From: Nitrospirota bacterium
GTDB lineage: Bacteria > Nitrospirota > UBA9217
Length of the DNA stretch: 64,000 nucleotides
Direction of reading: 5' to 3'
Assembly: GCA_963749655.1 (NCBI GenBank)
Contig: CAVVOB010000029.1
Span: 25,169-89,168, forward strand
Part shown: in pieces, positions 1 to 64,000 of the stretch
Layout of the letters: each line of letters opens with the position of its first letter
Numbering within the stretch: position 1 is the first letter of the stretch
Notes under the pieces: model-generated
What the model was told of the DNA's origin: nothing
The model's database searches: none
What the model saw: only the letters and a program-made list of their open reading frames with translations
Program-made: the position numbers and the translations under genes

Positions 1-1
1 C

Positions 2-376
2 CCTAACGACGTTCCCACATTAATAGAAATGATGGGTGATAATGATATGGCAGTACACGTAGACGCCGCACGAAAGCTGATGAAACGAGGAAAAGAACCT
101 TTTCTAACCGCATTACATCATAAAAACCCAAATGTACGTGCGGTGGCAGCTCACTCTTTAGGTCTTCTCCACGACCCATCAGTTCAGGCTGCTTTAATTG
201 AAAGCGCAACTGATCCTGATCAATATGTTCGTATGTGGTCGGCGTTTTCGCTTGGGGTAATAGGTGATGAGAACGCGCTGCCCACTCTAACTGCTCTAAC
301 GAAAGATAAAGTGGAAGTTGTTCGAGTTGATGCACAAGAAGCGATAGCCAAACTCGAAAAACGATTGAAACACTAA
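2..376 (+). CDS. HEAT-repeat protein (5'-partial cassette gene)
   Basis: Repeated 'NVRAVAAHSLG', 'YVRMWSAFSLG', 'VVRVDAQEAI' motifs; frame is open to the window edge; stop lies in the attC R'' box. Confidence 0.8.
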   Translation, partial: PNDVPTLIEMMGDNDMAVHVDAARKLMKRGKEPFLTALHHKNPNVRAVAAHSLGLLHDPSVQAALIESATDPDQYVRMWSAFSLGVIGDENALPTLTALTKDKVEVVRVDAQEAIAKLEKRLKH

Positions 377-428
377 CTAATCGTTCGAGTCCCGCGCTTA
401 CTGCGCGGGGCTCAACTCGTCGTTATCG
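371..428 (+). repeat. attC site 1
   Basis: CACTAAC ... GAGTCCCGCGC-TTACT-GCGCGGGGCTC ... GTTATCG. Confidence 0.85.
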
Positions 429-430
429 TC

Positions 431-586
431 TCAATCTGTTGCCGGTCCGTATGGTGGCAAATTATTTTCTTTGAGGTGCTTTTCCCACGCAACCTGATCC
501 CATGGCACATAGCCTGGATACGGCTCAATTTTAAATGCCTGATCCGTCAGGGGATCCGAAGGAAATAATTGTAATTGTTCACCCAT
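431..586 (-). CDS. 51-aa peptide in a reverse-oriented cassette (N-terminal QLQLF motif)
   Basis: Manual translation MGEQLQLFPSDPLTDQAFKIEPYPGYVPWDQVAWEKHLKENNLPPYGPATD*. The ORF fills the space between attC1 and attC2 almost exactly. No clear RBS. Confidence 0.6.
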   Translation of the reverse strand: MGEQLQLFPSDPLTDQAFKIEPYPGYVPWDQVAWEKHLKENNLPPYGPATD

Positions 587-588
587 GA

Positions 589-645
589 CGATAACCATAA
601 TTTCGACAACGACACGCTTCGCGGCGTGTCAAATTGTCGTTAGGC
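589..645 (+). repeat. attC site 2
   Basis: CGATAAC ... GACACGC-TTCGCG-GCGTGTC ... GTTAGGC. Confidence 0.85.
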
Positions 646-699
646 TGTAGATCAGGAAACATAATTGACCTAGACAATTCAAATGCAGAAGGGGGTATT

Positions 700-1758
700 A
701 TGTTCAAGATCAGCGCGTTCCCGAAGAAGAATCTGAAATGGTGGTTTCAGCAGGAAGCCACTATCGATTTTGATCCCGATTTCCAGCGAACTTCACGGGT
801 CTGGAAGGATAAGGACAAAGCATTTCTGATTGACTCTATCCTGAACGGTTTTGACATCCCCAAAATTTATGTTGCCGATTTCACAAAACACAATATCCCA
901 TCAATGAACCGTCACGGCAAGAGCTATGCTATTATCGACGGCAAACAAAGATTAACAGCTATCTTTGCGTTCCTCCACGATCGTTTACCACTCCACAAGA
1001 AATTTCGCCTGGAGTCCCAACCAATGCTGGATATCGGCAACCTGCGCTTCAGCGACCTCAAGAAGCAACAACCGCAAATCGCCAGAATCATCGATAAATA
1101 TGTCCTCGACGTCAAGGTTATCGAAACAGACGACCGAAAAAAGATCAACGATGTCTTTCTTCGCCTGAATAAGGCCTCTAAAGCTTTAAACGGAGCGGAG
1201 GTTCGCAACGCTATGATTGGGCAAGCAGTTGACGCGATACGCGACGTGGCGAAAGATAGTTTCTTCGTTCGTAGGATTCGCTTCTCTACGGATCGCAGCC
1301 AAGAACGCAATGCGACCGCGAAGATGCTGCTTCTTGAGTACGAAAGCGGTCCTACAGAGACAAAGAAAAAGAATTTAGACGCATTCGTCACAAGTATAGG
1401 CGAGAGTGGTAGTGGCCGGTTTAACCGCACCGTACGCCGGGTCAAGACCAATTTGAAAGTGCTCTCTAGCGTGTTCCGGAATCAGGACCCGTTATTAGGT
1501 GCTCAGGGGCATCTGCCCTTGTATTACATGTTCATATCGCGCCTTAGACCCGCGGACCGCCGGGCTGTTCGCGTCTTTCTTGAAACCCTTGAGCGGCAGA
1601 GGGTGCGTAATCGCAACAGGACTACTGCCGCCGGTGACCGCGCCTTGGACCAGTATGATCTTGCTAGCCGTAGTATCAACGATAAAATCAGTTTTGAGAC
1701 ACGCCTGCGGATTATCAGGGCTAAATATGTGTCTTGGAAGCGAAGCCATAGAATTTAG
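700..1758 (+). CDS. DUF262 (GmrSD/ParB-like) domain protein, cassette-borne
   Basis: Motifs 'PDFQR..VW', 'LIDSILNGFDIP', 'IIDGKQRLT', 'FLRLN...LNGAE'; ATG 700 follows a G-rich SD. Confidence 0.85.
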   Translation: MFKISAFPKKNLKWWFQQEATIDFDPDFQRTSRVWKDKDKAFLIDSILNGFDIPKIYVADFTKHNIPSMNRHGKSYAIIDGKQRLTAIFAFLHDRLPLHKKFRLESQPMLDIGNLRFSDLKKQQPQIARIIDKYVLDVKVIETDDRKKINDVFLRLNKASKALNGAEVRNAMIGQAVDAIRDVAKDSFFVRRIRFSTDRSQERNATAKMLLLEYESGPTETKKKNLDAFVTSIGESGSGRFNRTVRRVKTNLKVLSSVFRNQDPLLGAQGHLPLYYMFISRLRPADRRAVRVFLETLERQRVRNRNRTTAAGDRALDQYDLASRSINDKISFETRLRIIRAKYVSWKRSHRI

Positions 1759-1818
1759 GTGTCACACATCAGCCTTGACCTCAGCGGTCATGTAGCAAGC
1801 CGTTACCTATCATAATGA

Positions 1819-1875
1819 TCCCAACCACGCCGTCGAGAGGGTCGCAAAAACGCGCCCCTCACGGCGGCGTTGTAC
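1819..1875 (+). repeat. attC site 3
   Basis: TCCCAAC-CACGCCGT ... ACGGCGGC-GTTGTAC. Confidence 0.85.
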
Positions 1876-1908
1876 GTAAATAATGTTTTATCCTATTGAG
1901 GAGATAGC

Positions 1909-2346
1909 ATGCTTCCATCCAAAGACGGAATAGACAAATGGATAAAAGACCAGATATGGAAAATAGCAGCAGCGCCACTGCTATCGTTATTATCTCTTCT
2001 GAGTCCGAGTGTGAGAAAATTCCTAATTGACCACATTCTCCCATTGCTATCACAAAAAATACTGCTGATAACCACGCTGCTGTGCTCATACCTATCAGTT
2101 CTTTTGTTCCTAGCAATTTGTTCCCTCCGCAAAGAAATAAGAGATATTCAATGTCTAAAAGCCGACTTTGGAATTTATTGGGATAAAAATAAAAAACCAT
2201 TTTGCCCAAATTGTAAAATTCCACTCTCCGGCTATAGTGAAAATCCCCAGCCCGTTTTCTATTGTCATGGGCATGATAAGCTGGTTTATATACACGACAA
2301 TAAAGGCGTCCCCATTACCCAATCTGAAGCTCAAAGCAGATTATGA
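1909..2346 (+). CDS. Hypothetical membrane protein with C-terminal CxxC...CxxH zinc-ribbon-like motif
   Basis: GAGGAG SD; two hydrophobic segments; 'FCPNC...YCHGH'; bounded by attC sites. Confidence 0.65.
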   Translation: MLPSKDGIDKWIKDQIWKIAAAPLLSLLSLLSPSVRKFLIDHILPLLSQKILLITTLLCSYLSVLLFLAICSLRKEIRDIQCLKADFGIYWDKNKKPFCPNCKIPLSGYSENPQPVFYCHGHDKLVYIHDNKGVPITQSEAQSRL

Positions 2347-2359
2347 TAAAAGAACACGA

Positions 2360-2419
2360 TTACAACCACCGCGTCCACATCGACTCGCCAAAAAGCGGCG
2401 AGTGACGCGGACGTTAGTC
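2360..2419 (+). repeat. attC site 4
   Basis: TTACAAC-CACCGCGTCCAC..CGACTCGCC..GCGGCGAGTGACGCGGAC-GTTAGTC. Confidence 0.9.
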
Positions 2420-2439
2420 CTCAAAGGAGAAGTACTTCT

Positions 2440-3030
2440 ATGGCTTATCAAGGTCACAGAAAATTAATCGTAGGCCTCTCGCTGCTGATTATTCTATTAA
2501 TGCTAGGTTGTGACTTGACCGGTGCCAAAAATTCAAAACAAATAAGTTATTCAAATACGCTTAACACTCCCGAAGAAGTCGTCGCCCTGTTTTGCGACAT
2601 GGATTATTCTGGCAAGCGGTTATCAGGCTCAACATGGAAAGAAATTCTTCCATACATAACATGGCCGGATGAACCAGGTTGGGATACAGTTCTTGTGGTG
2701 TCAAAATACAAACTTGCAGACGTTAAGCGTTCGGACAACACCGCTGACATTACAGTTGAGTACCATGTCGTGGGCAAGTACGGCACAGAATTATTGCAGG
2801 TTGACAAGATTGAAAAGGTACCTTTCAAAGTAATCAAAACTGAAAATGGATGGAAAATTAATAGTCCCGACTCGATGTTGCCGCATGTTTCTCCAATGAC
2901 ATTATTGTCGAACTTGGAGGACAGACTTAAGGAAGAACAAGACTCGTCAATATCAAATAGGCTGCGACAAGAAATCGCTATCTTGAAAGCAAATCAAACT
3001 ACTAAAGTGCAACAAACAATGAAAGACTAA
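2440..3030 (+). CDS. Hypothetical lipoprotein (cassette)
   Basis: AAGGAG SD; signal peptide with lipobox 'MLGC'; NTF2-like C-terminal 'KTENGWKI'. Confidence 0.7.
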   Translation: MAYQGHRKLIVGLSLLIILLMLGCDLTGAKNSKQISYSNTLNTPEEVVALFCDMDYSGKRLSGSTWKEILPYITWPDEPGWDTVLVVSKYKLADVKRSDNTADITVEYHVVGKYGTELLQVDKIEKVPFKVIKTENGWKINSPDSMLPHVSPMTLLSNLEDRLKEEQDSSISNRLRQEIAILKANQTTKVQQTMKD

Positions 3031-3085
3031 TACCCGTCGTTCGACAGCGACGCGCCAAAGGCGGCGCATCAGGCGGGCGTTAGCG
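3025..3085 (+). repeat. attC site 5 (R'' variant GACTAAT)
   Basis: Family core CGACAGCGACGCGCCAAAGGCGGCGC; R' GTTAGCG. Confidence 0.8.
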
Positions 3086-3122
3086 CGATAATGATTTCTA
3101 TTGCCGCAGAGGACCTTACATA

Positions 3123-3689
3123 ATGAATACAAAGAATGGACAGATCATAGCGCATACGGACTATATCAATGCTCGATTTGAATCATCAAAATTACAATAT
3201 GCAATGATCATATCTATGATTTTTGTCGGGCCACTGGGGCTTCTCTATGGCTTCACTGGCTTACTGGCAAGTCAAGATTTTAAATTTAACGGACCAGTTA
3301 AGATAATGTTAGTCATAGTTTGCCTCGCTTTGGTCGGAGTTGCAGCAGTTTTCAAGTCACTAAGGAAATATTGGGTTTTTAAAATATCTACAACTCATAC
3401 CGGCATCACCTCTGTCGGTCTGTTCAGAACGATTTACGCAAATTGGCATGAAATAATGTCAATTGATGTCATTTCAACCGGAATCTTATTTGGCGGGCAA
3501 ATGGTTGTTGTTCGGACACGTCCAGGAGATTTTTATTTCCCATTAACCATGAAGGAAAAAGGAAATGAATTCCCTAAATTAGATTTATTGGGGGAAAAGT
3601 GGGTGGATTCCACTGGCTTGAAGAGACCGATTGCGCCAGAGAATTGCTCACTTTATTCAGCTGTAAAAAATAATCTAAGCAAACAATGA
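3123..3689 (+). CDS. Hypothetical membrane protein (2 TM + PH-like domain)
   Basis: GAGGA SD; two TM segments followed by 'GLFRTIYANWHEI'; attC-bounded. Confidence 0.65.
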   Translation: MNTKNGQIIAHTDYINARFESSKLQYAMIISMIFVGPLGLLYGFTGLLASQDFKFNGPVKIMLVIVCLALVGVAAVFKSLRKYWVFKISTTHTGITSVGLFRTIYANWHEIMSIDVISTGILFGGQMVVVRTRPGDFYFPLTMKEKGNEFPKLDLLGEKWVDSTGLKRPIAPENCSLYSAVKNNLSKQ

Positions 3690-3695
3690 CTATCT

Positions 3696-3755
3696 TTCCA
3701 ACATGCCGGTCCACAGCGACGCGCCAAAAGGCGGCGCGTGACCGGCGTGTTATCT
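3696..3755 (+). repeat. attC site 6
   Basis: TTCCAAC-ATGCCGGTCCACAGCGACGCGCCAAAAGGCGGCGCGTGACCGGCGT-GTTATCT. Confidence 0.92.
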
Positions 3756-4290
3756 GCGAAAAATTATGTCGATAAAACATCTATCACAAGTTGAAGTCGC
3801 AATAATAGGAGAATGCTTAAAGGCGGCCTCCTCTGGTCCTTTTTTACGTCAGGGACAATTCTTTGATGAAGAAGTCCTGGGCTTTAATCTTGACGAACTA
3901 CTTGACGTGTCTTCCAAATGGCCGCAGGTTTTCCTAGATAACAAAATTAATAGTGTCGTTAACAATGTACTCGCCGCGTTTATGCCAGATGGCTATCCAT
4001 TGTATAAACGAGAGGATTGGGACAAGTGGATATCGGCTTCGCCTGCCGAAGTTGACGAGATTTTAGCAAAATGGCGACGTCGCGATTGTCCGTTGAATGA
4101 AAAAGAAGCCGTTGAACTTGCCTCAAAGTACGCATTCAATGACGAAATTAATAACGCTGAATTTAAAATTGAAAAGAAGCCTGTTGCCAATTTCAAAGTC
4201 AACATCAGTTATAACAAATCTTGGGGCTGGGTCTTTAGACTAGAACCAGCATCAGATTTTTTAAGGCCAGTAGTGATAGTTAATAAATAT

Positions 4291-5667
4291 GGGTCTTCCG
4301 GGTTTAGTGTGGGTCATTTATAGCATCTGGGAGAAAGGAAGTCAGCACCTTCAGCTGAAGATACTCTTTATCCTTTATGCCATAAGCCCGACGTTGAATT
4401 ACCCGAATCTTGTTGTTTAATCCCTCCATGAACCCGAGGGAGACCTTGTTGTCGGGATGACAGTAACTGATGATTCCATCCCAGTGGCGTTCGATCATTG
4501 CAGCAAACTTTTGAAACGGTTCCAAGCGGCTCCAGCGAAGCTGTTCTTTCCAGTTCTCAAAGAACTTCCGTGCCCAGGTCGGATTGTTGTATGACCACAG
4601 CTGGCCGAAAGATTCCTTGAGTAAATAAGCCTTGTGAAGGCGGCTATTGGCCTTGAGTAGGAGTTTCAAAGCCCGCTTGCCATTCATATCCAGGTTGTCC
4701 CGGTTTGAAAGCAGCGTATAGCGCTGGCCCTTGATGAACCGTCGTTCTTTGTCATTGACACGTTTGTATTCGCTCCGCCTAACCTCATCCAAGGCGAACG
4801 ACAGGTGCCGGAGTACATGGAACTTGTCGAAGACGAGCTGAGCGTCCGGTGCATGGTGTTTAGTAGCGTTTCTGAAAGGCTTCCACATATCCATGACCGC
4901 CAGCTTGATGCCCTTCGATATATCCGGTCCAATTTCATTGAAGAAGAGGTCTAAATCCTCTTCCTTGCGGCCGTTGCCGCCAAGCCATATCGGGCGCTGC
5001 TGATCCAGATCGGCAACAACGATTGCATAGGTATGGCCCTTACGGATGGATATTTCATCGATGCCGATCACGCGAAGGTCCTTGGACGGCGGGTGCTTCG
5101 CCAGCAAATCACGCATGTAGCTTTTCTCGATGCGCTGGACCTGGTCCCAGCTTAAGCGGTTCATCTCAGCTACTCGCGATATGGACATTTCACGACACTG
5201 ACGCCCAATGGCCTGTTCGAACCGTCCGGTGAATCTCTTGGATGATGCCAGCCAGGCAAGGGTCTCTCGCTTCACGGCTTGGCACCTCCGGCAGAATATG
5301 CGGCGATACTCGAACTCGAGAGGATCCGAATGCCGCCGGAGTCCAGATCTCTGACCCGATGGTTGACGCGATCGTAGAAGCCTCGTCGGCTACTGCCACA
5401 GGAACAGGTAGTTTTTTTTGCCGTCGTCGCAGGATGATAATACGACCACCGGGATCGTCCGGGTCATCCTTTAACCGTGACTGGGCTCGAAATCCCGGAA
5501 AGCTATAGAGCGAGCTAAGGGTGGTCTTCTTCATAAGGCAAGACGATACCCTTTGCACCGAAACGTGTCAAGTTATCAAAGAGCAATAAATCGTTAAAAG
5601 CAGCTTCAAATGGGCCTTATATCCATATATATGCTTCTTAGTGACCCACAGGAAAGTCAGAAGATCC
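4291..5667 (-). mobile_element. ISL3-family insertion sequence
   Basis: 26-bp imperfect terminal IRs (GGGTCTTCCGGGTTTAGTGTGGGTCA / GGATCTTCTGACTTTCCTGTGGGTCA); 8-bp direct repeat ATAAATAT at 4283-4290 and 5668-5675. Confidence 0.93.
4304..5534 (-). CDS. ISL3 transposase (split over frames)
   Basis: 'IGIDEIS', 'VMDMWKPF', 'FDKFHV', 'EGLNNKIRVIQRRAYG' motifs. The N-terminal part is in other frames, with shifts near 5415 (A8 run) and 5320. Confidence 0.88.
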
Positions 5668-5774
5668 ATAAATATAACGGCTTTCATTTTGCTTGTTCGG
5701 ATAGTGCCGATAACCATGCGGCGAATTATGAAAAAACACTATCGAAGTGGGAACTGAGTTAAACGAACAACAAA

Positions 5775-5833
5775 AGATAACCTGCGCCTCGACAGCGACG
5801 CGCCAAAGGCGGCGCGTCAGCCGCGCGTTGAAC
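5775..5833 (+). repeat. attC site 7 (IS1182 inserted in its R' core)
   Basis: AGATAAC ... CGACAGCGACGCGCCAAAGGCGGCGCGTCA ... GTT|GAAC. Confidence 0.9.
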
Positions 5834-7623
5834 CTGTAGGAAAAGTCATTTCATGCTATAATGACGCCATCGAAACGCAGTACGGAAGCATCAAAACCCC
5901 TCACCCACGGGAGCGCGCATGGCGAAATACAAACATTACGATTATTCCCAAGGCAAATTCATTCCGATCAACTTCGACAAACAGATCCTCCACGGCACCT
6001 TCGAACACACCCTCCATTATCTCATCGACAACGACATCGACCTGTCCGCTTTTGACCTCCGGTACAAGAACGACGAAACCGGCGCTCCGGCCTACGATCC
6101 CCGGATTCTCTTAAAGATCGTCCTCTACGCCTATTCCAAAGGAATCACCTCAAGCAGAAAGATCGCCGACTGCTGCAACGATAACGTCGTCTTCATGGCC
6201 CTTTCCGCCGACACCCGGCCCCACTTCACGACAATCGCCGACTTCATCTCCTCCCATGACCAGGAAACGATGAACCTCTTCCTCGAAGTCCTCCTGATCT
6301 GCGACCAGATGGGCCTGATCGGCAAAGAGATGTTCGCCGTAGACGGCTGCAAACTCCCCTCGAACGCCTCGAAGGAGTGGAGCGGTACCAAGGAAGAACT
6401 CGAACATAAGAAAGAGAAGATGGAGAAGGCCATCCGGGAGATGATCGCGCAGCACAAGGAGCGGGACAAAACCGAGACCGACCAGGCGGTCATCGAGAAA
6501 GAAGAACAGTACATTTCAACGCTCAAGGCGAAGATCAAGAAGATAAAGACCTGGCTTGCTGAAAACGACGACAAGCCCGGCAGCAAGGGCAAGCCCCGGA
6601 AGAGCAACATAACCGATAACGAAAGCGCCAATATGAAGACTTCGCACGGGGTTGTCCAGGGATACAACGGCGTAGCCATGGTGGACAGCAAACACCAGGT
6701 AGTGGTCCATGCAGAGGCGACCGGAGACTCCGAATCCGCAATACTGAAACCCATGGTCGAAGGAACCCGGGAGAACTTCGAGACAATCGGCAAAGAAGAG
6801 GACATCTTCAAAAAGACCAAACTGACGACCGACGCCGGCTTCCACTCCGAAAAGAACGTGGAGATGGTAATCGAGGACGGCATCGACGCATACATCGCCG
6901 ACAACAAGTTCCGACACCGCGATCCCCGGTTTGCCGAAGCGGACAGACACAAGGAGAGGTTCAACAAGGAAGTTGCCAAACGATTCGACCGAGCCATCAT
7001 CTTTCAACCGCGCGACTTCACGGTAAGCCCGGACAAAAGCTTCTGCATCTGCCCGGCCGGGAAACGGATGTACAAATGCGGCAATGCGATCCATAATGGA
7101 CTACAGGCGATCAAGTACCACGGAACAAAACGAGATTGCATCCCTTGTCAGCTCAGGGCGAAGTGCATGAAGAACCCCGACGTGACCGAAACCCGTCAGT
7201 TCGCCCACTTTACCGGAAGGACCGACCAACAAGAACAAGACGTTCACGCAGAAGATGCGGGAGAAGATAGACTCGGTAGCCGGCAAGCTGATCTACGGAC
7301 GAAGAATGGCGACGGTCGAACCGGTCTTTGCCAATGTCCGGAGCAGCCTCGGCCTCGATCACTTCAGCCTCAGAGGGAAAAAGAAGGTGAGCATTCAGTG
7401 GCGGCTCTACTGCGTCGTGCACAATCTATTGAAGGTGCATCGATACGGGTTTGGATTCGCGGGTAGTTGAGGTAAAGGGAAGCCGAAAGGGAAAGAAAAT
7501 GCAGTAGCGAGATCGACCAGGACCGATTGAATCACGCAAAAGCTCAAATCAAGAACTCACCCTGATAAAAACTTGCTACCGGGGATCAATGATGCTTTTC
7601 AAATCGACTTTTTCTACAGACTC
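5830..7623 (+). mobile_element. IS1182-family insertion sequence
   Basis: Terminal IRs GAACCTGTAGGAAAAGTC / GACTTTTTCTACAGACTC; flanked on both sides by GTT (5827-5829, 7624-7626). Confidence 0.88.
5919..7470 (+). CDS. IS1182 transposase (one frameshift near 7227)
   Basis: 'GAPAYDPRILLKIVLYAY..G..SSRKI', 'AVDGCKL', 'DAGFHS'; the C-terminal 'RRMATVEPVFANV...HNLLK' is in the next frame (7255-7470). Confidence 0.88.
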
Positions 7624-7693
7624 GTTGGGGTTCAAAAAGGGACTTATTCTACAGACTCGTTATTCATACCGACGATGGAGGCACTCTCTCCCA

Positions 7694-8683
7694 ATGAGAA
7701 AAGGAACCTTTTTAAATTTGTGCGCATGTCTCGTCATATTTACATTTCCACATGATGTTCATGCAGACGATTCCGTTTACAGTGGGGATGGCATTGACGT
7801 TTACCCTTTACAAAGCGCGAACATTCAAATGGTCTCCGAAACAATCACCATTTCAGACAAGGGCGGCAGAGAAAGATTCGGCGTTGATGTCGATATGATC
7901 TTCAAGAATCACGGGCCTGATACTACGGTACAGATGGGGTTCCCAATTTTGATGGATGAGGTAGACGGCGAACGAGTAGAATTTGATCCGCATTTTCGGA
8001 CTTGGGTTAATGGAAAGGAAGTTCAAACCACTAGGAAACGCGGCATTCCACATCCAGTAAAGGATTATTATCATTTTTCTGATGCCGTTTATGCTTACGC
8101 CGTCTCTTTCAAGAGCGGAGAATCAATAAAAATAAAACATCAATATGCTGTTGGTGGCACTTTTGATTCGATTGGCGGCTGGAACTTCACTTACATTTTA
8201 CGAACGGGCGCCTTGTGGAAAGGTGTGATTGAAGATTTTTCTATGATTTATAAAACCAACGTCGTGAATGCCCCCAACATTATTGGCTCACTCCCGAAGG
8301 AACAGAAGGCATCCTTGGATGGCTCGGAGATAACTCTTTTCTGGCACATAAATAACTTTAAACCGCAAAGTGATTTCAAATTGATAGGGGGCAGCTCAAG
8401 TTTCGCGTTAATGAAGCAAACCGTGGATGAAGATTTGAGAGGTGTTAAAAAATTTACGTTGATTATGACTTCTGCAGAGCTGAGATACGCCAAGAATAAG
8501 GTCTTCGCATTTTATGGCTATCCTTTCAAAAATGCTTTTGTTAAAAAGCAATTTTATTATCCGGGTTCGCAATACAAGGAAAACTCTTCCTATTCCGAGC
8601 AGAAGGTGTCGAAGGAACATTTGAGCTACATTGAGTTGTTGTCAAAGCTCGAAGAAGCTAGGTTGAAATCAGAGAAATTCTAA
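7694..8683 (+). CDS. Secreted DUF4424-like / YARHG-domain protein (cassette)
   Basis: GGAGG SD; signal peptide; 'YILRTGALWKG.I'; C-terminal YARHG-like 'ELRYAKNKVFAFYGYPFKN'. Confidence 0.75.
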   Translation: MRKGTFLNLCACLVIFTFPHDVHADDSVYSGDGIDVYPLQSANIQMVSETITISDKGGRERFGVDVDMIFKNHGPDTTVQMGFPILMDEVDGERVEFDPHFRTWVNGKEVQTTRKRGIPHPVKDYYHFSDAVYAYAVSFKSGESIKIKHQYAVGGTFDSIGGWNFTYILRTGALWKGVIEDFSMIYKTNVVNAPNIIGSLPKEQKASLDGSEITLFWHINNFKPQSDFKLIGGSSSFALMKQTVDEDLRGVKKFTLIMTSAELRYAKNKVFAFYGYPFKNAFVKKQFYYPGSQYKENSSYSEQKVSKEHLSYIELLSKLEEARLKSEKF

Positions 8684-8685
8684 GC

Positions 8686-8742
8686 GTATAACATGCCGGT
8701 CCACAGCGACGCGCCTTGCGGCGCGTGACCGGCTCGTTAGTT
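8686..8742 (+). repeat. attC site 8
   Basis: GTATAAC-ATGCCGGTCCACAGCGACGCGCCTTGCGGCGCGTGACCGGCTC-GTTAGTT. Confidence 0.92.
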
Positions 8743-8961
8743 TTCAGGATCACTCGGCAATTCATGCCAATGCGTAAATGCGTTTATATCCTGCGCTCCG
8801 GCACGTCCAATGCAAGACCAATATGCGTCTTTCGTCCACATAGACAATGAACCAAGTGCTTTAACGCAACCATGCGGCTCAAATGAAAAATGCCTGTTGA
8901 TATTAACAAGAGCCACAACGGTATCAGGAGAAGGTAGTTTCTCTTTTATAGAAATCCACAT
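8737..8961 (-). CDS. DUF551-like (phage-type) small protein in a reverse-oriented cassette
   Basis: N-terminal 'WISIKEKLP' and C-terminal 'THWHELPSDP' match the DUF551 pattern; GAAAGG SD; stop codon lies in the GTTAG core site. Confidence 0.75.
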   Translation of the reverse strand: MWISIKEKLPSPDTVVALVNINRHFSFEPHGCVKALGSLSMWTKDAYWSCIGRAGAQDINAFTHWHELPSDPEN

Positions 8962-8983
8962 ACTGCCTTTCCGCGCCCTGGAA

Positions 8984-9042
8984 AACTAACCAGAGTGCTC
9001 GACACCCGCGCTAAAGTCGCGGGGTTCAGCTTCGCGTTAACT
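8984..9042 (+). repeat. attC site 9
   Basis: AACTAAC ... CCCGCG-CTAAAGT-CGCGGG ... GTTAACT; R'' complements the cassette start GTTAGTT. Confidence 0.85.
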
Positions 9043-9050
9043 CTAAGAAT

Positions 9051-9401
9051 ATGAAAATATCATCTACTGAATTACAGAGGCTGGCCATAGCCGTCCATGA
9101 CGCCATAATTGAGCAGCCAACAGATCTAAGACGCCTTAGTTCATCGATGGAGGACCTTCTTTCTTTTCTAACAACGACTACAGGGCGTACTGATCAGAAC
9201 TGCCAAGAAACAGATTCATATTTCTGTTTGCACGAAGACAACGGCTTTAATTGGGGCCATCTTCCGGAAGAGTATCAATTAATCCTTGATGATATCGGAG
9301 GCCAACTGCACGATACGGTCATGAGCCCCAATATCGCCTCAAACTTTGAAAGCACCCCAGAACAACTGCTGGAGAGAGTCCGAAAACTAAAGAACAAGTA
9401 A
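9051..9401 (+). CDS. Hypothetical protein (cassette)
   Basis: ORF fills the interval between attC9 and attC10. Confidence 0.7.
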   Translation: MKISSTELQRLAIAVHDAIIEQPTDLRRLSSSMEDLLSFLTTTTGRTDQNCQETDSYFCLHEDNGFNWGHLPEEYQLILDDIGGQLHDTVMSPNIASNFESTPEQLLERVRKLKNK

Positions 9402-9462
9402 CGTTAACAACCGCGTCCACAGCGACGCGCCAGAAGGCGGCGCGTGACCCGCGTCGTTATGC
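9402..9462 (+). repeat. attC site 10
   Basis: CGTTAAC-AACCGCGTCCACAGCGACGCGCCAGAAGGCGGCGCGTGACCCGCGTC-GTTATGC. Confidence 0.92.
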
Positions 9463-9490
9463 ACCCTTCTAACCCGAGAGGCCCTAGCTA

Positions 9491-9937
9491 ATGGCAAACC
9501 AACTTTTCTTCGCATGTCTCATGCTTGCTACAGGCATAGGTATCCCTGTTATGGCGGCGCTAAGCGCAACGTTGGGCACCAAGTACGGAAGCCCAGCGTT
9601 CGCCGCCTCTGTCTTGTTTCTGGTAGCGCTGTCTATTTCGGTTGCTTTCCTTTTCGCTGTTGAGGGCGGCCTGAGGCCATTCCCGAAAACATCGCTGCCG
9701 TTCTATTTCTACTCAGGTGGTGTGTTCGTAGCCTTTTACGTCCTCAGCGTCACCTGGGTAGCCCCACAATTCGGTGTCGGAAATGCTGTGGCTTTTGTAC
9801 TTCTAGGCCAGCTCATATCCATGGCGGCCATAGATCAATTCGGGCTGTTGGGTGCTCCAACGCATGCCATCACTTTTCAGAGGTCTATCGGTCTCATTCT
9901 GATGTCGGTCGGCGTTTTTTTGGCCGTACGCCGCTGA
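9491..9937 (+). CDS. DMT family (YdcZ-like) small transporter
   Basis: Five TM segments; 'P.FGVGNA...VLLGQLIS..AIDQFGLLG' signature. Confidence 0.85.
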   Translation: MANQLFFACLMLATGIGIPVMAALSATLGTKYGSPAFAASVLFLVALSISVAFLFAVEGGLRPFPKTSLPFYFYSGGVFVAFYVLSVTWVAPQFGVGNAVAFVLLGQLISMAAIDQFGLLGAPTHAITFQRSIGLILMSVGVFLAVRR

Positions 9938-9952
9938 TAACATGCGCGGGGC

Positions 9953-9971
9953 GCATAACAATTCGTTAGTC
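9953..9971 (+). repeat. Collapsed (19-bp) attC site 11
   Basis: GCATAAC-AATTC-GTTAGTC. R'' complements the cassette start GTTATGC, but the L boxes and stem are missing. Confidence 0.7.
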
Positions 9972-10171
9972 CAGCATCGCGATGACACAGTAGCTTTCAT
10001 CCGCTCCCACTTCTCCGTTGCATGGTATGAATGTTCAGCACCACTTGTGCCTTTTTAGAGGCTGCAGAAGCATTGCTTATCGCCGCACTCCGTCCTAAAT
10101 TCAACAAAAATGCCGGGTATAAGACGCCTGCCTCTTTCTTCTCCGAATCCGCAAAGCTCGCTCTTGCATAA
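9966..10171 (+). pseudogene. 3' fragment resembling a GIY-YIG nuclease
   Basis: 'AFIRSHFSVAWYEC' then, after a frameshift at a T5 run, 'LEAAEALLIAALRPKFNK'. E..LI....P.FN is the C-terminal GIY-YIG motif; no N-terminal part is present. Confidence 0.45.
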
Positions 10172-10192
10172 ATCAGAATATCGTTGTAAAAT
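10164..10192 (+). promoter_or_regulatory. Putative sigma70 promoter of the TA pair
   Basis: TTGCAT-17 bp-TAAAAT. Confidence 0.55.
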
Positions 10193-10223
10193 CATCATAA
10201 AAAAGATGAAGGAGGCGACTTTA

Positions 10224-10454
10224 ATGCCAATGAAAGTTAAAGAAATCGAGGAAGAGGCACTTCGGCTTAGCTCGCATGAACGGGCTCTCCTTGTTGAGCA
10301 CCTAATTGGGAGCTTGGAACCCGATGAAGATCCTGAAGCTGAGCGTTCTTGGATTGAAGAAGCCGAACGCCGCTATCAGGATTACAAGGCAGGAAAAGTA
10401 AAAACTATACCGGCTGAACAGGTTTTCAAAGATGCCCGCTTGAAATTAAAATGA
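10224..10454 (+). CDS. Addiction-module antitoxin (TIGR02574-like)
   Basis: 'EALRLSSHERALLVEHLIGSL...WIEEAERRY...G.VKTIPAEQVF'; GGAGG SD; overlaps the toxin start. Confidence 0.88.
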   Translation: MPMKVKEIEEEALRLSSHERALLVEHLIGSLEPDEDPEAERSWIEEAERRYQDYKAGKVKTIPAEQVFKDARLKLK

Positions 10455-10756
10455 TGCCAGTCGACTTTCTTCCAGAGGCTGATCAGGAAATGATCGAGGC
10501 TGCTCGCTACTATCAGTCTCTGTCTTCGGGCTTAGGTGATGATTATCTCGCCGAGGTCGAACACGCTGTTCAATCCATAGCATCGTCCCCCCAAACATGG
10601 CCGGTTCTTGAAGGTAATTTGAGAAGACGGCTTATCAAAAGATTCCCCTTCGGTATTTTATACAGAATTGAGCCTGACAAAATCCTTATAATTGCTGTTG
10701 CACATCTGCGCAAGAAACCCGGATATTGGAAGAAAAGAATCAGTCAAAGTGAATAG
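10451..10756 (+). CDS. RelE/ParE-family toxin
   Basis: 'FLPEADQEM.EA..YY...GLG', 'RRRLIKRFPFGILY', 'IIAVAHLRKKPGYW'. Confidence 0.9.
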   Translation: MMPVDFLPEADQEMIEAARYYQSLSSGLGDDYLAEVEHAVQSIASSPQTWPVLEGNLRRRLIKRFPFGILYRIEPDKILIIAVAHLRKKPGYWKKRISQSE

Positions 10757-10763
10757 GCTGTCA

Positions 10764-10822
10764 TTCCAACCTGCGCGTCCACAGCGACGCGCCAGAAGGC
10801 GGCGGTCAGGCGCGCGTTAAAA
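10764..10822 (+). repeat. attC site 12 (last of the array)
   Basis: TTCCAAC-CTGCGCGTCCACAGCGACGCGCCAGAAGGCGGCG ... GCGCGC-GTTAAAA. Confidence 0.85.
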
Positions 10823-10863
10823 ACGTTTTTATCTCTTATCTTATTCCCAGACGGAGGACGAAT

Positions 10864-11274
10864 GTGCTGAAGTCTAAATTTTCCGATATCAAATTCAAGG
10901 CTGTACTTGTCGGGGCAGTCGTTGACAACGCAGGGACCCTGCTCCTCATGACGGTCCTGGCGAGCGCTCTGGTGTCGACGGGCCTTACCGAAGACGAAGT
11001 CATGGGCCGTATGAAGAGCACGAGCGGACTGCTTCTGGGGCTTATTGTCGGACTGAGCTGCACGATCACGGGCAGCTACTTCGCAGGCAGAATTGCAGGC
11101 CGGGCGCAGGTCCTTCACGGAGTGTTGGTAGCGCTGATCGGAATGACCCTTGCGCTGATCTTCCGGGAAAAAGGCTCCCCCCTATGGTTCGACATTGCAG
11201 GGTTTGTGGGCATGCTTCCTGCCGGGATTGCCGGGGGATATCTGGCGCAAAAACACCAGCCTGTCCCGAAGTGA
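10864..11274 (+). CDS. Hypothetical 4-TM membrane protein
   Basis: GGAGG SD; hydrophobic Gly-rich helices; host-like codon usage. Confidence 0.7.
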   Translation: MLKSKFSDIKFKAVLVGAVVDNAGTLLLMTVLASALVSTGLTEDEVMGRMKSTSGLLLGLIVGLSCTITGSYFAGRIAGRAQVLHGVLVALIGMTLALIFREKGSPLWFDIAGFVGMLPAGIAGGYLAQKHQPVPK

Positions 11275-11397
11275 ACGGACCCCGCGAAAGCCGTCAGGTT
11301 GTTCGCAATTATTCACTTTCCCCTCTCCATCTGGTATAATGCAGGCGCTTCCAATCCGATTTCAGCAGGAATGTCGTAATACGGCAAAAAAGGCGCA

Positions 11398-11814
11398 ATG
11401 GGGAAAATACTTCTGATTGACGATGATGCGGCATTTCTGAGACTCCTCGAAGGCTATGTCGAGGAGCGGTATCCCGAACTCGAGGTACTGACCTGCAATG
11501 ATCCTCTCAAGTGCCTCATCAAGATCACCCAGGACCTCGACCTGCTGCTTGTGGACCTGGAGATGCCGGGGCTGGACGGATCAAAGATCCTGTCCTACGC
11601 CGTGGCCAAGGGAGTGAGCAAGAACCGCATCATCATCATTTCCGGCAGGGACGCCGATTACCTCCATCAGCGGTTCCCCATGGGCAGCTGCCTCGCGGTC
11701 CTGAACAAATACGAGGGCAGACAGCGGGATGTGCTGGACATGATCTTTAGGTCCCTTCAGAAAAAGAGCTCCTACGGGGAGAACCGAGGTACTTCTCGAG
11801 GCGGTCAATCCTGA
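11398..11814 (+). CDS. Single-domain response regulator
   Basis: 'ILLIDDD', 'LVDLEMPGLDG'; upstream TTCACT-17-TATAAT (11312-11340). Confidence 0.85.
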   Translation: MGKILLIDDDAAFLRLLEGYVEERYPELEVLTCNDPLKCLIKITQDLDLLLVDLEMPGLDGSKILSYAVAKGVSKNRIIIISGRDADYLHQRFPMGSCLAVLNKYEGRQRDVLDMIFRSLQKKSSYGENRGTSRGGQS

Positions 11815-12943
11815 AATACATCAGGAGCCGTACAAAGGCCGGCGTGTGCAGCGGGTCTTCGGTCATGGCGAAAAGATGGCTTTCGCAGCCGCAGTCCGAT
11901 GAACCGAAGCCGGGAACGCTCCATTCCGCGATCTTGCCGAGCGCCGAGGCGATCGCGCACTCAAGGTCCTCGCTCGCGCGGACAGGCAGGGCTGCATGGT
12001 ACTCCCCTGCTTCCCGGAGATAATCGATATGCCAGTGAAGATTCTTGATATGCCTCTTGTGCCGCTCGATCCGTTTCGTTAGATTCACCCTCGCCGATCC
12101 GACGTAGCAATAATATCCTTTCCTGAACTTGATTTCACCGAGACCTCCGATCGAAAGCCTTCTGTCCCGCTTCAGGCGCAGGATAAAAATGTAGCTGCCG
12201 CTGTCATGGGCCTCGCGATCGACCACGTGCCAGGGAATCTCTATTGGATGGGTGCCTGCTATCGAAAGGTCCTCATTCCATTCCACGGCAACTGCCCTGA
12301 CGGAAACAACATCTTTTACCGCCCTGAGCGTCCGGGAAAATTCCAGATCACTGTGCCACTCGGGAAGGAAATATCGGGCCTCGGGCCAGTGAACAATGAA
12401 AATGACATAAGCGGAATAGGTCCCTGATTTTGCGATGTCCGCCAGTTCAAGCAGGTGCTTCGTCCCCCGCGCCGTAACAGCGTCGGGAAACATGGCAATG
12501 CTGCTGCCGACGAGGGTGCAGGACTTTACTTCGGCAATGATCCGGACGGCCGTCTTTTTCGAGAAGAAAATCAAAGCGGCTCCGGCCCATGGCTGCTTCC
12601 GGCTTGACGATCTGCCGCTCCTTCCAGTCCCGGGACCCTGCCCTCCTCGATGAGACGCCTGGCCACGAGGTTGTTGACATGGGTATGAAGCATGATAGGA
12701 CGGCCGTCATGCTCGACTGCCACGACTATAAAGTCCGTGCTGCCTTCATAGGACGGGGGATGTTGAACGAGATAGAGGATCGTGCCGGGAAAGAAGAGCT
12801 CCCAGAGCCTGCCGGGGTTGGGAAGATAGGCCCTGACCTTTCTCTCCGTCAATGCTGCATGCGACGATAAACCGGTTCGGTCTGCTTATAAAAACGCCTT
12901 TTTGAACGCCGCGAAAAAAGCTCACCGATAATCCCTGGATCAA
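11747..12943 (-). CDS. sfsA: SfsA nuclease fused to a C-terminal GIY-YIG (DUF123/Uri) domain; about 3 frameshifts
   Basis: 'RPNRF', 'LPNPGRL.EL', 'SRFDFLL', 'EVKSCTLV...FPDAVT.RG.KHL' spread over four frames, then 'GSYIFIL...YCYVGSA...RIERH...HWHIDYL...FGSSDCGC.SHL'. Confidence 0.82.
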
Positions 12944-13362
12944 TAGATCGATCCCTGCCGCGCAATGATGAAATCATGGACTTCCAGGAAGATGTTGAAC
13001 CAGACCGCATCGACAACGGTTTCTACGGCGGCCCCGACCCAAAAGGTCGTTCCACTCTGGCGGCAGTGTTTGACGCGGATGCCGAAGGCGATCTCCTTTG
13101 AGAGCGAGAGCGATGCCGAGATAACGCATTCCGCGAAGAAATCCTTCTCGAAAGGAACCGGGCTTTCGAACAGGATACCGCCGCGGCTGAAGTTGCCGAG
13201 TTCCGCGCGCATAAAGGTTCCGTTCTTTTCTACGCGAAGCTCGATATACTGACGATAAACCGTTGGAATGGTGTAACGCTCTTCCCTCCGTTTATCGTCA
13301 ACTGCACTTCTTTGGGCCGCGAAAGCGAAAAATGTACTTTCTTGTTCCTGCGCCATGCTCAT
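12940..13362 (-). CDS. PilZ-domain protein
   Basis: 'KRREERY' (RxxxR) and 'NFSRGG' (D/NxSxxG). Confidence 0.75.
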   Translation of the reverse strand: MSMAQEQESTFFAFAAQRSAVDDKRREERYTIPTVYRQYIELRVEKNGTFMRAELGNFSRGGILFESPVPFEKDFFAECVISASLSLSKEIAFGIRVKHCRQSGTTFWVGAAVETVVDAVWFNIFLEVHDFIIARQGSIY

Positions 13363-13700
13363 ACCCCGCCAGGACCGATTCCGGACCGGCCCAGACATAC
13401 AACCCCTGTCATAGTTTTCCCGCGGCGACCATGCGATATATTATACATGAATATATCGGTCGCCCGAGCATAATGCACGCATCGTTCCGCGTTCCCGAAT
13501 CCGAACTGTGGCAGAAACGGAAAGACCACGCTGCGATTACTGACACTCCTGACCGCCGTATCGCCCAGACTCAACCTGCTTTAAGATATGCTTCATGTGC
13601 CTGTCGGACGCACAGATAACAAAAAATTGCAATCAGACCCTCCGTTCCCTCATTCCAACCCCTTGTTTTTCCGCTCCAATCATGTTTGTAAAAAAATTTC

Positions 13701-13747
13701 TTGACAGAACGGTTATCCATGGTAAGATTAGGACTAAGTTAGTCCTA
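13701..13747 (+). promoter_or_regulatory. Promoter plus palindromic operator upstream of the peroxiredoxin-rrf2 genes
   Basis: TTGACA (13701)-16-TAAGAT (13723), followed by perfect palindrome TAGGACTAA-G-TTAGTCCTA (13729-13747). Confidence 0.75.
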
Positions 13748-13770
13748 TACTTTCACCTCAGGAGGTTGCA

Positions 13771-14382
13771 ATGAACGATTCAATTACTGTCCTGCGCGTG
13801 GGTCAGCAGGTTCCCGATTTCAAACTCGATACTTTCGATCCTGTCAAAGGCGACTTCAGTGAGTTCAGCCTTGCTGCGCAGAAAAGCGCAAAAAAATGGA
13901 CCATCTTATTCTTCTATCCCGCTGACTTCACATTTGTCTGCGCAACGGAATTCGCCGCCCTGGCGGATCAGTATAACCAGTTCAAGGAACTGGGAGCCGA
14001 GGTGGTGACGGTCAGCACGGACACGAAATTCGTTCATCTTGCCTGGCAGCGCGATGAAAAGATGCTCGAACAGGCGAAATATCCCATGGGCTCCGACCGC
14101 ACGGGCGAGCTTTCCCGCAGGTTCGGCGTCTATGACGAGGCCTCGGGCAACGCGCTCCGGGGCGCCTTCATCATCAGCCCCGACGGCACGCTTCTGAACG
14201 CGGAGGTCAACTTTTACAATCTCGGCCGCAATGTCGAAGAACTGCTGCGCAAGCTCAAGGCAAACGTTCATCTTGCGGCGAATCCCGTGGAAGTATGCCC
14301 TGCCCAGTGGAAGAAAGAGGGGGACAAGACCCTGAAGCCTTCCGCGAAGATCGTCGGCAAAATTTACCAGGAGTTGAAGTAA
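13771..14382 (+). CDS. ahpC: Peroxiredoxin (AhpC/Prx1)
   Basis: 'FFYPADFTFVCATE' and 'VCPAQW'. Confidence 0.92.
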   Translation: MNDSITVLRVGQQVPDFKLDTFDPVKGDFSEFSLAAQKSAKKWTILFFYPADFTFVCATEFAALADQYNQFKELGAEVVTVSTDTKFVHLAWQRDEKMLEQAKYPMGSDRTGELSRRFGVYDEASGNALRGAFIISPDGTLLNAEVNFYNLGRNVEELLRKLKANVHLAANPVEVCPAQWKKEGDKTLKPSAKIVGKIYQELK

Positions 14383-14385
14383 ATC

Positions 14386-14787
14386 ATGCTGGTGACGCGG
14401 GAAACGGATTATGCGGTCCGGTGCATCCTCTATCTGGCCGAGGATAAGGACCAGGTCTCGAACGTGACCGAGGTCTCCCGGAAGATGCATATCCCGAAAA
14501 CCTTTCTGGCAAAAATCTTTCAGCGCCTCGTGAAAGCGGGTCTGGTGGAATCGATCCGCGGCATGAACGGCGGATTCCGGCTTGCAAAGAAACCCGATGC
14601 GATCTCGCTCCTGGACATCATGGTTGCGATCCAGGGCCCTGCGTGCATCAACGTCTGCGCAGTCGACAGCAAAAAATGCAGAAGAAGCTCGATGTGCTCG
14701 GTCCACCCTGTCTGGGTGGAACTGCGGAAACAGGTGGACCAGCGGCTGCAGCAGCAGACGATCGCCCAGTTGATCGCCGGAAAATGA
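14386..14787 (+). CDS. Rrf2-family transcriptional regulator (Cys-containing)
   Basis: 'TRETDYAVR', 'S.RGMNGGFRLAK', C-x6-C-x5-C. Confidence 0.92.
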   Translation: MLVTRETDYAVRCILYLAEDKDQVSNVTEVSRKMHIPKTFLAKIFQRLVKAGLVESIRGMNGGFRLAKKPDAISLLDIMVAIQGPACINVCAVDSKKCRRSSMCSVHPVWVELRKQVDQRLQQQTIAQLIAGK

Positions 14788-14814
14788 CCAGACTTTCCTT
14801 TTTTTCAGCAAGTA

Positions 14815-14833
14815 TAGGACTAAGATAGTCCTG
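14815..14833. promoter_or_regulatory. Second copy of the operator, upstream of cydA
   Basis: TAGGACTAAGATAGTCCTG, 17/19 identical to 13729-13747. Confidence 0.75.
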
Positions 14834-14870
14834 TTCTTAGATGCCAAGCACCGACCAAGGAGGAATGATT

Positions 14871-16221
14871 ATGGATGTCGTAGCATTAAGCAGGCTGCAG
14901 TTCGCGCTCACGAGCATGTTTCACTGGATCTTTGTGCCGCTCACCCTGGGGCTCTCCCTCATGACGGCGTACATGGAAACACGGTACGTCAAGACCGGCG
15001 ACGAGATGTACCTCAGGATGACGAAATTCTGGGGCAAGCTGTTTCTGATCAACTTCGCCCTCGGCGTGGTGACGGGCATCACCATGGAGTTCCAGTTCGG
15101 CATGAACTGGGCTGAGTATTCCAAATATGTGGGGGACATTTTCGGGGCGCCCCTGGCCATCGAAGCGACGATGGCGTTCTTCCTCGAATCGGTCTTCATC
15201 GGCGTCTGGATCTTCGGCTGGAACAAGATCTCGAAGAAGGCCCATGCCACGTCCATCTGGCTCGTTTCCCTCGCAACCAATCTGTCCGCGCTCTGGATCC
15301 TGCTGGCGAACGGCTGGATGCAGCACCCCGTCGGCTACGTGCTCCGCAACAACCGCGCCGAGATGGTCGACTTCGGGGCGCTGCTCACCAACCCCTACGG
15401 CTGGCTCAAGTTCGGCCACACCCTCACCTCGGGGTACGTGGTTGCCGCCTTCTTTGTCATGGGCGTGTCCGCGTACCACCTTCTGAAAAAGAACCAGTCC
15501 GAATTCTTCCAGCGGTCGTTCAAGATCGCCGCGGTCTTCGGGCTGGCATCCACCCTCGCCGTGGCCGTGATCGGCGATTTCCATGCCGTCGAGGTCGCCA
15601 GAACACAGCCCACGAAATTCGCCGCCATGGAGTCGCTCTGGGACACGCAGAAGAATGTAGGATACAATCTTTTCATCATCCCCGACACCGATAAGGAATG
15701 CAACGTGCTCGAGGGCCCCTGCATGCCGAATCTGCTGAGCTACCTCGCCTTCCATACCGCCGACGCCGAGATCAAGGGCCTGAAGGCCTTTCCGCAAGGA
15801 AGATCGCCCGCCGGTACAGCCCACGTTCTGGAGCTTCCGGATCATGCTCACGCTCGGCTTTATCATGCTCTTTCTGACGATCATGGCGGTCATCTACGCA
15901 AAACGCGGGACCCTCGAAATGCATCCGCTATTCCTGACGATCATGCTCTTCTCCATCCCCCTGCCCTATATTGCCGGCCAGCTCGGCTGGATCGTGGCGG
16001 AGGTGGGCAGGCAGCCCTGGATCGTCTACGGGGTCCTGAAGACCACCCATGCCGTATCGCAGTCCATCAGCACGCTGCAGGTGTACGCCTCTCTGCTCGG
16101 ATTCACCCTGCTCTACGGCGGGCTCGGCGCGGTCGATATCTATCTCCTGTCCAAGTTCGCGAAAAAGGGGCCTGATAACGACACCTCGGGACTGTTCAAA
16201 CCGGCAAAGGAGGAAGCATAA
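14871..16221 (+). CDS. cydA: Cytochrome bd oxidase subunit I (frameshift ~15795)
   Basis: 'SRLQFALT..FH', 'GITMEFQFG.NW', 'QPTKFAAME', 'GWIVAEVGRQPW'. Confidence 0.92.
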
Positions 16222-16222
16222 C

Positions 16223-17255
16223 ATGGAATTCCAAGTCACGTGGTTCGTACTCTGGGCGGTCCTGTGGGCCGTCTACTTCATGCTCGACGGCTTCGTGCTC
16301 GGCACGGGCATGCTGCACCACTATCTGGGCCGGAACGACCAGGACCGGAAGATCCTGATCAGGTCCGTAGGTCCGGTCTGGGACGGCAATGAGGTCTGGC
16401 TCCTGACCGCGGGCGGCGCCACCTTTGCGGCCTTTCCGACAACCTATGCGCTCATGTTCAGCTACCTGTACTCGGCCCTGCTCCTGCTCCTGTTCGCGCT
16501 CATCATCCGCGGGGTGTCCCTCGAGTTCCGGGGCAAGATCGGACAGCCCGGGCTGGAAAAAGGGCTGGGATATGGGCATCTTCATCGGAAGCGCCCTTCC
16601 GGCGCTTCTCCTGGGCGTCGCCTTCGGCAACATCTTCAGCGGTCTTCCCATGGACGCGGCCGGATATCACGGCTCGCTCCTTTCGCTGCTGAATCCCTAC
16701 GGCCTGCTGACCGGCGTTCTGTTCGTACTGCTGTTCCTGACCCACGGCAGCCTCTACGTCTGCGTCAAGACCGAGGGGCATCTGTGCGATACGATCCACG
16801 GCCCTGGCCGGCAAGCTCTGGTTCGCCGAGCTGGCCGTTGCCGTCCTGTTCCTCGTGGCCACGGCTTTTTCGACAAAGCTCTATGACAACTACATGAGCA
16901 CTCCGCCGCTCCTGGTCGTGCCTTTTCTGGCGGTTGCGGCCCTGCTCGGGATCAAGATTTTCCTTGCTCAGGGAAATTCCCTGATGGCCTTTGCTGTCGT
17001 CGTGCCTGACCATCGTCATGGTCGTGTTCACCGGCGTGATCGGGCCTCTTCCCGAACCTGATCCCGTCGAGCATCGACGCGGCCTACAGCCTCACGATCT
17101 TCAATTCTTCTTCCAGCACCTACACCCTGAAGATCATGACCGTCGTGGCGCTCGTCTTCGTTCCGATCGTGATCGGCTACAAGATCTGGGTCTATCGCCT
17201 GTTCCGCTCCACGGTGACCGGCAGCTCCGTCGCGGACAGCGAACAGATGTATTGA
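16223..17255 (+). CDS. cydB: Cytochrome bd oxidase subunit II (about 4 frameshifts)
   Basis: 'YFMLDGF.LG', 'GPVWDGNEVWL...GGATFAAFP'; pieces continue through successive frames to a TGA ending at 17255. Confidence 0.88.
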
Positions 17256-17525
17256 CCGACAAAACAACAAGGTTATTTCGTGAAAGCCTGAGCACCGCGG
17301 TGAAATGATTTCCCAACGGCCCGAGCACCACGGATTTACTCATCCATCACCTACGAGCACCGTTGCATTCACGGAGTAAAAGTTCGGCGGCCCGGCGGAG
17401 AGCCCCCTCCCTGCCGGGCCGTTCGAACGTTTATAGAACAGAAGCTCGGAACATCAAAGCCGGCGGACCGGTTTTCACGACGAAGGACCGGCGGTATCCG
17501 GAAATAAAGGGGCTTGAAAGAAATC

Positions 17526-17930
17526 ATGGCAATAGAGTGGACCGAGGATCTGGCAACGGGAATTACCGAAATCGACGATCAGCACAAGGAACTATTCAGT
17601 CGTGTAAACCTGCTTTTCAACGCCTGCAATCAGGGCAAGGGAAGGCTGGAGATCGGAAGGACCATCACCTTTCTTGAAGACTACGTCGTCACGCACTTCA
17701 GCACAGAAGAAAAAAATATGATAAAGAGCCAATACCCCGGATACGCTTCCCACCGGGCTCAACACGCTGTTTTCAAGAACAGCCTGAAAGACATCAAGCG
17801 CCAACTTGACGCCGAGGGCCCGGGTATTCACATAATCATCCTTACAAACCAGATGGTCATTGACTGGCTCAGAAACCATATTCTCACTCTGGATCGCGCA
17901 TTGGGTGATTACTTGAAGAATTGGGCTTGA
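17526..17930 (+). CDS. Bacteriohemerythrin
   Basis: 'W..DL.TGI.EIDDQHKELF', 'HFSTEE', 'H.AQH', 'WLRNHI..LD'. Confidence 0.92.
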   Translation: MAIEWTEDLATGITEIDDQHKELFSRVNLLFNACNQGKGRLEIGRTITFLEDYVVTHFSTEEKNMIKSQYPGYASHRAQHAVFKNSLKDIKRQLDAEGPGIHIIILTNQMVIDWLRNHILTLDRALGDYLKNWA

Positions 17931-17970
17931 TATTTCGCCCCATTCCGTCAATCAACAGGCTGCTCTTACC

Positions 17971-19800
17971 ATGTACGACAATCGTGTCTTTAAACGGAAC
18001 CTCCGCTGGCTGATCACCCTGCGATGGGTCGGAATCGGGATCGCACTGGTCGTGTCAGCAGCAGCAAAGCGTCTGGGATATATTCCCTCCTCTCTTGCGC
18101 CCTTGTACGGCATCCTGTTGTTTCCGATCCTCTGCAATTTATTGTTTACCTGGCAGATACGCCATGGCCGCGCCGGCAGCTATGGGACCATTCTCGCGCA
18201 GATCTTCGCTGACCAGTTTACGCTTGCCGGACTCGTTTCAATATCGGGGACCTGTCACAGCCCTTTTCTTTTTTTCTTCCTCTTTCATGTGGTCATCAGC
18301 GGCATACTCCTGCCCTATCGCTACACGATCCTGGTCGCGACATGCGCCGCAGCTCTGCCGCTTGCAACAATCGGCATTCGGCATTTCTGGCAGTTTCCTC
18401 ATTATGATCTCTTCAACCACGCGGCGTCCTCGTACGCTGATTGGGACACGATCGTTACGCATGGCGTCGCATTCTGCATCACGCTGACACTGACAACCTA
18501 TTTTTCCGTCTATCTGAGCAGGGAGCTCCAGCGCAGCCGCGAGGATCTTGCGGAAAAAAACGAGAAACTTTCCGTGCTCGTCCAGTCCTCCCGCGCGGCT
18601 GCCTCGCCGCACGAGCGCAACGTGATCGCCACGGAATCTTTTCGGGCCATCCTGAAGGACGAAAAGGCGCGAGCGGAGATCATTCTGCTGGACGACGCTC
18701 CCCCGGGCCCCTCGTGCAGCGATTTCTTCGGCTGCAAGCAGGCGAACTGCCCGGCCTATAAAACGGGAACAAACTGCTGGACGCTGTCGGGAACACACTG
18801 CAGGTCCCATGTCGAGATTTCCGAGCCCTTGCCGGGTCGTCCGGTTGCAATCGCAGGCGCCGGGAACGCCGTCCGGAACCGTTCCGACGACTTGTCGGCA
18901 TGTTTCCACTGCAACTATTTTCTTCAAACAGCCGCGGCGCTTTCATCGAACGACCCGTCTTGCGACGGACCCGGGACGCCGCAGCCGCGGGAAGGCGCCG
19001 AGGCTGTCCGGCTTGCGCTGCGAAACGGGCTCCGCGCGCGTCATCACAGCGGCGGGTTTCAGGCGGTATCGAACGCTGCATTTCCGTTGATGATGCATGA
19101 CAGCCTGTCAGGGCTCCTGTTCATATCCTCTTCCGCAGCAACGATCACCGAGGATATGACCGAGTTCATCACGTTGTTTTCCGAGCTGACGTCATCCGGC
19201 CTCATCGGGTCCAACATGATCGATGCAGTCGAGACCTCCTACCTGCAGACGGTCATGGCCCTGGCAAATGCAATAGAAGCAAAAGATCCCTATACCAAAG
19301 GACACAGTCAGCGGGTCGCTTATTACAGCATCAGGCTGGCCGATGCTTTGGGGCTCACCAAGCAGGAAAAGGAACATTTGAGCTTCGCCGCCATCCTGCA
19401 TGATGTGGGCAAAATAGGTGTGAGCGAGGAAGTGCTGCTCAAAACGGCGCGGCTTACGGGCCAGGAACAGGAGATCATGCGGACCCATCCCGAAATCGGG
19501 GCGCGCATTCTTGAACCGGTACACTTTCTCAAACCGGCCATCTCCGCCATCAAGCACCATCACGAACAATATGACGGATCAGGATATCCGGGAGGGCTGC
19601 AGGGGGCGGAAATACCTTTTAAGGCCAGGATCATCAATGTGGCTGATGCATGGGACGCCATGACCTCCGACCGTGCATACCGCAAGGCGCTTCCCCGGGA
19701 AACGGCAATCCGGGAATTGATGCGCCATGCAGGGAAGCAGTTTGACCGGGAGATCACCGAGGTTTTTGTTGAATTGATCGTGGCGGGGCGCTGCGCGTAA
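17971..19800 (+). CDS. Membrane-anchored HD-GYP phosphodiesterase with an internal Cys-rich domain
   Basis: About 6 N-terminal TMs; 'C..FFGC....CPAY....NCW..SGTHC...C.HC'; 'KDPYTKGHS.RV', 'HDVGK', 'HHE.YDGSGYP'. Confidence 0.85.
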   Translation: MYDNRVFKRNLRWLITLRWVGIGIALVVSAAAKRLGYIPSSLAPLYGILLFPILCNLLFTWQIRHGRAGSYGTILAQIFADQFTLAGLVSISGTCHSPFLFFFLFHVVISGILLPYRYTILVATCAAALPLATIGIRHFWQFPHYDLFNHAASSYADWDTIVTHGVAFCITLTLTTYFSVYLSRELQRSREDLAEKNEKLSVLVQSSRAAASPHERNVIATESFRAILKDEKARAEIILLDDAPPGPSCSDFFGCKQANCPAYKTGTNCWTLSGTHCRSHVEISEPLPGRPVAIAGAGNAVRNRSDDLSACFHCNYFLQTAAALSSNDPSCDGPGTPQPREGAEAVRLALRNGLRARHHSGGFQAVSNAAFPLMMHDSLSGLLFISSSAATITEDMTEFITLFSELTSSGLIGSNMIDAVETSYLQTVMALANAIEAKDPYTKGHSQRVAYYSIRLADALGLTKQEKEHLSFAAILHDVGKIGVSEEVLLKTARLTGQEQEIMRTHPEIGARILEPVHFLKPAISAIKHHHEQYDGSGYPGGLQGAEIPFKARIINVADAWDAMTSDRAYRKALPRETAIRELMRHAGKQFDREITEVFVELIVAGRCA

Positions 19801-19851
19801 CCAACCAGAGGACAGTACGTTCGTTCCGCCCGGATCGGGAACGCGCCGCGA

Positions 19852-20397
19852 CTACAGCCAGTATTCTGGATACCGTCTGTGCTTGGCGAGGTTATTGACG
19901 AGCAGGGCTATCAGCAGCAGGATGACTGCGCCTGCGCCGGCGGGAACAAAAGCGTACAGGAAGCCGAGGTCATGGATCTTGGGCCCGCCGATGACGGCGA
20001 TCAGGGCCGTAGCCCCGCCCGGCGGGTGAAGGGTCCTTGTGGCAAGCATGGCCACGATGGCGAGTGAAACGGAAAAAGAGGCAGCGAGCCAGAGCGTGTC
20101 GCCGAAGAGTTTATAACACGCCACACCGATGAGACCGGAAAGTACATGGCCGCCGACGAGGTTTCTCGGTTGGGCCAGGGGGCTCTTGATCGCGGCATAG
20201 ACCAGGACCGCCGAAGCGCCGAAGGATCCGATGAACAGGGAGAGGTCCCGGGGCTCGAAAAAGCGGGACGACAGATATCCGCAGAGCCCGATCCCGATAA
20301 CGGCGCCCATCCAGGACCATACCAGCTCCTGAACCGGTCCCGCGGGAGGACTCTGGCCCCCGCCTTTCATCTTTACAAGATAGTCGTTGATCGTCAT
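19852..20397 (-). CDS. HPP-family membrane protein
   Basis: 'SFGASAVL', 'SPLAQPRNLVGGH', 'HPPGGA'. Confidence 0.92.
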   Translation of the reverse strand: MTINDYLVKMKGGGQSPPAGPVQELVWSWMGAVIGIGLCGYLSSRFFEPRDLSLFIGSFGASAVLVYAAIKSPLAQPRNLVGGHVLSGLIGVACYKLFGDTLWLAASFSVSLAIVAMLATRTLHPPGGATALIAVIGGPKIHDLGFLYAFVPAGAGAVILLLIALLVNNLAKHRRYPEYWL

Positions 20398-20422
20398 GAC
20401 GAAGCCCGGCGCATCCCTTTCC

Positions 20423-21016
20423 TTACGGCTGTTTCTTCCCGATCGCCCTCACAATATCGGCCCGTGAAATAATGCCGATGATCCTTCCTTCGTCGTCCAC
20501 GACCGGCAGCCGTTTGATCCTTTTCTCATCGAGGATCTTTGCCACGTCCGAAACATCGTCGTCGGCCTTGCTGGTTATGGGCGGGAAACTCATGACGTCC
20601 TGAACTTTCTCGCCGCCTTTCCGGGCGGCAAGGGGCTCTCCCAGGATATTGCGCAGAATGTCCCTGAACGTATGCCCCTGCTTCATGCCCGCGAGCACGA
20701 GGACGTCCGCCTCGCTGATGACGCCGATGACCCGCTTGTTTTCGTCGACAACGGGCATGCCGCTGATGCGATTTTCGGACAGCAGCCGGGCCGCTTCATG
20801 AAGGTCGGTGTCCGGGGTCGTGGTAACGACGTTGACCGTCATGACCTCATCGACGAAAATGCGCGAGGCCGCCCTGTCCCGGGCATGACGGAGCGCGATC
20901 TCGAAGATCTTCTTCAGGTCTTCCTCGGTCACGTCCACATAGGTCCGCATTTCCTGCAGCGCGGCCCTGAGATCGTTCTGCGACAGGGAGCATTCATCGT
21001 CCTGTCGTTTTTTCAT
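20423..21016 (-). CDS. CBS-pair protein
   Basis: 'ISGMPVVD...GVISEAD', 'IKRLPVVD...GIISRAD'. Confidence 0.9.
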   Translation of the reverse strand: MKKRQDDECSLSQNDLRAALQEMRTYVDVTEEDLKKIFEIALRHARDRAASRIFVDEVMTVNVVTTTPDTDLHEAARLLSENRISGMPVVDENKRVIGVISEADVLVLAGMKQGHTFRDILRNILGEPLAARKGGEKVQDVMSFPPITSKADDDVSDVAKILDEKRIKRLPVVDDEGRIIGIISRADIVRAIGKKQP

Positions 21017-21064
21017 GGTTACCTCCGGCGTGAAAGCAGTATACCAGCAGGGGGAGAGCGGAAG

Positions 21065-21080
21065 TATGAGCTGGATCATA
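21065..21080. promoter_or_regulatory. Crp/Fnr-type site TATGA-N6-TCATA
   Basis: TATGAGCTGGATCATA within AGTATGA...TCATACT, about 50 bp upstream of the CBS gene. Confidence 0.6.
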
Positions 21081-21094
21081 CTCGGACCGCAGCT

Positions 21095-21991
21095 TTACTT
21101 TTCGCGCTCCTCTGCTTTGGCCACGATCCAATACACGAACCCGATGACCAGGATCGCCGCGATAAGGTAGTACACCGACTCCGGCTTCTCGTGCTTGAGC
21201 GTGGCGATCATGGTTTCCCTGATCATGGTCACCAGCGCCACGCCCACGAACACGCTGATGTGGAACTTGCCTCCCTTGAGGTGGGAGATCTCCGTGTTCA
21301 TGAGCTCTATCATGAGCCAGAGCAGCAGCATGGACCCGAGGGCTGAGATGATACCGCGCTCCACGTCGCCCGAGAGCAGGCGCATGACATCTTCGACGAA
21401 AAGCCATACCACGCCGATCGTCAACCCGATAAGCGCAAGCACCAGCAGGAGGTTCGTGGTCTGGGAAAAACGCTCGGCAAAGGTAACGAGGGCGCTTTTC
21501 ACTTTATAGACAGGCGAATAGGTCCTGATCTCCTCCTCGATATAGGAGGTCGTGATGACGTCGAGGCTGATATCCAGGATCTTGCCCACCGTGATGATCC
21601 TGTTCGTGATCTCGGCCCTTTCCTCGTCCAGGTTCTGGAGTATGCCGATGCAGGCGTTCTTGACCAGGTTGACGGCCCGGTTCATATAGTGGGCGTCCAC
21701 CTTGTGCTGCACGTGGGTAGCGCCTATTCTGATCAGCTTCTCGTAATACCGGTTGTCGTAGCTCCCGGAGAAAAGATCGAGGAACCACTCCCGCTGGGCC
21801 CCGAAGACATGCTTCTTGCGCGATTCTTCGGTGAAGAACTGGGCCGCCCCCTTCGTGCCCATGATCCAGAGGCTGAGCGTGCCCATGATCTCGTCGGCAT
21901 GCTCTTCCATGAGAGGACGGAGTCCGGCCAGCCGCTCTTCGTCCTCAATGGTGAAGCGGTAGTCATGCTTGATGTCCCGAAAAGCCCTCAT
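21095..21991 (-). CDS. Protoglobin domain fused to a PsiE-like membrane domain
   Basis: 'FT.EDE..L', 'W..DLFSG.YD..Y..KL.RIG.THV'; C-terminal 4 TM with 'VALVTMIRE'. Confidence 0.8.
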   Translation of the reverse strand: MRAFRDIKHDYRFTIEDEERLAGLRPLMEEHADEIMGTLSLWIMGTKGAAQFFTEESRKKHVFGAQREWFLDLFSGSYDNRYYEKLIRIGATHVQHKVDAHYMNRAVNLVKNACIGILQNLDEERAEITNRIITVGKILDISLDVITTSYIEEEIRTYSPVYKVKSALVTFAERFSQTTNLLLVLALIGLTIGVVWLFVEDVMRLLSGDVERGIISALGSMLLLWLMIELMNTEISHLKGGKFHISVFVGVALVTMIRETMIATLKHEKPESVYYLIAAILVIGFVYWIVAKAEEREK

Positions 21992-22040
21992 TCGATGGCG
22001 CCTCCTTAAGATTTCTCCGGCAGAGACCGCGTACGGAAGA

Positions 22041-22229
22041 CTACCCGCTCCACGAGATCGCCTGGACCGGACAGGTGTCGATGGCCTCCTGGCAGTCGCA
22101 GGTTCCACACTTGCCCGGCCCGATGACCTCTGATTTTTCATCCACCAGCTCGAAAACCTCAGGACAGACCTCAGTGCAGTGCCCGCAGCCGATGCAGAGG
22201 TCCTGATCCACGACCGGTTTTTTGGCCAT
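22041..22229 (-). CDS. Ferredoxin (single [4Fe-4S])
   Basis: 'CIGCGHC...CP' and 'CPVQAI'. Confidence 0.9.
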   Translation of the reverse strand: MAKKPVVDQDLCIGCGHCTEVCPEVFELVDEKSEVIGPGKCGTCDCQEAIDTCPVQAISWSG

Positions 22230-22239
22230 GCCGTTCTCC

Positions 22240-23574
22240 TTACGCCGCAGTTCTGCGGGCGGGCCGCAGGAACAGCAGGTCTACAACCATGATCAGCACC
22301 CCGGTAAGAAAGAAGAACCCGAGAACGAACGTGACGAGCAGCCAGAGCCGCATATAGGACTGGGTCGCCATGTAACCGATACCGAGCACACGCTCAAGAT
22401 ACGACTGCACCACGCCGGCAATGCCGAAGGAAAGCCCCATCAGCATCATGGCGGTGGACATGGTCCAGAACGCCGCTTTGCCGCGCGAGGGGTCGTAGAC
22501 CTCGATCCCCTTGATCTTCGGCATGGCGTAGTAGAACACCATGATGTTCAGGAGCGCATAGGCCCCGAAGAACGCAAGGTGGCCGTGGGAGACCGTCACC
22601 TGGGAGCCGTGGGTATAGTAGTTGATCTGCGGCAGCGTATGCATGAAGCCCCATACGCCGGCGCCGATCATATGCATCACCGCACAGCCGATGGCAATGG
22701 TCCAGGTAAGCGGATTGACGATCTTTACCTGGCGGTGCTTGACATGGTTCATCGTGTCGATGAGCATCAGCAGGATCGGGACCGGTTCAAGGGCCGAGAA
22801 TATGCCGCCGATCCAGAGCCAGTAGTGCGGCGCGCCGATCCAGTAGTAGTGATGCCCTGTCCCGGCGATCCCGGTAAAGAGGAAGAGTCCGATCTCCACG
22901 TACAGCCACTTCTCCACAACCTGGCGGTCGACGCCCGTAAGCTTCATCAGGACAAAGGCGAAAATAGCGGCGGTTACGAGCTCCCAGGCCCCTTCCACCC
23001 AGAGATGGATGACCCACCACCAGTAGTACCAGTCGATCACTTCATTCTTGTAGAACGGTATGCCGAAAAGATACAGGAGCGCGAGAAACAGCAGCCCTCC
23101 CAGGAGCGTGCCCTGGATCGCGGTCCAGCGGTTTGCCTTGTACATGGTCATCCCCACGTTGAAAAGAAAAACAAGGGCGCCGACGACGACCACGAGATCG
23201 AGGGTCGTCGGGATCTCGAGAAGCGGCCTTCCCTGGGTCCAGCCGAAGAGGAAGCCGACGAGGGCCGCCACGCCGGTCGTCACCAGAGCGATGAGCTGGA
23301 ACCATGCAAGGTTCGGCGAGTAGATCTCGCTCCGCGTTTCCTCGGGGACGATGTAATAAGTCCCTCCCATGAACCCAAGGAGCATCCAGAGGACGAGGAG
23401 GTTGGTATGCATGGCACGCGCCGTGGCAAAGGGGAAGACGTCCACGATGCTCTGCGGCACGGTAAAGCTGTAATTAAAGGCAAGCCACAGCCCCATGACG
23501 ACCTGGAGAGCGAACAGGAGCAGGGCAACGGCAAAATACCAGTAGGCGATCTTCTGTGAGCGGGGGTATTCCAT
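22240..23574 (-). CDS. norB: Nitric oxide reductase large subunit (cNOR)
   Basis: 'HTNLL', 'WWVIHLWVEG', 'GTGHHY', 'SALEP', 'HGHLAFFGAY'. Confidence 0.92.
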   Translation of the reverse strand: MEYPRSQKIAYWYFAVALLLFALQVVMGLWLAFNYSFTVPQSIVDVFPFATARAMHTNLLVLWMLLGFMGGTYYIVPEETRSEIYSPNLAWFQLIALVTTGVAALVGFLFGWTQGRPLLEIPTTLDLVVVVGALVFLFNVGMTMYKANRWTAIQGTLLGGLLFLALLYLFGIPFYKNEVIDWYYWWWVIHLWVEGAWELVTAAIFAFVLMKLTGVDRQVVEKWLYVEIGLFLFTGIAGTGHHYYWIGAPHYWLWIGGIFSALEPVPILLMLIDTMNHVKHRQVKIVNPLTWTIAIGCAVMHMIGAGVWGFMHTLPQINYYTHGSQVTVSHGHLAFFGAYALLNIMVFYYAMPKIKGIEVYDPSRGKAAFWTMSTAMMLMGLSFGIAGVVQSYLERVLGIGYMATQSYMRLWLLVTFVLGFFFLTGVLIMVVDLLFLRPARRTAA

Positions 23575-23583
23575 GCTGACCTC

Positions 23584-24286
23584 CTATTTTAAATTGGACA
23601 GAAAACCGGCGACCTCTTCCCGTTCCTTGTCCGAAAGTTCTTTCTGCGCCGGCATCAGGGCCTTCGGATTCACGGCCTTGGGGTTCGCGATATAGTGCTC
23701 GATCTGCTCCTTGCTGAGCTTCCTGCCGATCGTATCCAGGGCCGGACCGAAGGTCCCGCCGGTCCCGTGCAGTGAATGGCAATTCATGCAGCCCCGGCTC
23801 TGGAATACCGCAGCGCCCGGAGACACCCCCGCGCTCGCGACCATCCGTTCTTCACCTGCGGGAGAGGCGCTTCTTGCTGTCCTGAGGCGGCCAGTCGCCG
23901 TTCTCCACATTGCCGACCCAGGTAAAGAAAGCGATGAGGTTGTCGATCTCGGCGTCGGAAACATGCTCGTTCGGCATCTTGCGCCACGAGGCGGCAAAGG
24001 CCTTTTCCGGGCTCTTCACCCGGATGCGGATGCCGTCCTCGCCGACCCGCTGGACGACCTTGGTGAGGTCCGGTGCATAGTATGCGCCGAATCCGAGGAT
24101 CGTATGACAATCATTGCAGTTGTACTTTTCAAAGGCCCGCTTTCCCGCGACCACCTTGTCCGAAAGATTGTCGACATGAGACAGGGTCTCGACCTGGCGA
24201 TGGGTGTCCCAGGTCAGGCCGAGAAACAATAAGGCCGAAGAAAGAGTACCCAGAAAAAAAATCCAAAAGGCAGTTTTCTTTGACAT
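23584..24286 (-). CDS. norC: NO reductase cytochrome c subunit with a second heme-c domain (frameshift ~23860)
   Basis: N-terminal TM, 'CNDCHTILG.GAYYAPDLT', 'WPP'; the second frame gives 'CMNCH...GPALD...LMP'. Confidence 0.82.
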
Positions 24287-24333
24287 CCTGCACCTCCTTC
24301 ACGATTAAAGATGATCATGCGCGAAAGCCTGCA

Positions 24334-24492
24334 TTACTCCTTTACAAAGGCATCCTTGGTCGCCCCGCAGACCGGGCATACCCACGTGTCGGGGATCTTT
24401 TCAAAAGGCGTTCCCGGCGCAATACCTCCGTCAGGATCGCCGACAGCCGGATCGTAGACCCAGTCGCATACGGTGCATCTCCATTTGTCCAT
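24334..24492 (-). CDS. Rubredoxin
   Basis: '[30 protein letters not shown]'; GAGGAGG SD. Confidence 0.95.
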
Positions 24493-24723
24493 GGAATACC
24501 TCCTCGGGAATATCGGGAAATATGAAATATATTGAAATTTGCAGTTTGTTACGATTCGGCTGAAGCAGTTTATAAAAATGATGCGTCCGGACGATAGTAT
24601 CAATATACCATAGGAAAAAGGGGCTTGGGCACAAGGGGCGGAATTTGCAGGTACGGAAACGTTCCGAACCGATCCTATATGGATTTAGTCGTGCAGATGC
24701 GCTTCAGCCCTTAGAGCCTGGAT

Positions 24724-25836
24724 TTATCCGAGACGTTTTCTGAACCTGAAGGCACTGAACCAGATGACGGCGACTCCCAGTATGAGCAGCCCGGCCATCT
24801 GGGGCCAGAGGATGGAAAGCCCGTTCCCTTTCAGGAAGAGGCCCCTGATGATGACCAAAAAAAAGCGGAGGGGGTTTGCAAATGTCAGGTACTGAAAGAA
24901 GTCGGGCATGTTTTCGATGGGAAACATGAATCCCGACAGGAGCACGGCAGGCATATAGAACAGAAAACCCGCCATGAGCGCCTGCTGCTGGGTGCGGGCG
25001 ATGGTGGAAATAAAAAGGCCGATGCCGAGCACCGAGAGAAGGTAAATAGCTGTGGACAGCGGCAGCAGCACCAACGAGCCCCTTATCGGGATGTTGAATA
25101 TCAGGACGCCGAAGACGGTAATGAGCGCCATGTCCAGGAAGCCGATGATAGCGAACGGAATGGTCTTGCCGAGGATGAGCTCCAGGGGCGTAAGCGGCGT
25201 GACCATAAGCTGTTCCATGGTGCCGACTTCGCGCTCCCGCACGATTGCCATGGACGTGAGCAGGAGCGACGTAAGCATGATCACCATGGCGATGACGCCG
25301 GGAACATTGTAATTCTTGCTCTTGAGTTCGGGATTGTACCAGGCCCGCGTCCGTACGTCCAGGGGGAGCGGCCGACCTCCGCCTGCCTTGTCCGCTGCGA
25401 ATTGCCCGATGATCCTGCTTGCGTAATCCATGGCAACGGTGGCGGTGTTCGAATCCGTCCCGTCGACGATGACCTGAATGGTCGTCGGCTTCCTGCGGCG
25501 GAGGTCTGCGGAAAAACCGCGGTTGATCTGGATGGCCATGGTCGCTCTGCCGCGGTCGAGAAGGTCTTGCAGGGCTGCTGCTGAGTCAGGCCGCGAGGTT
25601 ATGCGAAAATAGCCCGAAGCGGTCATCCGCTGGACAAGCTCCCTGCTTTCCTGGGATCGGTCGAGGTCATAGATCGCCGTGGGAACGTTGTTCACGTCGG
25701 TCGTGACCGCGTAGCCGAAAACCAGGGTCTGCAGAAACGGGACCACAAAGACGATGGCCTTCATGCGGCGGTCCCGGAGGATGTGGATGAACTCCTTGAT
25801 GACCATCTGTTTTATGCGTTCAATGCTTTTGCGCAT
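24724..25836 (-). CDS. ABC-2 type permease
   Basis: 'SMAIVREREVGTMEQL.VTP', 'LLSGFMFPIENMP'. Confidence 0.9.
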   Translation of the reverse strand: MRKSIERIKQMVIKEFIHILRDRRMKAIVFVVPFLQTLVFGYAVTTDVNNVPTAIYDLDRSQESRELVQRMTASGYFRITSRPDSAAALQDLLDRGRATMAIQINRGFSADLRRRKPTTIQVIVDGTDSNTATVAMDYASRIIGQFAADKAGGGRPLPLDVRTRAWYNPELKSKNYNVPGVIAMVIMLTSLLLTSMAIVREREVGTMEQLMVTPLTPLELILGKTIPFAIIGFLDMALITVFGVLIFNIPIRGSLVLLPLSTAIYLLSVLGIGLFISTIARTQQQALMAGFLFYMPAVLLSGFMFPIENMPDFFQYLTFANPLRFFLVIIRGLFLKGNGLSILWPQMAGLLILGVAVIWFSAFRFRKRLG

Positions 25837-25855
25837 GCGCTGCTCCGTTTTACTG

Positions 25856-26965
25856 CTACACGATCTTTTTCTTGAACTTCCTGTTGGCAACGGCGAAAAT
25901 GAACGCCGCGAAGGCCGTCAGAAAGAGCGCTTCAGTCGTTAGAAACTTGAGCGTGCTTCCCTTTAAAAAGATCCCCTTGACCACGGTCACATAGTAGCGC
26001 GCCGGAATGATCCGCGTCATGAACTGCAGGGGCGTGGGCATGTTCGAGATGGCGAACATGAAGCCCGAAAGCAGAAAAGCCGGAAGAAAGGTCGCCACCA
26101 TCGAGATCTGGCTGGCCACGAGCTGGGACTTGGCGACAACGGAAATGACGATGCCGAGCCCCAGGCCGCCGAAGAGGAAGATGCCCGACAGCAGGGCGAG
26201 CAGAAAAAGGTTCCCCCGCAGGGGTACGCCGAAGAGCGTGGTCGCCATCAGGACCGAAACAGCGACATCGATGAATCCGATCAAAAAATAGGGGATCAGC
26301 TTCCCGAGGATCAGTTCCGGCGGTTTGACCGGCGTTGCAATGAGCTGCTCCATGGTCCCCCGCTCCCACTCCCGTGCGATCGTGAGCGAGGTGAGCAGCG
26401 CGGCGATCACCACCATGATCACGGCGATGAGCCCCGGAATGATGAAGTGCTGCGACTTGAGCTCGGGATTGTACCAGACACGGACCCGGGGATCGATCAG
26501 CGGAACAATTTTTACGTTGGCCAGTCTTTCTGCGTAGAGATTGGTAAAAGCCGTCATGTAACCCAGGGCGATCGTCGCCGTGTTCGAGTCGCTTCCGTCC
26601 ACGATGACCTGACGGGACGCCGTCCTGCTCGTCCTGATGTCGCGGGAGAAATGTTCGGGAATGGAAACCGCTACTCGCGCTTTGCCCGAGTCGAGATAGT
26701 CGTCAATCTCGCGCCCGTCTTCGGCAGAGCGGACAACGGTGAAATAACCCGACGCGCTCAGCGCAGCCACGAGTTCCCTGCTGGTGCTGCTCCGGTCGCG
26801 GTCGTACACAATGGTCGTGAGCCGGTTCACATCGAGGGTGATGGCGTACCCGAAAATGAACAGCAGCATCGCAGGCATGGCAAAGGCCATGGCCAGGCTC
26901 AGCGGATCCCGCCGGATCTGGATCAGCTCTTTTTGTACGATGGCTTTGATGCGAAGTAGTTTCAT
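25856..26965 (-). CDS. ABC-2 type permease
   Basis: 'IAREWERGTMEQLIATP'. Confidence 0.9.
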   Translation of the reverse strand: MKLLRIKAIVQKELIQIRRDPLSLAMAFAMPAMLLFIFGYAITLDVNRLTTIVYDRDRSSTSRELVAALSASGYFTVVRSAEDGREIDDYLDSGKARVAVSIPEHFSRDIRTSRTASRQVIVDGSDSNTATIALGYMTAFTNLYAERLANVKIVPLIDPRVRVWYNPELKSQHFIIPGLIAVIMVVIAALLTSLTIAREWERGTMEQLIATPVKPPELILGKLIPYFLIGFIDVAVSVLMATTLFGVPLRGNLFLLALLSGIFLFGGLGLGIVISVVAKSQLVASQISMVATFLPAFLLSGFMFAISNMPTPLQFMTRIIPARYYVTVVKGIFLKGSTLKFLTTEALFLTAFAAFIFAVANRKFKKKIV

Positions 26966-27026
26966 ATTTAATTCAGTGAGGAGTAAGGAGTGAGGTGGAA
27001 GGTGAAAAGGAATCAGGGAAGAGACC

Positions 27027-27072
<46 letters not shown>

Positions 27073-27074
27073 CT

Positions 27075-28009
27075 TCACGATACCTCAATCAACGTCACAA
27101 ACACATCCTCGAGCGACGGCACGATCTTCTCTATTCTTCTGACATTAATGCCCGCGCCCTCCAGGTGCCGGCGAATCAGGGGCTCGGCTGCTGCGGCGTT
27201 TTCCACTGTCGCATGGAGCACGCTCCCGAAAATCGCTGATTCGATATTATTCCTGTTCAACAGGTCCATCGCATCGACGACGCGGTCCGCGTCGATTTCC
27301 AGCACGTCCCTGGTCATGTACTTCAATTTGAGCTCGTTCGGTGTGCCTTCGGCAATGATCCTGCCGCGGTAAATGAGCCCCAGCCGGTCACAGTAATCCG
27401 CCTCGTCCATATAGTGCGTCGTAACAAAGACCGTGGTCCCTGCCTGGGACATTTCATAGATCATGGTCCAGAAGTTGCGGCGCGAAACCGGGTCCACACC
27501 CGAAGTGGGCTCGTCGAGGAACAGGATCGGCGGTTCGTGCAGCACGGCGCAACCCAGGGCCAGCCGCTGTTTGAAGCCGCCGGGAAGCGTCCTCGTAACG
27601 GAGCCCCTTTTGTCTTCAAGGCCCGCCATGGACAGGACCCATCTTTTCCGCTCGTCTTTTCTCGAATCGGGCACCGAGTAGATGCCGCTGTAGAAGTTGA
27701 TGTTCTCGTCGACCGTCAGATCGTCATAGAGCGAAAACTTCTGCGACATGTAGCCGATGGTCTTCTTGATTTCCTCGGATTGCTTGATGATGTCATAACC
27801 GCCTACGGTCCCGCTTCCGCCTGAAGGCAAAAGCAGGCCGCAGAGCATCTTGATCGTTGTCGACTTTCCCGCTCCGTTCGGCCCGAGGAAACCGAAGATC
27901 TCGCCTTTCCTGACTTCGAGGTCGATCCGGTCCACGGCAATGAAATCACCGAACGTGCGGGTGAGACCCTTAACTGTGACTGCAGATCGCTGTTATGATT
28001 TATGGTCAT
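27075..28009 (-). CDS. ABC transporter ATP-binding protein (probable frameshift ~27990)
   Basis: 'GPNGAGKST', 'LFLDEPTSGVD'; N-terminal 'AVTVKGLTRTFGDF' lies upstream of the called start. Confidence 0.88.
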
Positions 28010-28979
28010 TTGTTCGCCTTAATTCCGCATTCCGCAATCCGCATTCCGCAATGCCTTCCTTCTTCTCCACCATCGATATAAACACGTCTTCAAGCGACGG
28101 CTGAATGTCCCGCAGCCCCTTGACTTCGATTCCCATTTTCTTGACTGCTTCGACAACCGACCCTGCAGCCTCCCGTTGCTCCAGGGCGATGTGGAGCCTG
28201 TCGCCGTAGATGCTTGCGCTCCTTGTGCCCGGTATCTGCCGCACGACAGGAAGGGCTGACCGGGCATCGCCGGACCAAAGCTCGATCATGGGTAGACCGA
28301 GCGATTGTTTGATCGCCGCGGGATTGTCTAGTTTGAGCACCTTTCCGTTGTGCATCAAGGCGATCCTGGTGCAGCGTTCGGCTTCGTCAAGATAGGCTGT
28401 CGAGACAAAGATGGTAATGCCTTCCTTTAAGAGATCATAGAGGATCTTCCAGAAGTCCCTGCGCGATACCGGGTCCACGCCGTTCGTCGGTTCGTCGAGA
28501 AAGAGCACTTCCGGAGTATGGATAAGCGAGCAGGCGAGGCCCAGCTTCTGCTTCATGCCGCCCGAGAGCTTGCCGGCAAGTCGGTCCTTGAACGGGGTCA
28601 GATTGCTGAACCCGAGGAGCCGTTCGATGCGGGGCGGCCGCTCCTTTTTCGGCACTTCATAGAGGTCTGCATAGAACAGGATATTTTCCATGACCGTCAG
28701 ATCTTCGTACAGCCCGAAGCGCTGCGACATGTATCCGATCTTTTCTTTTATCCTCTCGCCTGCAGTGCGGATGGAAAGACCGGCCACCCATGCATCACCC
28801 GAGGTGGGGTCCATGATCGCGGCAAGGAGACGCATGGTCGTGGTCTTTCCAGCGCCGTCAGGCCCCACGAGTCCGAACAGCTCGCCTTTCGGGATCTCGA
28901 TGTTCAAGCAGTCAACGGCAGTAAGGCTGTTAAACGACTTCGTAAGATTGTCAGTCTTTATTGCAGCGAAATTGTTCAC
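27993..28979 (-). CDS. ABC transporter ATP-binding protein
   Basis: 'GPDGAGKTT', 'LSGGMKQK', 'LDEPT'. Confidence 0.92.
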   Translation of the reverse strand: MNNFAAIKTDNLTKSFNSLTAVDCLNIEIPKGELFGLVGPDGAGKTTTMRLLAAIMDPTSGDAWVAGLSIRTAGERIKEKIGYMSQRFGLYEDLTVMENILFYADLYEVPKKERPPRIERLLGFSNLTPFKDRLAGKLSGGMKQKLGLACSLIHTPEVLFLDEPTNGVDPVSRRDFWKILYDLLKEGITIFVSTAYLDEAERCTRIALMHNGKVLKLDNPAAIKQSLGLPMIELWSGDARSALPVVRQIPGTRSASIYGDRLHIALEQREAAGSVVEAVKKMGIEVKGLRDIQPSLEDVFISMVEKKEGIAECGLRNAELRRTNDHKS

Positions 28980-29028
28980 TCCTGACTCCTTGCTCCTGAC
29001 TCCTTGCTCCTGACTCCTGCCTTCTGAC
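28978..29028. repeat. Degenerate heptamer repeat (CTCCTGA/CTCCTTG)
   Basis: About 7 units between the HlyD gene and the ATPase gene. Confidence 0.85.
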
Positions 29029-29029
29029 C

Positions 29030-29860
29030 CTACGGTTTCATCAAGATCCTTACATCCGCCGGCATGCTTGGTTTGAGCTCGTCATTCACGTTCTTCACGC
29101 TCACCTTTACGCCGAAGACGAGCTTCACCCGCTCTTCCTTTGTTTGGACATTTTTAGGGGTGAATTCTGCCTCCGATGCAATATAGGTAACCGTGCCGTC
29201 ATAAACCTTGCCGGGATAGGTATCGGTGGAGACGAAAACCTTCTGTCCCAGTTTTATGAGCCCCAGCTTGTCTTCCTTTACGTAGACCTTGATCCAGGGA
29301 TTTTCGAGATCGCCTATCGTGAATACGGGAGTTCCTACCGCTACCGTCTCGCCTGCTTCCACGTTCTTTTTGAGCACTACGCCCGATACCGGTGCGTACA
29401 GCACTGCGTCCCTCATCCGTACTTCGCTGGTCCTGAGCGCGGCCGTTGATTGCCGGATCTGTGCCTGCGCCACATCGTAGACTGTTTTTGCCGCGTCCAT
29501 CTGCTGGGCTGAGATCGCTTCTTGCTTAAAAAGCATCTCCGCCCGCGTAAAATCATTCTTTGCCTGTTCGAGCTGCGCATTCGAATGTTCAAGGACGGCT
29601 TTGCTTTGTGCAACCTGGGTCGCATACTCCGCGTTGTCGAGCTGGGCGATCTTATCGCCCGCCTTCACGGTTCGGCCTTCATCGGTGAGCAGCGTTGTAA
29701 CCCTGCCGGGAATCTTGAACGCAACGTCGACTTCCGTTACCTCCACGTTGCCCGAAAGTGTCATATTTCCCTGGTCGCGGTTATTCCCGAATCGATATAC
29801 CAGCGCCGTTGCTACGACGGCCGCCAGCAGAATTCCCGCTATGATCAATCTTTTCTTCAT
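29030..29860 (-). CDS. HlyD-family periplasmic adaptor
   Basis: 'AFKIPGRV', 'APVSGVV', 'AEFTPKNVQT'. Confidence 0.9.
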   Translation of the reverse strand: MKKRLIIAGILLAAVVATALVYRFGNNRDQGNMTLSGNVEVTEVDVAFKIPGRVTTLLTDEGRTVKAGDKIAQLDNAEYATQVAQSKAVLEHSNAQLEQAKNDFTRAEMLFKQEAISAQQMDAAKTVYDVAQAQIRQSTAALRTSEVRMRDAVLYAPVSGVVLKKNVEAGETVAVGTPVFTIGDLENPWIKVYVKEDKLGLIKLGQKVFVSTDTYPGKVYDGTVTYIASEAEFTPKNVQTKEERVKLVFGVKVSVKNVNDELKPSMPADVRILMKP

Positions 29861-29957
29861 CCAACATCCTCCTGATTGGAAAATCCTTTATGCAGACCGC
29901 AAAGAGTACCGAGCTCCGTCGGACAAACCGGCCTCCGATGGCTCAGATTCGACGTCA

Positions 29958-30569
29958 TTATTCCACGGCGACGCATTTTTCAAAATTCCTCCAGAGTTTC
30001 CGCGCTTCCGCTGCCAGGGAAAAGGAAAAATTGCTCAACGACCATCGGAACATGAGGCCCTGGATCATGCCGATGTACATCAAGGCAGTTGTTTTCGGGT
30101 CCAGATCGCTCCGGAACCGGCCTGACTTCTGGGCATCCCTGATGAACGTTGCCAGGGTAGCGGAAAAGGCATACATCGTCTGGAGCAGTATCCCCCGGAG
30201 TTTTTCGGAAATGTGCAGCTCATCGGAAAACATGAACCGCGGGATCCCGCTGTTTGCCTCCATAAGTTCGATCTGGAGATCGTAAAAACGTTTGAGCTTT
30301 TTTACCGGCGCCGCTTCACCGGCAAGGGATGCCCCGATGTTCCCGGCGATACGCTCCTTAACATAGCCGACGGCGGCGAAGAAGATGTCTTCCTTGCCTT
30401 TGAAATGCCGGTATAAGTTTGCCTCCGAAATGCCCGCCTCAGCCGCAAGAGCGGACGTTGTCAGGCCGCCCACGCCTTTCTTCGATATGATCGCAAGCGC
30501 CGCCTGAATAACCTGGTCCCGCCGGACCTCTCCCCTCATTTTCAAACCGGACTTTCCACCGGACGCCAT
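29958..30569 (-). CDS. TetR-family regulator
   Basis: HTH 'LAAEAGISEANLYRHFKGK'. Confidence 0.92.
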   Translation of the reverse strand: MASGGKSGLKMRGEVRRDQVIQAALAIISKKGVGGLTTSALAAEAGISEANLYRHFKGKEDIFFAAVGYVKERIAGNIGASLAGEAAPVKKLKRFYDLQIELMEANSGIPRFMFSDELHISEKLRGILLQTMYAFSATLATFIRDAQKSGRFRSDLDPKTTALMYIGMIQGLMFRWSLSNFSFSLAAEARKLWRNFEKCVAVE

Positions 30570-30582
30570 GGCTGCTCTCCTT

Positions 30583-30632
30583 ATGTGAGTGAACATTCAC
30601 TTACATTATACCGCAGAATCCGTACCTGTCAA
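30583..30632 (-). promoter_or_regulatory. TetR operon promoter and palindromic operator
   Basis: Minus-strand TTGACA (30632-30627)-16-TATAAT (30610-30605), overlapping palindrome ATGTGAGTGAACATTCACTTACAT (30583-30606). Confidence 0.75.
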
Positions 30633-30684
30633 GGATCGCTTTTTTGGCTTGTTCTTGCGGAAAAACACGCTATAATCGCATCGT

Positions 30685-31257
30685 ATGCCGTCCCTCTTCA
30701 AACCTGGAACCTGTGCAAAGAAGCTCCTCATTATTCTCACGCTCCTGATCGCCTTTTTTCCGGCTCTTTTGCAGGGCCATGCCGCAGCGGCCCCTTCCCT
30801 GCACCAGGCAAAGGTCACTGCAGTCAATGACGGCGACACGGTGACGATTTTTCTGGAGGGCAAGGAGCATCGCTGCCGCCTCATCGGTTTCGATGCACCG
30901 GAAATGGGACAAGAACCATGGGGCCGGCGCTCGCGGGAGCATCTGCGCGGTTTGCTCAAGGCTTCCCGTTGGAAAATAACGGTCGAAACCGATCTGGAGA
31001 AATATGACAAATACAACCGGCTCCTCGTCTATCTTCGGACCCCGGACAATGTTATGATCAACGAACGGATGCTGACCGACGGATACGCCGTGCTCTTCAC
31101 GATTCAGCCGAACAGCAGGTACGTTGAACGTTTTAAAAAAGCGCAGCATCAGGCACGACAGGAAAAACGGGGGATCTGGGGACCCAACGGGTTGAAAGAA
31201 CGGCCCCTGGACTACAAAAAAGCCCATCCGCGGACTGAATCAAGGAAGGCATTATGA
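30685..31257 (+). CDS. Thermonuclease (SNase-like), secreted
   Basis: 'VNDGDT', 'RLIGFDAPE', 'DKYNRLL.Y', 'RGIW'. Confidence 0.9.
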   Translation: MPSLFKPGTCAKKLLIILTLLIAFFPALLQGHAAAAPSLHQAKVTAVNDGDTVTIFLEGKEHRCRLIGFDAPEMGQEPWGRRSREHLRGLLKASRWKITVETDLEKYDKYNRLLVYLRTPDNVMINERMLTDGYAVLFTIQPNSRYVERFKKAQHQARQEKRGIWGPNGLKERPLDYKKAHPRTESRKAL

Positions 31258-31631
31258 GACGATACTGCATCGCAGTCATGGCAGTGCTCCTGCTGATCAC
31301 GGTAGTTCATTCAAAAATCGGCTGCTGTGAGGAGCAGAAAGCGGACCGTTCCTGGTACCGCATGGAAATTCAGACGGGCGACACCACCTACCAGTGCATG
31401 GGCAGTTCACCCCTTGACGAGAAAGCGTTTGCGAAGCGGCTCGAAACCGGGGAATTCATAGTGCTCGACGATGCCTCGTACCTTGATGCAACGGGCAGAG
31501 CAAAAGACTGGCATGAATGGGATCCCAAGACGCATCCGAGGCTGTATATCAATCCCCAATATGTCATCTTCTTTAATCCCCTGAAAGGAGACCTGCGGAA
31601 AACTTCATCAACGAAATCACCGGGAAAATGA
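31254..31631 (+). CDS. Hypothetical exported protein
   Basis: Signal-peptide-like N-terminus; ATGA overlap with the nuclease gene. Confidence 0.65.
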   Translation: MRRYCIAVMAVLLLITVVHSKIGCCEEQKADRSWYRMEIQTGDTTYQCMGSSPLDEKAFAKRLETGEFIVLDDASYLDATGRAKDWHEWDPKTHPRLYINPQYVIFFNPLKGDLRKTSSTKSPGK

Positions 31632-31752
31632 TACAATCAGAAAACAGCATGCGGGAATGCGCTCTACGGCATTTCATGCTCTGCTCGCCCCACTGATCCA
31701 AGAGACGGGGTAGTGCCGACATCCGCTATCGAGTCAGGACAGGAGCCGAATC

Positions 31753-32403
31753 ATGAAACGATTTCTCAGTGAGCAGGAGCGTCAAGAGGTGGACATCCGC
31801 GTAGCTGAAGCGGAAAAAAAGACCGGCGCGCAGATCGTATGCGCCGTCGTCGAACGATGCGATGCCTATGCAGAGCTTCCCTGGAAAGCTTTTGCCCTCG
31901 GAGCATCCATGGCGGGTCTGGCAATCGTCCTCCTGGGGCTGATGCGACCGGGTTGGACCGCCCCTTCCGACCCGCTGCCCGCTGTTATGACGACCCTTGC
32001 AGGAGGGGCAAGCCTCGCCCTGTTGTCAATCTGGACTCCCGGGTTCGGCCGTCTCCTGCTTGACGGTCACCGCGTCGAGGCCGAGGTGCGGCAATACGCC
32101 GAGTCCCTGTTTCTCACCCGGGAGCTCTTTGCCACCCGCGGCCGGACCGGCGTCCTGCTCCTCGTCAGCCTTTTCGAGAGACGCGTCGTGGTGCTGCCGG
32201 ACACCGGGCTCGCATCATGTCTTTCCCGGGACAATCTGCACAAGGTCATCACAGGGATGTCTGGACCACTTGCGTCGGGTCAGGTCAGCCGGGCGCTCGA
32301 GGGGGGGCTTGGAGCGCTGGAGCAGGACCTGTCTGCCTCATCAACAGACAGGTCGCGCGCAAACGAGATCCCCACTACCATCATCGAGGAGAAAGGCCAA
32401 TGA
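31753..32403 (+). CDS. TPM-domain membrane protein
   Basis: 'AEKKTGAQIV', 'TRGRTGVLL.VS.FERRVVVL.D.G'. Confidence 0.85.
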   Translation: MKRFLSEQERQEVDIRVAEAEKKTGAQIVCAVVERCDAYAELPWKAFALGASMAGLAIVLLGLMRPGWTAPSDPLPAVMTTLAGGASLALLSIWTPGFGRLLLDGHRVEAEVRQYAESLFLTRELFATRGRTGVLLLVSLFERRVVVLPDTGLASCLSRDNLHKVITGMSGPLASGQVSRALEGGLGALEQDLSASSTDRSRANEIPTTIIEEKGQ

Positions 32404-33359
32404 AAACGAGCATCCGTCTCTCCTGTTTCGCATTTTTGTTCTTTTCGGCCTTTCAGGCCTTTGGCGCGGACATCCCTTACCTCACCGGACGGATAACCGA
32501 CAACGCGCAGATACTCTCCGACGGCGCACGCCGGGCCCTGACGAATAGTCTCAAAGCCCACGAGGAGCAGACCGGCAACCAGGTCGCAGTGCTCACCACG
32601 CCTTCGCTCGGCGATGAAAGCATCGAGGACTACGCCGTCGCGGTATTTCAGGCATGGAAACTCGGACAAAAAGGCAAGGACAACGGAGTGCTGGTCATCA
32701 TCGCGCCGAAAGACCGGCGCATGCGTATTGAAGTTGGCTACGGACTTGAGGGAACGCTGACCGACTCCATTGCCGGCAGCATAATCCGGAACAGCATGAC
32801 GCCGCGGTTTAAGGCCGAAGATTATGACGGCGGCGTTGCCGCAGGAGTGCAGGCCATATTGACCGTGCTGGAAGGAGGTCAGGCGCCGCAGGACACCGGC
32901 GTCACCGCGGGTGCAGAAGAGTCCTCATCGGGCTTCCACATCGATGCGCCTGACATGCCGCTTACCGAACGCATCCTCTTCGGCGCGTTCATCTTCGGAA
33001 TCATCGGGCTGTTCACCGTGATCGGCGTACTGACGCCGGGTGTGGGCTGGTTCCTTTACTTTTTTCTGATACCCTTTTGGGCCATGTTCCCCATCGTTGT
33101 AGTAGGAAGCACCGGCGCCCTTTACCTGCTCATTACGTACCTGGTGGTGTTCCCCATTGCCAAGCTTATGCTCAGGAAAACGAGCTGGTATGCGAAGGCA
33201 AAGGAAGATCTTCGTACCAAAGGCAAGGCCTCTATCGGCGGCTTTGCGATTTCATCGGGAAGCTCCTGGAGCTCCGGCGGTTCCGGAAGTTCGGGAAGCT
33301 CGGGATTTTCAGGAGGGGGCGGTTCATCAGGGGGCGGTGGCGCATCAGGGAGCTGGTGA
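32400..33359 (+). CDS. TPM-domain protein (YgcG-like) with Gly/Ser tail
   Basis: 'WKLGQKGKDNGVL', 'RIEVGYGLEG', 'FSGGGGSSGGGGASGSW'. Confidence 0.9.
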   Translation: MKTSIRLSCFAFLFFSAFQAFGADIPYLTGRITDNAQILSDGARRALTNSLKAHEEQTGNQVAVLTTPSLGDESIEDYAVAVFQAWKLGQKGKDNGVLVIIAPKDRRMRIEVGYGLEGTLTDSIAGSIIRNSMTPRFKAEDYDGGVAAGVQAILTVLEGGQAPQDTGVTAGAEESSSGFHIDAPDMPLTERILFGAFIFGIIGLFTVIGVLTPGVGWFLYFFLIPFWAMFPIVVVGSTGALYLLITYLVVFPIAKLMLRKTSWYAKAKEDLRTKGKASIGGFAISSGSSWSSGGSGSSGSSGFSGGGGSSGGGGASGSW

Positions 33360-33428
33360 CGGAGCATTTCGGACAGGTATTATACCTGCGTCTCCTGTTC
33401 GAACATCCTCTAACAATCGGAAAAGCAC

Positions 33429-33534
33429 TTTGCCACAGAGGACGCCGAGAACACAGAGGGAAACATAACAGGGGTCAAAACAATTCACGCTGTTTGTTTC
33501 TTTTCTCTGTGCCCTCTGTGACCTCTGTGGCAAA
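33429..33534. repeat. Inverted-repeat element built of ~9-bp units (CACAGAG..)
   Basis: TTTGCCACAGAGG ... CTCTGTGCCCTCTGTGACCTCTGTGGCAAA. Confidence 0.75.
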
Positions 33535-33564
33535 ATAATCTTCGAGACATTGATTCGTAACCGA

Positions 33565-34995
33565 CTACCCCTTTACGCAGGCGATGGGCTTCACCCGGAC
33601 CACTTTCCGGGCAAGATTCGCCTGATGGGCCGACTCAACGACCTCAGATACGTCTTTATATGATTCAGGCGCTTCCTCGGCAATGCCTGAATAGGAATGG
33701 CCCCGGACCAATACCCCCTGCTCCTCCAGCATTTTGACCACGTCCCGCCCGTGCCATTTGTGCTTTGCCTGGGTGCGGGACATGGCCCTGCCTGCTCCGT
33801 GACAGGCCGATCCGAATGCCTGCTGCATTCCGGCGACCGTTCCCACGAGAATGTACGATGAGGTCCCCATGGTTCCGCCGATCAGCACGGGCTGGCCCAC
33901 GTGACGGTATTCCAACGGCAGATCGATCTCCTGGGGCCCGAAAGCCCGGGTCGCTCCCTTGCGGTGGACATACAGTTTTTTCTTCTTTCCATCGACGATA
34001 TGCGTCTCCACTTTGCAGGTATTATGGCTTATATCGTAGAGCATCTTGATACTGCCCTGGGGAAATACGTCGGTGAATACTTCCCGCACAATATGGGTTA
34101 TGATCTGACGATTGGCGAGCGCGCAGTTGATTCCCGCGCACATGGCGCCGAAATACTTCCTGCCTTCGGGAGAGTTGATGGGTGCTGACGCAAGTTCGCG
34201 GTCCCTGATCGGCAGTTTGAACCTTGTTGCCGCAAAGGCAAGGCTTCTGAGATAATCCGTGCCGATCTGATGCCCCAGCCCGCGCGAGCCGCAATGCAGC
34301 GATAGTACGACATCGTCCTTCCGGAGCCCCATCGCCTGGGCCGCCTGCTCGTCGTAGATGTCTGCCACGACCTGGACTTCGAGGTAATGGTTTCCCGACC
34401 CGAGGGTGCCCATCTCGCTGTGCTGCCGCTTCTTGGCCGTGTCGGAGACATGCTGCGGCTCCGCGCCTTCGACGCGGCCGCGCTCCTCGCTGTACTCGAG
34501 GTCCTCTTTAATCCCATAGCCCTTCTTGACCGCCCACACCGCGCCTCCGAAGAGCATCTCGTCGACCTGGCCGGCAGACAGCCTGATAAGCCCTTCCGAA
34601 CCCACGCCCGCGGGAACGCGGCTGAAAAGCCGGTCTACCAACGTCTGAAGCCTCGGCATGACTTCGTCCCGCGTCATGCCGGTCTTGAGAGTGCGGACCC
34701 CGCAGGAGATGTCGAACCCCACGCCCCCCATGGAAATGATGCCGCCTTCGTCCGGATCAAAAGCGGCGACCCCGCCGATGGGGAAGCCGTAGCCCCAGTG
34801 CGCGTCGGGCATGGCCATGGAGGCGATCTGGATGCCCGGCAGCATGGCCACGTTCGTCACCTGCTCGCGCACCTTCTCGTCCATCTCCTGGATCAGCTTT
34901 TCACTGGCAAAGATCCTGCCGGGCACGCGCATCTCACCGTGGCGCGGGATCTCCCAGGCATAGTCGTTTATCTTCGTTAATGTTTTCGGATCCAT
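33565..34995 (-). CDS. rtcB: RNA-splicing/repair ligase RtcB
   Basis: 'MPDAHWGYGFPIGGV', 'DISCG', 'GTLGSGNHYLE', 'HRKGAT', 'SACHGAGR'. Confidence 0.95.
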   Translation of the reverse strand: MDPKTLTKINDYAWEIPRHGEMRVPGRIFASEKLIQEMDEKVREQVTNVAMLPGIQIASMAMPDAHWGYGFPIGGVAAFDPDEGGIISMGGVGFDISCGVRTLKTGMTRDEVMPRLQTLVDRLFSRVPAGVGSEGLIRLSAGQVDEMLFGGAVWAVKKGYGIKEDLEYSEERGRVEGAEPQHVSDTAKKRQHSEMGTLGSGNHYLEVQVVADIYDEQAAQAMGLRKDDVVLSLHCGSRGLGHQIGTDYLRSLAFAATRFKLPIRDRELASAPINSPEGRKYFGAMCAGINCALANRQIITHIVREVFTDVFPQGSIKMLYDISHNTCKVETHIVDGKKKKLYVHRKGATRAFGPQEIDLPLEYRHVGQPVLIGGTMGTSSYILVGTVAGMQQAFGSACHGAGRAMSRTQAKHKWHGRDVVKMLEEQGVLVRGHSYSGIAEEAPESYKDVSEVVESAHQANLARKVVRVKPIACVKG

Positions 34996-34999
34996 AAGC

Positions 35000-35130
35000 T
35001 GATGATCTCGTAAAAAATCGGATTTAACCGCAAAGCCGCGGAGGACGCGGAGAAACTCTTCAACGTTTATGGTCTTTTCTCGGCGTCTCAGCGCCTCGGC
35101 GGTGAATTCTGACCTTATTCGAATTCATCA
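35000..35130. repeat. Nested MITE-like element: 20-bp outer IRs around a 9-bp-unit hairpin
   Basis: TGATGATCTCGTAAAAAATC / GACCTTATTCGAATTCATCA enclose AACCGCAAAG..GACGCGGAG ... CTCGGCGTCTCAGCGCCTCGGCGGT. Confidence 0.6.
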
Positions 35131-35197
35131 TAATTACAAGTCACAATCTTCTGTTCAAACGTTCGGCTATGCATTCCGCAATTCGTAATCCGCAATT

Positions 35198-35611
35198 TCA
35201 AACGTCCACGACGCACTGCGCAACATACCGGCCGCCTTCGTTCTTCACTGCCAGCATGTGGTACGTTGCGCCTTTTGCCTCCACCTTCGGCTCATGCCGT
35301 ACGCGGTCCAGGGCCTCTCCCCAGGCAGAACCACGGAGAGCCGCCCCCTCCACCTTCACGTGGAACCGAGAGAACACCATGCGTTCGACGTCGGACAGGG
35401 AAAGCAAGGCATTCAGCCATTCCACAAATAGCAGCTCGATGTCGGGAGCTGAAACCGAAATGTCCCGCCGCGTTATTGCCTTGACGGCATCAACATTGAC
35501 CACCACGGAGTAGAGCGCGACAGCGGCGTTTTCGAACGCCTCTTCGACCGTGTTCCCGAATCCCCGGATGCCGATGTCCGCTTCATGGTCGAAGGTCTCA
35601 TAGTTCTTCAT
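35198..35611 (-). CDS. Archease
   Basis: 'FDHEADIGI', 'LFVEWLNALL', 'EAKGATYH', C-terminal 'VVDV'. Confidence 0.92.
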   Translation of the reverse strand: MKNYETFDHEADIGIRGFGNTVEEAFENAAVALYSVVVNVDAVKAITRRDISVSAPDIELLFVEWLNALLSLSDVERMVFSRFHVKVEGAALRGSAWGEALDRVRHEPKVEAKGATYHMLAVKNEGGRYVAQCVVDV

Positions 35612-36663
35612 GCCTTGTCTGAACTCCGTCCTCCCGCACCGATACTCGTTCCTTCTCCCCACACGCCGGCGATCGGTGCGCCGCAGAAACCGCACTTTCC
35701 TTCTGCCAGGTTGTATGCTTCAACGCTGAAGCCGACGCGCTCGATCAGGGTCTCTCCGCATTTCCAGCAGAAGGTGTCCTCTCCCTCCCCCGGCACATTG
35801 CCTTCATACACATACCGAAGGCCGGCGTCCAGTCCGATCTTTCGTGCGCGGCTGAGCGTTTCCACCGGCGTTCGCGGCCGGTCCGCAAGTTTGTAGGTGG
35901 GATGGAACCTCGAAACGTGCCAGGGGATGTCCTCGCTCACGGACCTGATGAAGCCTGCGAGCTCGGCGAGTTCCTTGTCCGAATCGTTCAGGCCCGGGAT
36001 GACGAGGGTCGTGATCTCGATCCAGATCCCGTACTCCCGATACAATCTGATCGCATCAAGCACCGGCTGGAGCCGCGCGCCGCACACTTCGCGGTAAAAC
36101 TCGTCCCGAAAGCCCTTGAGATCGATGTTTGCCGCGTGCAGGTAAGGCCGGATCGTCTCAAGCGCCTCGGGCGTGATATAACCGTTCGTCACGAACACGT
36201 TCCTGAGCCCGGCTTCCGCTGCAAGCCTCGCAGTATCGAGTGCCAGTTCGAAATAGATTGTGGGTTCGGTATAGGTGTAGGAAATGCTGGCGCAGCGGTG
36301 GTTGCGGGCGCTGGTGACGATTTCATGGGGCGTGATCTCTTCTCCCATGATCAGCCCCCCACGGTCATGAGGGAGCTGTGAAATATCGGCGTTCTGGCAG
36401 TGTTTGCAGCGGAAATTGCATCCCGGCGTGGCGATGGAATAGGAACCGCTGCCGGGTAGGAAATGGAAAAGCGGTTTTTTCTCGATCGGATCGATGTTCC
36501 GGGCGATGACCTTATCGTAGACGAGCGTGTAGAGGGTGCCCTCGCGGTTCTCGCGCACTGCGCAGATGCCGCGTCTGCCCGGAGGGATAAGACAGCGGTG
36601 ACTGCACAGTCCGCAGCGGACGCCTTTGTTCTCTCGTGGCTCCTGGAACAATGCGGACTTCAT
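35608..36663 (-). CDS. AmmeMemoRadiSam-system radical SAM enzyme
   Basis: 'C.LC.HRC......GIC.VREN', 'DPIEKKPLFHF.PG', CxxxCxxC 'CNFRCKHCQN'. Confidence 0.9.
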   Translation of the reverse strand: MKSALFQEPRENKGVRCGLCSHRCLIPPGRRGICAVRENREGTLYTLVYDKVIARNIDPIEKKPLFHFLPGSGSYSIATPGCNFRCKHCQNADISQLPHDRGGLIMGEEITPHEIVTSARNHRCASISYTYTEPTIYFELALDTARLAAEAGLRNVFVTNGYITPEALETIRPYLHAANIDLKGFRDEFYREVCGARLQPVLDAIRLYREYGIWIEITTLVIPGLNDSDKELAELAGFIRSVSEDIPWHVSRFHPTYKLADRPRTPVETLSRARKIGLDAGLRYVYEGNVPGEGEDTFCWKCGETLIERVGFSVEAYNLAEGKCGFCGAPIAGVWGEGTSIGAGGRSSDKA

Positions 36664-36727
36664 GGGATGGACCTCCCGGCGCGGATCCGGCCGATGCAGG
36701 CAGTGAACGTCCGGCGGGCCCCCGGAG

Positions 36728-37507
36728 CTACAGCGAATCAGGACGCCGGAGCTTTTCCCCTTCGAGCTTGTGCTGCACCGCCTCTGCCTGGATCCTGGTT
36801 CTGCAGTTCGTGCAGATGAGGTCCGGAGAGGGAGTGCCGCAGACGAGGCATTTCCGGTCGAGACCCGGCTTCACGCCCTCCGCCTGAAAGATCATCTCGA
36901 GAAATTCGCTCTCCGTCACATGCCCTTCCATGCGGAGGTTTTCACCGAAGAGCGTCACCGGAAGCGTGGTGACCCGGTGTTTCCTGACGAGTTCCGGGAA
37001 ATCGCCGGCAGCGATGATATCGGTGTAAATCAACGGGCTCTCGAAGGCAAGCCCGATGGCCGTTTCAGAAACGGGGTTGCACAGAGCGCAGTCGCTTTCC
37101 ACGAACACGCGGATCGAAACGTCATTCGAAAGATGCGACAGCGTCCGGCGGACTTTTTCCGGGAACCAGATTACTCCGTCGGTTACGGCTGCTATGGTGT
37201 CCAGGAGAACGTCGAGAAGAAGGCCTTCGATCATGCCGTAGAACGTGACCGCCCGGCCTTCGCCGTCCTGCACCACCAGGGCCGGCACGGCTTTCACACC
37301 GTATTGTTCCGTCTTGTCCCGGTCCATTACGAGGTCGTACGTCTCCAGGGCGATCTTGTTTGAGCGCGCCTTGATGGTCCGGGAGAGCTCCAGCATATCG
37401 GGACAGGCAGGGCATCCCACATCCAAAGTGAAGAGGACAAGCCGAACAGGCTTGAGAAACCGGGCCTGCATGTTCCCGATTCTTGACGAGGATTGTTGCG
37501 AAAGCAT
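36728..37507 (-). CDS. Two-thioredoxin-fold protein disulfide oxidoreductase with C-terminal Zn-ribbon
   Basis: CPAC and CALC motifs; C-terminal CLVC...CTNC. Confidence 0.78.
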   Translation of the reverse strand: MLSQQSSSRIGNMQARFLKPVRLVLFTLDVGCPACPDMLELSRTIKARSNKIALETYDLVMDRDKTEQYGVKAVPALVVQDGEGRAVTFYGMIEGLLLDVLLDTIAAVTDGVIWFPEKVRRTLSHLSNDVSIRVFVESDCALCNPVSETAIGLAFESPLIYTDIIAAGDFPELVRKHRVTTLPVTLFGENLRMEGHVTESEFLEMIFQAEGVKPGLDRKCLVCGTPSPDLICTNCRTRIQAEAVQHKLEGEKLRRPDSL

Positions 37508-37698
37508 TATAAAGGCCGCTCCTTCTGCACGGTGATTCGTGCTGGCTACAATTATATCAGAATTCGGCCCGAATCATCAAGAATCCGGAAGGAAAGAACG
37601 AAGAAAATAGCTTGAACAACCCATCAGGTATTGTTATAATGATTTCCAAGTTTATAATACGTTGTACTTGCTATGTATGAGACAAGGGGGGGGCGGGT

Positions 37699-38019
37699 AT
37701 GAAGAAGCTGTTGATCGTTGTAAGTGTCGTCGTCTGGATGATGGTCCCGGTTGGAGCTTTCGCCCAGAAAGTAGGCGGAGGAGATCTGACCTTTGCGCCC
37801 AAGAATGCTGCGCCCGTCGTATTCAGCCATGACAAGCATGTCAATGGAAAAGGCCTGAAGTGTACCGGCTGCCACTACCAGATTTTCCAGATGGCCCAGG
37901 GTTCCTACAAAATGGAGATGAGCAAGATCAACAAGGGTGACTTCTGCGGCAAATGTCATAACGGACAAAAAGGGTTCGACGTGAAGGATCCCAAGAATTG
38001 CACACGCTGCCATAAATAG
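37699..38019 (+). CDS. c7-type triheme cytochrome
   Basis: Signal peptide, 'VFSHDKH', three CxxCH motifs; upstream TTGAAC-17-TATAAT (37612-37640). Confidence 0.9.
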   Translation: MKKLLIVVSVVVWMMVPVGAFAQKVGGGDLTFAPKNAAPVVFSHDKHVNGKGLKCTGCHYQIFQMAQGSYKMEMSKINKGDFCGKCHNGQKGFDVKDPKNCTRCHK

Positions 38020-38030
38020 CGGAGTGACCC

Positions 38031-38345
38031 ATGCGCATGTTGCTTACGGTTTTCATCTCACTGTTCGTACTTCTGCAGGGGCATGCTTATGCAACCGGCG
38101 GGGGCGACATCACCTTTAAACCGTCAAACGTCGAGCCCGTGCACTTCAGTCACGACTACCACATGAAAGCCAGGGGCCTCAAATGCGCTGCCTGCCACTA
38201 TTCGTTGTTTTCCGACAACGGCGGCGGTTATCTGATGAAAAAAGAAAAAATGAACAAACAGGAATTCTGCGGACACTGCCACAACGGGATGAAGGCCTTC
38301 GATCTCAAATCCGACAAGAACTGCAAGCGCTGTCACCGCAAATAA
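38031..38345 (+). CDS. c7-type triheme cytochrome (paralog)
   Basis: 'FSHDYH', CAACH, CGHCH, CKRCH. Confidence 0.9.
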   Translation: MRMLLTVFISLFVLLQGHAYATGGGDITFKPSNVEPVHFSHDYHMKARGLKCAACHYSLFSDNGGGYLMKKEKMNKQEFCGHCHNGMKAFDLKSDKNCKRCHRK

Positions 38346-38412
38346 CATCCACCGCTGTTATCCGGTCCGGCAGGCCCGGCCGGAATTGCCTGTCAACGAG
38401 CATCGTCCGTCG

Positions 38413-39012
38413 CTAAAAAGGACTGGTCGTCTTCCCGTCCTTTCGCTCCGCCTGTTTCTTGCGATATGCTTCTTCTTCCTGCGCCATTTTTTTCGACTCA
38501 ACCAGGCCGTACGCCCCGTATTTCCAGTTGCCCGTCTTAAAACCCGTGGCGATGGTGAGCAGTTTGTCCCTCCATGCGCACTGCACGCCGTCATAGATCA
38601 CGATCGAATCCTTGCACGAGGGTTTTGTCCCGTACTTGTTCGAAAAAATGCTTTTCAGCACCTGGTGGTCGTTCATGACCTGTTCTTCGAGGTATTGCTC
38701 CTTCATCGCCGTAAGCATGGAGAAGCCGGAAAACCGCTTCTCGTGGTTGAAGCCGAACACCACATCGACTTTCAGCGGTCCCAGGTCGAACTGCTTGAGC
38801 GTCAGGGAATCGGGTGCGCTGACGGCAAGGCTGTTGTTCGGGAAGGTCTGCTTGAGAAACTGTACGGTTTCCTCATAGGTCGCGCCGAACGGCAGGGTCT
38901 TGAAGCCGAAAATGACAACCTCTTCCGCCGCTTGTGCCGGAGAAGCTGCCAATCCGGCGGTAAACCACAACAGGAGCGCAACAGTCAGAACCACGGGGAT
39001 CATACGCTTCAT
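38413..39012 (-). CDS. Hypothetical exported protein
   Basis: AGGAGG SD; signal peptide; host-like codon usage. Confidence 0.7.
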   Translation of the reverse strand: MKRMIPVVLTVALLLWFTAGLAASPAQAAEEVVIFGFKTLPFGATYEETVQFLKQTFPNNSLAVSAPDSLTLKQFDLGPLKVDVVFGFNHEKRFSGFSMLTAMKEQYLEEQVMNDHQVLKSIFSNKYGTKPSCKDSIVIYDGVQCAWRDKLLTIATGFKTGNWKYGAYGLVESKKMAQEEEAYRKKQAERKDGKTTSPF

Positions 39013-39142
39013 CTCGTTCCTCCTTGTCCTTTTTACGTATTATCAAAATTCAACCGCAGGCACCTGGAAAACTTTTTGAGTGGGAAAAAGAAGCTCCTGG
39101 GGTTCCATAGCGGCCTCTCATGGTTTCATAAAACTTTTGGCG

Positions 39143-40540
39143 CTATCTCTTCTTATTCATACCCGGTCCTTCGGCAGACTGAATCCGGTACTTTTGTATC
39201 TTGTACCGAAGAACGCGTTCACTGACGCCGAGTTTTCCCGCGGCGCGGGTCTGAACGCCCCCGGTTTCCCTGAGCGCTTCAAGGATCAGACCTCGCTCCA
39301 CTGTTTCCAGGGTCTCATTCAACGATCCCGCGGGTATCTGCTCCGGCGTCCGGCCCTCATTTGAAGTGTTCTGTACGTGTATCGGGAGATCGGCTGACGT
39401 TATCACGCCTTTCTTCGACAGCACGACTGCCCGTTCAATGATGTTCTCCAGTTCGCGCACATTCCCCGGATAGTTGTAGCGCATGAGCAGGTCGCGGGTC
39501 TCCGCCGAAATGCCGGTAATGGCTTTCCGGTTCTCGTCGCTGTATTTTTTAATGAAGAAATCGAGAAGCCCGGGGATGTCCTCTTTTCGCTCGCGGAGGG
39601 GCGGAATGACGACGGACACGACGTTCAGACGGTAATACAGGTCTTCACGAAAAGCCGACTTTTTCACCTCTGCCTCAAGGTCGCGGTTCGTTGCCGCAAT
39701 CACGCGCACGTCAACCTTGATGGTCTGGTTGCCGCCGACCCGCTCGAATTCCCTCTCCTGGAGGACGCGCAGCAGTTTGACCTGCATGGCGGGGGCCAGT
39801 TCGCCGATCTCATCCAGGAACAGCGTACCTTTGTCCGCCGCCTCGAACCGGCCGATCCTGCGCGACGCCGCACCGGTAAACGCGCCCTTCTCGTGTCCGA
39901 AGAGCTCGCTTTCCAGCAGGGTCTCGGGCAGGGCCGCGCAGTTGACCTTGATGAGCGGACCGCTTGAGCGGGGACTCTGATAATGAATGGCTTTAGCGAT
40001 CAGCTCTTTGCCCGTACCGCTTTCACCCCGGAGCAACACCGTGGCGTTGCTGGCGGCCACGCGGCCGGCCATGTTCAGGACCTCCTCCATGGCATGGCTG
40101 GTGCTCACGATCTCCTCGAACTTGTACCGTTCGATCAGCATTTCCTTCAGCTCTGTGTTCTCCCGGATCAGATCGCGGCGCTCGGAGACGCGTTCAATCA
40201 GGACGACCAGCTGATCGAGATCGATGGGCTTGGCGAGGTAATCGTAGGCGCCTGCCTTGATTGCCTTGACGGCGGTCTCTATGGTCCCGAAGGCGGTCAT
40301 GATGATGACGGCCATATCCGGATTGATCTTGCGCGTCTCGTCCGACGTTCTCAGGGCGTCAACGCCGGGAATGTTGCAGTCCGTGAGAAACACATCGAAC
40401 CGGTCGCGCCTGACGGCGCTGAGGGCATCGTCAACCGATCCCACGGCCAGAACATCGTATCCCTTTCGAACGAGAAACTGCTCGATCCTCCCGCGCTCCT
40501 GCGCCTCGTCGTCCATGATCAGAATCTTCGCTTCCTGCAT
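39143..40540 (-). CDS. Sigma-54-dependent response regulator (NtrC family)
   Basis: Receiver domain, 'GESGTGKE', 'GAFTGA', 'PGNVRELEN', Fis HTH. Confidence 0.95.
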
Positions 40541-40551
40541 AGTTTCCTTTT

Positions 40552-41530
40552 TCACTCCTCACCCGGTGCGGCGATCCCCTGAGGTCCCGAGAACCGGTCA
40601 TGGAGGTCAAGCACGATGCCCTCCCGCAGCCCCCAATCGCTGACCAGCATCGATGTGTAACCAAAGCGCCTCATGACTTCCTGCACAACGACCGCACCCG
40701 CCAGAACAATATCCTCACGGCCCGGATCGAGGCCCCTGATCATTCTCCGCTCTTGCAGCGTCATGCCGCCCAGCTTCGGGACGAGGTCGTCGATAAAATC
40801 GCGACTGAGGATGTGCCCGTTGATTTTTTCCGGGTCATAATGATCGAGCCCCTGATCAACAGCGGCAAGAGTTGTGATCGTACCTGCCGTGCCTATAAAC
40901 AGCGCATCTCTGGGTGTTCTGCAGACTGCCTGTATGGTCGGCCAGTTCCGACCGGACCGCTGCTCTCAAACGCACGATTTCTTCCGCGGACGGAGGGTCA
41001 TTGGCGAGAAATCGTTCGGTCAGGTACACGGCGCCGAGCCCGAGACTTGTTGCGCGGGGTTCGCCGGCGCGATCACTCATGACGATCTCGGTGCTGCCGC
41101 CCCCGACGTCCACGACGAGGACCGTTCCTGACTGTTTCCAACGCCTTCCGTCGCTCTTCTGAATCGAGTGGGTCACTCCTCGAAGAGTCAGCCGCGCCTC
41201 GTCCTCTCCCGATATCACGACGATGGACAGCCCCGTCATCCTCAGCGCTTCCGTGATAAAGGCACAGGCATTGGACGCCTTGCGAAGAGCGCTGGTGCCG
41301 ACCGCAGCGACATGCTCCACGGCAAACTGACGGATGGCTGTTGAAAAATCGCAAAGGGTCTTCAGCGTACGGTCTTCTGCTTCCCGTGCCAACTCTCCGG
41401 TGCGGTCGATATTCTGTCCAAGGCGGGTTATTCGTCGGTCGGAATGGATTTCACGGAAGGAACCGTTGCCGATTTCGGCTATCAGCAGTCGCAATGTATT
41501 AGTGCCGATATCGATCCCGGCGAGGATCAT
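40552..41530 (-). CDS. ppx: Ppx/GppA phosphatase (frameshifted)
   Basis: 'IDIGTNT.RLLI', 'DVGGGSTE'; C-terminal 'GREDIVLAG...VSDWGLREG' is in another frame. Confidence 0.85.
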
Positions 41531-41979
41531 GAGAGGAGGAAATCCTTGAGCCTTTCACTGTTGGCCTTGACGCGCATGGCCAGCAATTTCGAGATCGTCA
41601 TAAGGACCCGCGCCGCAATGCGGGGATCCAGATCGAGAAGCGTATGAAAATCCTTCCGGGTGAGCAGCAAAAGGTCGGCGGCCGTCTCGGCCCTGGCATT
41701 CACCAGCCGGACGTCCTCGTGCACGAGCGCAAGCTCTCCGAAAAAATCACCGGGGCCGAGGAGCAGGAGGCCGACTTCTTCTCCCTCCCCGGCCATCATC
41801 GTTATCCTGACCGAACCGCTTTTTATGATGTAGAGGGCTTCCGCCGGCATCTTTTCCGAAAATATTGCGGCATTCGCCTTGATCTGACGCTCCTGAAAGA
41901 GTCCCAGCACCATGCCGAGCTCTTCGCTGGTGCTCCCCTTGAAGAGGACGGTTCTCTGCAACAGATCCAAATTGGTCAT
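41527..41979 (-). CDS. Cyclic nucleotide-binding domain protein
   Basis: 'LYIIKSGSV', 'GDFFGELAL'. Confidence 0.85.
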   Translation of the reverse strand: MTNLDLLQRTVLFKGSTSEELGMVLGLFQERQIKANAAIFSEKMPAEALYIIKSGSVRITMMAGEGEEVGLLLLGPGDFFGELALVHEDVRLVNARAETAADLLLLTRKDFHTLLDLDPRIAARVLMTISKLLAMRVKANSERLKDFLLS

Positions 41980-42220
41980 GATTGTCCCGCTGTTCCGTAT
42001 TCCCGAATACGAATAAAATCTGCTGCTTAGCATTATAGGTTCGCAAATATTATTTGTCAAGAAACATTGAAAAAATTGCCTCCAGCAGCGTCCCGGTGCA
42101 TGTTGAGGACCGTCCTCAGGGAAGACCGAGTTTGTTGCTTGAGTATAAACCGGGAATTCATCGCTCCGCGGGAGCAGGGGCTACCGGGTTACAAAGGGCC
42201 AGTTGTTGATAAAGCATCTT

Positions 42221-42703
42221 CTAGCGGGGCTCGTCGCCGACGCGGCTCCACCGCGCAGAGGTGACTTTCCAGGAGTCGTCTTCTTTCCTGAAGGTAACCT
42301 CAAAGGAGTACAGCCCGAGAGATCCGGGCAGGACATCGGCGACGGTCCCGGTTCCATCGCCGCCGGTGAGAACGGCCTGGAATGCAGCGCTTCCGGCATT
42401 CAGTTCCGCAGCCGCTTCGAGATTCGTGATATAGACATGGACGGTCTGGTGCCTGAAAAAATATCCGAGCAGGTATCCTTTGATCGTGTCATAGGTAAAG
42501 CCCTGCGGATCGCTGTAGGTTTTTGAGAGGCTGCTGGTAATCTTCTTGATGTTTTTTTCCTCGGCCGCTTTTTGGACGTCGACAACGACCTGTTTGATCC
42601 GGTCCTGGTCCGTAGTCCGATGGCATCCCGCAAGAAAAAACAGGACCATAACGAACAGGACGGTCATTGAAGCCCTCTGGTGCACATTCATCCATGTTCG
42701 CAT
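42221..42703 (-). CDS. Hypothetical NTF2-like lipoprotein
   Basis: Lipobox 'LAGC'; C-terminal 'KEDDSWKVTSA.W'. Confidence 0.7.
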   Translation of the reverse strand: MRTWMNVHQRASMTVLFVMVLFFLAGCHRTTDQDRIKQVVVDVQKAAEEKNIKKITSSLSKTYSDPQGFTYDTIKGYLLGYFFRHQTVHVYITNLEAAAELNAGSAAFQAVLTGGDGTGTVADVLPGSLGLYSFEVTFRKEDDSWKVTSARWSRVGDEPR

Positions 42704-42881
42704 GTGTTTTCCCCTCCCGGGAATCTCCGTCGATCAACGAAATGAGGGCTGGCCGGCCCCTATCACGCCTCTATTCTAGCATAGCGGCGGATTCCTTTTC
42801 GACGACATTTGACAAGTACCTGGTTTAAGGTTACCATTACGTTGACATTGTGCAGAAAGCCCGAAAGCGGCCCTTACTGAA

Positions 42882-44333
42882 ATGCAAAAAAAAATCTTCA
42901 GCGCAGGAATCCTCATTTTCTGGGTCGTGATGCTCGGACTCCTGATCGAGCGCGTCTATATCCGCCCCACATCGGTCATCGCGCTCGACGTCGTGACGGA
43001 GGAAGGCGTCCGCGCGAACGACGAATGGTTCGGCATCTACCAGCAGGGCCGGAAGATCGGCTATGCGCACACGACGGTCATTCCTGAAACGGAAACCTAC
43101 CGGCTCTCAGAAGAATCGGAACTGGACATCCTGGCGCTCGGAACGGTCCAGCGGATCAAAACGACCATCAACAGCTATACGACCAGGAACTTTCTGCTCA
43201 AATATTTCGATTTTACGATGCAGTCGGAGTCTACCACTCTCAAGATCACCGGAGCGGTGGTGAAAAACACCATGGTCCTCGACATCACCACGGGCGGCCG
43301 GCAGCGGACCGAGCGGATACCCCTCACCTCCCCCCCCTATCTGTCGCCGAACATAAAGCCGGCGATCCTTCTTGCGGGACTGGAGACCGGCAGACGATAC
43401 CGGTTTCGGCTGTTCAACCCCGCTACCCTGAGCATGGAGGACGCCGAAATATCCGTCGAATCGAAGGAACTTATAAAGATCGGCAATGGCGAGCAGACCG
43501 TCTACAAACTCAAGGAGTCTTTTCAGGGAATGGATGCCTTTTCCTGGATAAATCAGGACGGGGAAACGGTCAAGGAAGAGAGCCCCCTCGGTTATGTTCT
43601 GCTGAAGGAAAGCATGGCCGAGGCAAAAAAAAGAGATGCACGAGGGCCGGTCGTGGATGTCATCTCGCTGACCATGATCCCTTCGGATGCAGTCAAGGAC
43701 GCAGCAAACGTCGCCTATCTGCGCGTCCGGCTTACGGGGGTCCCGCTCCGGGGTTTTCAGCTCGAAGGAGACCGACAGACGCTTGCCGGGGACATCGTCG
43801 AGGTGCGAAGGGAGGATGTTCCAGATGCCTACCGCCTCCCCTACACCGGCAAGGACCTGGCCGGCGATCTCGCTCCGGACGCCCTGGTCCAGAGCGATGA
43901 TCAGAAGATCATCGGCCAAGCAGCACGCATACTGTCAAAAGAGAACAACGCGCGCACGGCAGCGAAAAAGCTGAACGACTGGGTCTTTTCAACGCTCAAG
44001 AAAAAACCGGTCGTAAGCGTGCCCAGCGCCGTTGAGGTCCTGGAACAGCTCGAGGGTGACTGCAATGAACACACGACGCTTTTCACCGCCCTTGCCCGCT
44101 CCGCCGGCATCCCCGCGCGCATGGCTGCCGGCATCGTCTATATGAAGAACGGGTTCTATTATCACGCCTGGCCCGAGGTCTGGCTGGGAAAATGGATTGC
44201 TGTTGATCCGACCTTCGGCCAGTTCCCGGCCGACGCCACCCACATCCGGTTTCTCACCGGCAACCTGGGTCGCCAGTCCGACATTCTCAAACTGGTCGGC
44301 AAGCTGAAGGTCGAGGTGTTGGAGTACAAGTGA
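42882..44333 (+). CDS. Transglutaminase-like domain protein
   Basis: 'GDCNEH', 'YHAWPEV', 'W..VDPT' triad; N-terminal TM; upstream TTGACA-17-TACCAT. Confidence 0.88.
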   Translation: MQKKIFSAGILIFWVVMLGLLIERVYIRPTSVIALDVVTEEGVRANDEWFGIYQQGRKIGYAHTTVIPETETYRLSEESELDILALGTVQRIKTTINSYTTRNFLLKYFDFTMQSESTTLKITGAVVKNTMVLDITTGGRQRTERIPLTSPPYLSPNIKPAILLAGLETGRRYRFRLFNPATLSMEDAEISVESKELIKIGNGEQTVYKLKESFQGMDAFSWINQDGETVKEESPLGYVLLKESMAEAKKRDARGPVVDVISLTMIPSDAVKDAANVAYLRVRLTGVPLRGFQLEGDRQTLAGDIVEVRREDVPDAYRLPYTGKDLAGDLAPDALVQSDDQKIIGQAARILSKENNARTAAKKLNDWVFSTLKKKPVVSVPSAVEVLEQLEGDCNEHTTLFTALARSAGIPARMAAGIVYMKNGFYYHAWPEVWLGKWIAVDPTFGQFPADATHIRFLTGNLGRQSDILKLVGKLKVEVLEYK

Positions 44334-44454
44334 ATTTCGGAATGATGATTGCGGATCGTGGAATTCGATGTTCGGCTCTTCGCTTGGCGCTTCCGTCAAA
44401 GCGAAAATCCTCCAGCCTCGCAGGAATACCGATATCAGTGCGGCCCGACAAACC

Positions 44455-45204
44455 ATGATAAAACTCATCAACCTCTCCAAGACCTACGGCAAACTGACGG
44501 CCGTCAACGGCATAAGCCTGGAAGTCGGCAGCGGCGAAATCTTCGGATTCCTCGGCCCGAACGGCGCCGGCAAAACCACCACCATCCGGATAATGGCCGG
44601 GCTGCTGCAGCCGACGGCCGGAAGCGCGCTCATCGGAGGCTACGACGTGCAGCGGGACCCGCTCAAGGCAAAATCCATTACCGGATTCATTCCCGACAGG
44701 CCATACCTTTATGAAAAGCTCACGGCGCGGGAATTCATGAATTTTATCGCCCGGCTTTATGCGATGGACGACCCCCATCAGAGTATCGGCGAACGGCTGG
44801 AACTCTTCGGCCTTGCCGAGTGGCAAGATGAACTGGTTGAAAATTTCTCCCATGGCATGAAACAGCGCCTCGTCATGGCCTCGGCGCTCCTCCATCGGCC
44901 GCGGGTCCTCGTGGTGGACGAGCCCATGGTAGGGTTGGATCCGCGCGGCGCCCGGCTGGTGAAGGACATCTTCAGCGATCTCGCGTCGCAGGGCGTAACG
45001 ATCTTCATGTCCACCCATACGCTTGAGATCGTCGAGCAGATGTGCACCCGCGTCGCCATCATCAACAAGGGCGACATCATCGCCGAGGGCAGCGTAGATG
45101 AGCTCGGCCGCCTGGCCCGCATGCCCGACAGCCACCTGGAACCGATCTTCCTGCGGCTCACGGGCGGAGATGAGTCTCCCGAACCAGAACGGATCCGAGG
45201 CTGA
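44455..45204 (+). CDS. ABC transporter ATP-binding protein
   Basis: 'GPNGAGKTT', 'FSHGMKQR', 'VDEPMVGLD'. Confidence 0.92.
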   Translation: MIKLINLSKTYGKLTAVNGISLEVGSGEIFGFLGPNGAGKTTTIRIMAGLLQPTAGSALIGGYDVQRDPLKAKSITGFIPDRPYLYEKLTAREFMNFIARLYAMDDPHQSIGERLELFGLAEWQDELVENFSHGMKQRLVMASALLHRPRVLVVDEPMVGLDPRGARLVKDIFSDLASQGVTIFMSTHTLEIVEQMCTRVAIINKGDIIAEGSVDELGRLARMPDSHLEPIFLRLTGGDESPEPERIRG

Positions 45205-45313
45205 TAACGACCGTTTGAACGGCGGCAGCGCCACCGACGGGTCCCTGTTCTGATCCCGAAGAGGGCGCGTCTGCGGCCGACATTCTATTTACGACGGAGT
45301 CATTGCCATATCC

Positions 45314-47002
45314 ATGCTTCTCCTCCTCTCACCGCGGTTTCATGCAGTGCGGAACAGATACAAGCGGCTCGCGCCGGGCGACGGGCTCAAGACCGCTGTC
45401 CTCGCGCTCCTCGGCCTCGCCTTTTGGGCGTTCCTGTTCGTCGTTTCCTACCGCGTGCTCGGCTACTTCCGGACTATTGAAGGCCTCGGCGACCTGCTCG
45501 CGCTCAGGCTTCTTTCCATGGTCCTGCTGACCTTCTTTTCCATCCTGGTGTTCAGCAATATCGTCACGTCGCTGTCAACCTATTACCTTTCCGGCGAACT
45601 GGATATCCTGTTATCCGCACCGGTCACGATCGAAAATATTTTTCGAGCCAAGTTCACAGAAACGCTGATCGATTCATCGTGGATGACGCTGATCTACGGG
45701 TTGCCGGTGTTTATTGCCTACGGGACGGTGTTCAACGCGTCCCTGTCCTATTATATCGGGTTGGTCCTGACGCTCATTCCCTTTCTCCTCATACCCGCAT
45801 CCGCCGGCATTGTAGTCACCATGCTGCTGGTCAACGCCTTTCCCGCCCGCCGGGCAAAGGACATCATCGTTCTCCTCGGTCTTTTGTTCTTCGTGGTCAT
45901 GTACATCCTGTTTCGCATGCTCCGGCCGGAAAAGCTCGTCGATCCCGATGCATTCCCGTCGATCGTCCAGTACCTTACCGCACTCCGTGCTCCCGTGTCG
46001 CCCCTGCTGCCCAGTTCCTGGGCCACGGAAGTCCTGTCGCCGCTGCTGCGCCGGACGGGCGGCGATTCCCTCTTCTATCTCCTCATGCTCTGGAGCACCG
46101 GCCTGGCAGGCATTGTCATCGGCGAATGGCTGTGTCTGAAGATCTACTATGCAGGCTGGTCACGGTCGCAGGAAGGCAGAAAAGCGCCCATTTCACGTTC
46201 CCGCGTTGCCGATGCGGTCTTCACTGCCGTCGCCTGTCCTTTTCGCGGAAAATTACGCGCCATCGTCCTCAAAGACATCAAACTCTTTTTTCGCGACACG
46301 TCCCAGTGGTCCCAGCTTTTTCTTCTCCTCGCGCTCATGATCGTATACATTTACAGCTTCCGCCTGCTGCCCCTCGAGCGGGCACAGATGCCGAGCTTCT
46401 TCCTGCAGAACCTCATATCATTTCTGAACCTCGGGATGGTGGGATTCGTGACCGCGTCCGTCGCCGTGCGCTTCGTATTTCCTGCGATCAGCCTGGAAGG
46501 CTCATCCTTCTGGATCATCAGGTCCGCGCCCCTGTCCATCAAGGACTTTCTCTGGGCGAAGTTCTGGAGCAGCTTCCTCCCCCTGCTCGTGCTGTCCGAG
46601 TTGCTGATCATTCTGTCGAACATACTGCTTAAGGTGACCCCCTTCATGATGGTTATCGGTGTCGTTACGGTCTTCATGATGACCTTCGGCATCACGTCCC
46701 TGGGCATAGGTTTGGGCGCTCTTTTCCCCAAGTTCAAACATGACAATGTCGCTCAGATCCCGACTGGATTCGGCGGCATCGTATACATGCTTCTAGCTAT
46801 GCTTTTCATCGGCATCGTCATAATCTTCGAAGCATGGCCCGTTTACAAGATATTCATGACCCAGACAACAGGGAGAGGAATATCCCTTTCCGGATGGCTG
46901 TGGATTGCAGGTTCCTTTGCAATCGTCCTTATCGTCAATATTTTGGCGCTAATAATCCCCTTAAAAAGGGGATATGAGCATCTATTACACATTGATGCAT
47001 AA
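45314..47002 (+). CDS. Putative ABC permease (multi-TM)
   Basis: About 12 TMs; 'KDIKLFFRD..QWSQ', 'SLEG.SFWI.RSAP'. Confidence 0.85.
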   Translation: MLLLLSPRFHAVRNRYKRLAPGDGLKTAVLALLGLAFWAFLFVVSYRVLGYFRTIEGLGDLLALRLLSMVLLTFFSILVFSNIVTSLSTYYLSGELDILLSAPVTIENIFRAKFTETLIDSSWMTLIYGLPVFIAYGTVFNASLSYYIGLVLTLIPFLLIPASAGIVVTMLLVNAFPARRAKDIIVLLGLLFFVVMYILFRMLRPEKLVDPDAFPSIVQYLTALRAPVSPLLPSSWATEVLSPLLRRTGGDSLFYLLMLWSTGLAGIVIGEWLCLKIYYAGWSRSQEGRKAPISRSRVADAVFTAVACPFRGKLRAIVLKDIKLFFRDTSQWSQLFLLLALMIVYIYSFRLLPLERAQMPSFFLQNLISFLNLGMVGFVTASVAVRFVFPAISLEGSSFWIIRSAPLSIKDFLWAKFWSSFLPLLVLSELLIILSNILLKVTPFMMVIGVVTVFMMTFGITSLGIGLGALFPKFKHDNVAQIPTGFGGIVYMLLAMLFIGIVIIFEAWPVYKIFMTQTTGRGISLSGWLWIAGSFAIVLIVNILALIIPLKRGYEHLLHIDA

Positions 47003-47013
47003 TTTCAACCCCA

Positions 47014-47060
47014 CCACAATATATAGTACTGCCATTTTATGAAGATACTTTAGATTGTTA
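47014..47060. promoter_or_regulatory. Tandem NrdR-box-like sites upstream of smc
   Basis: CCACAATATATAGTAC (47014) and ATACTTTAGATTGTTA (47045), 31 bp apart, just upstream of TTTACA-17-TATAAA (47069-47097). Confidence 0.6.
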
Positions 47061-47178
47061 TTTTTCCCTTTACAAACAACCCCGCATGTGATATAAATCG
47101 ACCTATCAACAAGCGTTATATTAATCCTTCCGCTTTCTATTTGCTCTTAACCAACTCAGATGTCGCACAGGGAGGCCT

Positions 47179-50100
47179 ATGCAGCTCAAGACCCTCGAAA
47201 TGATCGGTTTCAAATCCTTTTCCGATAAAACGATAGTCACCTTTCAGCCCGGAGTCACAGCCATCGTAGGACCGAACGGCTGCGGCAAAAGCAACATCTC
47301 GGATGCGATCCGGTGGGTTCTCGGGGAACAGAGCGCCAAGCACCTCCGCGGCGACAAAATGGAAGACGTCATTTTCAACGGCAGCGAGAACCGCAAACCG
47401 CTCGGCATGGCGGAGGTGACCCTGCGGCTGAACAACAAGGACGGCAATCTTTCCTCTGAGTTCGGGCACTATGAAGAGCTCGAGATCACGCGCAGACTCT
47501 ACCGGTCCGGAGAAAGCGAATATCTCATCAACAAGATCCCCTGCCGGCTGAAGGACATCAGGGATCTCATGATGGACGCCGGCGTCGGCGCCCGGATCCA
47601 TGCCATCATCGAGCAGGAAAAAGTCGATACTATCCTTTCCTCCAAACCCCAGGACCGGCGCTTCCTGTTCGAAGAAGTGGCCGGCGTGATGAAATACAAG
47701 GCGCGCCGCCAGGAGGCCCTGTCCAAACTCGAGTCCACCCAGCAGAACCAGCTCCGCGTGAACGACATCATCATCGAGGTGAAGCGCCAGGTGAATTCCC
47801 TCGATCGTCAGGCCAAAAAGGCCGAACGGTATCAGAAACTGCGCGGTGAGATGAAAGACTTCGATTTCCGCCTGGCGTCGGTGGAATATTCGAACCTGGG
47901 CCTTGAATGGACCGCTACGACGGAAGATTTCAAGAAAGCGGAAAACGAGGTCACGGAGCTCCACGCGACCCTCGGCAGGGTCGAAGCGGCCATCGAGGAA
48001 ACGCGCGTCGACGCCCTTGCCTCCGAGCAGGAGCTTTCCGCGCTGCGGCTCAAGATCCACGAGACCGAGGCGGCGCTCAGCAGATCGGAACACCGTGTCG
48101 AAATGTCCAAAAGCCAGATAACGTCGCTCACTGAACAGCGCGGTCGCGATCTTGCCGACATCGAATTTCTGAGGCAGGAGCTGTCCAGGGTCGGTGAGCA
48201 GAAAACGGTGCATGAGGAGGAAGCGGTCACCCTCGTCCGCTCCATCGAGGAGCAGAACGCCATTCTGGCCGGCCGGTCGGAGCTTCTGGAGTCCCTGGCC
48301 CGCGCGCTCAGGGAAAAAGAAGCTTCTCTTGAAGAGACCCGGGCCGGGATACTGAACGCCATGACGGCGACGGCGAACGAAAAGACGAAAATAGCAAACC
48401 TGCAGACACGCATCACACAGATCGACGAGCAGGGCGCCAAGGCGGAGAAGGACAAACAGGACCTGACCGAAAAGCTCCGGGAGCTCGCCGGCCTGCTCGC
48501 GACTCGGGAGCGTGAGCTCGAGGAGATCGTCGCCCGGAAGAACGCGGCCCAGGAAGAGCGTGCCCAGGTTGCCGAGCGCCTGGAAGCCGCCGTAGCCAGA
48601 AAAAAATCGGTCGAGACGGCGCTCAATGAAACGAAAAACAGGCTGGCCGGACAGAACTCGCGCCTCCGCTCCCTGATCGAACTCGAGCAAAGCTTGGAAG
48701 GCTACCAGAAGGGAGTGCGGACCGTCATGTCGGCCCGCAAGGAAGCCTCGGCGAGTGAGCGCCTCGGCACCATTCACGGCATCGTTGCGGACATGATCGA
48801 AACCGATCCTCAGTACGAGGTGGCCATCGAGGCCGTACTCGGTGACCGTCTGCAGTACGTGGTCGTCGACTCCCAGAATGATTCGCTGAAGGCCATCGAG
48901 TATCTCAAGGCCGGAAGCGGCGGCAGAAGCACGTTCGTCCCGAAAGCAACGCGGGAGATCAAGTCCGAACCCTTCGTGAAGAACGGCCACGCCGGCGTCA
49001 TCGGATCGGCGCTTGGCATCGTGCGGTACGACGAACGCTACGGCAGCGTTGCCCAGTATCTGCTGAACGACGTGGTTGTCGTGGACACCATGGACACGGC
49101 CCTCTACCTCTGGGGCAAAAACGGCATGCATAAGACCATTGTCACTCTTACGGGAGAGATCGTGGACCCCTGGGGCGCCGTTACCGGCGGCACCGTGGAA
49201 GCTGCGGGCGCGGGCATGCTCACGAAACGGCGGGAGATCAAGGATCTGGAGCATGAGATCGCGACCTTGACCGTGAATGCCGCGAAGCTGGACAACGAGC
49301 TCCAGTCCGTTGACTCTGCCATCGACTCGGACAAAAAGATCGAGGCCGATCTGGCCCAGCAGATCCACAGCACCGACCTTGAATTCGTAAACAGGGAAAA
49401 GGATCGGCTCGGCGTTCTCGATGAGATCGGCCGGGGTGAGGAACGCATCAGGGCGATCGACGCGGAAGCAGCTGGGCTGTCTGCTCAGCGGCAGGAGCTG
49501 AGCGGTGAAGTTGCGCGCGCGGAGGAAGTCCTCCGCGGCCTCGAGGCCGGTCATGCAGACGCGCAGGCCAGCGCCGAGCTGATCCAGACGGAGTTGTCGC
49601 TCCGGAAGGAGGAGCTGGAGGCCGCGCGTGCCGCAATCACCGAGATCAGGATGGCGGTCGCCGCCCTCGGGGAAAAGCAGGCCGCCGCGGTCCGGAACCT
49701 CGAAGCGCTCAGAAAATCGGAAACGGAACTGTCCGACCGGCTCGTTCGGCGGGAGGCTGAAATCAGCGGGATCGAAACCAAATTGGCCGAACTTGCCTCG
49801 TCCATCACCGAAGCCGAGGCCGAGATCAAGGGCCATATCGAGATCCTGGAGTCCGAACGCCGGGTCCTCCTGGAGAAGCAGGAAGTCCACGGGGAAAAGA
49901 CCCGCGCGCTCCAGGCTTCCGAAGAGCAGGCCCGTCAGGCGCGCCACGACATCGAAGCGGCGCAGAAGCGTCTTTCCTCTTCCGAGGTCAAACGCACCGA
50001 ACTACGCATGAAGATCGAACATCTGAAGGACAGGATCTGGAGCACCTATCACACGGAACTCGAAACCGTGGTCCGGGAGCTCGGCCAGTTCGAGATCAAT

Positions 50101-50766
50101 ATGGACGAGTCGCGGATGCGCCTCGATGAACTGCGCGAGAAGATCGACCAGATGGGCCCGATCAACGTGGATGCGCTCCAGGAGTACAACGAGCTGAAGG
50201 AGCGCTATGACCTCCTCTCGGCGCAGCAGAACGACATCAATGAATCCATCAACAACCTCAAGGCCACGATCGCCAAGCTCGACGGCGAGACCAACGAGCT
50301 CTTTACCGAGGCGTTCAATTCGATCCAGGAAAAATTCAAGGAGGTTTTCTCCCTGCTTTTCGAGGGCGGCAAGGCCGAGCTCGTGCTGCTGGACCCGACA
50401 AACATTCTTGAATCAGGCATCGAGATCATCGCCCAGCCGCGCGGCAAGAAGTTCCAGAGCATCACGCTCCTGTCGGGCGGAGAGCGGGCACTCACGGCCA
50501 TTGCGCTCCTGTTCTCGGCGTTCCTCGTGAAGCCGAGCCCCTTCTGCATGCTCGACGAAGTCGACGCGCCGCTCGACGAAGCCAACGTCACGCGGTTCAC
50601 CCGCCTGATCCGCGAAATGAGCAGCCGTTCCCAGTTCATCACGATCACGCACAACAAGCGGACCATGGAAATGGCGGACGCGCTCTACGGTATCACCATG
50701 GAAGAGCCCGGCTGCTCGCGCGTGATCTCGGCCCGGCTGCGGGACCAGACGCCGGCAATGGCGTAG
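47179..50766 (+). CDS. smc: Chromosome segregation protein SMC
   Basis: 'GFKSF', 'GPNGCGKSN', hinge 'GRSTF.P', 'LSGGE', 'LDEVDAPLD'. Confidence 0.97.
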
Positions 50767-50789
50767 CAGACTTTTAAAGAAGACCCTCC

Positions 50790-50826
50790 ACTCCCCTTCG
50801 ATCCGATCAGGACGAAGGGGAGTTTG
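50790..50826 (+). terminator. Putative intrinsic terminator after smc
   Basis: ACTCCCCTTCG ... CGAAGGGGAGT hairpin followed by T-rich sequence. Confidence 0.65.
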
Positions 50827-51024
50827 ATTGAAACCCTTTTTTTTTCACTAGGTACCGGACCGGTCGCACCGACGCTCTAACTGGTCAACTCTAGCTCTTC
50901 TGCCGGATGACGTCGAAAAACGGTACCGGATCAGCATGCAATAAGTTGCACTTTCCCTCTTCCCAGGCAGTTCTGTCTGTGATATTCTCACGTCATGCTT
51001 TCACCACCCACGGCAGGCAGAAAA

Positions 51025-51990
51025 ATGAGGGTTGCATCCCTTCTTCTCTTTATTCTTGTCTCCACTGCTCTCTCCCCCCGGCTCGCTTTAGCTGAAGAAC
51101 CGGCCGGGTCTCCCGCTGAACAACAGGCATCCGCGTCTTCGCCGAATGAATACCGTCTTTTCAAAATCGTCTTTGAGCCGGACGCCTACTACACCGACGT
51201 CGACCTTATCATTGCTCTCACCAAAGCTCCCATCCCCAGTCTCGGGGAGATGTCGGAACAGGAGATCTACGGCACCCTCCTGACGCGCGCAGCAGTCCTG
51301 CCGCAGTTCCTCGTTCTCGAGGCCAGCGTCAATCCCCTTCCGTGGTTCGGAACGTATTTGAAAAAGAACGAGCGCGATTTTTACGACCGGGCCCAGGTAT
51401 CGGGCAGCTTCAACTGGGTCAAGGCGGTTACGACCGGATTCGAGGAGCCCTATGCCTTCTCCGTGCTGGCGGGCAATGTCGCAAATTTCTATCTTCCCGG
51501 AAGCGCGGACACGAAGGGGCTGGGATACAGCGGCTACCTGTTCAGCACGGGAAACTACTACATCAAGGACAATGAGCTGGTCCCGGACACGTGGAGGGAG
51601 TTCGAATGGAAGATGAAGGGGGATCGCAAGTCGCCGGTTAAAAAATTGAGCTGGAGCTTTCGTATCGGCGCCAAACTGCACAGCAACCCCAATATCACGG
51701 AAACCATTTACCTGACGGTCCGGAGGAGCAAGATCGATTATAAACCGGAGGGATCGTCGCTGTTCAACAACAGCGGATTCGAATATACCTATGACATGGA
51801 CCGGCGCACCTTCAGCGCGATCAGGCACTACTTCTTCGTGGACAAGAAATGGCCGCTGACGGACCGCCGCATGGCGTTATCTCTTGCCCTGGGTTTTGTG
51901 TGGGAATCAGCAAGGAAGTATACGGGAGAGCTTGCCACGGGACGGGGGAACGATCTGCAGGTCCTGCTGCGTCCGAACATCGAATTTTAA
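51025..51990 (+). CDS. Hypothetical exported/outer-membrane protein
   Basis: Signal peptide; beta-strand-rich; C-terminal Phe ('RPNIEF'). Confidence 0.7.
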   Translation: MRVASLLLFILVSTALSPRLALAEEPAGSPAEQQASASSPNEYRLFKIVFEPDAYYTDVDLIIALTKAPIPSLGEMSEQEIYGTLLTRAAVLPQFLVLEASVNPLPWFGTYLKKNERDFYDRAQVSGSFNWVKAVTTGFEEPYAFSVLAGNVANFYLPGSADTKGLGYSGYLFSTGNYYIKDNELVPDTWREFEWKMKGDRKSPVKKLSWSFRIGAKLHSNPNITETIYLTVRRSKIDYKPEGSSLFNNSGFEYTYDMDRRTFSAIRHYFFVDKKWPLTDRRMALSLALGFVWESARKYTGELATGRGNDLQVLLRPNIEF

Positions 51991-53150
51991 GGAGATACCG
52001 GAGTTTCTGCCGCCGATATCGGCTGGATGATCTGTTCCCGGGTGATCGAAAGGGGCGCTGCAGTTCCAATCTCATAATTTCCCGAGGCGAAGCCCAGGGA
52101 TTCGAGGCGTGACCGCACCTCCTCTTCCTTGTCGTCCGCGCAAAGGATCGCCCGGACCATACCGCCCTGACTGACGACAAGGACCTTGCCGCCGTTCTCA
52201 CCCTTTTCCGGACGCGCCTCTGACCACTGCCGCAGGCTGTCCTGCAGTGTTTTGTCCAGGGTCGTCCCGATCGTCATGCCGCTGCGGTACACCGCGTGTT
52301 CGCCATAGAGCTCGACGAGGATCTTCTCCAGCACATGCTGATAGCAGGGCCTGCCGTTCGCATTGCCCAGGGCGCCGAAATCGAACCTGCCGCTGCCCTC
52401 TTTCCGCAGCATGACAGACGCTGCGAGGGCCGCTCCATACTCGTCCTGGGAGATGAGCTTTGCCTGCTGCATGTTGAAGAGCACTTGTTCCTGCCGGTGC
52501 CGGGCCTTGTCCATCCGTTTGAAGGGATTATAGTATCGCGGATTGGGAAGCATGCCCGCCAGAAGGGCCGACTCGGCAACGGACAGGTCCGCGGCATGCT
52601 TGTCCAGATAATACCGGCCGGCAGCTTCGATGCCGTAGATATTCTCGCCCCATTCGACTTCGTTCAGGTAGATCTCGAGGATCTTCCTTTTCGAGAGTAT
52701 CTCCTCGGCCTTCGTGGCCAGCACATACTCGCGCACTTTGCGCGTTATGGTCTTCTCCTTGGACAACAGCACGTTCTTGATCATCTGCTGCGTGATCGTG
52801 CTGCCGCCCCGCGCGAACCTGCGCTTCTGGACATCAAGCACGAGCGCGTCCCAGGTGGCCTTGTAGTTGACTCCCCGGTGCGCAAAAAAAGTGTCGTCCT
52901 CGGCCGTCACGACCGCCTCGACCACGACATCAGAAAGCGCCGAGATAGGCGTCCAGATCCGGAACTTGCGGTCATAGTAATGAGTAAGGATGGTCCCGTC
53001 CTTGTCGAGCACTTCCGCGGCCGCGGCCGGCCGGTAGTGTTTGAGTACGGAAACATCGGGCAGTTTGGACAGGGCCAGGAAAAACCAGATCACTACGGCA
53101 AGGACTGAAACGGCTAGAACACCGAGGCCGATGAATAACGTTTTTTTCAT
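51987..53150 (-). CDS. Peptidoglycan transglycosylase (GT51) protein
   Basis: 'EDDTFF.H.G', 'GGSTITQQ', 'RKVRE', 'KILEIYLN'. Confidence 0.9.
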   Translation of the reverse strand: MKKTLFIGLGVLAVSVLAVVIWFFLALSKLPDVSVLKHYRPAAAAEVLDKDGTILTHYYDRKFRIWTPISALSDVVVEAVVTAEDDTFFAHRGVNYKATWDALVLDVQKRRFARGGSTITQQMIKNVLLSKEKTITRKVREYVLATKAEEILSKRKILEIYLNEVEWGENIYGIEAAGRYYLDKHAADLSVAESALLAGMLPNPRYYNPFKRMDKARHRQEQVLFNMQQAKLISQDEYGAALAASVMLRKEGSGRFDFGALGNANGRPCYQHVLEKILVELYGEHAVYRSGMTIGTTLDKTLQDSLRQWSEARPEKGENGGKVLVVSQGGMVRAILCADDKEEEVRSRLESLGFASGNYEIGTAAPLSITREQIIQPISAAETPVSP

Positions 53151-53159
53151 GGTGCGATG

Positions 53160-53318
53160 CTATTTCCGCCCTTCAGGGGGATTGTCGTCCTGCGTCTCAT
53201 CCCTTCTACAGAAGGAACCGGGGGCGTCCCCTCAGCCGAAACCCTGTCTTTTCCCGAACCGGGAAATGACGAGCACCGCGAGGGCGATGATGATTATGGT
53301 TGTTGTCATGTCGGACAT
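53160..53318 (-). CDS. Candidate 52-aa membrane micro-selenoprotein (in-frame UGA at 53232-53234)
   Basis: AGGGAG SD; MSDMTTTIIIIALAVLVISRFGKRQGFG-U-GDAPGSFCRRDETQDDNPPEGRK*; SECIS-like hairpin downstream of the UGA. Confidence 0.55.
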
Positions 53319-53392
53319 GGAAAACTCCCTAAGGCCTGATTGGAAAGGCCGGCTGCCGGCTTCTTCGCGCGAGGCCGTGCGAATCACCGGGA

Positions 53393-53953
53393 TTATTTCG
53401 ACGCTATGAACTCCTGAAGGGTCCTGACCGCGGCAGGGTCGGTCCAGTTCCCGGGACCGATGACCTTGAACCGGACGGTCCCCTGCCGGTCAAGAATATA
53501 GGTTTCGGGAAATTTAAAGGTCCCGTAAAGAGCTGCAGTGGACCGGTCAGGATCGAGCAGCACCGGCAGGTTGATGCCCTTCTTCTGCATAAAGGGGGCG
53601 ACCGCTCCTGCGCCTCCGTCGTCCACGCTCACCAACAGCATCTCGAAATCGCCGCTGCCGAGTTCTCCGGGGAGCTTCGCAAGGTTTGGAATTTCCTCCA
53701 CGCAGGGAGGGCACCAGGTGGCCCAGAAATGGACCATCACGACCTTGCCCCGAAGGTCCGCAAGACGAATCTGCCTGCCGTCGAGCGAGGACAATCGGAA
53801 ATCTGGCGCTTGGTCGCCGGTTTGAATGACCTTGGTGTGGCCTGCTTTTCTGCCTTTGGCGATAAAACCCGCTGCCGCAACAGCCACGATGAGAACAATG
53901 ACGACGAGGAATATAATCTGCTTCGTCTTGCCGCTGTTTGCTGCTTCTGCCAT
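53393..53953 (-). CDS. TlpA/ResA-like thiol-disulfide oxidoreductase
   Basis: N-terminal TM; 'FWATWCPPC', 'FPETY'. Confidence 0.92.
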   Translation of the reverse strand: MAEAANSGKTKQIIFLVVIVLIVAVAAAGFIAKGRKAGHTKVIQTGDQAPDFRLSSLDGRQIRLADLRGKVVMVHFWATWCPPCVEEIPNLAKLPGELGSGDFEMLLVSVDDGGAGAVAPFMQKKGINLPVLLDPDRSTAALYGTFKFPETYILDRQGTVRFKVIGPGNWTDPAAVRTLQEFIASK

Positions 53954-54289
53954 GGCACCTCATATTCAAGTTGATCGATATATACAATTACACGTTGACG
54001 GTAATGCGGTCGGTATTATACGATTTATCGAAAGGCGTATCAAGAGGAAATCATGAGTGCCTGCGGTGCCCCCGTGACATGGGGAAAGGCACCGACGCTT
54101 CTCAGGTTGTATTAAACGGGCCGGGAAAGCCCTCACGACGGTAGAATCCGGATTGAGAACCGCTCGATTCACGAGAGACGACGTAAAAAACTCACCCGGT
54201 CGCTTTATCAACGTCCGCACTGTCCATCAATGATCGGCCTGCGTCCTTGCGATGGCAGTATCGTCTTTCTCCCGTGTCTGACAGCGACC

Positions 54290-54661
54290 CTACCACTGAA
54301 AACGTCCAAGGACCGAAATGCCGAACAGAAACATCGTTATCCAAACGGCCGTGTCCACGACGATAGCCTCGACATCGTGACGCGCGAATCTTTGTTCGCC
54401 CTCCCATGCCGGGACTTTCGGCGGCTTCAACGCCATGATCGTGGAAGCGACAAGAAGCCCAACAAAAAGGCCTATCATCAGGAACGGCATCCAGGCCGGC
54501 ACCGCACCGAAGTCTTTCGCAGCGACAAACCAGAGGCCGAAGAAAAGGACGATGCTGTACTCGGTGAATCGGTCTCCTGCCTTTTCCTGGAGACGCGCTC
54601 CGGACAGGGACAGGATGACCATTGACAGGGTCAGGGTAAAAAGCAAAATCAGGAGTATCAT
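54290..54661 (-). CDS. Hypothetical membrane protein
   Basis: GGAGG SD; four hydrophobic segments. Confidence 0.55.
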   Translation of the reverse strand: MILLILLFTLTLSMVILSLSGARLQEKAGDRFTEYSIVLFFGLWFVAAKDFGAVPAWMPFLMIGLFVGLLVASTIMALKPPKVPAWEGEQRFARHDVEAIVVDTAVWITMFLFGISVLGRFQW

Positions 54662-54842
54662 AGACAAACCTCCGGTAATTGCTACTTTTGGACACAGAAT
54701 CACCGGCTTTGCGATGATCGTATCTGTTATAGTAATTATAACACCCGTTCCCGTTTGCGCAGTTTTGCTTCAACCTTCCCCTGCGTTTCGCTGCATTTTT
54801 ACTTTTGAAAAATCAAGGCTCTCTGCTATAATAATCATCGTC

Positions 54843-56665
54843 ATGATACTCGAGATCAAACTCCACGGAAAAGCCAACGACAAGCTCGACTATTACGTCA
54901 CCATTACGGGTGCCGACCTGAGCAGCAGGTACTGCTACGAGTCGCTTCCCGAGGGCGACCGCTTCTTTTCCGGCAGGAACGAGTTCATCATCTCCCCCGA
55001 CGGCATCAGCTATACCGGCACGGGCGGCAACCTCTGCGAGTACATGTTCGGCGTGGACCTGCCGCTCAAGGATCTGCTGCGGAAGGACGTTTCGAACCGC
55101 ATGGTGATGTTCGGCGCCTTCTACGACAAGACCGACAACATCACGTTCACCAACAGCACCATCGGCAGGGAGTCCTTCGACCACGTCTTCCTGACCGGCA
55201 ACGCCGTCTCCAACTACTATTTCTTCATCCACACTTCGCAGCGGACGGAGATCAGGGACATCCAGCGCGACATCCTGAAGTACATCGGCAAACAGCTCAA
55301 GCGAAGCACGACGGTGGGCGCTGCCGACGATTCGCGCCTCTGCCGCGAGATCTTCGACACCCTGGGCGATGAGAAGTCGCTGGTGTTCCTCTTCCGCCTG
55401 CTCAACCGGCATAACCAGGAATACTACAACACCTTCAATAAATTTTACGCAGAGCAGAAATCGCTCACGGTGCAGGCGCAGAAGAAGCTGGATGAGCTGG
55501 CAAAGAAGTACAACATCATCCCCTACCAGCAGGAACGCATCAAGATCGACGGCATGTACAAGCAGTCCGAGAACAAGAAAATCGTGGATGAATACAAGGA
55601 CATCCTCATCTCCGTTTCTGAAAAAGGCGAGGTGAGCCCCTCGGAACTGGCGAAGCTGTCCCGCCTGCGGACGCTTGCTCTGCGCCTCAACATCCCCCAC
55701 AACCTCTTCGACACCCTCGACGAGCTTCTCCTGAAGGACACAAGCATCGTCGAAGTCGAGGAGCCCGACTACGTCCGGGACACGCGGGCCATCTTCGAAG
55801 GCCTCTTCTTCGAGGCCGACAGGATCAAGGGCCATATCTCGCAGGAGGACCTCGTCAAGCTCCTCATGGCCAAGCAGAAGTCGACGCTCGTCCGGGACCA
55901 GGCCTTCGAGGGCCTGCTCCTCGACACGGTCCGCGCCTGCGACGAGCACGCCCGCGACAACGAACGACATGTCCGTGCTGGAATCCATGAGCTCCATCCT
56001 CACCTATTTCGACCGGTACGACAGCACGGCGACGACGATCAACAACCTCGCCTTCATGGAGAAATCCACGCTCAGCGAAGACAATATCAGGAGCATCTTC
56101 GGCAACAAGGCGGTCTTCGACCAGATCAGTTCCGACCTGTTCCGCGCAGCTGTTCATCGATGCCCTGCGGGACAACCGCTACCTGACCCGGTACGGCCGC
56201 AAGAAGGTCGACACCCTGTTCCTCGGCCTGCAGCAGATCAAAACGGGAGACACTACGTACCGGGACCTCGCGGCCTCCATCTCCGGGATCAACAACGACG
56301 ACACGATGTACACGTCCATTCACCGCTACATCAAGGAACGGTTCAGGAGCATCTACGCAGAATTGAACTCCAAGGAGGACCAGGAGATCTTCATCCAGGA
56401 CCTCAACCGGGAGATCCAGTCCAAAGGCATCGTGCAGGGACCCGTTCCGCACAGCGTGTTCGAGGAGATCATTCTCGACATCAGGAAGGAATCCTTTTAC
56501 CTCAACAACCTTCTGCCGCACATTATCGTGTCGCGCGATCACCGGGTGCGCGAGGATTTCCTGATGAACAGCGGGCTCGACCGCTTCTACGTTGAGGAAC
56601 TGGAAAAAGACTACTTCGATATGAACCAGATCGAAATGAACATCCTCGAAGAGATCCGGAAATAA
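54843..56665 (+). CDS. Conserved ~600-aa protein, TIGR04442-like (2 frameshifts)
   Basis: 'EIKLHG', 'EYMFGVD.PLKDL', 'YQQERIKID.MY', 'FL.NSGLDRFYVEELE'; frames 54843-55960, 55969-56150 and onward to 56665; upstream TTGAAA-16-TATAAT. Confidence 0.7.
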
Positions 56666-56695
56666 TACTGAGGGAAATCACCCAAAAGCCGGATA

Positions 56696-56764
56696 TAACC
56701 GCAGAAGCCGCGGAAGGGCGGAAGAACCTTCCCTAGGGTCTGCGTCTCAGCGTCTCGGCGCTGG
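56696..56764. repeat. 9-bp-unit inverted-repeat element
   Basis: AACCGCAGAAGCCGCGGA ... TCTGCGTCTCAGCGTCTCGGCG, similar to 35025-35105. Confidence 0.55.
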
Positions 56765-56863
56765 ATTTTGTTTAACGGATGCATCTGTTCCGGTCGGCAG
56801 GATACCCGGCGGCTCGCCGCGGCGGCAGCATTTTTTTCAAGAAAGGAACGATCAGAACCTACC

Positions 56864-58051
56864 GTGTTCAAGACCCTGGACCGATACATATTCCGTGAAA
56901 TGGTGCCGCCGTTCTTCATCAGCACGGCGGCGCTTCTCCTGGTGCTGGTGCTCCAGCAGCTTTTCCGGCTGACGGACATCATCGTGTCGAAGGGCGCCAC
57001 CATTGCGTCTACGGTGACGGTGATCATCTACGTTCTTCCGGGATTTCTGGTCATCACCATCCCCATGGCCCTTGTCGTCGCGGCGCTTACGGCCTTCAGC
57101 CAGATGAGCGCTGACTCCGAGGTGACCGCCATGAAGGCCTCGCGCATCAGTGTCTACCGGATGATCCGTCCGGTCTTTTTTTTCGCCGTACTCGCGTTTC
57201 TCCTCACGGCCTTCACCTCGCTCTACCTCGTGCCCCTGTCGAACGTGGCGCTCAAATCCTACCTTTTCAACATGATCAAATCACGGGCGATGGTCGGCCT
57301 CGAGCCGGGCGTCTTCAGCAGCACCTTCGACGGCATGGTCATCTATGTCGACAAACTCGATGAACGAAATAACATGGAGGGAGTGTTTATATCCGACGAA
57401 CGCTCGGTCAAGGACCCGTACATCATCGCTGCCAAGCGCGGAAAACTCACTGCCGACCCCGAGGCGCTTTCCGTCACACTGGCCCTGCAGGATGGTTCCA
57501 TCCACACGCAGCCCCGGGACGATGAGTCCTATACCCTGATGGGCTTCAATACGGCCAGAATATACCTTGATATCAGAAATTCACTCGCTTCCCAGGGAGA
57601 CTGGGGAAAGAACTACGAGGACATGTCCACCGGAGAGCTCATCAAGTACATCCGCCAAGCGCGCAGCGAGGGGAAGCCCGTCTACCTCCAAGAAACGGAG
57701 CTGCACAAGCGGCTGTCGATCCCCTTCGCCTGTCTCATCTTCGGCCTCATCGGCGCGCCCCTCGGAATACGCCAGACGCGCTCGGGGAAATCTGCGGGCA
57801 TTGCAATCGCCCTTTTCGTATTCCTCGTCTATTACATCGTTCTGGCGACAGCGACCAATCTCGCGCACACGGGGACTGTTCCCGCCCTGAGGGCTTACTG
57901 GATTCCGAACGGCCTCCTCGTCGCGGCAGCCTGCCTGTTTGTTTATAAAAGAGGCCATGAAGTGGATTTCATGATCGGAAACATGTTCTCGGGCCTGTAC
58001 TACCGGGCGAAAGCGCGAATCGTGCAGGCATTCAAACGGCGGAAGTTTTAA
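56864..58051 (+). CDS. lptF: LPS export ABC permease LptF
   Basis: 'LDRYIFRE', 'MSADSEVTAMKAS', 'HKRLSIPFAC..F..IG.PLG'. Confidence 0.9.
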   Translation: MFKTLDRYIFREMVPPFFISTAALLLVLVLQQLFRLTDIIVSKGATIASTVTVIIYVLPGFLVITIPMALVVAALTAFSQMSADSEVTAMKASRISVYRMIRPVFFFAVLAFLLTAFTSLYLVPLSNVALKSYLFNMIKSRAMVGLEPGVFSSTFDGMVIYVDKLDERNNMEGVFISDERSVKDPYIIAAKRGKLTADPEALSVTLALQDGSIHTQPRDDESYTLMGFNTARIYLDIRNSLASQGDWGKNYEDMSTGELIKYIRQARSEGKPVYLQETELHKRLSIPFACLIFGLIGAPLGIRQTRSGKSAGIAIALFVFLVYYIVLATATNLAHTGTVPALRAYWIPNGLLVAAACLFVYKRGHEVDFMIGNMFSGLYYRAKARIVQAFKRRKF

Positions 58052-58058
58052 GGAGCAC

Positions 58059-59144
58059 ATGAAGCTTTTAAGCAGACATATTCTTCGTGAATTCATGTCC
58101 CTCTTCTTCGGGGTGCTGCTGGTCATCCTCGTCGTGTACCTCTGCATCGAGTTTCTGCAAAAGGCCGACAGGCTGATCAAGTTCCATGCCACTCTCTCCC
58201 AGGTCGTCCGGTACTTTTTGTATATCATTCCCGGCATGATCTCCATGTCCCTGCCCATGGCCGCCCTGATCGCCTCGCTCCTTTCTCTCGGCAATCTGTC
58301 GCGGCACAACGAAATCATCGCCATGCGCGCGAGCGGCGTAAGCCTGACCCAGATCGTCCTGCCGATGATCCTCGGCGGACTGCTGATCTCGGCCTTCGGA
58401 TTCTTCAATAATGAGTATCTCATGCCGGAATACGCGTCGAAAGCGAACTACATCCGCAAGATCGAGATCGAAAAAAAGCAGCAGCGGGTCGTGTTCCAGC
58501 AGCGCAAGCTGTGGCTGCGGGGCCCCGACAACAGCATCGCGAACATCGAGCTGGTTTCTCCGAACCGCAATGAGATGATCGGCCTCAACATCTACAAGCT
58601 GAATCCCGACTTCTCCATCCGTGAGCGGACCAAGGCCGCCAGTCTGCTCTGGGAAAACGGCACCTGGCGCCTCCAGCACAGCCGCACGTATTCGACCACG
58701 GGCGATCTGGTGACCTCCCGCTCGTCCGACGGGGAGGAGTACAACATTGTCGAAAGTCCCGATGACCTTGGCATGATCGTGAAGAACTCAGAAGAGATGA
58801 GCTTTTCAGAGCTCTGGGAATACATCAAGCGGCTCAGGACCGGCGGATACAAATCCGTCACCTATGAAGTGGACCTGTACAACAAGATATCCTTTCCCCT
58901 TTCGAGCCTGCTCATGGTGGTGATCTCGATCCCCTTTTCGTTCCATAAGGTGCGGAGCGGCGGAGCGGCAAAAGGTTTTGCTTTCGCCCTGGTGATCGCT
59001 TTTGCTTACTGGACGCTGCTGAGCGTCGGTACGTCGCTGGGCCATTCCGGCTTCCTCGCCCCCATGGCCGCAGCATGGTTCGCCAACTGCACGTTCGGCG
59101 TTGCGGCGATCATCGTGCTGTTCCGCATGCAGCGCGCGGTGTGA
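58059..59144 (+). CDS. lptG: LPS export ABC permease LptG
   Basis: 'LSRHNEIIAMRASG'; follows lptF. Confidence 0.9.
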   Translation: MKLLSRHILREFMSLFFGVLLVILVVYLCIEFLQKADRLIKFHATLSQVVRYFLYIIPGMISMSLPMAALIASLLSLGNLSRHNEIIAMRASGVSLTQIVLPMILGGLLISAFGFFNNEYLMPEYASKANYIRKIEIEKKQQRVVFQQRKLWLRGPDNSIANIELVSPNRNEMIGLNIYKLNPDFSIRERTKAASLLWENGTWRLQHSRTYSTTGDLVTSRSSDGEEYNIVESPDDLGMIVKNSEEMSFSELWEYIKRLRTGGYKSVTYEVDLYNKISFPLSSLLMVVISIPFSFHKVRSGGAAKGFAFALVIAFAYWTLLSVGTSLGHSGFLAPMAAAWFANCTFGVAAIIVLFRMQRAV

Positions 59145-59189
59145 CCGCGAGCCTGGTCACGTGCGAGGAACAAGCAGGGGAAAGACATC

Positions 59190-59283
59190 TTGCCACAGAG
59201 AGCAGAGAGAAAGATTTTCGGAAATCACAGAAGCTCAATTGCGGTCTTTGTTCCCCGCTGTGTTTTCGGCGATCTCAGTGGCT
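59190..59283. repeat. Degenerate CACAGAG inverted-repeat element
   Basis: TTGCCACAGAGAGCAGAG ... CTGTG ... CTCAGTGGC, similar to 33429-33534. Confidence 0.5.
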
Positions 59284-59341
59284 GCGGTTTTGGTTTGTCC
59301 TGATCAGGGGAAAATGAGCCGGGCCTGAATTACGCTCTCGT

Positions 59342-60019
59342 ATGATAAAACGCATTGTCAAAATCCTGATCGGTCTCGCCCTGGTGCCGTTCTGCATCGG
59401 ATTTACGTGGGAGTTCGGCGCGACGGTATTTTCCGTCGCCTACCGGCCCGGAGTTCCCTATATTTTTACCGGCGGCGCGATAGCCTATCTGACCCTCCAC
59501 CTCCTTTTTCGAAAACCGATCTTTTCCTACGTCATGGGGCATGAACTGACCCACGCCCTCTTCGCCGTGCTCTCGGGCGGTTCCGTCAAATCACTGCAGG
59601 CGAGCGAACGGGGCGGACGGGTGACGGTCACAAAATCGAATTTTCTGATCACCCTGGCGCCCTATTTTTTCCCGCTCTACACCGTTCTTGCCCTCCTGGG
59701 CTACGGTTCGGCGCGCGCAGCTGAAGCCGGAACGGCGATCATCGGCGGCATTGTCTTTCTGCTCGGGGCCACATTCTCTTTCCACCTCGTTTTGACCTTC
59801 ATCTTTCTGCGCACGGACCAGAGCGACATCAGCGAGCAGGGAGCCCTCTTCTCGTACCCCCTGATCTATCTCTTTAATATTTCTTTTGCCGCACTTCTGC
59901 TCCGGGCCTGCCTTGCCGAGAACATGGACTTCCTCGCTTTTTTCAGCGGTGGTATAATGAAAAGCACGGGTATGATCGCGCTGCTTGCAGGAAAAGCATA
60001 CGCACTGATAGGACGCTAG
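59342..60019 (+). CDS. M50-like membrane metallopeptidase
   Basis: 'HELTH', 'LAPYFFP', multiple TMs. Confidence 0.75.
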   Translation: MIKRIVKILIGLALVPFCIGFTWEFGATVFSVAYRPGVPYIFTGGAIAYLTLHLLFRKPIFSYVMGHELTHALFAVLSGGSVKSLQASERGGRVTVTKSNFLITLAPYFFPLYTVLALLGYGSARAAEAGTAIIGGIVFLLGATFSFHLVLTFIFLRTDQSDISEQGALFSYPLIYLFNISFAALLLRACLAENMDFLAFFSGGIMKSTGMIALLAGKAYALIGR

Positions 60020-60046
60020 AGTGTAATCGGAGGGATGGTTCATACC

Positions 60047-60661
60047 ATGCTGCTGGTGGGATTGACAGGCGGGATCGCAAGCGGAAAAAGCCTCGTGGCA
60101 AGGGTGTTCAGGGACCTGGGCGCGCACCTGATCGATGCCGACCGCATCGTTCACGAGCTTCTGGAGCCGGAGCAGCAGGGGTGGGAGGAGGTCGTGCGGC
60201 ATTTCGGAGGAGAGATCCAGCTGCCCGACGGCCGCATTGACCGCCGAAAACTGGGCGAGATCGTCTTCAACGATCAGGAAAAGAGGCAGTGGCTCAACGG
60301 ATGCCTGCATCCCAAGGTCTTTGACGTGTTCCTGTCGCAGACACGGCATATGCGGAACCGCCAGCAGGACACGATCATCGTGCTCGATGCCGCACTCCTC
60401 ATTGAAACGGGATACCACCAGAAAATGGACTGCACCATCGTTGTCTACGCCGACCTCGAACAGCAGATCGAGCGCCTCTGCAGGCGCGACAGCTTCACCC
60501 GGGAGCAGGCCCTCGCGAGAATCGGGAGCCAGATGCCCCTTTCGGAAAAACGCGCCTGCGCAGATTACGTGATCGACAACACCGGGACCCGGGAACAGAC
60601 CGAACAGCAGGCGCGGTCGATCTTCGAATGCCTGAAGCAGGAGGCACAGAAGACACCATGA
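60047..60661 (+). CDS. coaE: Dephospho-CoA kinase
   Basis: 'GLTGGIASGKS', 'IDAD', 'ADYVIDN.G'. Confidence 0.95.
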   Translation: MLLVGLTGGIASGKSLVARVFRDLGAHLIDADRIVHELLEPEQQGWEEVVRHFGGEIQLPDGRIDRRKLGEIVFNDQEKRQWLNGCLHPKVFDVFLSQTRHMRNRQQDTIIVLDAALLIETGYHQKMDCTIVVYADLEQQIERLCRRDSFTREQALARIGSQMPLSEKRACADYVIDNTGTREQTEQQARSIFECLKQEAQKTP

Positions 60662-61149
60662 GGGCAGCCGCGGTCAGGATCGTTCACCTGAATAGGTCCC
60701 ACATCCGCGCCTGTGAAGCCATTGCCGCGGGTTCGGAGCCGTGGCGGACGCTCGGGGAAAAAATGGAATTCTCCCGGCACGTCGCTGCCAAAGAGGCTTT
60801 CGTATGCCTGGTCGGCGGCGAAACCGCCGGGTTCGTGGTCTTTTCAGCCGTTCCCGTGTTTGCGCGGGGCGGATACCTCCGGGCAATCGGCGTTTCCCCT
60901 TCGATGCGGAGACGGGGCATCGGGAACCTGCTTCTCTCCTACGCGGAAAAGACAACCGCGGTCCATTCCGCAAATCTGTACCTCTGCGTTTCCTCCTTCA
61001 ACAGGGTTGCCCTGGCTTTCTACCGGAGCCGCGGCTACAGGAAGATCGGGGCGATTCCCGGCCTTATCATCGAAGGGGCATCAGAATACATCTTCTGGAA
61101 ACCGCTGCTACGCGACGCAAAAAGAATCAAGCGCAAAGGAGGGCAATGA
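60658..61149 (+). CDS. GNAT acetyltransferase
   Basis: 'V.PSMRRRGIG', 'N..ALAFY...GY'. Confidence 0.85.
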   Translation: MRAAAVRIVHLNRSHIRACEAIAAGSEPWRTLGEKMEFSRHVAAKEAFVCLVGGETAGFVVFSAVPVFARGGYLRAIGVSPSMRRRGIGNLLLSYAEKTTAVHSANLYLCVSSFNRVALAFYRSRGYRKIGAIPGLIIEGASEYIFWKPLLRDAKRIKRKGGQ

Positions 61150-61817
61150 AAAATCTCAAGAAGATCGACTTGTTCAAGGACCTCTCTGACGACGAGCTGC
61201 ATGAGCTCGAACCCTACCTGGCCACGTCTTCCTATAAAAAGAAGGAGGACATCTTTTCGGAGGGAGACCAGCCGGAATGGTTCTATATCGTGGCAAAGGG
61301 AAAGATCAAGATCACGAAGCTTTCCCACGAAGGCAAGGAGATCATCCTCGAGATCATATCGCCGACCGATATCTTCGGGGGCGTCGCGGTCCTGCGAAAC
61401 TTCCCCTACCCCGCCAACGCCATCGCCATGGAGGACAGTGAGGTCGTGAAGATATCTCGCAAGAACCTCATGCGCCTCGTGGACCGATTCCCGAACCTCA
61501 TGTACTGCATCGCCCTCCAGCTCGGGGACCGCATGAAAAGCTCCTATGACTCGCTGAAAAACATCGCCCTGGAACGGGTCGAGGCCAGGATCGCGGCGCT
61601 CCTGCTCAAGCTTGCGAACAAGGTGGGAACGAAGACTGGAGAAGGCACGATGATCGATATGCGGCTCACCAAACAGGATGTTGCCGACATGGTGGGTACG
61701 ACGGTGGAGACTTCCATCCGTACCTTCAGCAAGTTCAAGAAGATGGGCTTTCTGTCCGATGCAGACGGCAGGATCGTCATCAAGGACAAGGAAGGACTGA
61801 CGGAGCTGGCGTCGTGA
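61146..61817 (+). CDS. Crp/Fnr-family transcriptional regulator
   Basis: cNMP-type domain plus HTH 'LTKQDVADMVGTTVETSIR'. Confidence 0.93.
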   Translation: MKNLKKIDLFKDLSDDELHELEPYLATSSYKKKEDIFSEGDQPEWFYIVAKGKIKITKLSHEGKEIILEIISPTDIFGGVAVLRNFPYPANAIAMEDSEVVKISRKNLMRLVDRFPNLMYCIALQLGDRMKSSYDSLKNIALERVEARIAALLLKLANKVGTKTGEGTMIDMRLTKQDVADMVGTTVETSIRTFSKFKKMGFLSDADGRIVIKDKEGLTELAS

Positions 61818-61821
61818 TAAA

Positions 61822-61932
61822 ACCGCAGAGGGGACAGCGCAGAGAGCATGGGGCATAGGGTCGAGGCGTTTCTCGTTTTTACCCCATGCCCTTTGCACTA
61901 TGCGCTCTGCTCATCATTATGCGCTATGCCCG
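61822..61932. repeat. Heptamer-based inverted repeat between convergent genes
   Basis: GCAGAGA-GCATGGG-GCATAGG ... CCCATGC-CCTTTGC-ACTATGC-GCTCTGC. Confidence 0.65.
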
Positions 61933-61933
61933 G

Positions 61934-62347
61934 TCAATGCGGCTGCTCCTGCTTTGTCAGCAGGGTCATGAGCATATTGTAGAAAAAGAGAAAAACGGCC
62001 AGGGCCTGCACTGCGCCGAACAGCACAGTCACGGTGCGGTACGTGCCTCCGGGGTTGTAGACGTTCAGGGTGTAAAAAAGAAGCATACCGACGAGCGAAA
62101 TATTGGCAAGGTAAAACTGGGCCTCCCCGATCTTGTTGCTGTAAAGCGGCAGGCCCATGAACCGGGGCAGGATGTGATACCCCACTCCGTAGATCATCAT
62201 GGATACCCAGCCCAGCATGTTCAGATGGGAATGAACGAATTTGAGGGCCATGACGTTCTGGTTCCAGAGCATGACGATGCCGAGGACCGCGGCGATACCG
62301 AGGTAAACGATGCTCATGACGATGAATCCTTTTACGAATCTGTCCAT
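61934..62347 (-). CDS. Small 4-TM protein resembling a heme-copper oxidase fragment
   Basis: 'HSHLNMLGWVSMMIYGVGYHILPRF.G'; GGGAGG SD. Confidence 0.8.
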   Translation of the reverse strand: MDRFVKGFIVMSIVYLGIAAVLGIVMLWNQNVMALKFVHSHLNMLGWVSMMIYGVGYHILPRFMGLPLYSNKIGEAQFYLANISLVGMLLFYTLNVYNPGGTYRTVTVLFGAVQALAVFLFFYNMLMTLLTKQEQPH

Positions 62348-62417
62348 GTTTTTACGACCTCCCAGAGTATGATTGATTATTGCTGCACCCAGTGTATCAC
62401 CCGGAGCGGCGCAGGGT

Positions 62418-62468
62418 TATGATCCAACTCATAGTGTACCATATTACGGGAGTATGATGCAGGTCATA
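62418..62468. promoter_or_regulatory. Two Crp/Fnr-type sites TATGA-N6-TCATA
   Basis: TATGATCCAACTCATA (62418-62433) and TATGATGCAGGTCATA (62453-62468) between divergent genes. Confidence 0.7.
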
Positions 62469-62523
62469 GGTATCGGGACCCCGTTCCGGTATAGTGTATT
62501 CACCTAAAGAAAAGGAGGCTGCC

Positions 62524-62736
62524 ATGATCACGGAAAAAAAGAAAGTTACGAAGGATACCATAATCGGGGACGTCATAAAAATGAGCCCGGGGGCAAAAGC
62601 GGTGATCCAGAAGCATTTCGGCAACGGCTGCTTTACCTGCCCCGGCATCAACATGGAATCCATCTCCTTCGGCTCCATGATGCACAATATGGACCCGAAT
62701 AAGATTGTCGACGAAATCAACGCCCTGGAGGAATAA
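62524..62736 (+). CDS. DUF1858-like protein
   Basis: 'TKDTIIGDVI...P', 'GCFTCP....ESI'; AGGAGG SD. Confidence 0.85.
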   Translation: MITEKKKVTKDTIIGDVIKMSPGAKAVIQKHFGNGCFTCPGINMESISFGSMMHNMDPNKIVDEINALEE

Positions 62737-62874
62737 ATGCCGAGCAAAGAGATCAAATGTTTCGTATGCGGCGCGGACGATAAGACCCGCGTATACCTGC
62801 CCTGCTTTCACGAAGGCAAGGAAAAGGTCGTCTGCACCCGCTGTCTGCCCATGCTCATCCATGGGGCCCACTAA
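62737..62874 (+). CDS. 45-aa Zn-finger-like micro-protein
   Basis: MPSKEIKCFVCGADDKTRVYLPCFHEGKEKVVCTRCLPMLIHGAH*; ATG abuts the upstream stop; GGAGG SD. Confidence 0.75.
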   Translation: MPSKEIKCFVCGADDKTRVYLPCFHEGKEKVVCTRCLPMLIHGAH

Positions 62875-63097
62875 TCCCCGAAACGGCCTCTGACGGAGAG
62901 CACCGATTTCGCTCCGTCAGGGGTTTCCCCTTCCGGGCTTCACCCTCGCTGCATAACCTTAAATGAAGCAGTTCCTGTTGCCTTGCCCTGATCCGATCAC
63001 AAAGTAGGATTGGCTTTTTGGGCTGTCATGCTTTACAATACCGGCATTCCCGGATGGATACGGGGAAATACGTTCTCGAACGGAATAAAGCACACTC

Positions 63098-63805
63098 ATG
63101 AACAAAGAGCTTGCAATCGTACTGGTGAGCGGCGGCATGGACAGCTGCGTCACCGCAGCCCTGGCAGCCCGCGACTACCGGCTGGCTTTCCTGCATGTGA
63201 ATTACGGGCAGCGGACCGAGGCCCGCGAGCTGAAGGCTTTCAACGACGTCGCCGGGTTCTACGGCGCCGAAAAACGGCTCGCGGTCAGCATCGAACACCT
63301 GAAGATCATCGGCGGCTCGGCCCTGACGGACGAAAGCATCCCCGTACCGGACGCCGTAAATTCTCATTCCGCATTCCGAATTCCGAATTCCGAAATTCCT
63401 CCGACTTACGTTCCCTTCAGGAACGCCCATCTTCTCTCCATCGCCGTTTCCTGGGCAGAAGTCATCGGCGCAACCAAGATCTTCATCGGCGCCGTGGAGG
63501 AGGACAGCTCGGGATATCCTGACTGCAGGGAAGTTTTTTACCAGGCTTTCAACAAGGCGATCGAGACAGGGACGAAGCCGGAAACGCGGATCGAGGCAGT
63601 GACGCCCCTCATCCATATGAGAAAGTCGCAGATCGTGAAGCTCGGCACGGAACTCGGCGCACCCCTGCACCTGACCTGGAGCTGCTATCAGAACAGCGAA
63701 CGGGCCTGCGGCAGGTGCGACAGCTGCATGCTGAGATTGAAAGGCTTCGAAAAGGCGGGTGTCAAGGACCCGATTCCCTATCAACCGGCAGGGGACCGGA
63801 GCTAA
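63098..63805 (+). CDS. queC: 7-cyano-7-deazaguanine synthase
   Basis: 'SGGMDS', 'YGQR', 'YVPFRN', 'GYPDCR', 'TWSCY...CGRCDSC..R'. Confidence 0.95.
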   Translation: MNKELAIVLVSGGMDSCVTAALAARDYRLAFLHVNYGQRTEARELKAFNDVAGFYGAEKRLAVSIEHLKIIGGSALTDESIPVPDAVNSHSAFRIPNSEIPPTYVPFRNAHLLSIAVSWAEVIGATKIFIGAVEEDSSGYPDCREVFYQAFNKAIETGTKPETRIEAVTPLIHMRKSQIVKLGTELGAPLHLTWSCYQNSERACGRCDSCMLRLKGFEKAGVKDPIPYQPAGDRS

Positions 63806-64000
63806 AAGAAGCTCGTCACGACCAGGACCAGCGTCAGCGCGACCATGATGATGACGGTCGCCCATGCGATACTATTAAATATTTTCGAGTTCGTATAGTC
63901 ACCCATCAGGTCCTTGTCGTTTATCAGGAGAAGCATAAAGATGAGGACGAAGGGCAGCATGATGCCGTTCACGACCTGCGAGATGTCGTCGAAGCGCCCG
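63802..64000 (-). CDS. Nramp/MntH-like metal transporter, 3' end only
   Basis: 'SQVVNGIMLPFVLIFMLLLIND..LMG.YTN' C-terminal signature. Confidence 0.7.
   Translation of the reverse strand, partial: GRFDDISQVVNGIMLPFVLIFMLLLINDKDLMGDYTNSKIFNSIAWATVIIMVALTLVLVVTSFF

Follow-up and report, generated by a model that had tools for sequence, protein, structure and literature searches.

The minus-strand reading frame that fills the 13th cassette of a chromosomal integron in this Nitrospirota genome is probably a real gene, encoding a small orphan protein in reverse orientation within a genuine cassette and currently silent. We rate the probability of this reading at about 0.6 to 0.7. The cassette lies near the start of the window, i.e., the stretch of 64,000 nucleotides of DNA that was analyzed as a whole (C29:25169-89168 in the numbering of its contig), which belongs to a metagenome-assembled genome of 4.27 Mb on 39 contigs with an estimated completeness of 86.6% and a contamination of 5.8%. 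An initial annotation of the same DNA had proposed a reversed micro-cassette with a minus-strand ORF for 51 aa at 431-586, starting with MGEQLQLF, and had interpreted the product as a peptide binding the DnaN clamp or as a captured phage gene stored in silent orientation. The ORF was confirmed as described, and the same frame extends further upstream to position 598, yielding a form of 55 aa.

Integron setting and borders of the cassette

To describe the array, contig C29 was scanned for AAC...GTT pairs with complementary arms, which returned 13 short attC-like sites of 49-55 nt, and the covariance model R1 was built from the alignment of these 13 sites. R1 recognized 23 attC sites between C29:13662 and C29:35990, all of them on the plus strand and 10 of them outside the seed alignment. 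Its minus-strand matches on the contig consisted only of five weak echoes of plus-strand sites (E 0.0019-0.81). An integron integrase gene (intI; TIGR02249, 317.9 bits at a cut-off of 265) was matched upstream of the array on the minus strand (C29:9153-9992), with one in-frame TAA inside the matched region. In its layout, the contig corresponds to a chromosomal integron comprising 22 cassettes. Matches to this attC family number 47 genome-wide, including those of a second integron on contig C38, and an integrase-less cluster of the same family is present on contig C19; sites of the family were found in 60 of the 64 genomes of the order. The G+C content amounts to 41-49% over the first ~11 kb of the window versus 53-62% beyond, and a pair of genes for ParE and its antitoxin in the array (10110-10756) is sense-oriented. 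The features of the small cassette are as follows, with positions counted in the window:

371-428, plus strand: attC site of the preceding HEAT-repeat cassette (R1 49.2 bits, E 8.8e-15)
423-639: micro-cassette, no. 13 of the 22 in the array, 217 bp with 46% G+C, delimited from the attC positions
589-645, plus strand: the micro-cassette's own attC site (R1 54.2 bits, no minus-strand match)
431-598, minus strand: ORF of 55 aa, MVIVMGEQLQLFPSDPLTDQAFKIEPYPGYVPWDQVAWEKHLKENNLPPYGPATD, with the start codon ATG at 596-598 and the stop codon TGA at 431-433
584-586, minus strand: internal ATG in the same frame, giving the 51-aa form MGEQLQLF...

The micro-cassette begins with the TT in GTTATCG (423) and ends with the G in GTTAGGC (639). 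Its opening G/TT crossover is contained in the R' box GTTATCG (422-428) of the preceding attC site, and its own attC site carries the boxes R'' CGATAAC (589-595) and R' GTTAGGC (639-645), oriented like those of all other sites in the array. Folded as DNA hairpins of the bottom strand, the preceding site reached -15.4 kcal/mol with a z-score of -5.3 and the cassette's own site a z-score of -3.2, the latter site having the lowest G+C content among the 23 (0.49). In the alignment, an extra C is seen in the left arm of both flanking sites, at the position where the remaining array sites have it. The orientation of the sites is fixed by this extra C together with the strand-specific R1 scores, and because the site at 589-645 is oriented like the others, the ORF at 431-598 does run antisense to the attC of its cassette.

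DNA of this region was present in 12 sequencing runs, all of them of DNA, with small shares of 0.05-0.19, and contigs of four runs from sediment metagenomes were compared with the window. On these contigs, the HEAT-repeat cassette and the following GmrSD_N cassette occur in other contexts at 90-99% identity, and they diverge from our sequence at 424-427 (after the HEAT-repeat cassette) and at 639-642 (before the GmrSD_N cassette). The location of these break points provides independent support for the cassette borders. The interior bin 481-560 of the micro-cassette had zero coverage in all four runs compared, which speaks neither for nor against its mobility, and a contig of low depth from run X2 (depth 2.5, short side 28 nt) carried a single attC site directly 5' of the GmrSD_N cassette. 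R1, the hairpins and the contig breaks together confirm the attC sites and the borders of the micro-cassette as initially annotated. The smallest of 50 cassettes sampled in relatives (20 stretches with 70 attC sites, 18 arrays) measured 430 bp. At 217 bp, the cassette is exceptionally short compared with these sampled relatives, at less than half the size of the smallest.

Coding character of the reversed ORF and search for relatives

The minus-strand ORF fills the cassette, and its translation reads MVIVMGEQLQLF. Translation from the first ATG (596-598) would begin at the foot of the attC hairpin, immediately next to the complement of the R'' box, and the first codons, ATG GTT ATC G.., consist of attC sequence. 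This antisense frame is the only ORF of at least 31 aa in the cassette, which lacks the single promoterless sense ORF typical of integron cassettes; all three plus-strand frames of the interior contain 3-4 stop codons.

The length of the ORF alone is within chance. When the attC was kept and the 160-nt interior permuted, ORFs of at least 55 aa appeared within the cassette in 32.7% of the dinucleotide and 17.9% of the mononucleotide shuffles (n = 5000 each). Only in its coding character does the ORF clearly stand above chance. We used a codon log-odds model derived from 23 cassette-filling ORFs of the array, which contrasts the true frame with the five others and was applied with leave-one-out scoring. 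The micro-ORF obtained a score of 12.0 bits, corresponding to the 69th percentile of 392 true segments of 55 codons (9.2 ± 5.2 bits), versus an average of -0.4 ± 7.1 bits for 218 stop-free segments in wrong frames, 2.8% of which reached 12.0 bits. The same score was reached by 2 of 2779 chance ORFs of at least 50 aa from dinucleotide shuffles and by 3 of 1624 from mononucleotide shuffles (0.07-0.18%). The score was also split into two terms, using a null model of base composition and 22 genes with the transposase omitted: of 2178 shuffle ORFs, none attained the amino-acid term of 6.7 bits, while 6.6% attained the 3.0 bits of the synonymous-codon term. The remaining five frames of the interior contained stops and scored between -10.8 and -30.6. 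This gene-like codon and amino-acid usage is the main reason for taking the ORF as a present or recent gene. The recognition score of the peptide by a protein language model was low (1365), and its own fold is uncertain, with a pLDDT of 46-50 in the co-fold predictions described below.

A comparable case is found in the same array, where just one further cassette is very small:

8737-9036: cassette 20, 300 bp
8737-8961, minus strand: best ORF of cassette 20, 74 aa, with a full-length match to Pfam family DUF551

The ORF of cassette 20 matches DUF551 (PF04448) with an E-value of 2e-7 and 32.2 bits at a cut-off of 22, as well as three PHROG families, the best of which is PHROG 7704 (E 2e-5). It is packed in the same way as the ORF of the micro-cassette, with the stop codon at the 5' border and the start codon just before its own attC: the preceding R' box contributes the stop (TTA), and the start lies 23 nt before the attC. 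The DUF551 sibling therefore demonstrates that reversed, tightly packed mini-genes do occur in this array. The micro-ORF itself is not a DUF551 gene, as it has no Pfam match up to an E-value of 1 and BLASTP aligned no part of the two peptides. Pattern scans and tblastn found no phage relative of the sibling ORF. Among the cassettes below 2 kb sampled in relatives, the longest ORF was antisense in 1 of 43, and a sense ORF of at least 77 aa was present in all 43; this attC family thus seldom carries ORFs in reverse. As to the proposal of a captured phage gene in silent orientation, the reversed DUF551 cassette offers a parallel for the storage of a gene in this way; the searches of viral contigs, phage records and PHROGs gave no direct evidence for a phage origin of the micro-ORF.

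Relatives of the peptide were sought in large sequence collections, and because the query measures 55 aa, these searches reach relatives above roughly 45% identity. A word-indexed search of 5.8 billion clusters returned zero candidates, and HMMER against 1.84 billion representatives returned one match (P0001), a repetitive, low-complexity, Pro/Arg-rich sequence of 198 aa which we regard as spurious. Six-frame searches gave nothing below E 0.04 in 63 genomes of the order and nothing below E 0.0136 in 400 genomes of the phylum; the ten phylum matches at E 0.0136-0.044 correspond to about the chance expectation for E-values calculated per genome. Pattern scans of species-representative genomes and JGI metagenomes revealed no relative. 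In IMG/VR, the 11-mer WEKHLKENNLP was encountered in three loci inside an unrelated Cys-rich protein of 372 aa and was dismissed as a chance word match. The best tblastn E-values against phage and plasmid records were 3 and 2, respectively. The peptide had no match in Pfam (E up to 1), PHROGs, NCBIfam, PADLOC or the PDB and no usable match in the ESM Atlas, and no paralogues were detected within the genome at either the protein or the DNA level. The initial annotation had named a lack of homologues sharing the ORF or its motif among the outcomes that would refute it, and as far as searched, no such homologue turned up. By these sequence comparisons, the ORF appears to be an orphan, with no relative to demonstrate a conserved frame or motif. 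Genes of integron cassettes are frequently orphans. Gene callers readily overlook small ORFs in reverse orientation.

Signals for expression were sought on both strands. No sigma-70-like promoter was seen on the minus strand at 598-1087 or on either strand within 423-700, with the qualification that promoter types of Nitrospirota may differ. GGAG, GAGG and AGGA are absent upstream of both ATGs as judged by eye; the missing Shine-Dalgarno motif counts as weak evidence, because such a motif, likewise judged by eye, precedes about 10 of the 23 array genes. The putative gene is most likely silent cargo in its present place, since the cassette is too small to accommodate its own promoter and the scan revealed none, and it would be translated only upon the arrival of an antisense transcript. 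The RNA structure of the interior was not above that of shuffles (z -1.24 for the plus and +0.17 for the minus strand), and zero Rfam families were detected in the window. One additional element was recorded:

437-459, plus strand: weak terminator-like hairpin with AATTATTTTC after it, within the 3'-terminal part of the minus-strand ORF

The same data bear on the readings in which the frame is not a gene. The cassette may be of the ORF-less type, the frame being an accident of a short AT-rich insert that serves as inert filler or as a signal at the DNA or RNA level. Such cassettes have been documented, some of which carry sRNAs or, on either strand, promoters (PMC8876359), and a frame of at least 55 aa in 18-33% of the shuffles, the lack of homologues in all collections searched, the unseen Shine-Dalgarno motif and promoter, and a size less than half that of any of the 50 relative cassettes would all fit this reading. 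However, it leaves a gene-like usage that 0.07-0.18% of chance ORFs and none of the 2178 in the split test attain, and no sigma-70-like promoter within 423-700 on either strand, no RNA structure above shuffles and no Rfam family in the window was found. The small sibling cassette, moreover, does contain a real reversed gene. We consider an ORF-less cassette unlikely, if a serious competitor. Alternatively, the relevant element might reside on the sense strand, where the cassette would separate the HEAT-repeat and GmrSD_N defence cassettes as an insulator or a weak intrinsic terminator. The hairpin at 437-459 with the subsequent AATTATTTTC on the plus strand is present in the MFE fold and would suit this function, but it is absent from the centroid fold, has just three G-C pairs in its stem and was retrieved by a lenient scan that found nine such sites in 3 kb versus 3.5 ± 2.0 in shuffles; moreover, such a function does not account for the coding signature seen on the minus strand. 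We therefore regard a sense-strand element as very improbable. What remains of the odds beyond a real gene and a chance ORF is left to such a signal or to a decayed remnant. A deletion remnant of a larger gene in particular was set aside: the start and stop codons from border to border fit an intact small gene better, and HMMER at all lengths gave no longer relative. A real, reversed and presently silent small gene remains our preferred reading.

The QLQLF motif and the DnaN clamp

If the ORF is translated, its product would carry a sequence resembling the peptides that dock on the replication clamp DnaN:

563-577, minus strand: codons CAATTA CAATTA TTT for QLQLF, residues 8-12 of the 55-aa form and 4-8 of the 51-aa form

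The motif is located 3-7 residues from the free N-terminus and is followed by PSDPL, a Pro-rich stretch. The clamp-binding motif is given as Q-phi-x-[L/M]-[F/L] with a highly variable third position in PMC11139829, and as the consensus QL(S/D)LF in PMC9690074. QLQLF presents the preferred residues at positions 1, 2, 4 and 5 as listed in the former source, which also describes a terminal setting before a Pro-rich stretch as typical for clamp motifs and reports such a motif in the disordered N-terminus of Hda.

The pattern QL.LF occurs 62 times in the 6,637,586 residues of the genome's six-frame ORFs, so that ~5e-4 occurrences are expected per 55 aa, a figure to be read in light of the motif having been chosen after the fact. 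Among the ORFs of this genome that could be named, the pattern was found near protein ends in a MutS fragment, in an SprT-like protein (N-terminal MSTALSQKQLDLF) and in a DDE transposase (C-terminal), and likewise near the end of PurF-like and YceD proteins; it is internal in a histidine kinase and in a spermidine-synthase-like protein. MutS and transposases bind the clamp, and SprT-like proteins plausibly do so. Roughly half of the terminal instances are plausible clamp clients.

We modeled the peptide together with the genome's own DnaN (C28:312565-313677), using an alignment of 30 order-level sequences; this DnaN shares 74-89% identity with its counterparts in 58 further genomes of the order. 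The co-fold score was 0.39 (0.34, 0.42 and 0.39 in the individual runs) versus 0.00 in all three controls, which weakly supports an interaction. The runs shared at least 43% of their contacts, and the partner pLDDT was at least 45. In calibration, 58 of 80 solved complexes passed, as did 2 of 110 mismatched pairs, and passing scores up to 0.60 comprise just 7 of the 80 solved complexes along with both passing mismatches. The pass may also reflect memory, because complexes of clamps with peptides are well represented among solved structures. The co-fold raises the odds of clamp docking a little. From the clamp-binding peptide proposed in the initial annotation, the fit of QLQLF to the motif at a free N-terminus has held up, whereas the predicted interaction with DnaN received weak support from the co-fold (0.39 vs. 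0.00).

The remaining question concerns what a real small protein would do, and the motif in it may well be incidental. The protein would then have an unrelated role, for example as a phage-type regulator or accessory protein like that of the DUF551 neighbor, a reading to which we give substantial weight, if somewhat short of even odds. It agrees with the encoding of the motif by a tandem hexamer, as the duplication of CAATTA specifies QLQL and makes an accidental origin easier, and with the presence of QL.LF at the ends of proteins that have no known role at the clamp (PurF-like, YceD) as well as in the interior of a kinase and a spermidine-synthase-like protein. The weak pass of the co-fold and a conservation that is not demonstrable for want of homologues point in the same direction. 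Set against an incidental motif are the optimal residues at all four specific positions, their placement near a free N-terminus and before a Pro-rich stretch, and the scores of 0.00 for the co-fold controls. Assuming a real protein, docking on DnaN via the N-terminal QLQLF would be the likeliest activity that can be named, but it is still a possible rather than a probable one. Taken over all readings of the frame, clamp docking is rather unlikely on the basis of the motif and the model. The peptide would dock on DnaN and compete there with polymerases and repair proteins, and it might thereby represent a small factor of mobile-element origin for replication interference or clamp recruitment. 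In its most specific version, the proposal describes a "clamp plug", a minimal mobile peptide comprising hardly more than an N-terminal QLQLF, which is kept reversed and silent in a chromosomal integron and, once transcribed, would occupy the DnaN cleft and stall or redirect replication. This version we hold to be doubtful.

Significance and comparison with known systems

If the ORF is real, it would be among the smallest coding integron cassettes and, together with the DUF551 sibling, would indicate that chromosomal arrays store reverse-oriented mini-genes. The "dark matter" of cassettes would then be under-counted, because gene callers and cassette surveys skip reversed mini-genes. If the motif docks on DnaN, integrons would be carriers of replication-targeting peptides, and an uncultured phylum would have yielded a natural clamp ligand of 13 residues. 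Should even the plugging of the clamp prove true, the cassette would be the first in an integron to carry an effector that targets the clamp, and in conjunction with the DUF551 cassette it would point to "backward" phage-type mini-cassettes entering bacterial arrays. If the ORF is not real, the cassette would be an ordinary though unusually short ORF-less cassette.

The micro-cassette shares with the cassettes of sedentary chromosomal integrons a 3' attC of its own family, G/TT borders and the placement in a 22-cassette array beside intI, and the shuffling of the neighboring cassettes in other samples is likewise known from such integrons. It differs from them by having its sole ORF antisense and by its size of 217 bp versus at least 430 bp for the cassettes sampled in the family. 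The ORF-less cassettes described by Tansirichaiya et al. (2019), as reviewed in PMC8876359, are similar in being very short, lacking a sense ORF and possessing a classical attC. Compared to the ORF-less and promoter cassettes covered there, the micro-cassette is distinguished by a gene-like antisense frame and by having no promoter-like site on either strand.

As in the toxin-antitoxin cassettes of Vibrio, the gene proposed here would be independent of the Pc promoter of the array. Some of these Vibrio cassettes are reverse-oriented. In the chromosomal integrons of Vibrio, toxin-antitoxin cassettes bring their own promoter (PMC13108822). In contrast to toxin-antitoxin cassettes of the SocAB-like kind, the micro-cassette contains one ORF with no partner gene and no visible promoter. 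Phages have been found to contain attC sites and cassette arrays (Qi et al. 2023, PMC9892861), the main text of that study making no mention of antisense, opposite, reverse or DUF551. Unlike those phage arrays, our cassette is part of a bacterial chromosomal array, and no phage relative of its ORF was found. DUF551, the family of the reversed sibling cassette, is phage-associated.

Several known proteins act on the clamp in ways that resemble the proposed activity. The SocB toxin of Caulobacter blocks replication via the usual clamp motif, as stated in PMC9690074, and the N-terminal position of the clamp motif in Hda (PMC11139829) is matched by that of QLQLF in our peptide. The peptide has no sequence similarity to Hda or SocB and no accompanying antitoxin, and its binding to the clamp is a weakly supported co-fold prediction. 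Among inhibitors from mobile elements, the small clamp inhibitor Gp168 of phage Twort is reported to occupy the DNA channel and not the motif cleft (PMC8565349), and RipA of S. pneumoniae is a DnaN-targeting protein that forms part of a two-gene system (PMC12795458). Neither of them shows homology to the peptide, yet both would have in common with it, as proposed here, that they are small proteins of mobile elements aimed at DnaN.

Genes carried by neighbouring cassettes

The micro-cassette (number 13 of 22 in the chromosomal integron array of contig C29) shares the array with several other types of cargo, which are listed below together with the integron integrase.

Features of the array (plain coordinates are window positions; those with the prefix C29 refer to the contig)
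640-1869: cassette directly following the micro-cassette, coding for a 352-aa GmrSD_N (DUF262-type) protein
4304-5275, minus strand: insertion-sequence transposase
5919-7466, plus strand: insertion-sequence transposase
C29:22640-23737, minus strand: insertion-sequence transposase
8737-9036: cassette of only 300 bp, the second very small one
10110-10756: toxin and antitoxin genes (ParE_toxin and Unstab_antitox) in sense orientation, located in the last detected cassette (9457-10816)
C29:9153-9992 (1501-2340 of the extracted locus L002), upstream of the window: integron integrase match, 317.9 bits

Among the PADLOC models, NsnA (E 4.3e-35) and PD-T4-2_A match the 352-aa GmrSD_N protein, whose gene is of a defence type and forms integron cargo. 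The cassette was also found in four sediment metagenome runs at about 95-99% identity, these copies containing a 6-base insertion after position 813. The three transposases found in array cassettes are of the ISL3 type, of the DUF772/DDE type and from a 5-copy element. Because the toxin-antitoxin pair shares its cassette of 1360 bp with an ORF for a YdcZ-type exporter, this cassette either contains two or three genes or includes an overlooked attC site.

The best ORF of the 300-bp cassette (8737-8961, minus strand, 74 aa) matches Pfam DUF551 over its full length (E 2e-7) and also PHROG 7704, and no phage relative was found at the BLAST level. It is oriented opposite to its own attC site (8984-9042), which has the lowest score among the sites of the array (33.1 bits).

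Sequence of the micro-ORF and clamp-type motifs elsewhere

The micro-ORF, a minus-strand frame of 55 aa (431-598) with an N-terminal QLQLF motif, shares the 11 residues WEKHLKENNLP (443-475) with a Cys-rich viral protein of 372 aa (L019:2653-3771, from an IMG/VR contig), which is present in three viral contigs. This identity is probably a chance match of the 8-mer pattern scan, though it is long for chance. The QLQLFP codons can pair with the KENNL codons through a 12-nt inverted repeat (460-471 and 559-570), whose arms are 92% complementary and lie 87 nt apart. In the MFE fold of the sense strand this repeat makes up the basal stem, but the fold was no better than those of shuffled sequences.

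Similar motifs occur elsewhere in the genome. A SprT-like protein (C21:106218-107048) begins with MSTALSQKQLDLF, representing an N-terminal clamp-motif candidate, and GRQLGLFED is located internally in the transposase of the 5-copy element. A PurF-like amidophosphoribosyltransferase (C34:27756-29153) ends with MLQLGLFDKE, an unexpected location for a clamp-type motif.

Integrase and distribution of the attC family

The integrase region contains one in-frame TAA codon, and its longest ORF measures 244 aa; possible explanations are inactivation of the integrase and an error in the MAG at this position. The 58-nt attC family of the array has 47 matches in the genome, comprising the C29 array, five sites beside a second intI gene on contig C38, a cluster on contig C19 and singletons. 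Within the order, it was detected in 60 of the 64 genomes scanned, with up to 63 matches per genome, which suggests that uncultured Nitrospirota possess large cassette pools.

Follow-up and report, generated by a model that had tools for sequence, protein, structure and literature searches.

A hidden micro-gene with an in-frame UGA and a SECIS-like hairpin encodes a candidate new membrane selenoprotein in uncultured Nitrospirota

Introduction

Is the in-frame UGA of a very short gene, lying between tlpA and a peptidoglycan glycosyltransferase gene in the genome of an uncultured Nitrospirota bacterium, a stop codon or a codon for Sec? The question arises from the original prediction made on a 64,000-nt stretch of genomic DNA (hereafter, the window), in which a hidden micro-gene was proposed to encode a new single-pass membrane selenoprotein with a U-x7-C redox pair, translated through its UGA by means of a SECIS-like hairpin and possibly partnering the adjacent TlpA thioredoxin. 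Here we consider the locus itself, the Sec machinery of the genome, and the homologues of the micro-gene in Nitrospirota genomes, metagenomes and protein collections. The hairpin was judged against the bacterial SECIS (bSECIS) consensus, which asks for a small apical loop, situated 16-37 nt from the UGA, with a G at its first or second position, as set out in the part of PMC13188914 drawn on here.

Results

Anatomy of the locus

The predicted layout, from the Shine-Dalgarno (SD) sequence and its 6-nt spacer through the transmembrane peptide, the in-frame UGA, the hairpin and the UAG to the flanking genes, is present in full on the minus strand of the window. The micro-gene occupies 53160..53318, opening with an ATG at 53318-53316 and closing with a TAG at 53162-53160. 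An SD-like AGGGAG (53325..53330, minus strand) precedes the ATG with the 6-nt spacer TTTTCC, both read directly, and an SD-like purine motif is found at -4..-18 in 41/52 members of the family described below. The proposed Sec codon is the in-frame TGA at 53232..53234 (minus strand), residue 29, a codon that is TGA in all family members. Translated with TGA as U, the product has 52 aa, MSDMTTTIIIIALAVLVISRFGKRQGFG-U-GDAPGSFCRRDETQDDNPPEGRK, where MSDMTTTIIIIALAVLVISRFGKRQGFG is the peptide before the TGA at 53234-53232 and GDAPGSFCRRDETQDDNPPEGRK is the same-frame extension up to the TAG. Sec29 and Cys37 give it the U-x7-C spacing.

The SECIS-like hairpin (53199..53218, minus strand) is formed by the arms GUUCCUUC (53218-53211) and GAAGGGAU (53206-53199), which build an 8-bp stem around the loop UGUA (53210-53207). 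Both details given for the loop in the original prediction, a start 21 nt after the UGA and a G at position 2, were confirmed in the sequence. Loop positions 1-3 are at the same time the UGU codon of Cys37 (53208..53210, minus strand), as read directly.

Both flanking genes are on the same strand. The upstream gene (53393..53953) encodes a TlpA-like membrane-anchored thioredoxin-fold protein with a CPPC motif (Pfam AhpC-TSA, E=1.1e-28; Redoxin, 8.9e-25), and the downstream gene (51987..53150) encodes a peptidoglycan glycosyltransferase (Pfam Transgly, E=6.4e-58). Only 9 nt (53159-53151) separate the TAG of the micro-gene from the ATG at 53150 of the Transgly-domain gene. A promoter-like site, TTGATA-17-TATAAT (54015..54043, minus strand), lies upstream of tlpA; it scored 11/12 in a consensus scan and is a pattern match only. 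A pattern scan for terminator-like sites between tlpA, the micro-gene and the glycosyltransferase gene on the minus strand gave none, and the promoter-like site is possibly the start of a three-gene operon. Among the sequencing runs listed for the locus there was no RNA run.

The hairpin in the window sequence

Taken by itself, the geometry of the window sequence is weak evidence for a SECIS. The hairpin does appear in the minimum-energy fold, with 21 nt separating the UGA and the loop. However, the 96-nt fold is not significantly stable (z = 0.80), since 161/200 shuffled sequences were at least as stable. We also determined how often such an arrangement occurs in this genome, counting stop-to-stop ORFs of at least 150 codons under comparable, loose hairpin criteria. 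A SECIS-like hairpin was found in 202/5099 TGA-ending ORFs (about 4%), and 134 of those 202 also have at least 20 open codons past the TGA. An Rfam scan of positions 52900-53600 at E <= 10 returned no known RNA family, only two matches at chance level. The significance of the UGA and hairpin combination therefore comes from the comparison with 52 homologues from genomes and 25 from metagenomes, and not from the window sequence alone.

Sec machinery of the genome and of the class

In the window's genome, an assembly of 39 contigs that is 86.6% complete, we found tRNA-Sec, a selB scoring 367.5 bits against a cut-off of 242 and an adjoining selA, also above its cut-off at 611.1 bits. Its selD gene carries an in-frame TGA, being itself Sec-containing, and four FdhA-type genes have an in-frame TGA at the expected U-H position. 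The presence of selA, selB, selC and selD, which the original prediction had left to be checked, is thereby confirmed. Together with the TGA-containing selD and FdhA-type genes, this machinery indicates that the organism decodes UGA as Sec.

Across the class, selB was found in 53/64 genomes and in 31/32 of the high-quality ones. Micro-gene and selB occur together in 44 of the 64 genomes, the micro-gene alone in 7, selB alone in 9 and neither in 4. This co-occurrence was discarded as evidence, since nearly the whole class has selB and the comparison does not discriminate. The 7 carrier genomes in which selB was not detected at E <= 1e-60 are all incomplete MAGs (63-91% complete).

A family restricted to one class of Nitrospirota

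A search of 401 Nitrospirota genomes with a protein profile in which UGA is read as a residue gave 52 matches at E <= 3.8e-6 in 51 genomes. All 52 fall in one taxonomic family, where they cover the window's genome and 50/63 further genomes, in 17/19 genera. Among the genomes searched, this family makes up the whole of its order and class (64 genomes). The other 338 Nitrospirota genomes gave only five profile matches, with E between 0.001 and 0.009. Metagenomes were searched as well, with a DNA pattern in which the codon in question could be TGA, TGC or TGT. It returned 26 stretches, of which 25 are family members, all with TGA; the single TGT match belongs to an unrelated longer ORF and was rejected. 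The search for homologues with TGA thus ended with 52 members in 51 genomes and another 25 from metagenomes. The exact hairpin was present in 16 public records, 15 of them uncultured Nitrospirota, Nitrospirae or Nitrospiraceae MAGs and one labelled as a 'Betaproteobacteria' MAG, and all 16 match the family profile. On the genomes and records compared, the micro-gene family is lineage-restricted, to one class of uncultured Nitrospirota.

The micro-gene was absent from 13/64 genomes, 9 of which have selB, indicating that it is dispensable. In four complete or near-complete genomes that lack it, tlpA is still found beside the glycosyltransferase gene, and in two of these four the spacer keeps decayed remnants of the 3' half of the hairpin and of the junction formed by the stop and the 9 nt that follow. 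Loss of the micro-gene can thus occur while selB is retained.

The UGA codon and the reading frame beyond it

Each of the 52 homologues has exactly one in-frame TGA. The internal codon is TGA in 52/52, and the terminal stop varies among TAG (28), TAA (18) and TGA (6). Past the UGA, frame 0 runs on for 21-29 codons before a stop in 52/52. The open frame is weak evidence and was set aside, since frame +1 is likewise open, for at least 25 codons, in 52/52; frame +2 is closed by the UAG of the hairpin loop. Because frame openness is uninformative, we turned to the periodicity of substitutions. For sequences sharing the same length we built a minimum spanning tree and counted substitutions along those of its edges that do not exceed 30% divergence, 18 of them for the region after the TGA and 22 for the region before it. 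Sequences of unique length drop out in this procedure.

After the TGA, differences at codon positions 1, 2 and 3 numbered 52, 49 and 110 (chi-square p = 5e-8). The same excess at the third position was seen when the tail beyond the hairpin was taken separately (31, 28 and 63; p = 1e-4), and in the transmembrane-helix part before the TGA (92, 60 and 167; p = 5e-13). Among tail codons with a single change, synonymous and non-synonymous changes numbered 27 and 35 in frame 0, compared to 6 and 50 and 9 and 46 in the other two frames (Fisher p = 7e-5 and 0.002), so that the synonymous share was 44% in frame 0 versus 11-16% in the others. In addition, the three length differences observed between UGA and hairpin are +3, +6 and +6 nt. 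The periodicity and these length differences indicate that the region past the UGA evolves as coding sequence in the frame of the micro-gene. Conservation past the UGA, on which the original prediction depended, is thus borne out by a coding signature that continues in frame 0.

Conservation and covariation of the hairpin

The hairpin is kept in 52/52 members. Its stem has 4-9 bp (8 bp in 25 members), and its loop reads UGUA in 38 members, GUA in 9, CUGUGA in 2 and AGGA, GUACG and GGAC in one each. The loop begins 20-25 nt past the UGA, inside the 16-37 nt range of the consensus in 52/52. The bSECIS rule of a G within the first two loop positions is satisfied in 50/52; the two exceptions were scored with the 6-nt loop CUGUGA and have their G at position 3. 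The selD and fdhA SECIS candidates of the window's genome also contain GU in their loops. Among 60 relatives, the best-conserved DNA block starts at the TGA and spans the hairpin.

Pairing was assessed on a MAFFT alignment of the 52 distinct sequences, using the 8-bp helix of the original prediction. Compared to 49.5-62.5% when the 3' partners were slid by 1-3 columns, 88.0% of alignment cells pair in the helix as predicted. Five of the eight stem pairs vary on both sides (23 cells). Neither the covariation score nor the percentage paired was matched by any of 500 shuffles, a count that overstates independence because the 52 sequences are related. RNAalifold independently predicted the five inner pairs, and compensatory changes occur in four of these. 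In one example, CCC-UUC-UGU-AGA-AGG (P-F-C-R-R) is replaced by CCC-GUC-UGU-AGA-CGG (P-V-C-R-R), where the change from F to V (TTC to GTC) on the 5' arm is paired with a change from AGG to CGG, synonymous Arg codons, on the 3' arm. Several compensations run through synonymous codons of the 3' arm in this way, which suggests that the RNA itself is under selection. The fit to the bacterial SECIS consensus that had been claimed from one sequence thus extends to a hairpin conserved throughout the family, with covariation.

Protein features and predicted topology

The family proteins have 49-59 residues, mostly 51-52. An M-S-D start leads into a single helix of strong hydrophobicity, with a median Kyte-Doolittle value of 2.68 across 17 residues. 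Sec is preceded by a G-x-G motif (G-x-G-U in 44/52), is followed directly by G in 41/52, and is located 21-29 residues from the C-terminus; about half of the residues after it are K, R, D, E or H. Net charge is 0 or -1 ahead of the helix in 49/52 members and, in the stretch linking the helix to Sec, from +1 to +3 in 48/52. According to the positive-inside rule, this distribution of charge would put the Sec-bearing tail on the cytoplasmic side, and the predicted orientation of the micro-protein is most likely N-out/C-in. TlpA-type thioredoxin domains are periplasmic. The suggestion that the micro-protein partners TlpA is therefore not supported by the predicted topology, and a direct partnership would need the opposite one.

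A Cys lies 7 residues past U in 47/52 members and 8 past in 3/52. In the remaining 2/52 the nearby Cys is absent: L096 carries R in its place, and L109 carries G there and has Cys residues at later positions. In both, the hairpin is retained with a G-containing loop. Two other members have C-U. The conservation of Cys37 cannot be cleanly assigned to the protein, because its codon UGU is the SECIS loop. Of the proposed U-x7-C redox pair, the spacing is thus present as described, but the conservation of Cys37 is confounded with that of the loop, and the two members without a nearby Cys keep the hairpin.

Conservation of the surrounding F-C-R-R-D stretch is likewise confounded with the hairpin encoded by the same letters. 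The Cys-form P0002 described below retains the downstream Cys, a single observation.

Gene neighbourhood in the family

The tlpA gene is found directly upstream, on the same strand, in 47/52 loci, the glycosyltransferase gene directly downstream in 46/52, and both neighbours in 46/52. The gap between the micro-gene stop and the next ATG is exactly 9 nt in 24/52 loci; in most of the others it does not exceed about 20 nt. The purine-rich putative SD of the glycosyltransferase gene lies inside the last codons of the micro-ORF. Five paralogues (the 'MSEQT' group) are situated elsewhere, beside small uncharacterised membrane ORFs and without a glycosyltransferase gene; they keep the UGA, the hairpin and the tail.

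A single Cys-form, and truncated gene calls

The profile gave eight matches among 1.84 billion representative proteins. One of them, P0002, is a full-length Cys-form of 52 residues in which Cys occupies the Sec position (E = 7e-16); it is a singleton cluster from ENA, represented by two contigs. Five matches in this set are stumps, which with those of the larger search (P0004 and P0006-P0011) end ...GWG at the UGA. P0003 (62 residues, repetitive) and P0005 (1172 residues, matched over a short stretch only) were taken as unrelated. A search of 5.8 billion proteins again gave P0002 as the sole full-length match, together with two stumps, one of them named 'hypothetical protein'. The ESM Atlas contains P0002 letter for letter; searching it with P0002 gave a best score of 0.83 and unnamed clusters that offered no lead. 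A metagenome pattern search with P0002 gave 594 matches, none of which was confirmed, and the profile search of the 401 Nitrospirota genomes gave no Cys-form.

The lone P0002 indicates that a Sec/Cys pair exists and that the Cys-form is extremely rare. The search for Cys-containing homologues was thus answered in part: one exists, and only one such cluster was found. That standard annotation would miss the gene was correctly anticipated, since public gene calls truncate it at the UGA and leave N-terminal stumps.

Comparison with catalogued protein families

When 53 members were compared to Pfam at E <= 1, no selenoprotein family was matched. The only Pfam family to recur was FeoB_associated (PF12669), with sub-threshold matches in 7/53 members at E <= 1 (best E 0.034). 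Both have about 50 residues, an N-terminal transmembrane helix, basic residues and a Gly/Cys-containing stretch, but the micro-protein lacks the Cys cluster, has a different gene context and carries Sec in place of Cys. Membership of PF12669 was rejected, the window's protein scoring 13.3 bits against a gathering threshold of 27. The G-x-G-U motif (44/52 members) also recalls the UXX-star proteins (NF041211). By their name, however, those end two residues after U, whereas the micro-protein continues for 21-29 residues. In NCBIfam release 20.0, which includes NF041211, no model recurs among the 53 members at E <= 10.

The table of 119 prokaryotic selenoprotein families in PMC13188914 lists no small single-pass membrane family, and neither 'transmembrane' nor 'membrane protein' appears anywhere in its text. 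The BSepDB paper, in the portion consulted, catalogues known selenoprotein families only. According to the sections of PMC12013277 at hand, the deep-Sep pipeline asks that the ten best hits include at least two Cys homologues from different organisms, and it may drop selenoproteins without Cys homologues; the same source states that all known selenoproteins seem to have Cys homologues. For the micro-gene, a single Cys-form cluster was found in 1.84 and 5.8 billion proteins, fewer than deep-Sep asks for. Our searches of the literature on selenoproteins in Nitrospirota and in bacteria brought up no description of such a protein; an unnamed candidate could be present in the supplementary lists of BSepDB and deep-Sep.

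Compared to the bacterial SECIS of the fdhF/selD type, as far as PMC13188914 describes it in the part consulted, the family hairpin is alike in following an in-frame UGA as a stem-loop inside the gene, in its distance from the UGA and in having a loop G next to U or G (50/52). It differs in its short stem (4-9 bp), which has no conserved bulged U or extended lower helix, and in a loop that doubles as a Cys codon; SelB binding is, for this hairpin, a prediction.

The overall plan of the micro-protein may be set beside that of eukaryotic membrane selenoproteins. SELENOK and SELENOS are single-pass ER-membrane selenoproteins with an N-terminal transmembrane helix and no signal peptide. Their cytoplasm-facing tail is rich in Gly, Pro and charged residues, is probably disordered and bears Sec near its C-terminal end, in SELENOS with a nearby Cys. 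They are the nearest analogues of the micro-protein in architecture only and are not homologues. The micro-protein is half their size or less, and its Sec is membrane-proximal, 23 residues from the C-terminus; unlike them, it is bacterial and has its SECIS inside the coding region.

Discussion

The comparative evidence supports the central claim of the original prediction, a hidden micro-gene whose UGA is read as Sec by means of a SECIS and whose product is a new membrane selenoprotein. We are fairly confident that the micro-gene truly encodes a selenoprotein and is the first example of a family, not described before, of single-pass membrane proteins of about 50 residues. Decoding of UGA29 as Sec is, on the comparison of homologues, similarly probable. 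We attach much lower confidence to any specific function of the micro-protein.

In the proposed mechanism, the ribosome would start at the ATG at 53318 and translate a short acidic N-terminus, the transmembrane helix and a basic, Gly-rich linker (R-F-N-R-G-x-G-W-G). SelB carrying Sec-tRNA(Sec), tethered to the hairpin 21 nt downstream, would then insert Sec at UGA29 instead of allowing termination. Another 23 codons would be translated, giving G-x-x-P-G-P/S-F-C-R-R-D and the highly charged tail, and translation would end 9 nt ahead of the glycosyltransferase start. The selenol would be placed a few residues from the cytoplasmic face of the membrane, followed by a Pro-Gly turn and, eight residues after Sec, by a Cys. 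Sec29 and Cys37 could form a selenenylsulfide and possibly cycle. The micro-protein would be made from one transcript with the TlpA-type thiol-disulfide oxidoreductase and the peptidoglycan glycosyltransferase. Considering the N-out/C-in placement and the membrane-proximal selenol with its nearby Cys, we propose that the product may be a module tethered to the membrane, serving in redox reactions or chalcogen binding and expressed together with TlpA and the glycosyltransferase. We infer Sec insertion, the topology, the U/C redox pair and any partner from the sequences compared here.

The simplest alternative is that nothing is translated past the UGA. The gene would then encode a plain membrane micropeptide of 28 residues, the hairpin would be some other cis element, acting in mRNA stability or in translational control of the glycosyltransferase, and the frame beyond the UGA would stay open as a by-product of the purine-rich sequence. 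Gene callers do predict precisely such stumps (P0004 and P0006-P0011), the openness of frame +1 in 52/52 shows that an open frame is cheap in this composition, and a SECIS-like hairpin stands behind 4% of long TGA-ending ORFs. Drift would be expected at an ordinary stop, however, as has happened at the terminal one (28/18/6), yet the internal codon is TGA in 52/52 genomic and 25/25 metagenomic members. The excess of third-position and synonymous changes past the UGA, confined to frame 0, also argues against termination, as do the UGA-to-hairpin length differences of +3, +6 and +6 nt, the straight read-through in the Cys-form P0002, and a hairpin that stands at SECIS distance with a G in its loop. 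We regard this reading as very improbable, both for the peptide and for the alternative role of the hairpin. It is still harder to credit that the UGA is translated by a near-cognate tRNA (Trp or Cys) in read-through stimulated by the hairpin, with no Sec involved. Downstream structures can stimulate stop-codon read-through, and sequence data do not tell which residue is inserted. Nevertheless, the class is Sec-utilising (selB in 53/64 genomes and 31/32 of high quality), the hairpin obeys the bSECIS distance and loop rule, and the sole sense-codon variant is Cys, the usual replacement of Sec, and not Trp.

A different question is what has been selected. In a selenium- or SelB-gated leader, only ribosomes that insert Sec would reach the stop of the micro-gene and couple into the glycosyltransferase gene, whose synthesis would track selenium or SelB status, the peptide itself being secondary. 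Such a leader is compatible with Sec insertion, may exist alongside a functional peptide, and would differ from a selenoprotein gene in the object of selection. It agrees with the exact 9-nt junction in 24/52 loci and spacing within about 20 nt in most others, and with a glycosyltransferase gene that follows directly in 46/52 with its putative SD inside the last codons of the micro-ORF. The five 'MSEQT' paralogues speak against it, keeping UGA, hairpin and tail where there is no glycosyltransferase to gate, and so do the genomes that lost the micro-gene and retain the tlpA-glycosyltransferase pair. The tail is, moreover, under protein-level constraint (44% synonymous in frame 0 versus 11-16%), and the family conserves the transmembrane helix, the G-x-G-U-G motif (G-x-G-U in 44/52) and the charged tail as features of its protein. 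On this balance we consider a gated leader decidedly unlikely. Somewhat less doubtful, but also unlikely, is a combined reading in which the micro-gene would be an obligate-Sec membrane module, with essentially no natural Cys-form, and would at the same time act as a selenium gate on glycosyltransferase output through translational coupling. A genuine membrane selenoprotein remains our preferred interpretation.

If it is correct, the micro-gene represents a selenoprotein family with no relation to the roughly 119 already catalogued, and one of unusual make-up, with a membrane-anchored protein of about 52 residues, Sec at the membrane interface and a SECIS loop that is also a Cys codon. It would also point to a systematic weakness of current methods. 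Gene callers end the gene at the UGA and frequently leave out the remaining stump of 28 codons, and current selenoprotein finders need several Cys homologues where here there is one, suggesting that micro-selenoproteins may be under-counted generally. For the organisms themselves, the conserved operon would set selenium beside thiol-disulfide and peptidoglycan-synthesis genes in an uncultured lineage.

Genomic neighbourhood and selenocysteine machinery

The operon is flanked on either side by long ORFs that returned no Pfam match at E ≤ 0.001, namely a 583-aa frame (54435-56186, plus strand) overlapped on the opposite strand by a 396-aa frame (54813-56003, minus strand), and a third frame at 50995-51990 (plus strand). 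Genes for SMC (47179-50766), LptF/LptG (56768-59144) and CoaE (60035-60661) lie nearby.

The window's own genome carries selA and selB together on contig C39, separate from the contig of the micro-gene. In four relatives belonging to four genera (G015, G018, G023 and G028), selB and the micro-gene occupy opposite strands and are only about 2.4-2.6 kb apart. The selD gene of the window's genome (C21:1685-2611, minus strand) itself encodes a selenoprotein, with Sec in SSCAG-U-AAKF. An in-frame TGA was also seen at the U-H position in four formate-dehydrogenase-type genes (C14:63639-66686, minus; C19:80390-83529, plus; C30:56928-57662, plus; and C13:194386-195123, minus). The search output splits the C19 copy into several pieces, and this copy shows a second TGA further along.

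Variants and loss of the micro-gene among relatives

A paralogous subgroup of five micro-gene loci (L050, L053, L060, L089 and L099) displays an MSEQT N-terminus and the motif FGMG-U-G..PDPFCRRD. All five keep the UGA, the hairpin and the charged tail, and are located apart from both tlpA and the glycosyltransferase gene; in L099 the N-terminal portion seems to be disrupted. At L053 and L089, the micro-gene is followed downstream by a 142-aa predicted membrane ORF. A single genome has both micro-gene types, at L061 and L089. In two other family members, L064 and L067, Cys directly precedes Sec (G-W-C-U-G), forming a C-U dyad that resembles the one in several known selenoproteins. Of 16 public records that contain an exact copy of the hairpin, 15 are from Nitrospirota, and one (L086) is titled as a 'Betaproteobacteria bacterium' MAG, which is probably a matter of labelling or binning.

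The micro-gene is missing from four relatives' loci. L155 and L156, from two genomes, have shorter spacers than L154 and L153, with no recognisable micro-gene remnants. At L154 and L153, from two further same-genus genomes, tlpA still adjoins the glycosyltransferase gene. The spacer just before the glycosyltransferase ATG (around locus position 1400-1500, gene orientation) is 225-250 nt long, and all that persists of the micro-gene there is decayed: the hairpin's 3' half and the 'AAATAG + 9 nt + ATG' junction. These remnants look like a pseudogenised micro-selenoprotein gene.
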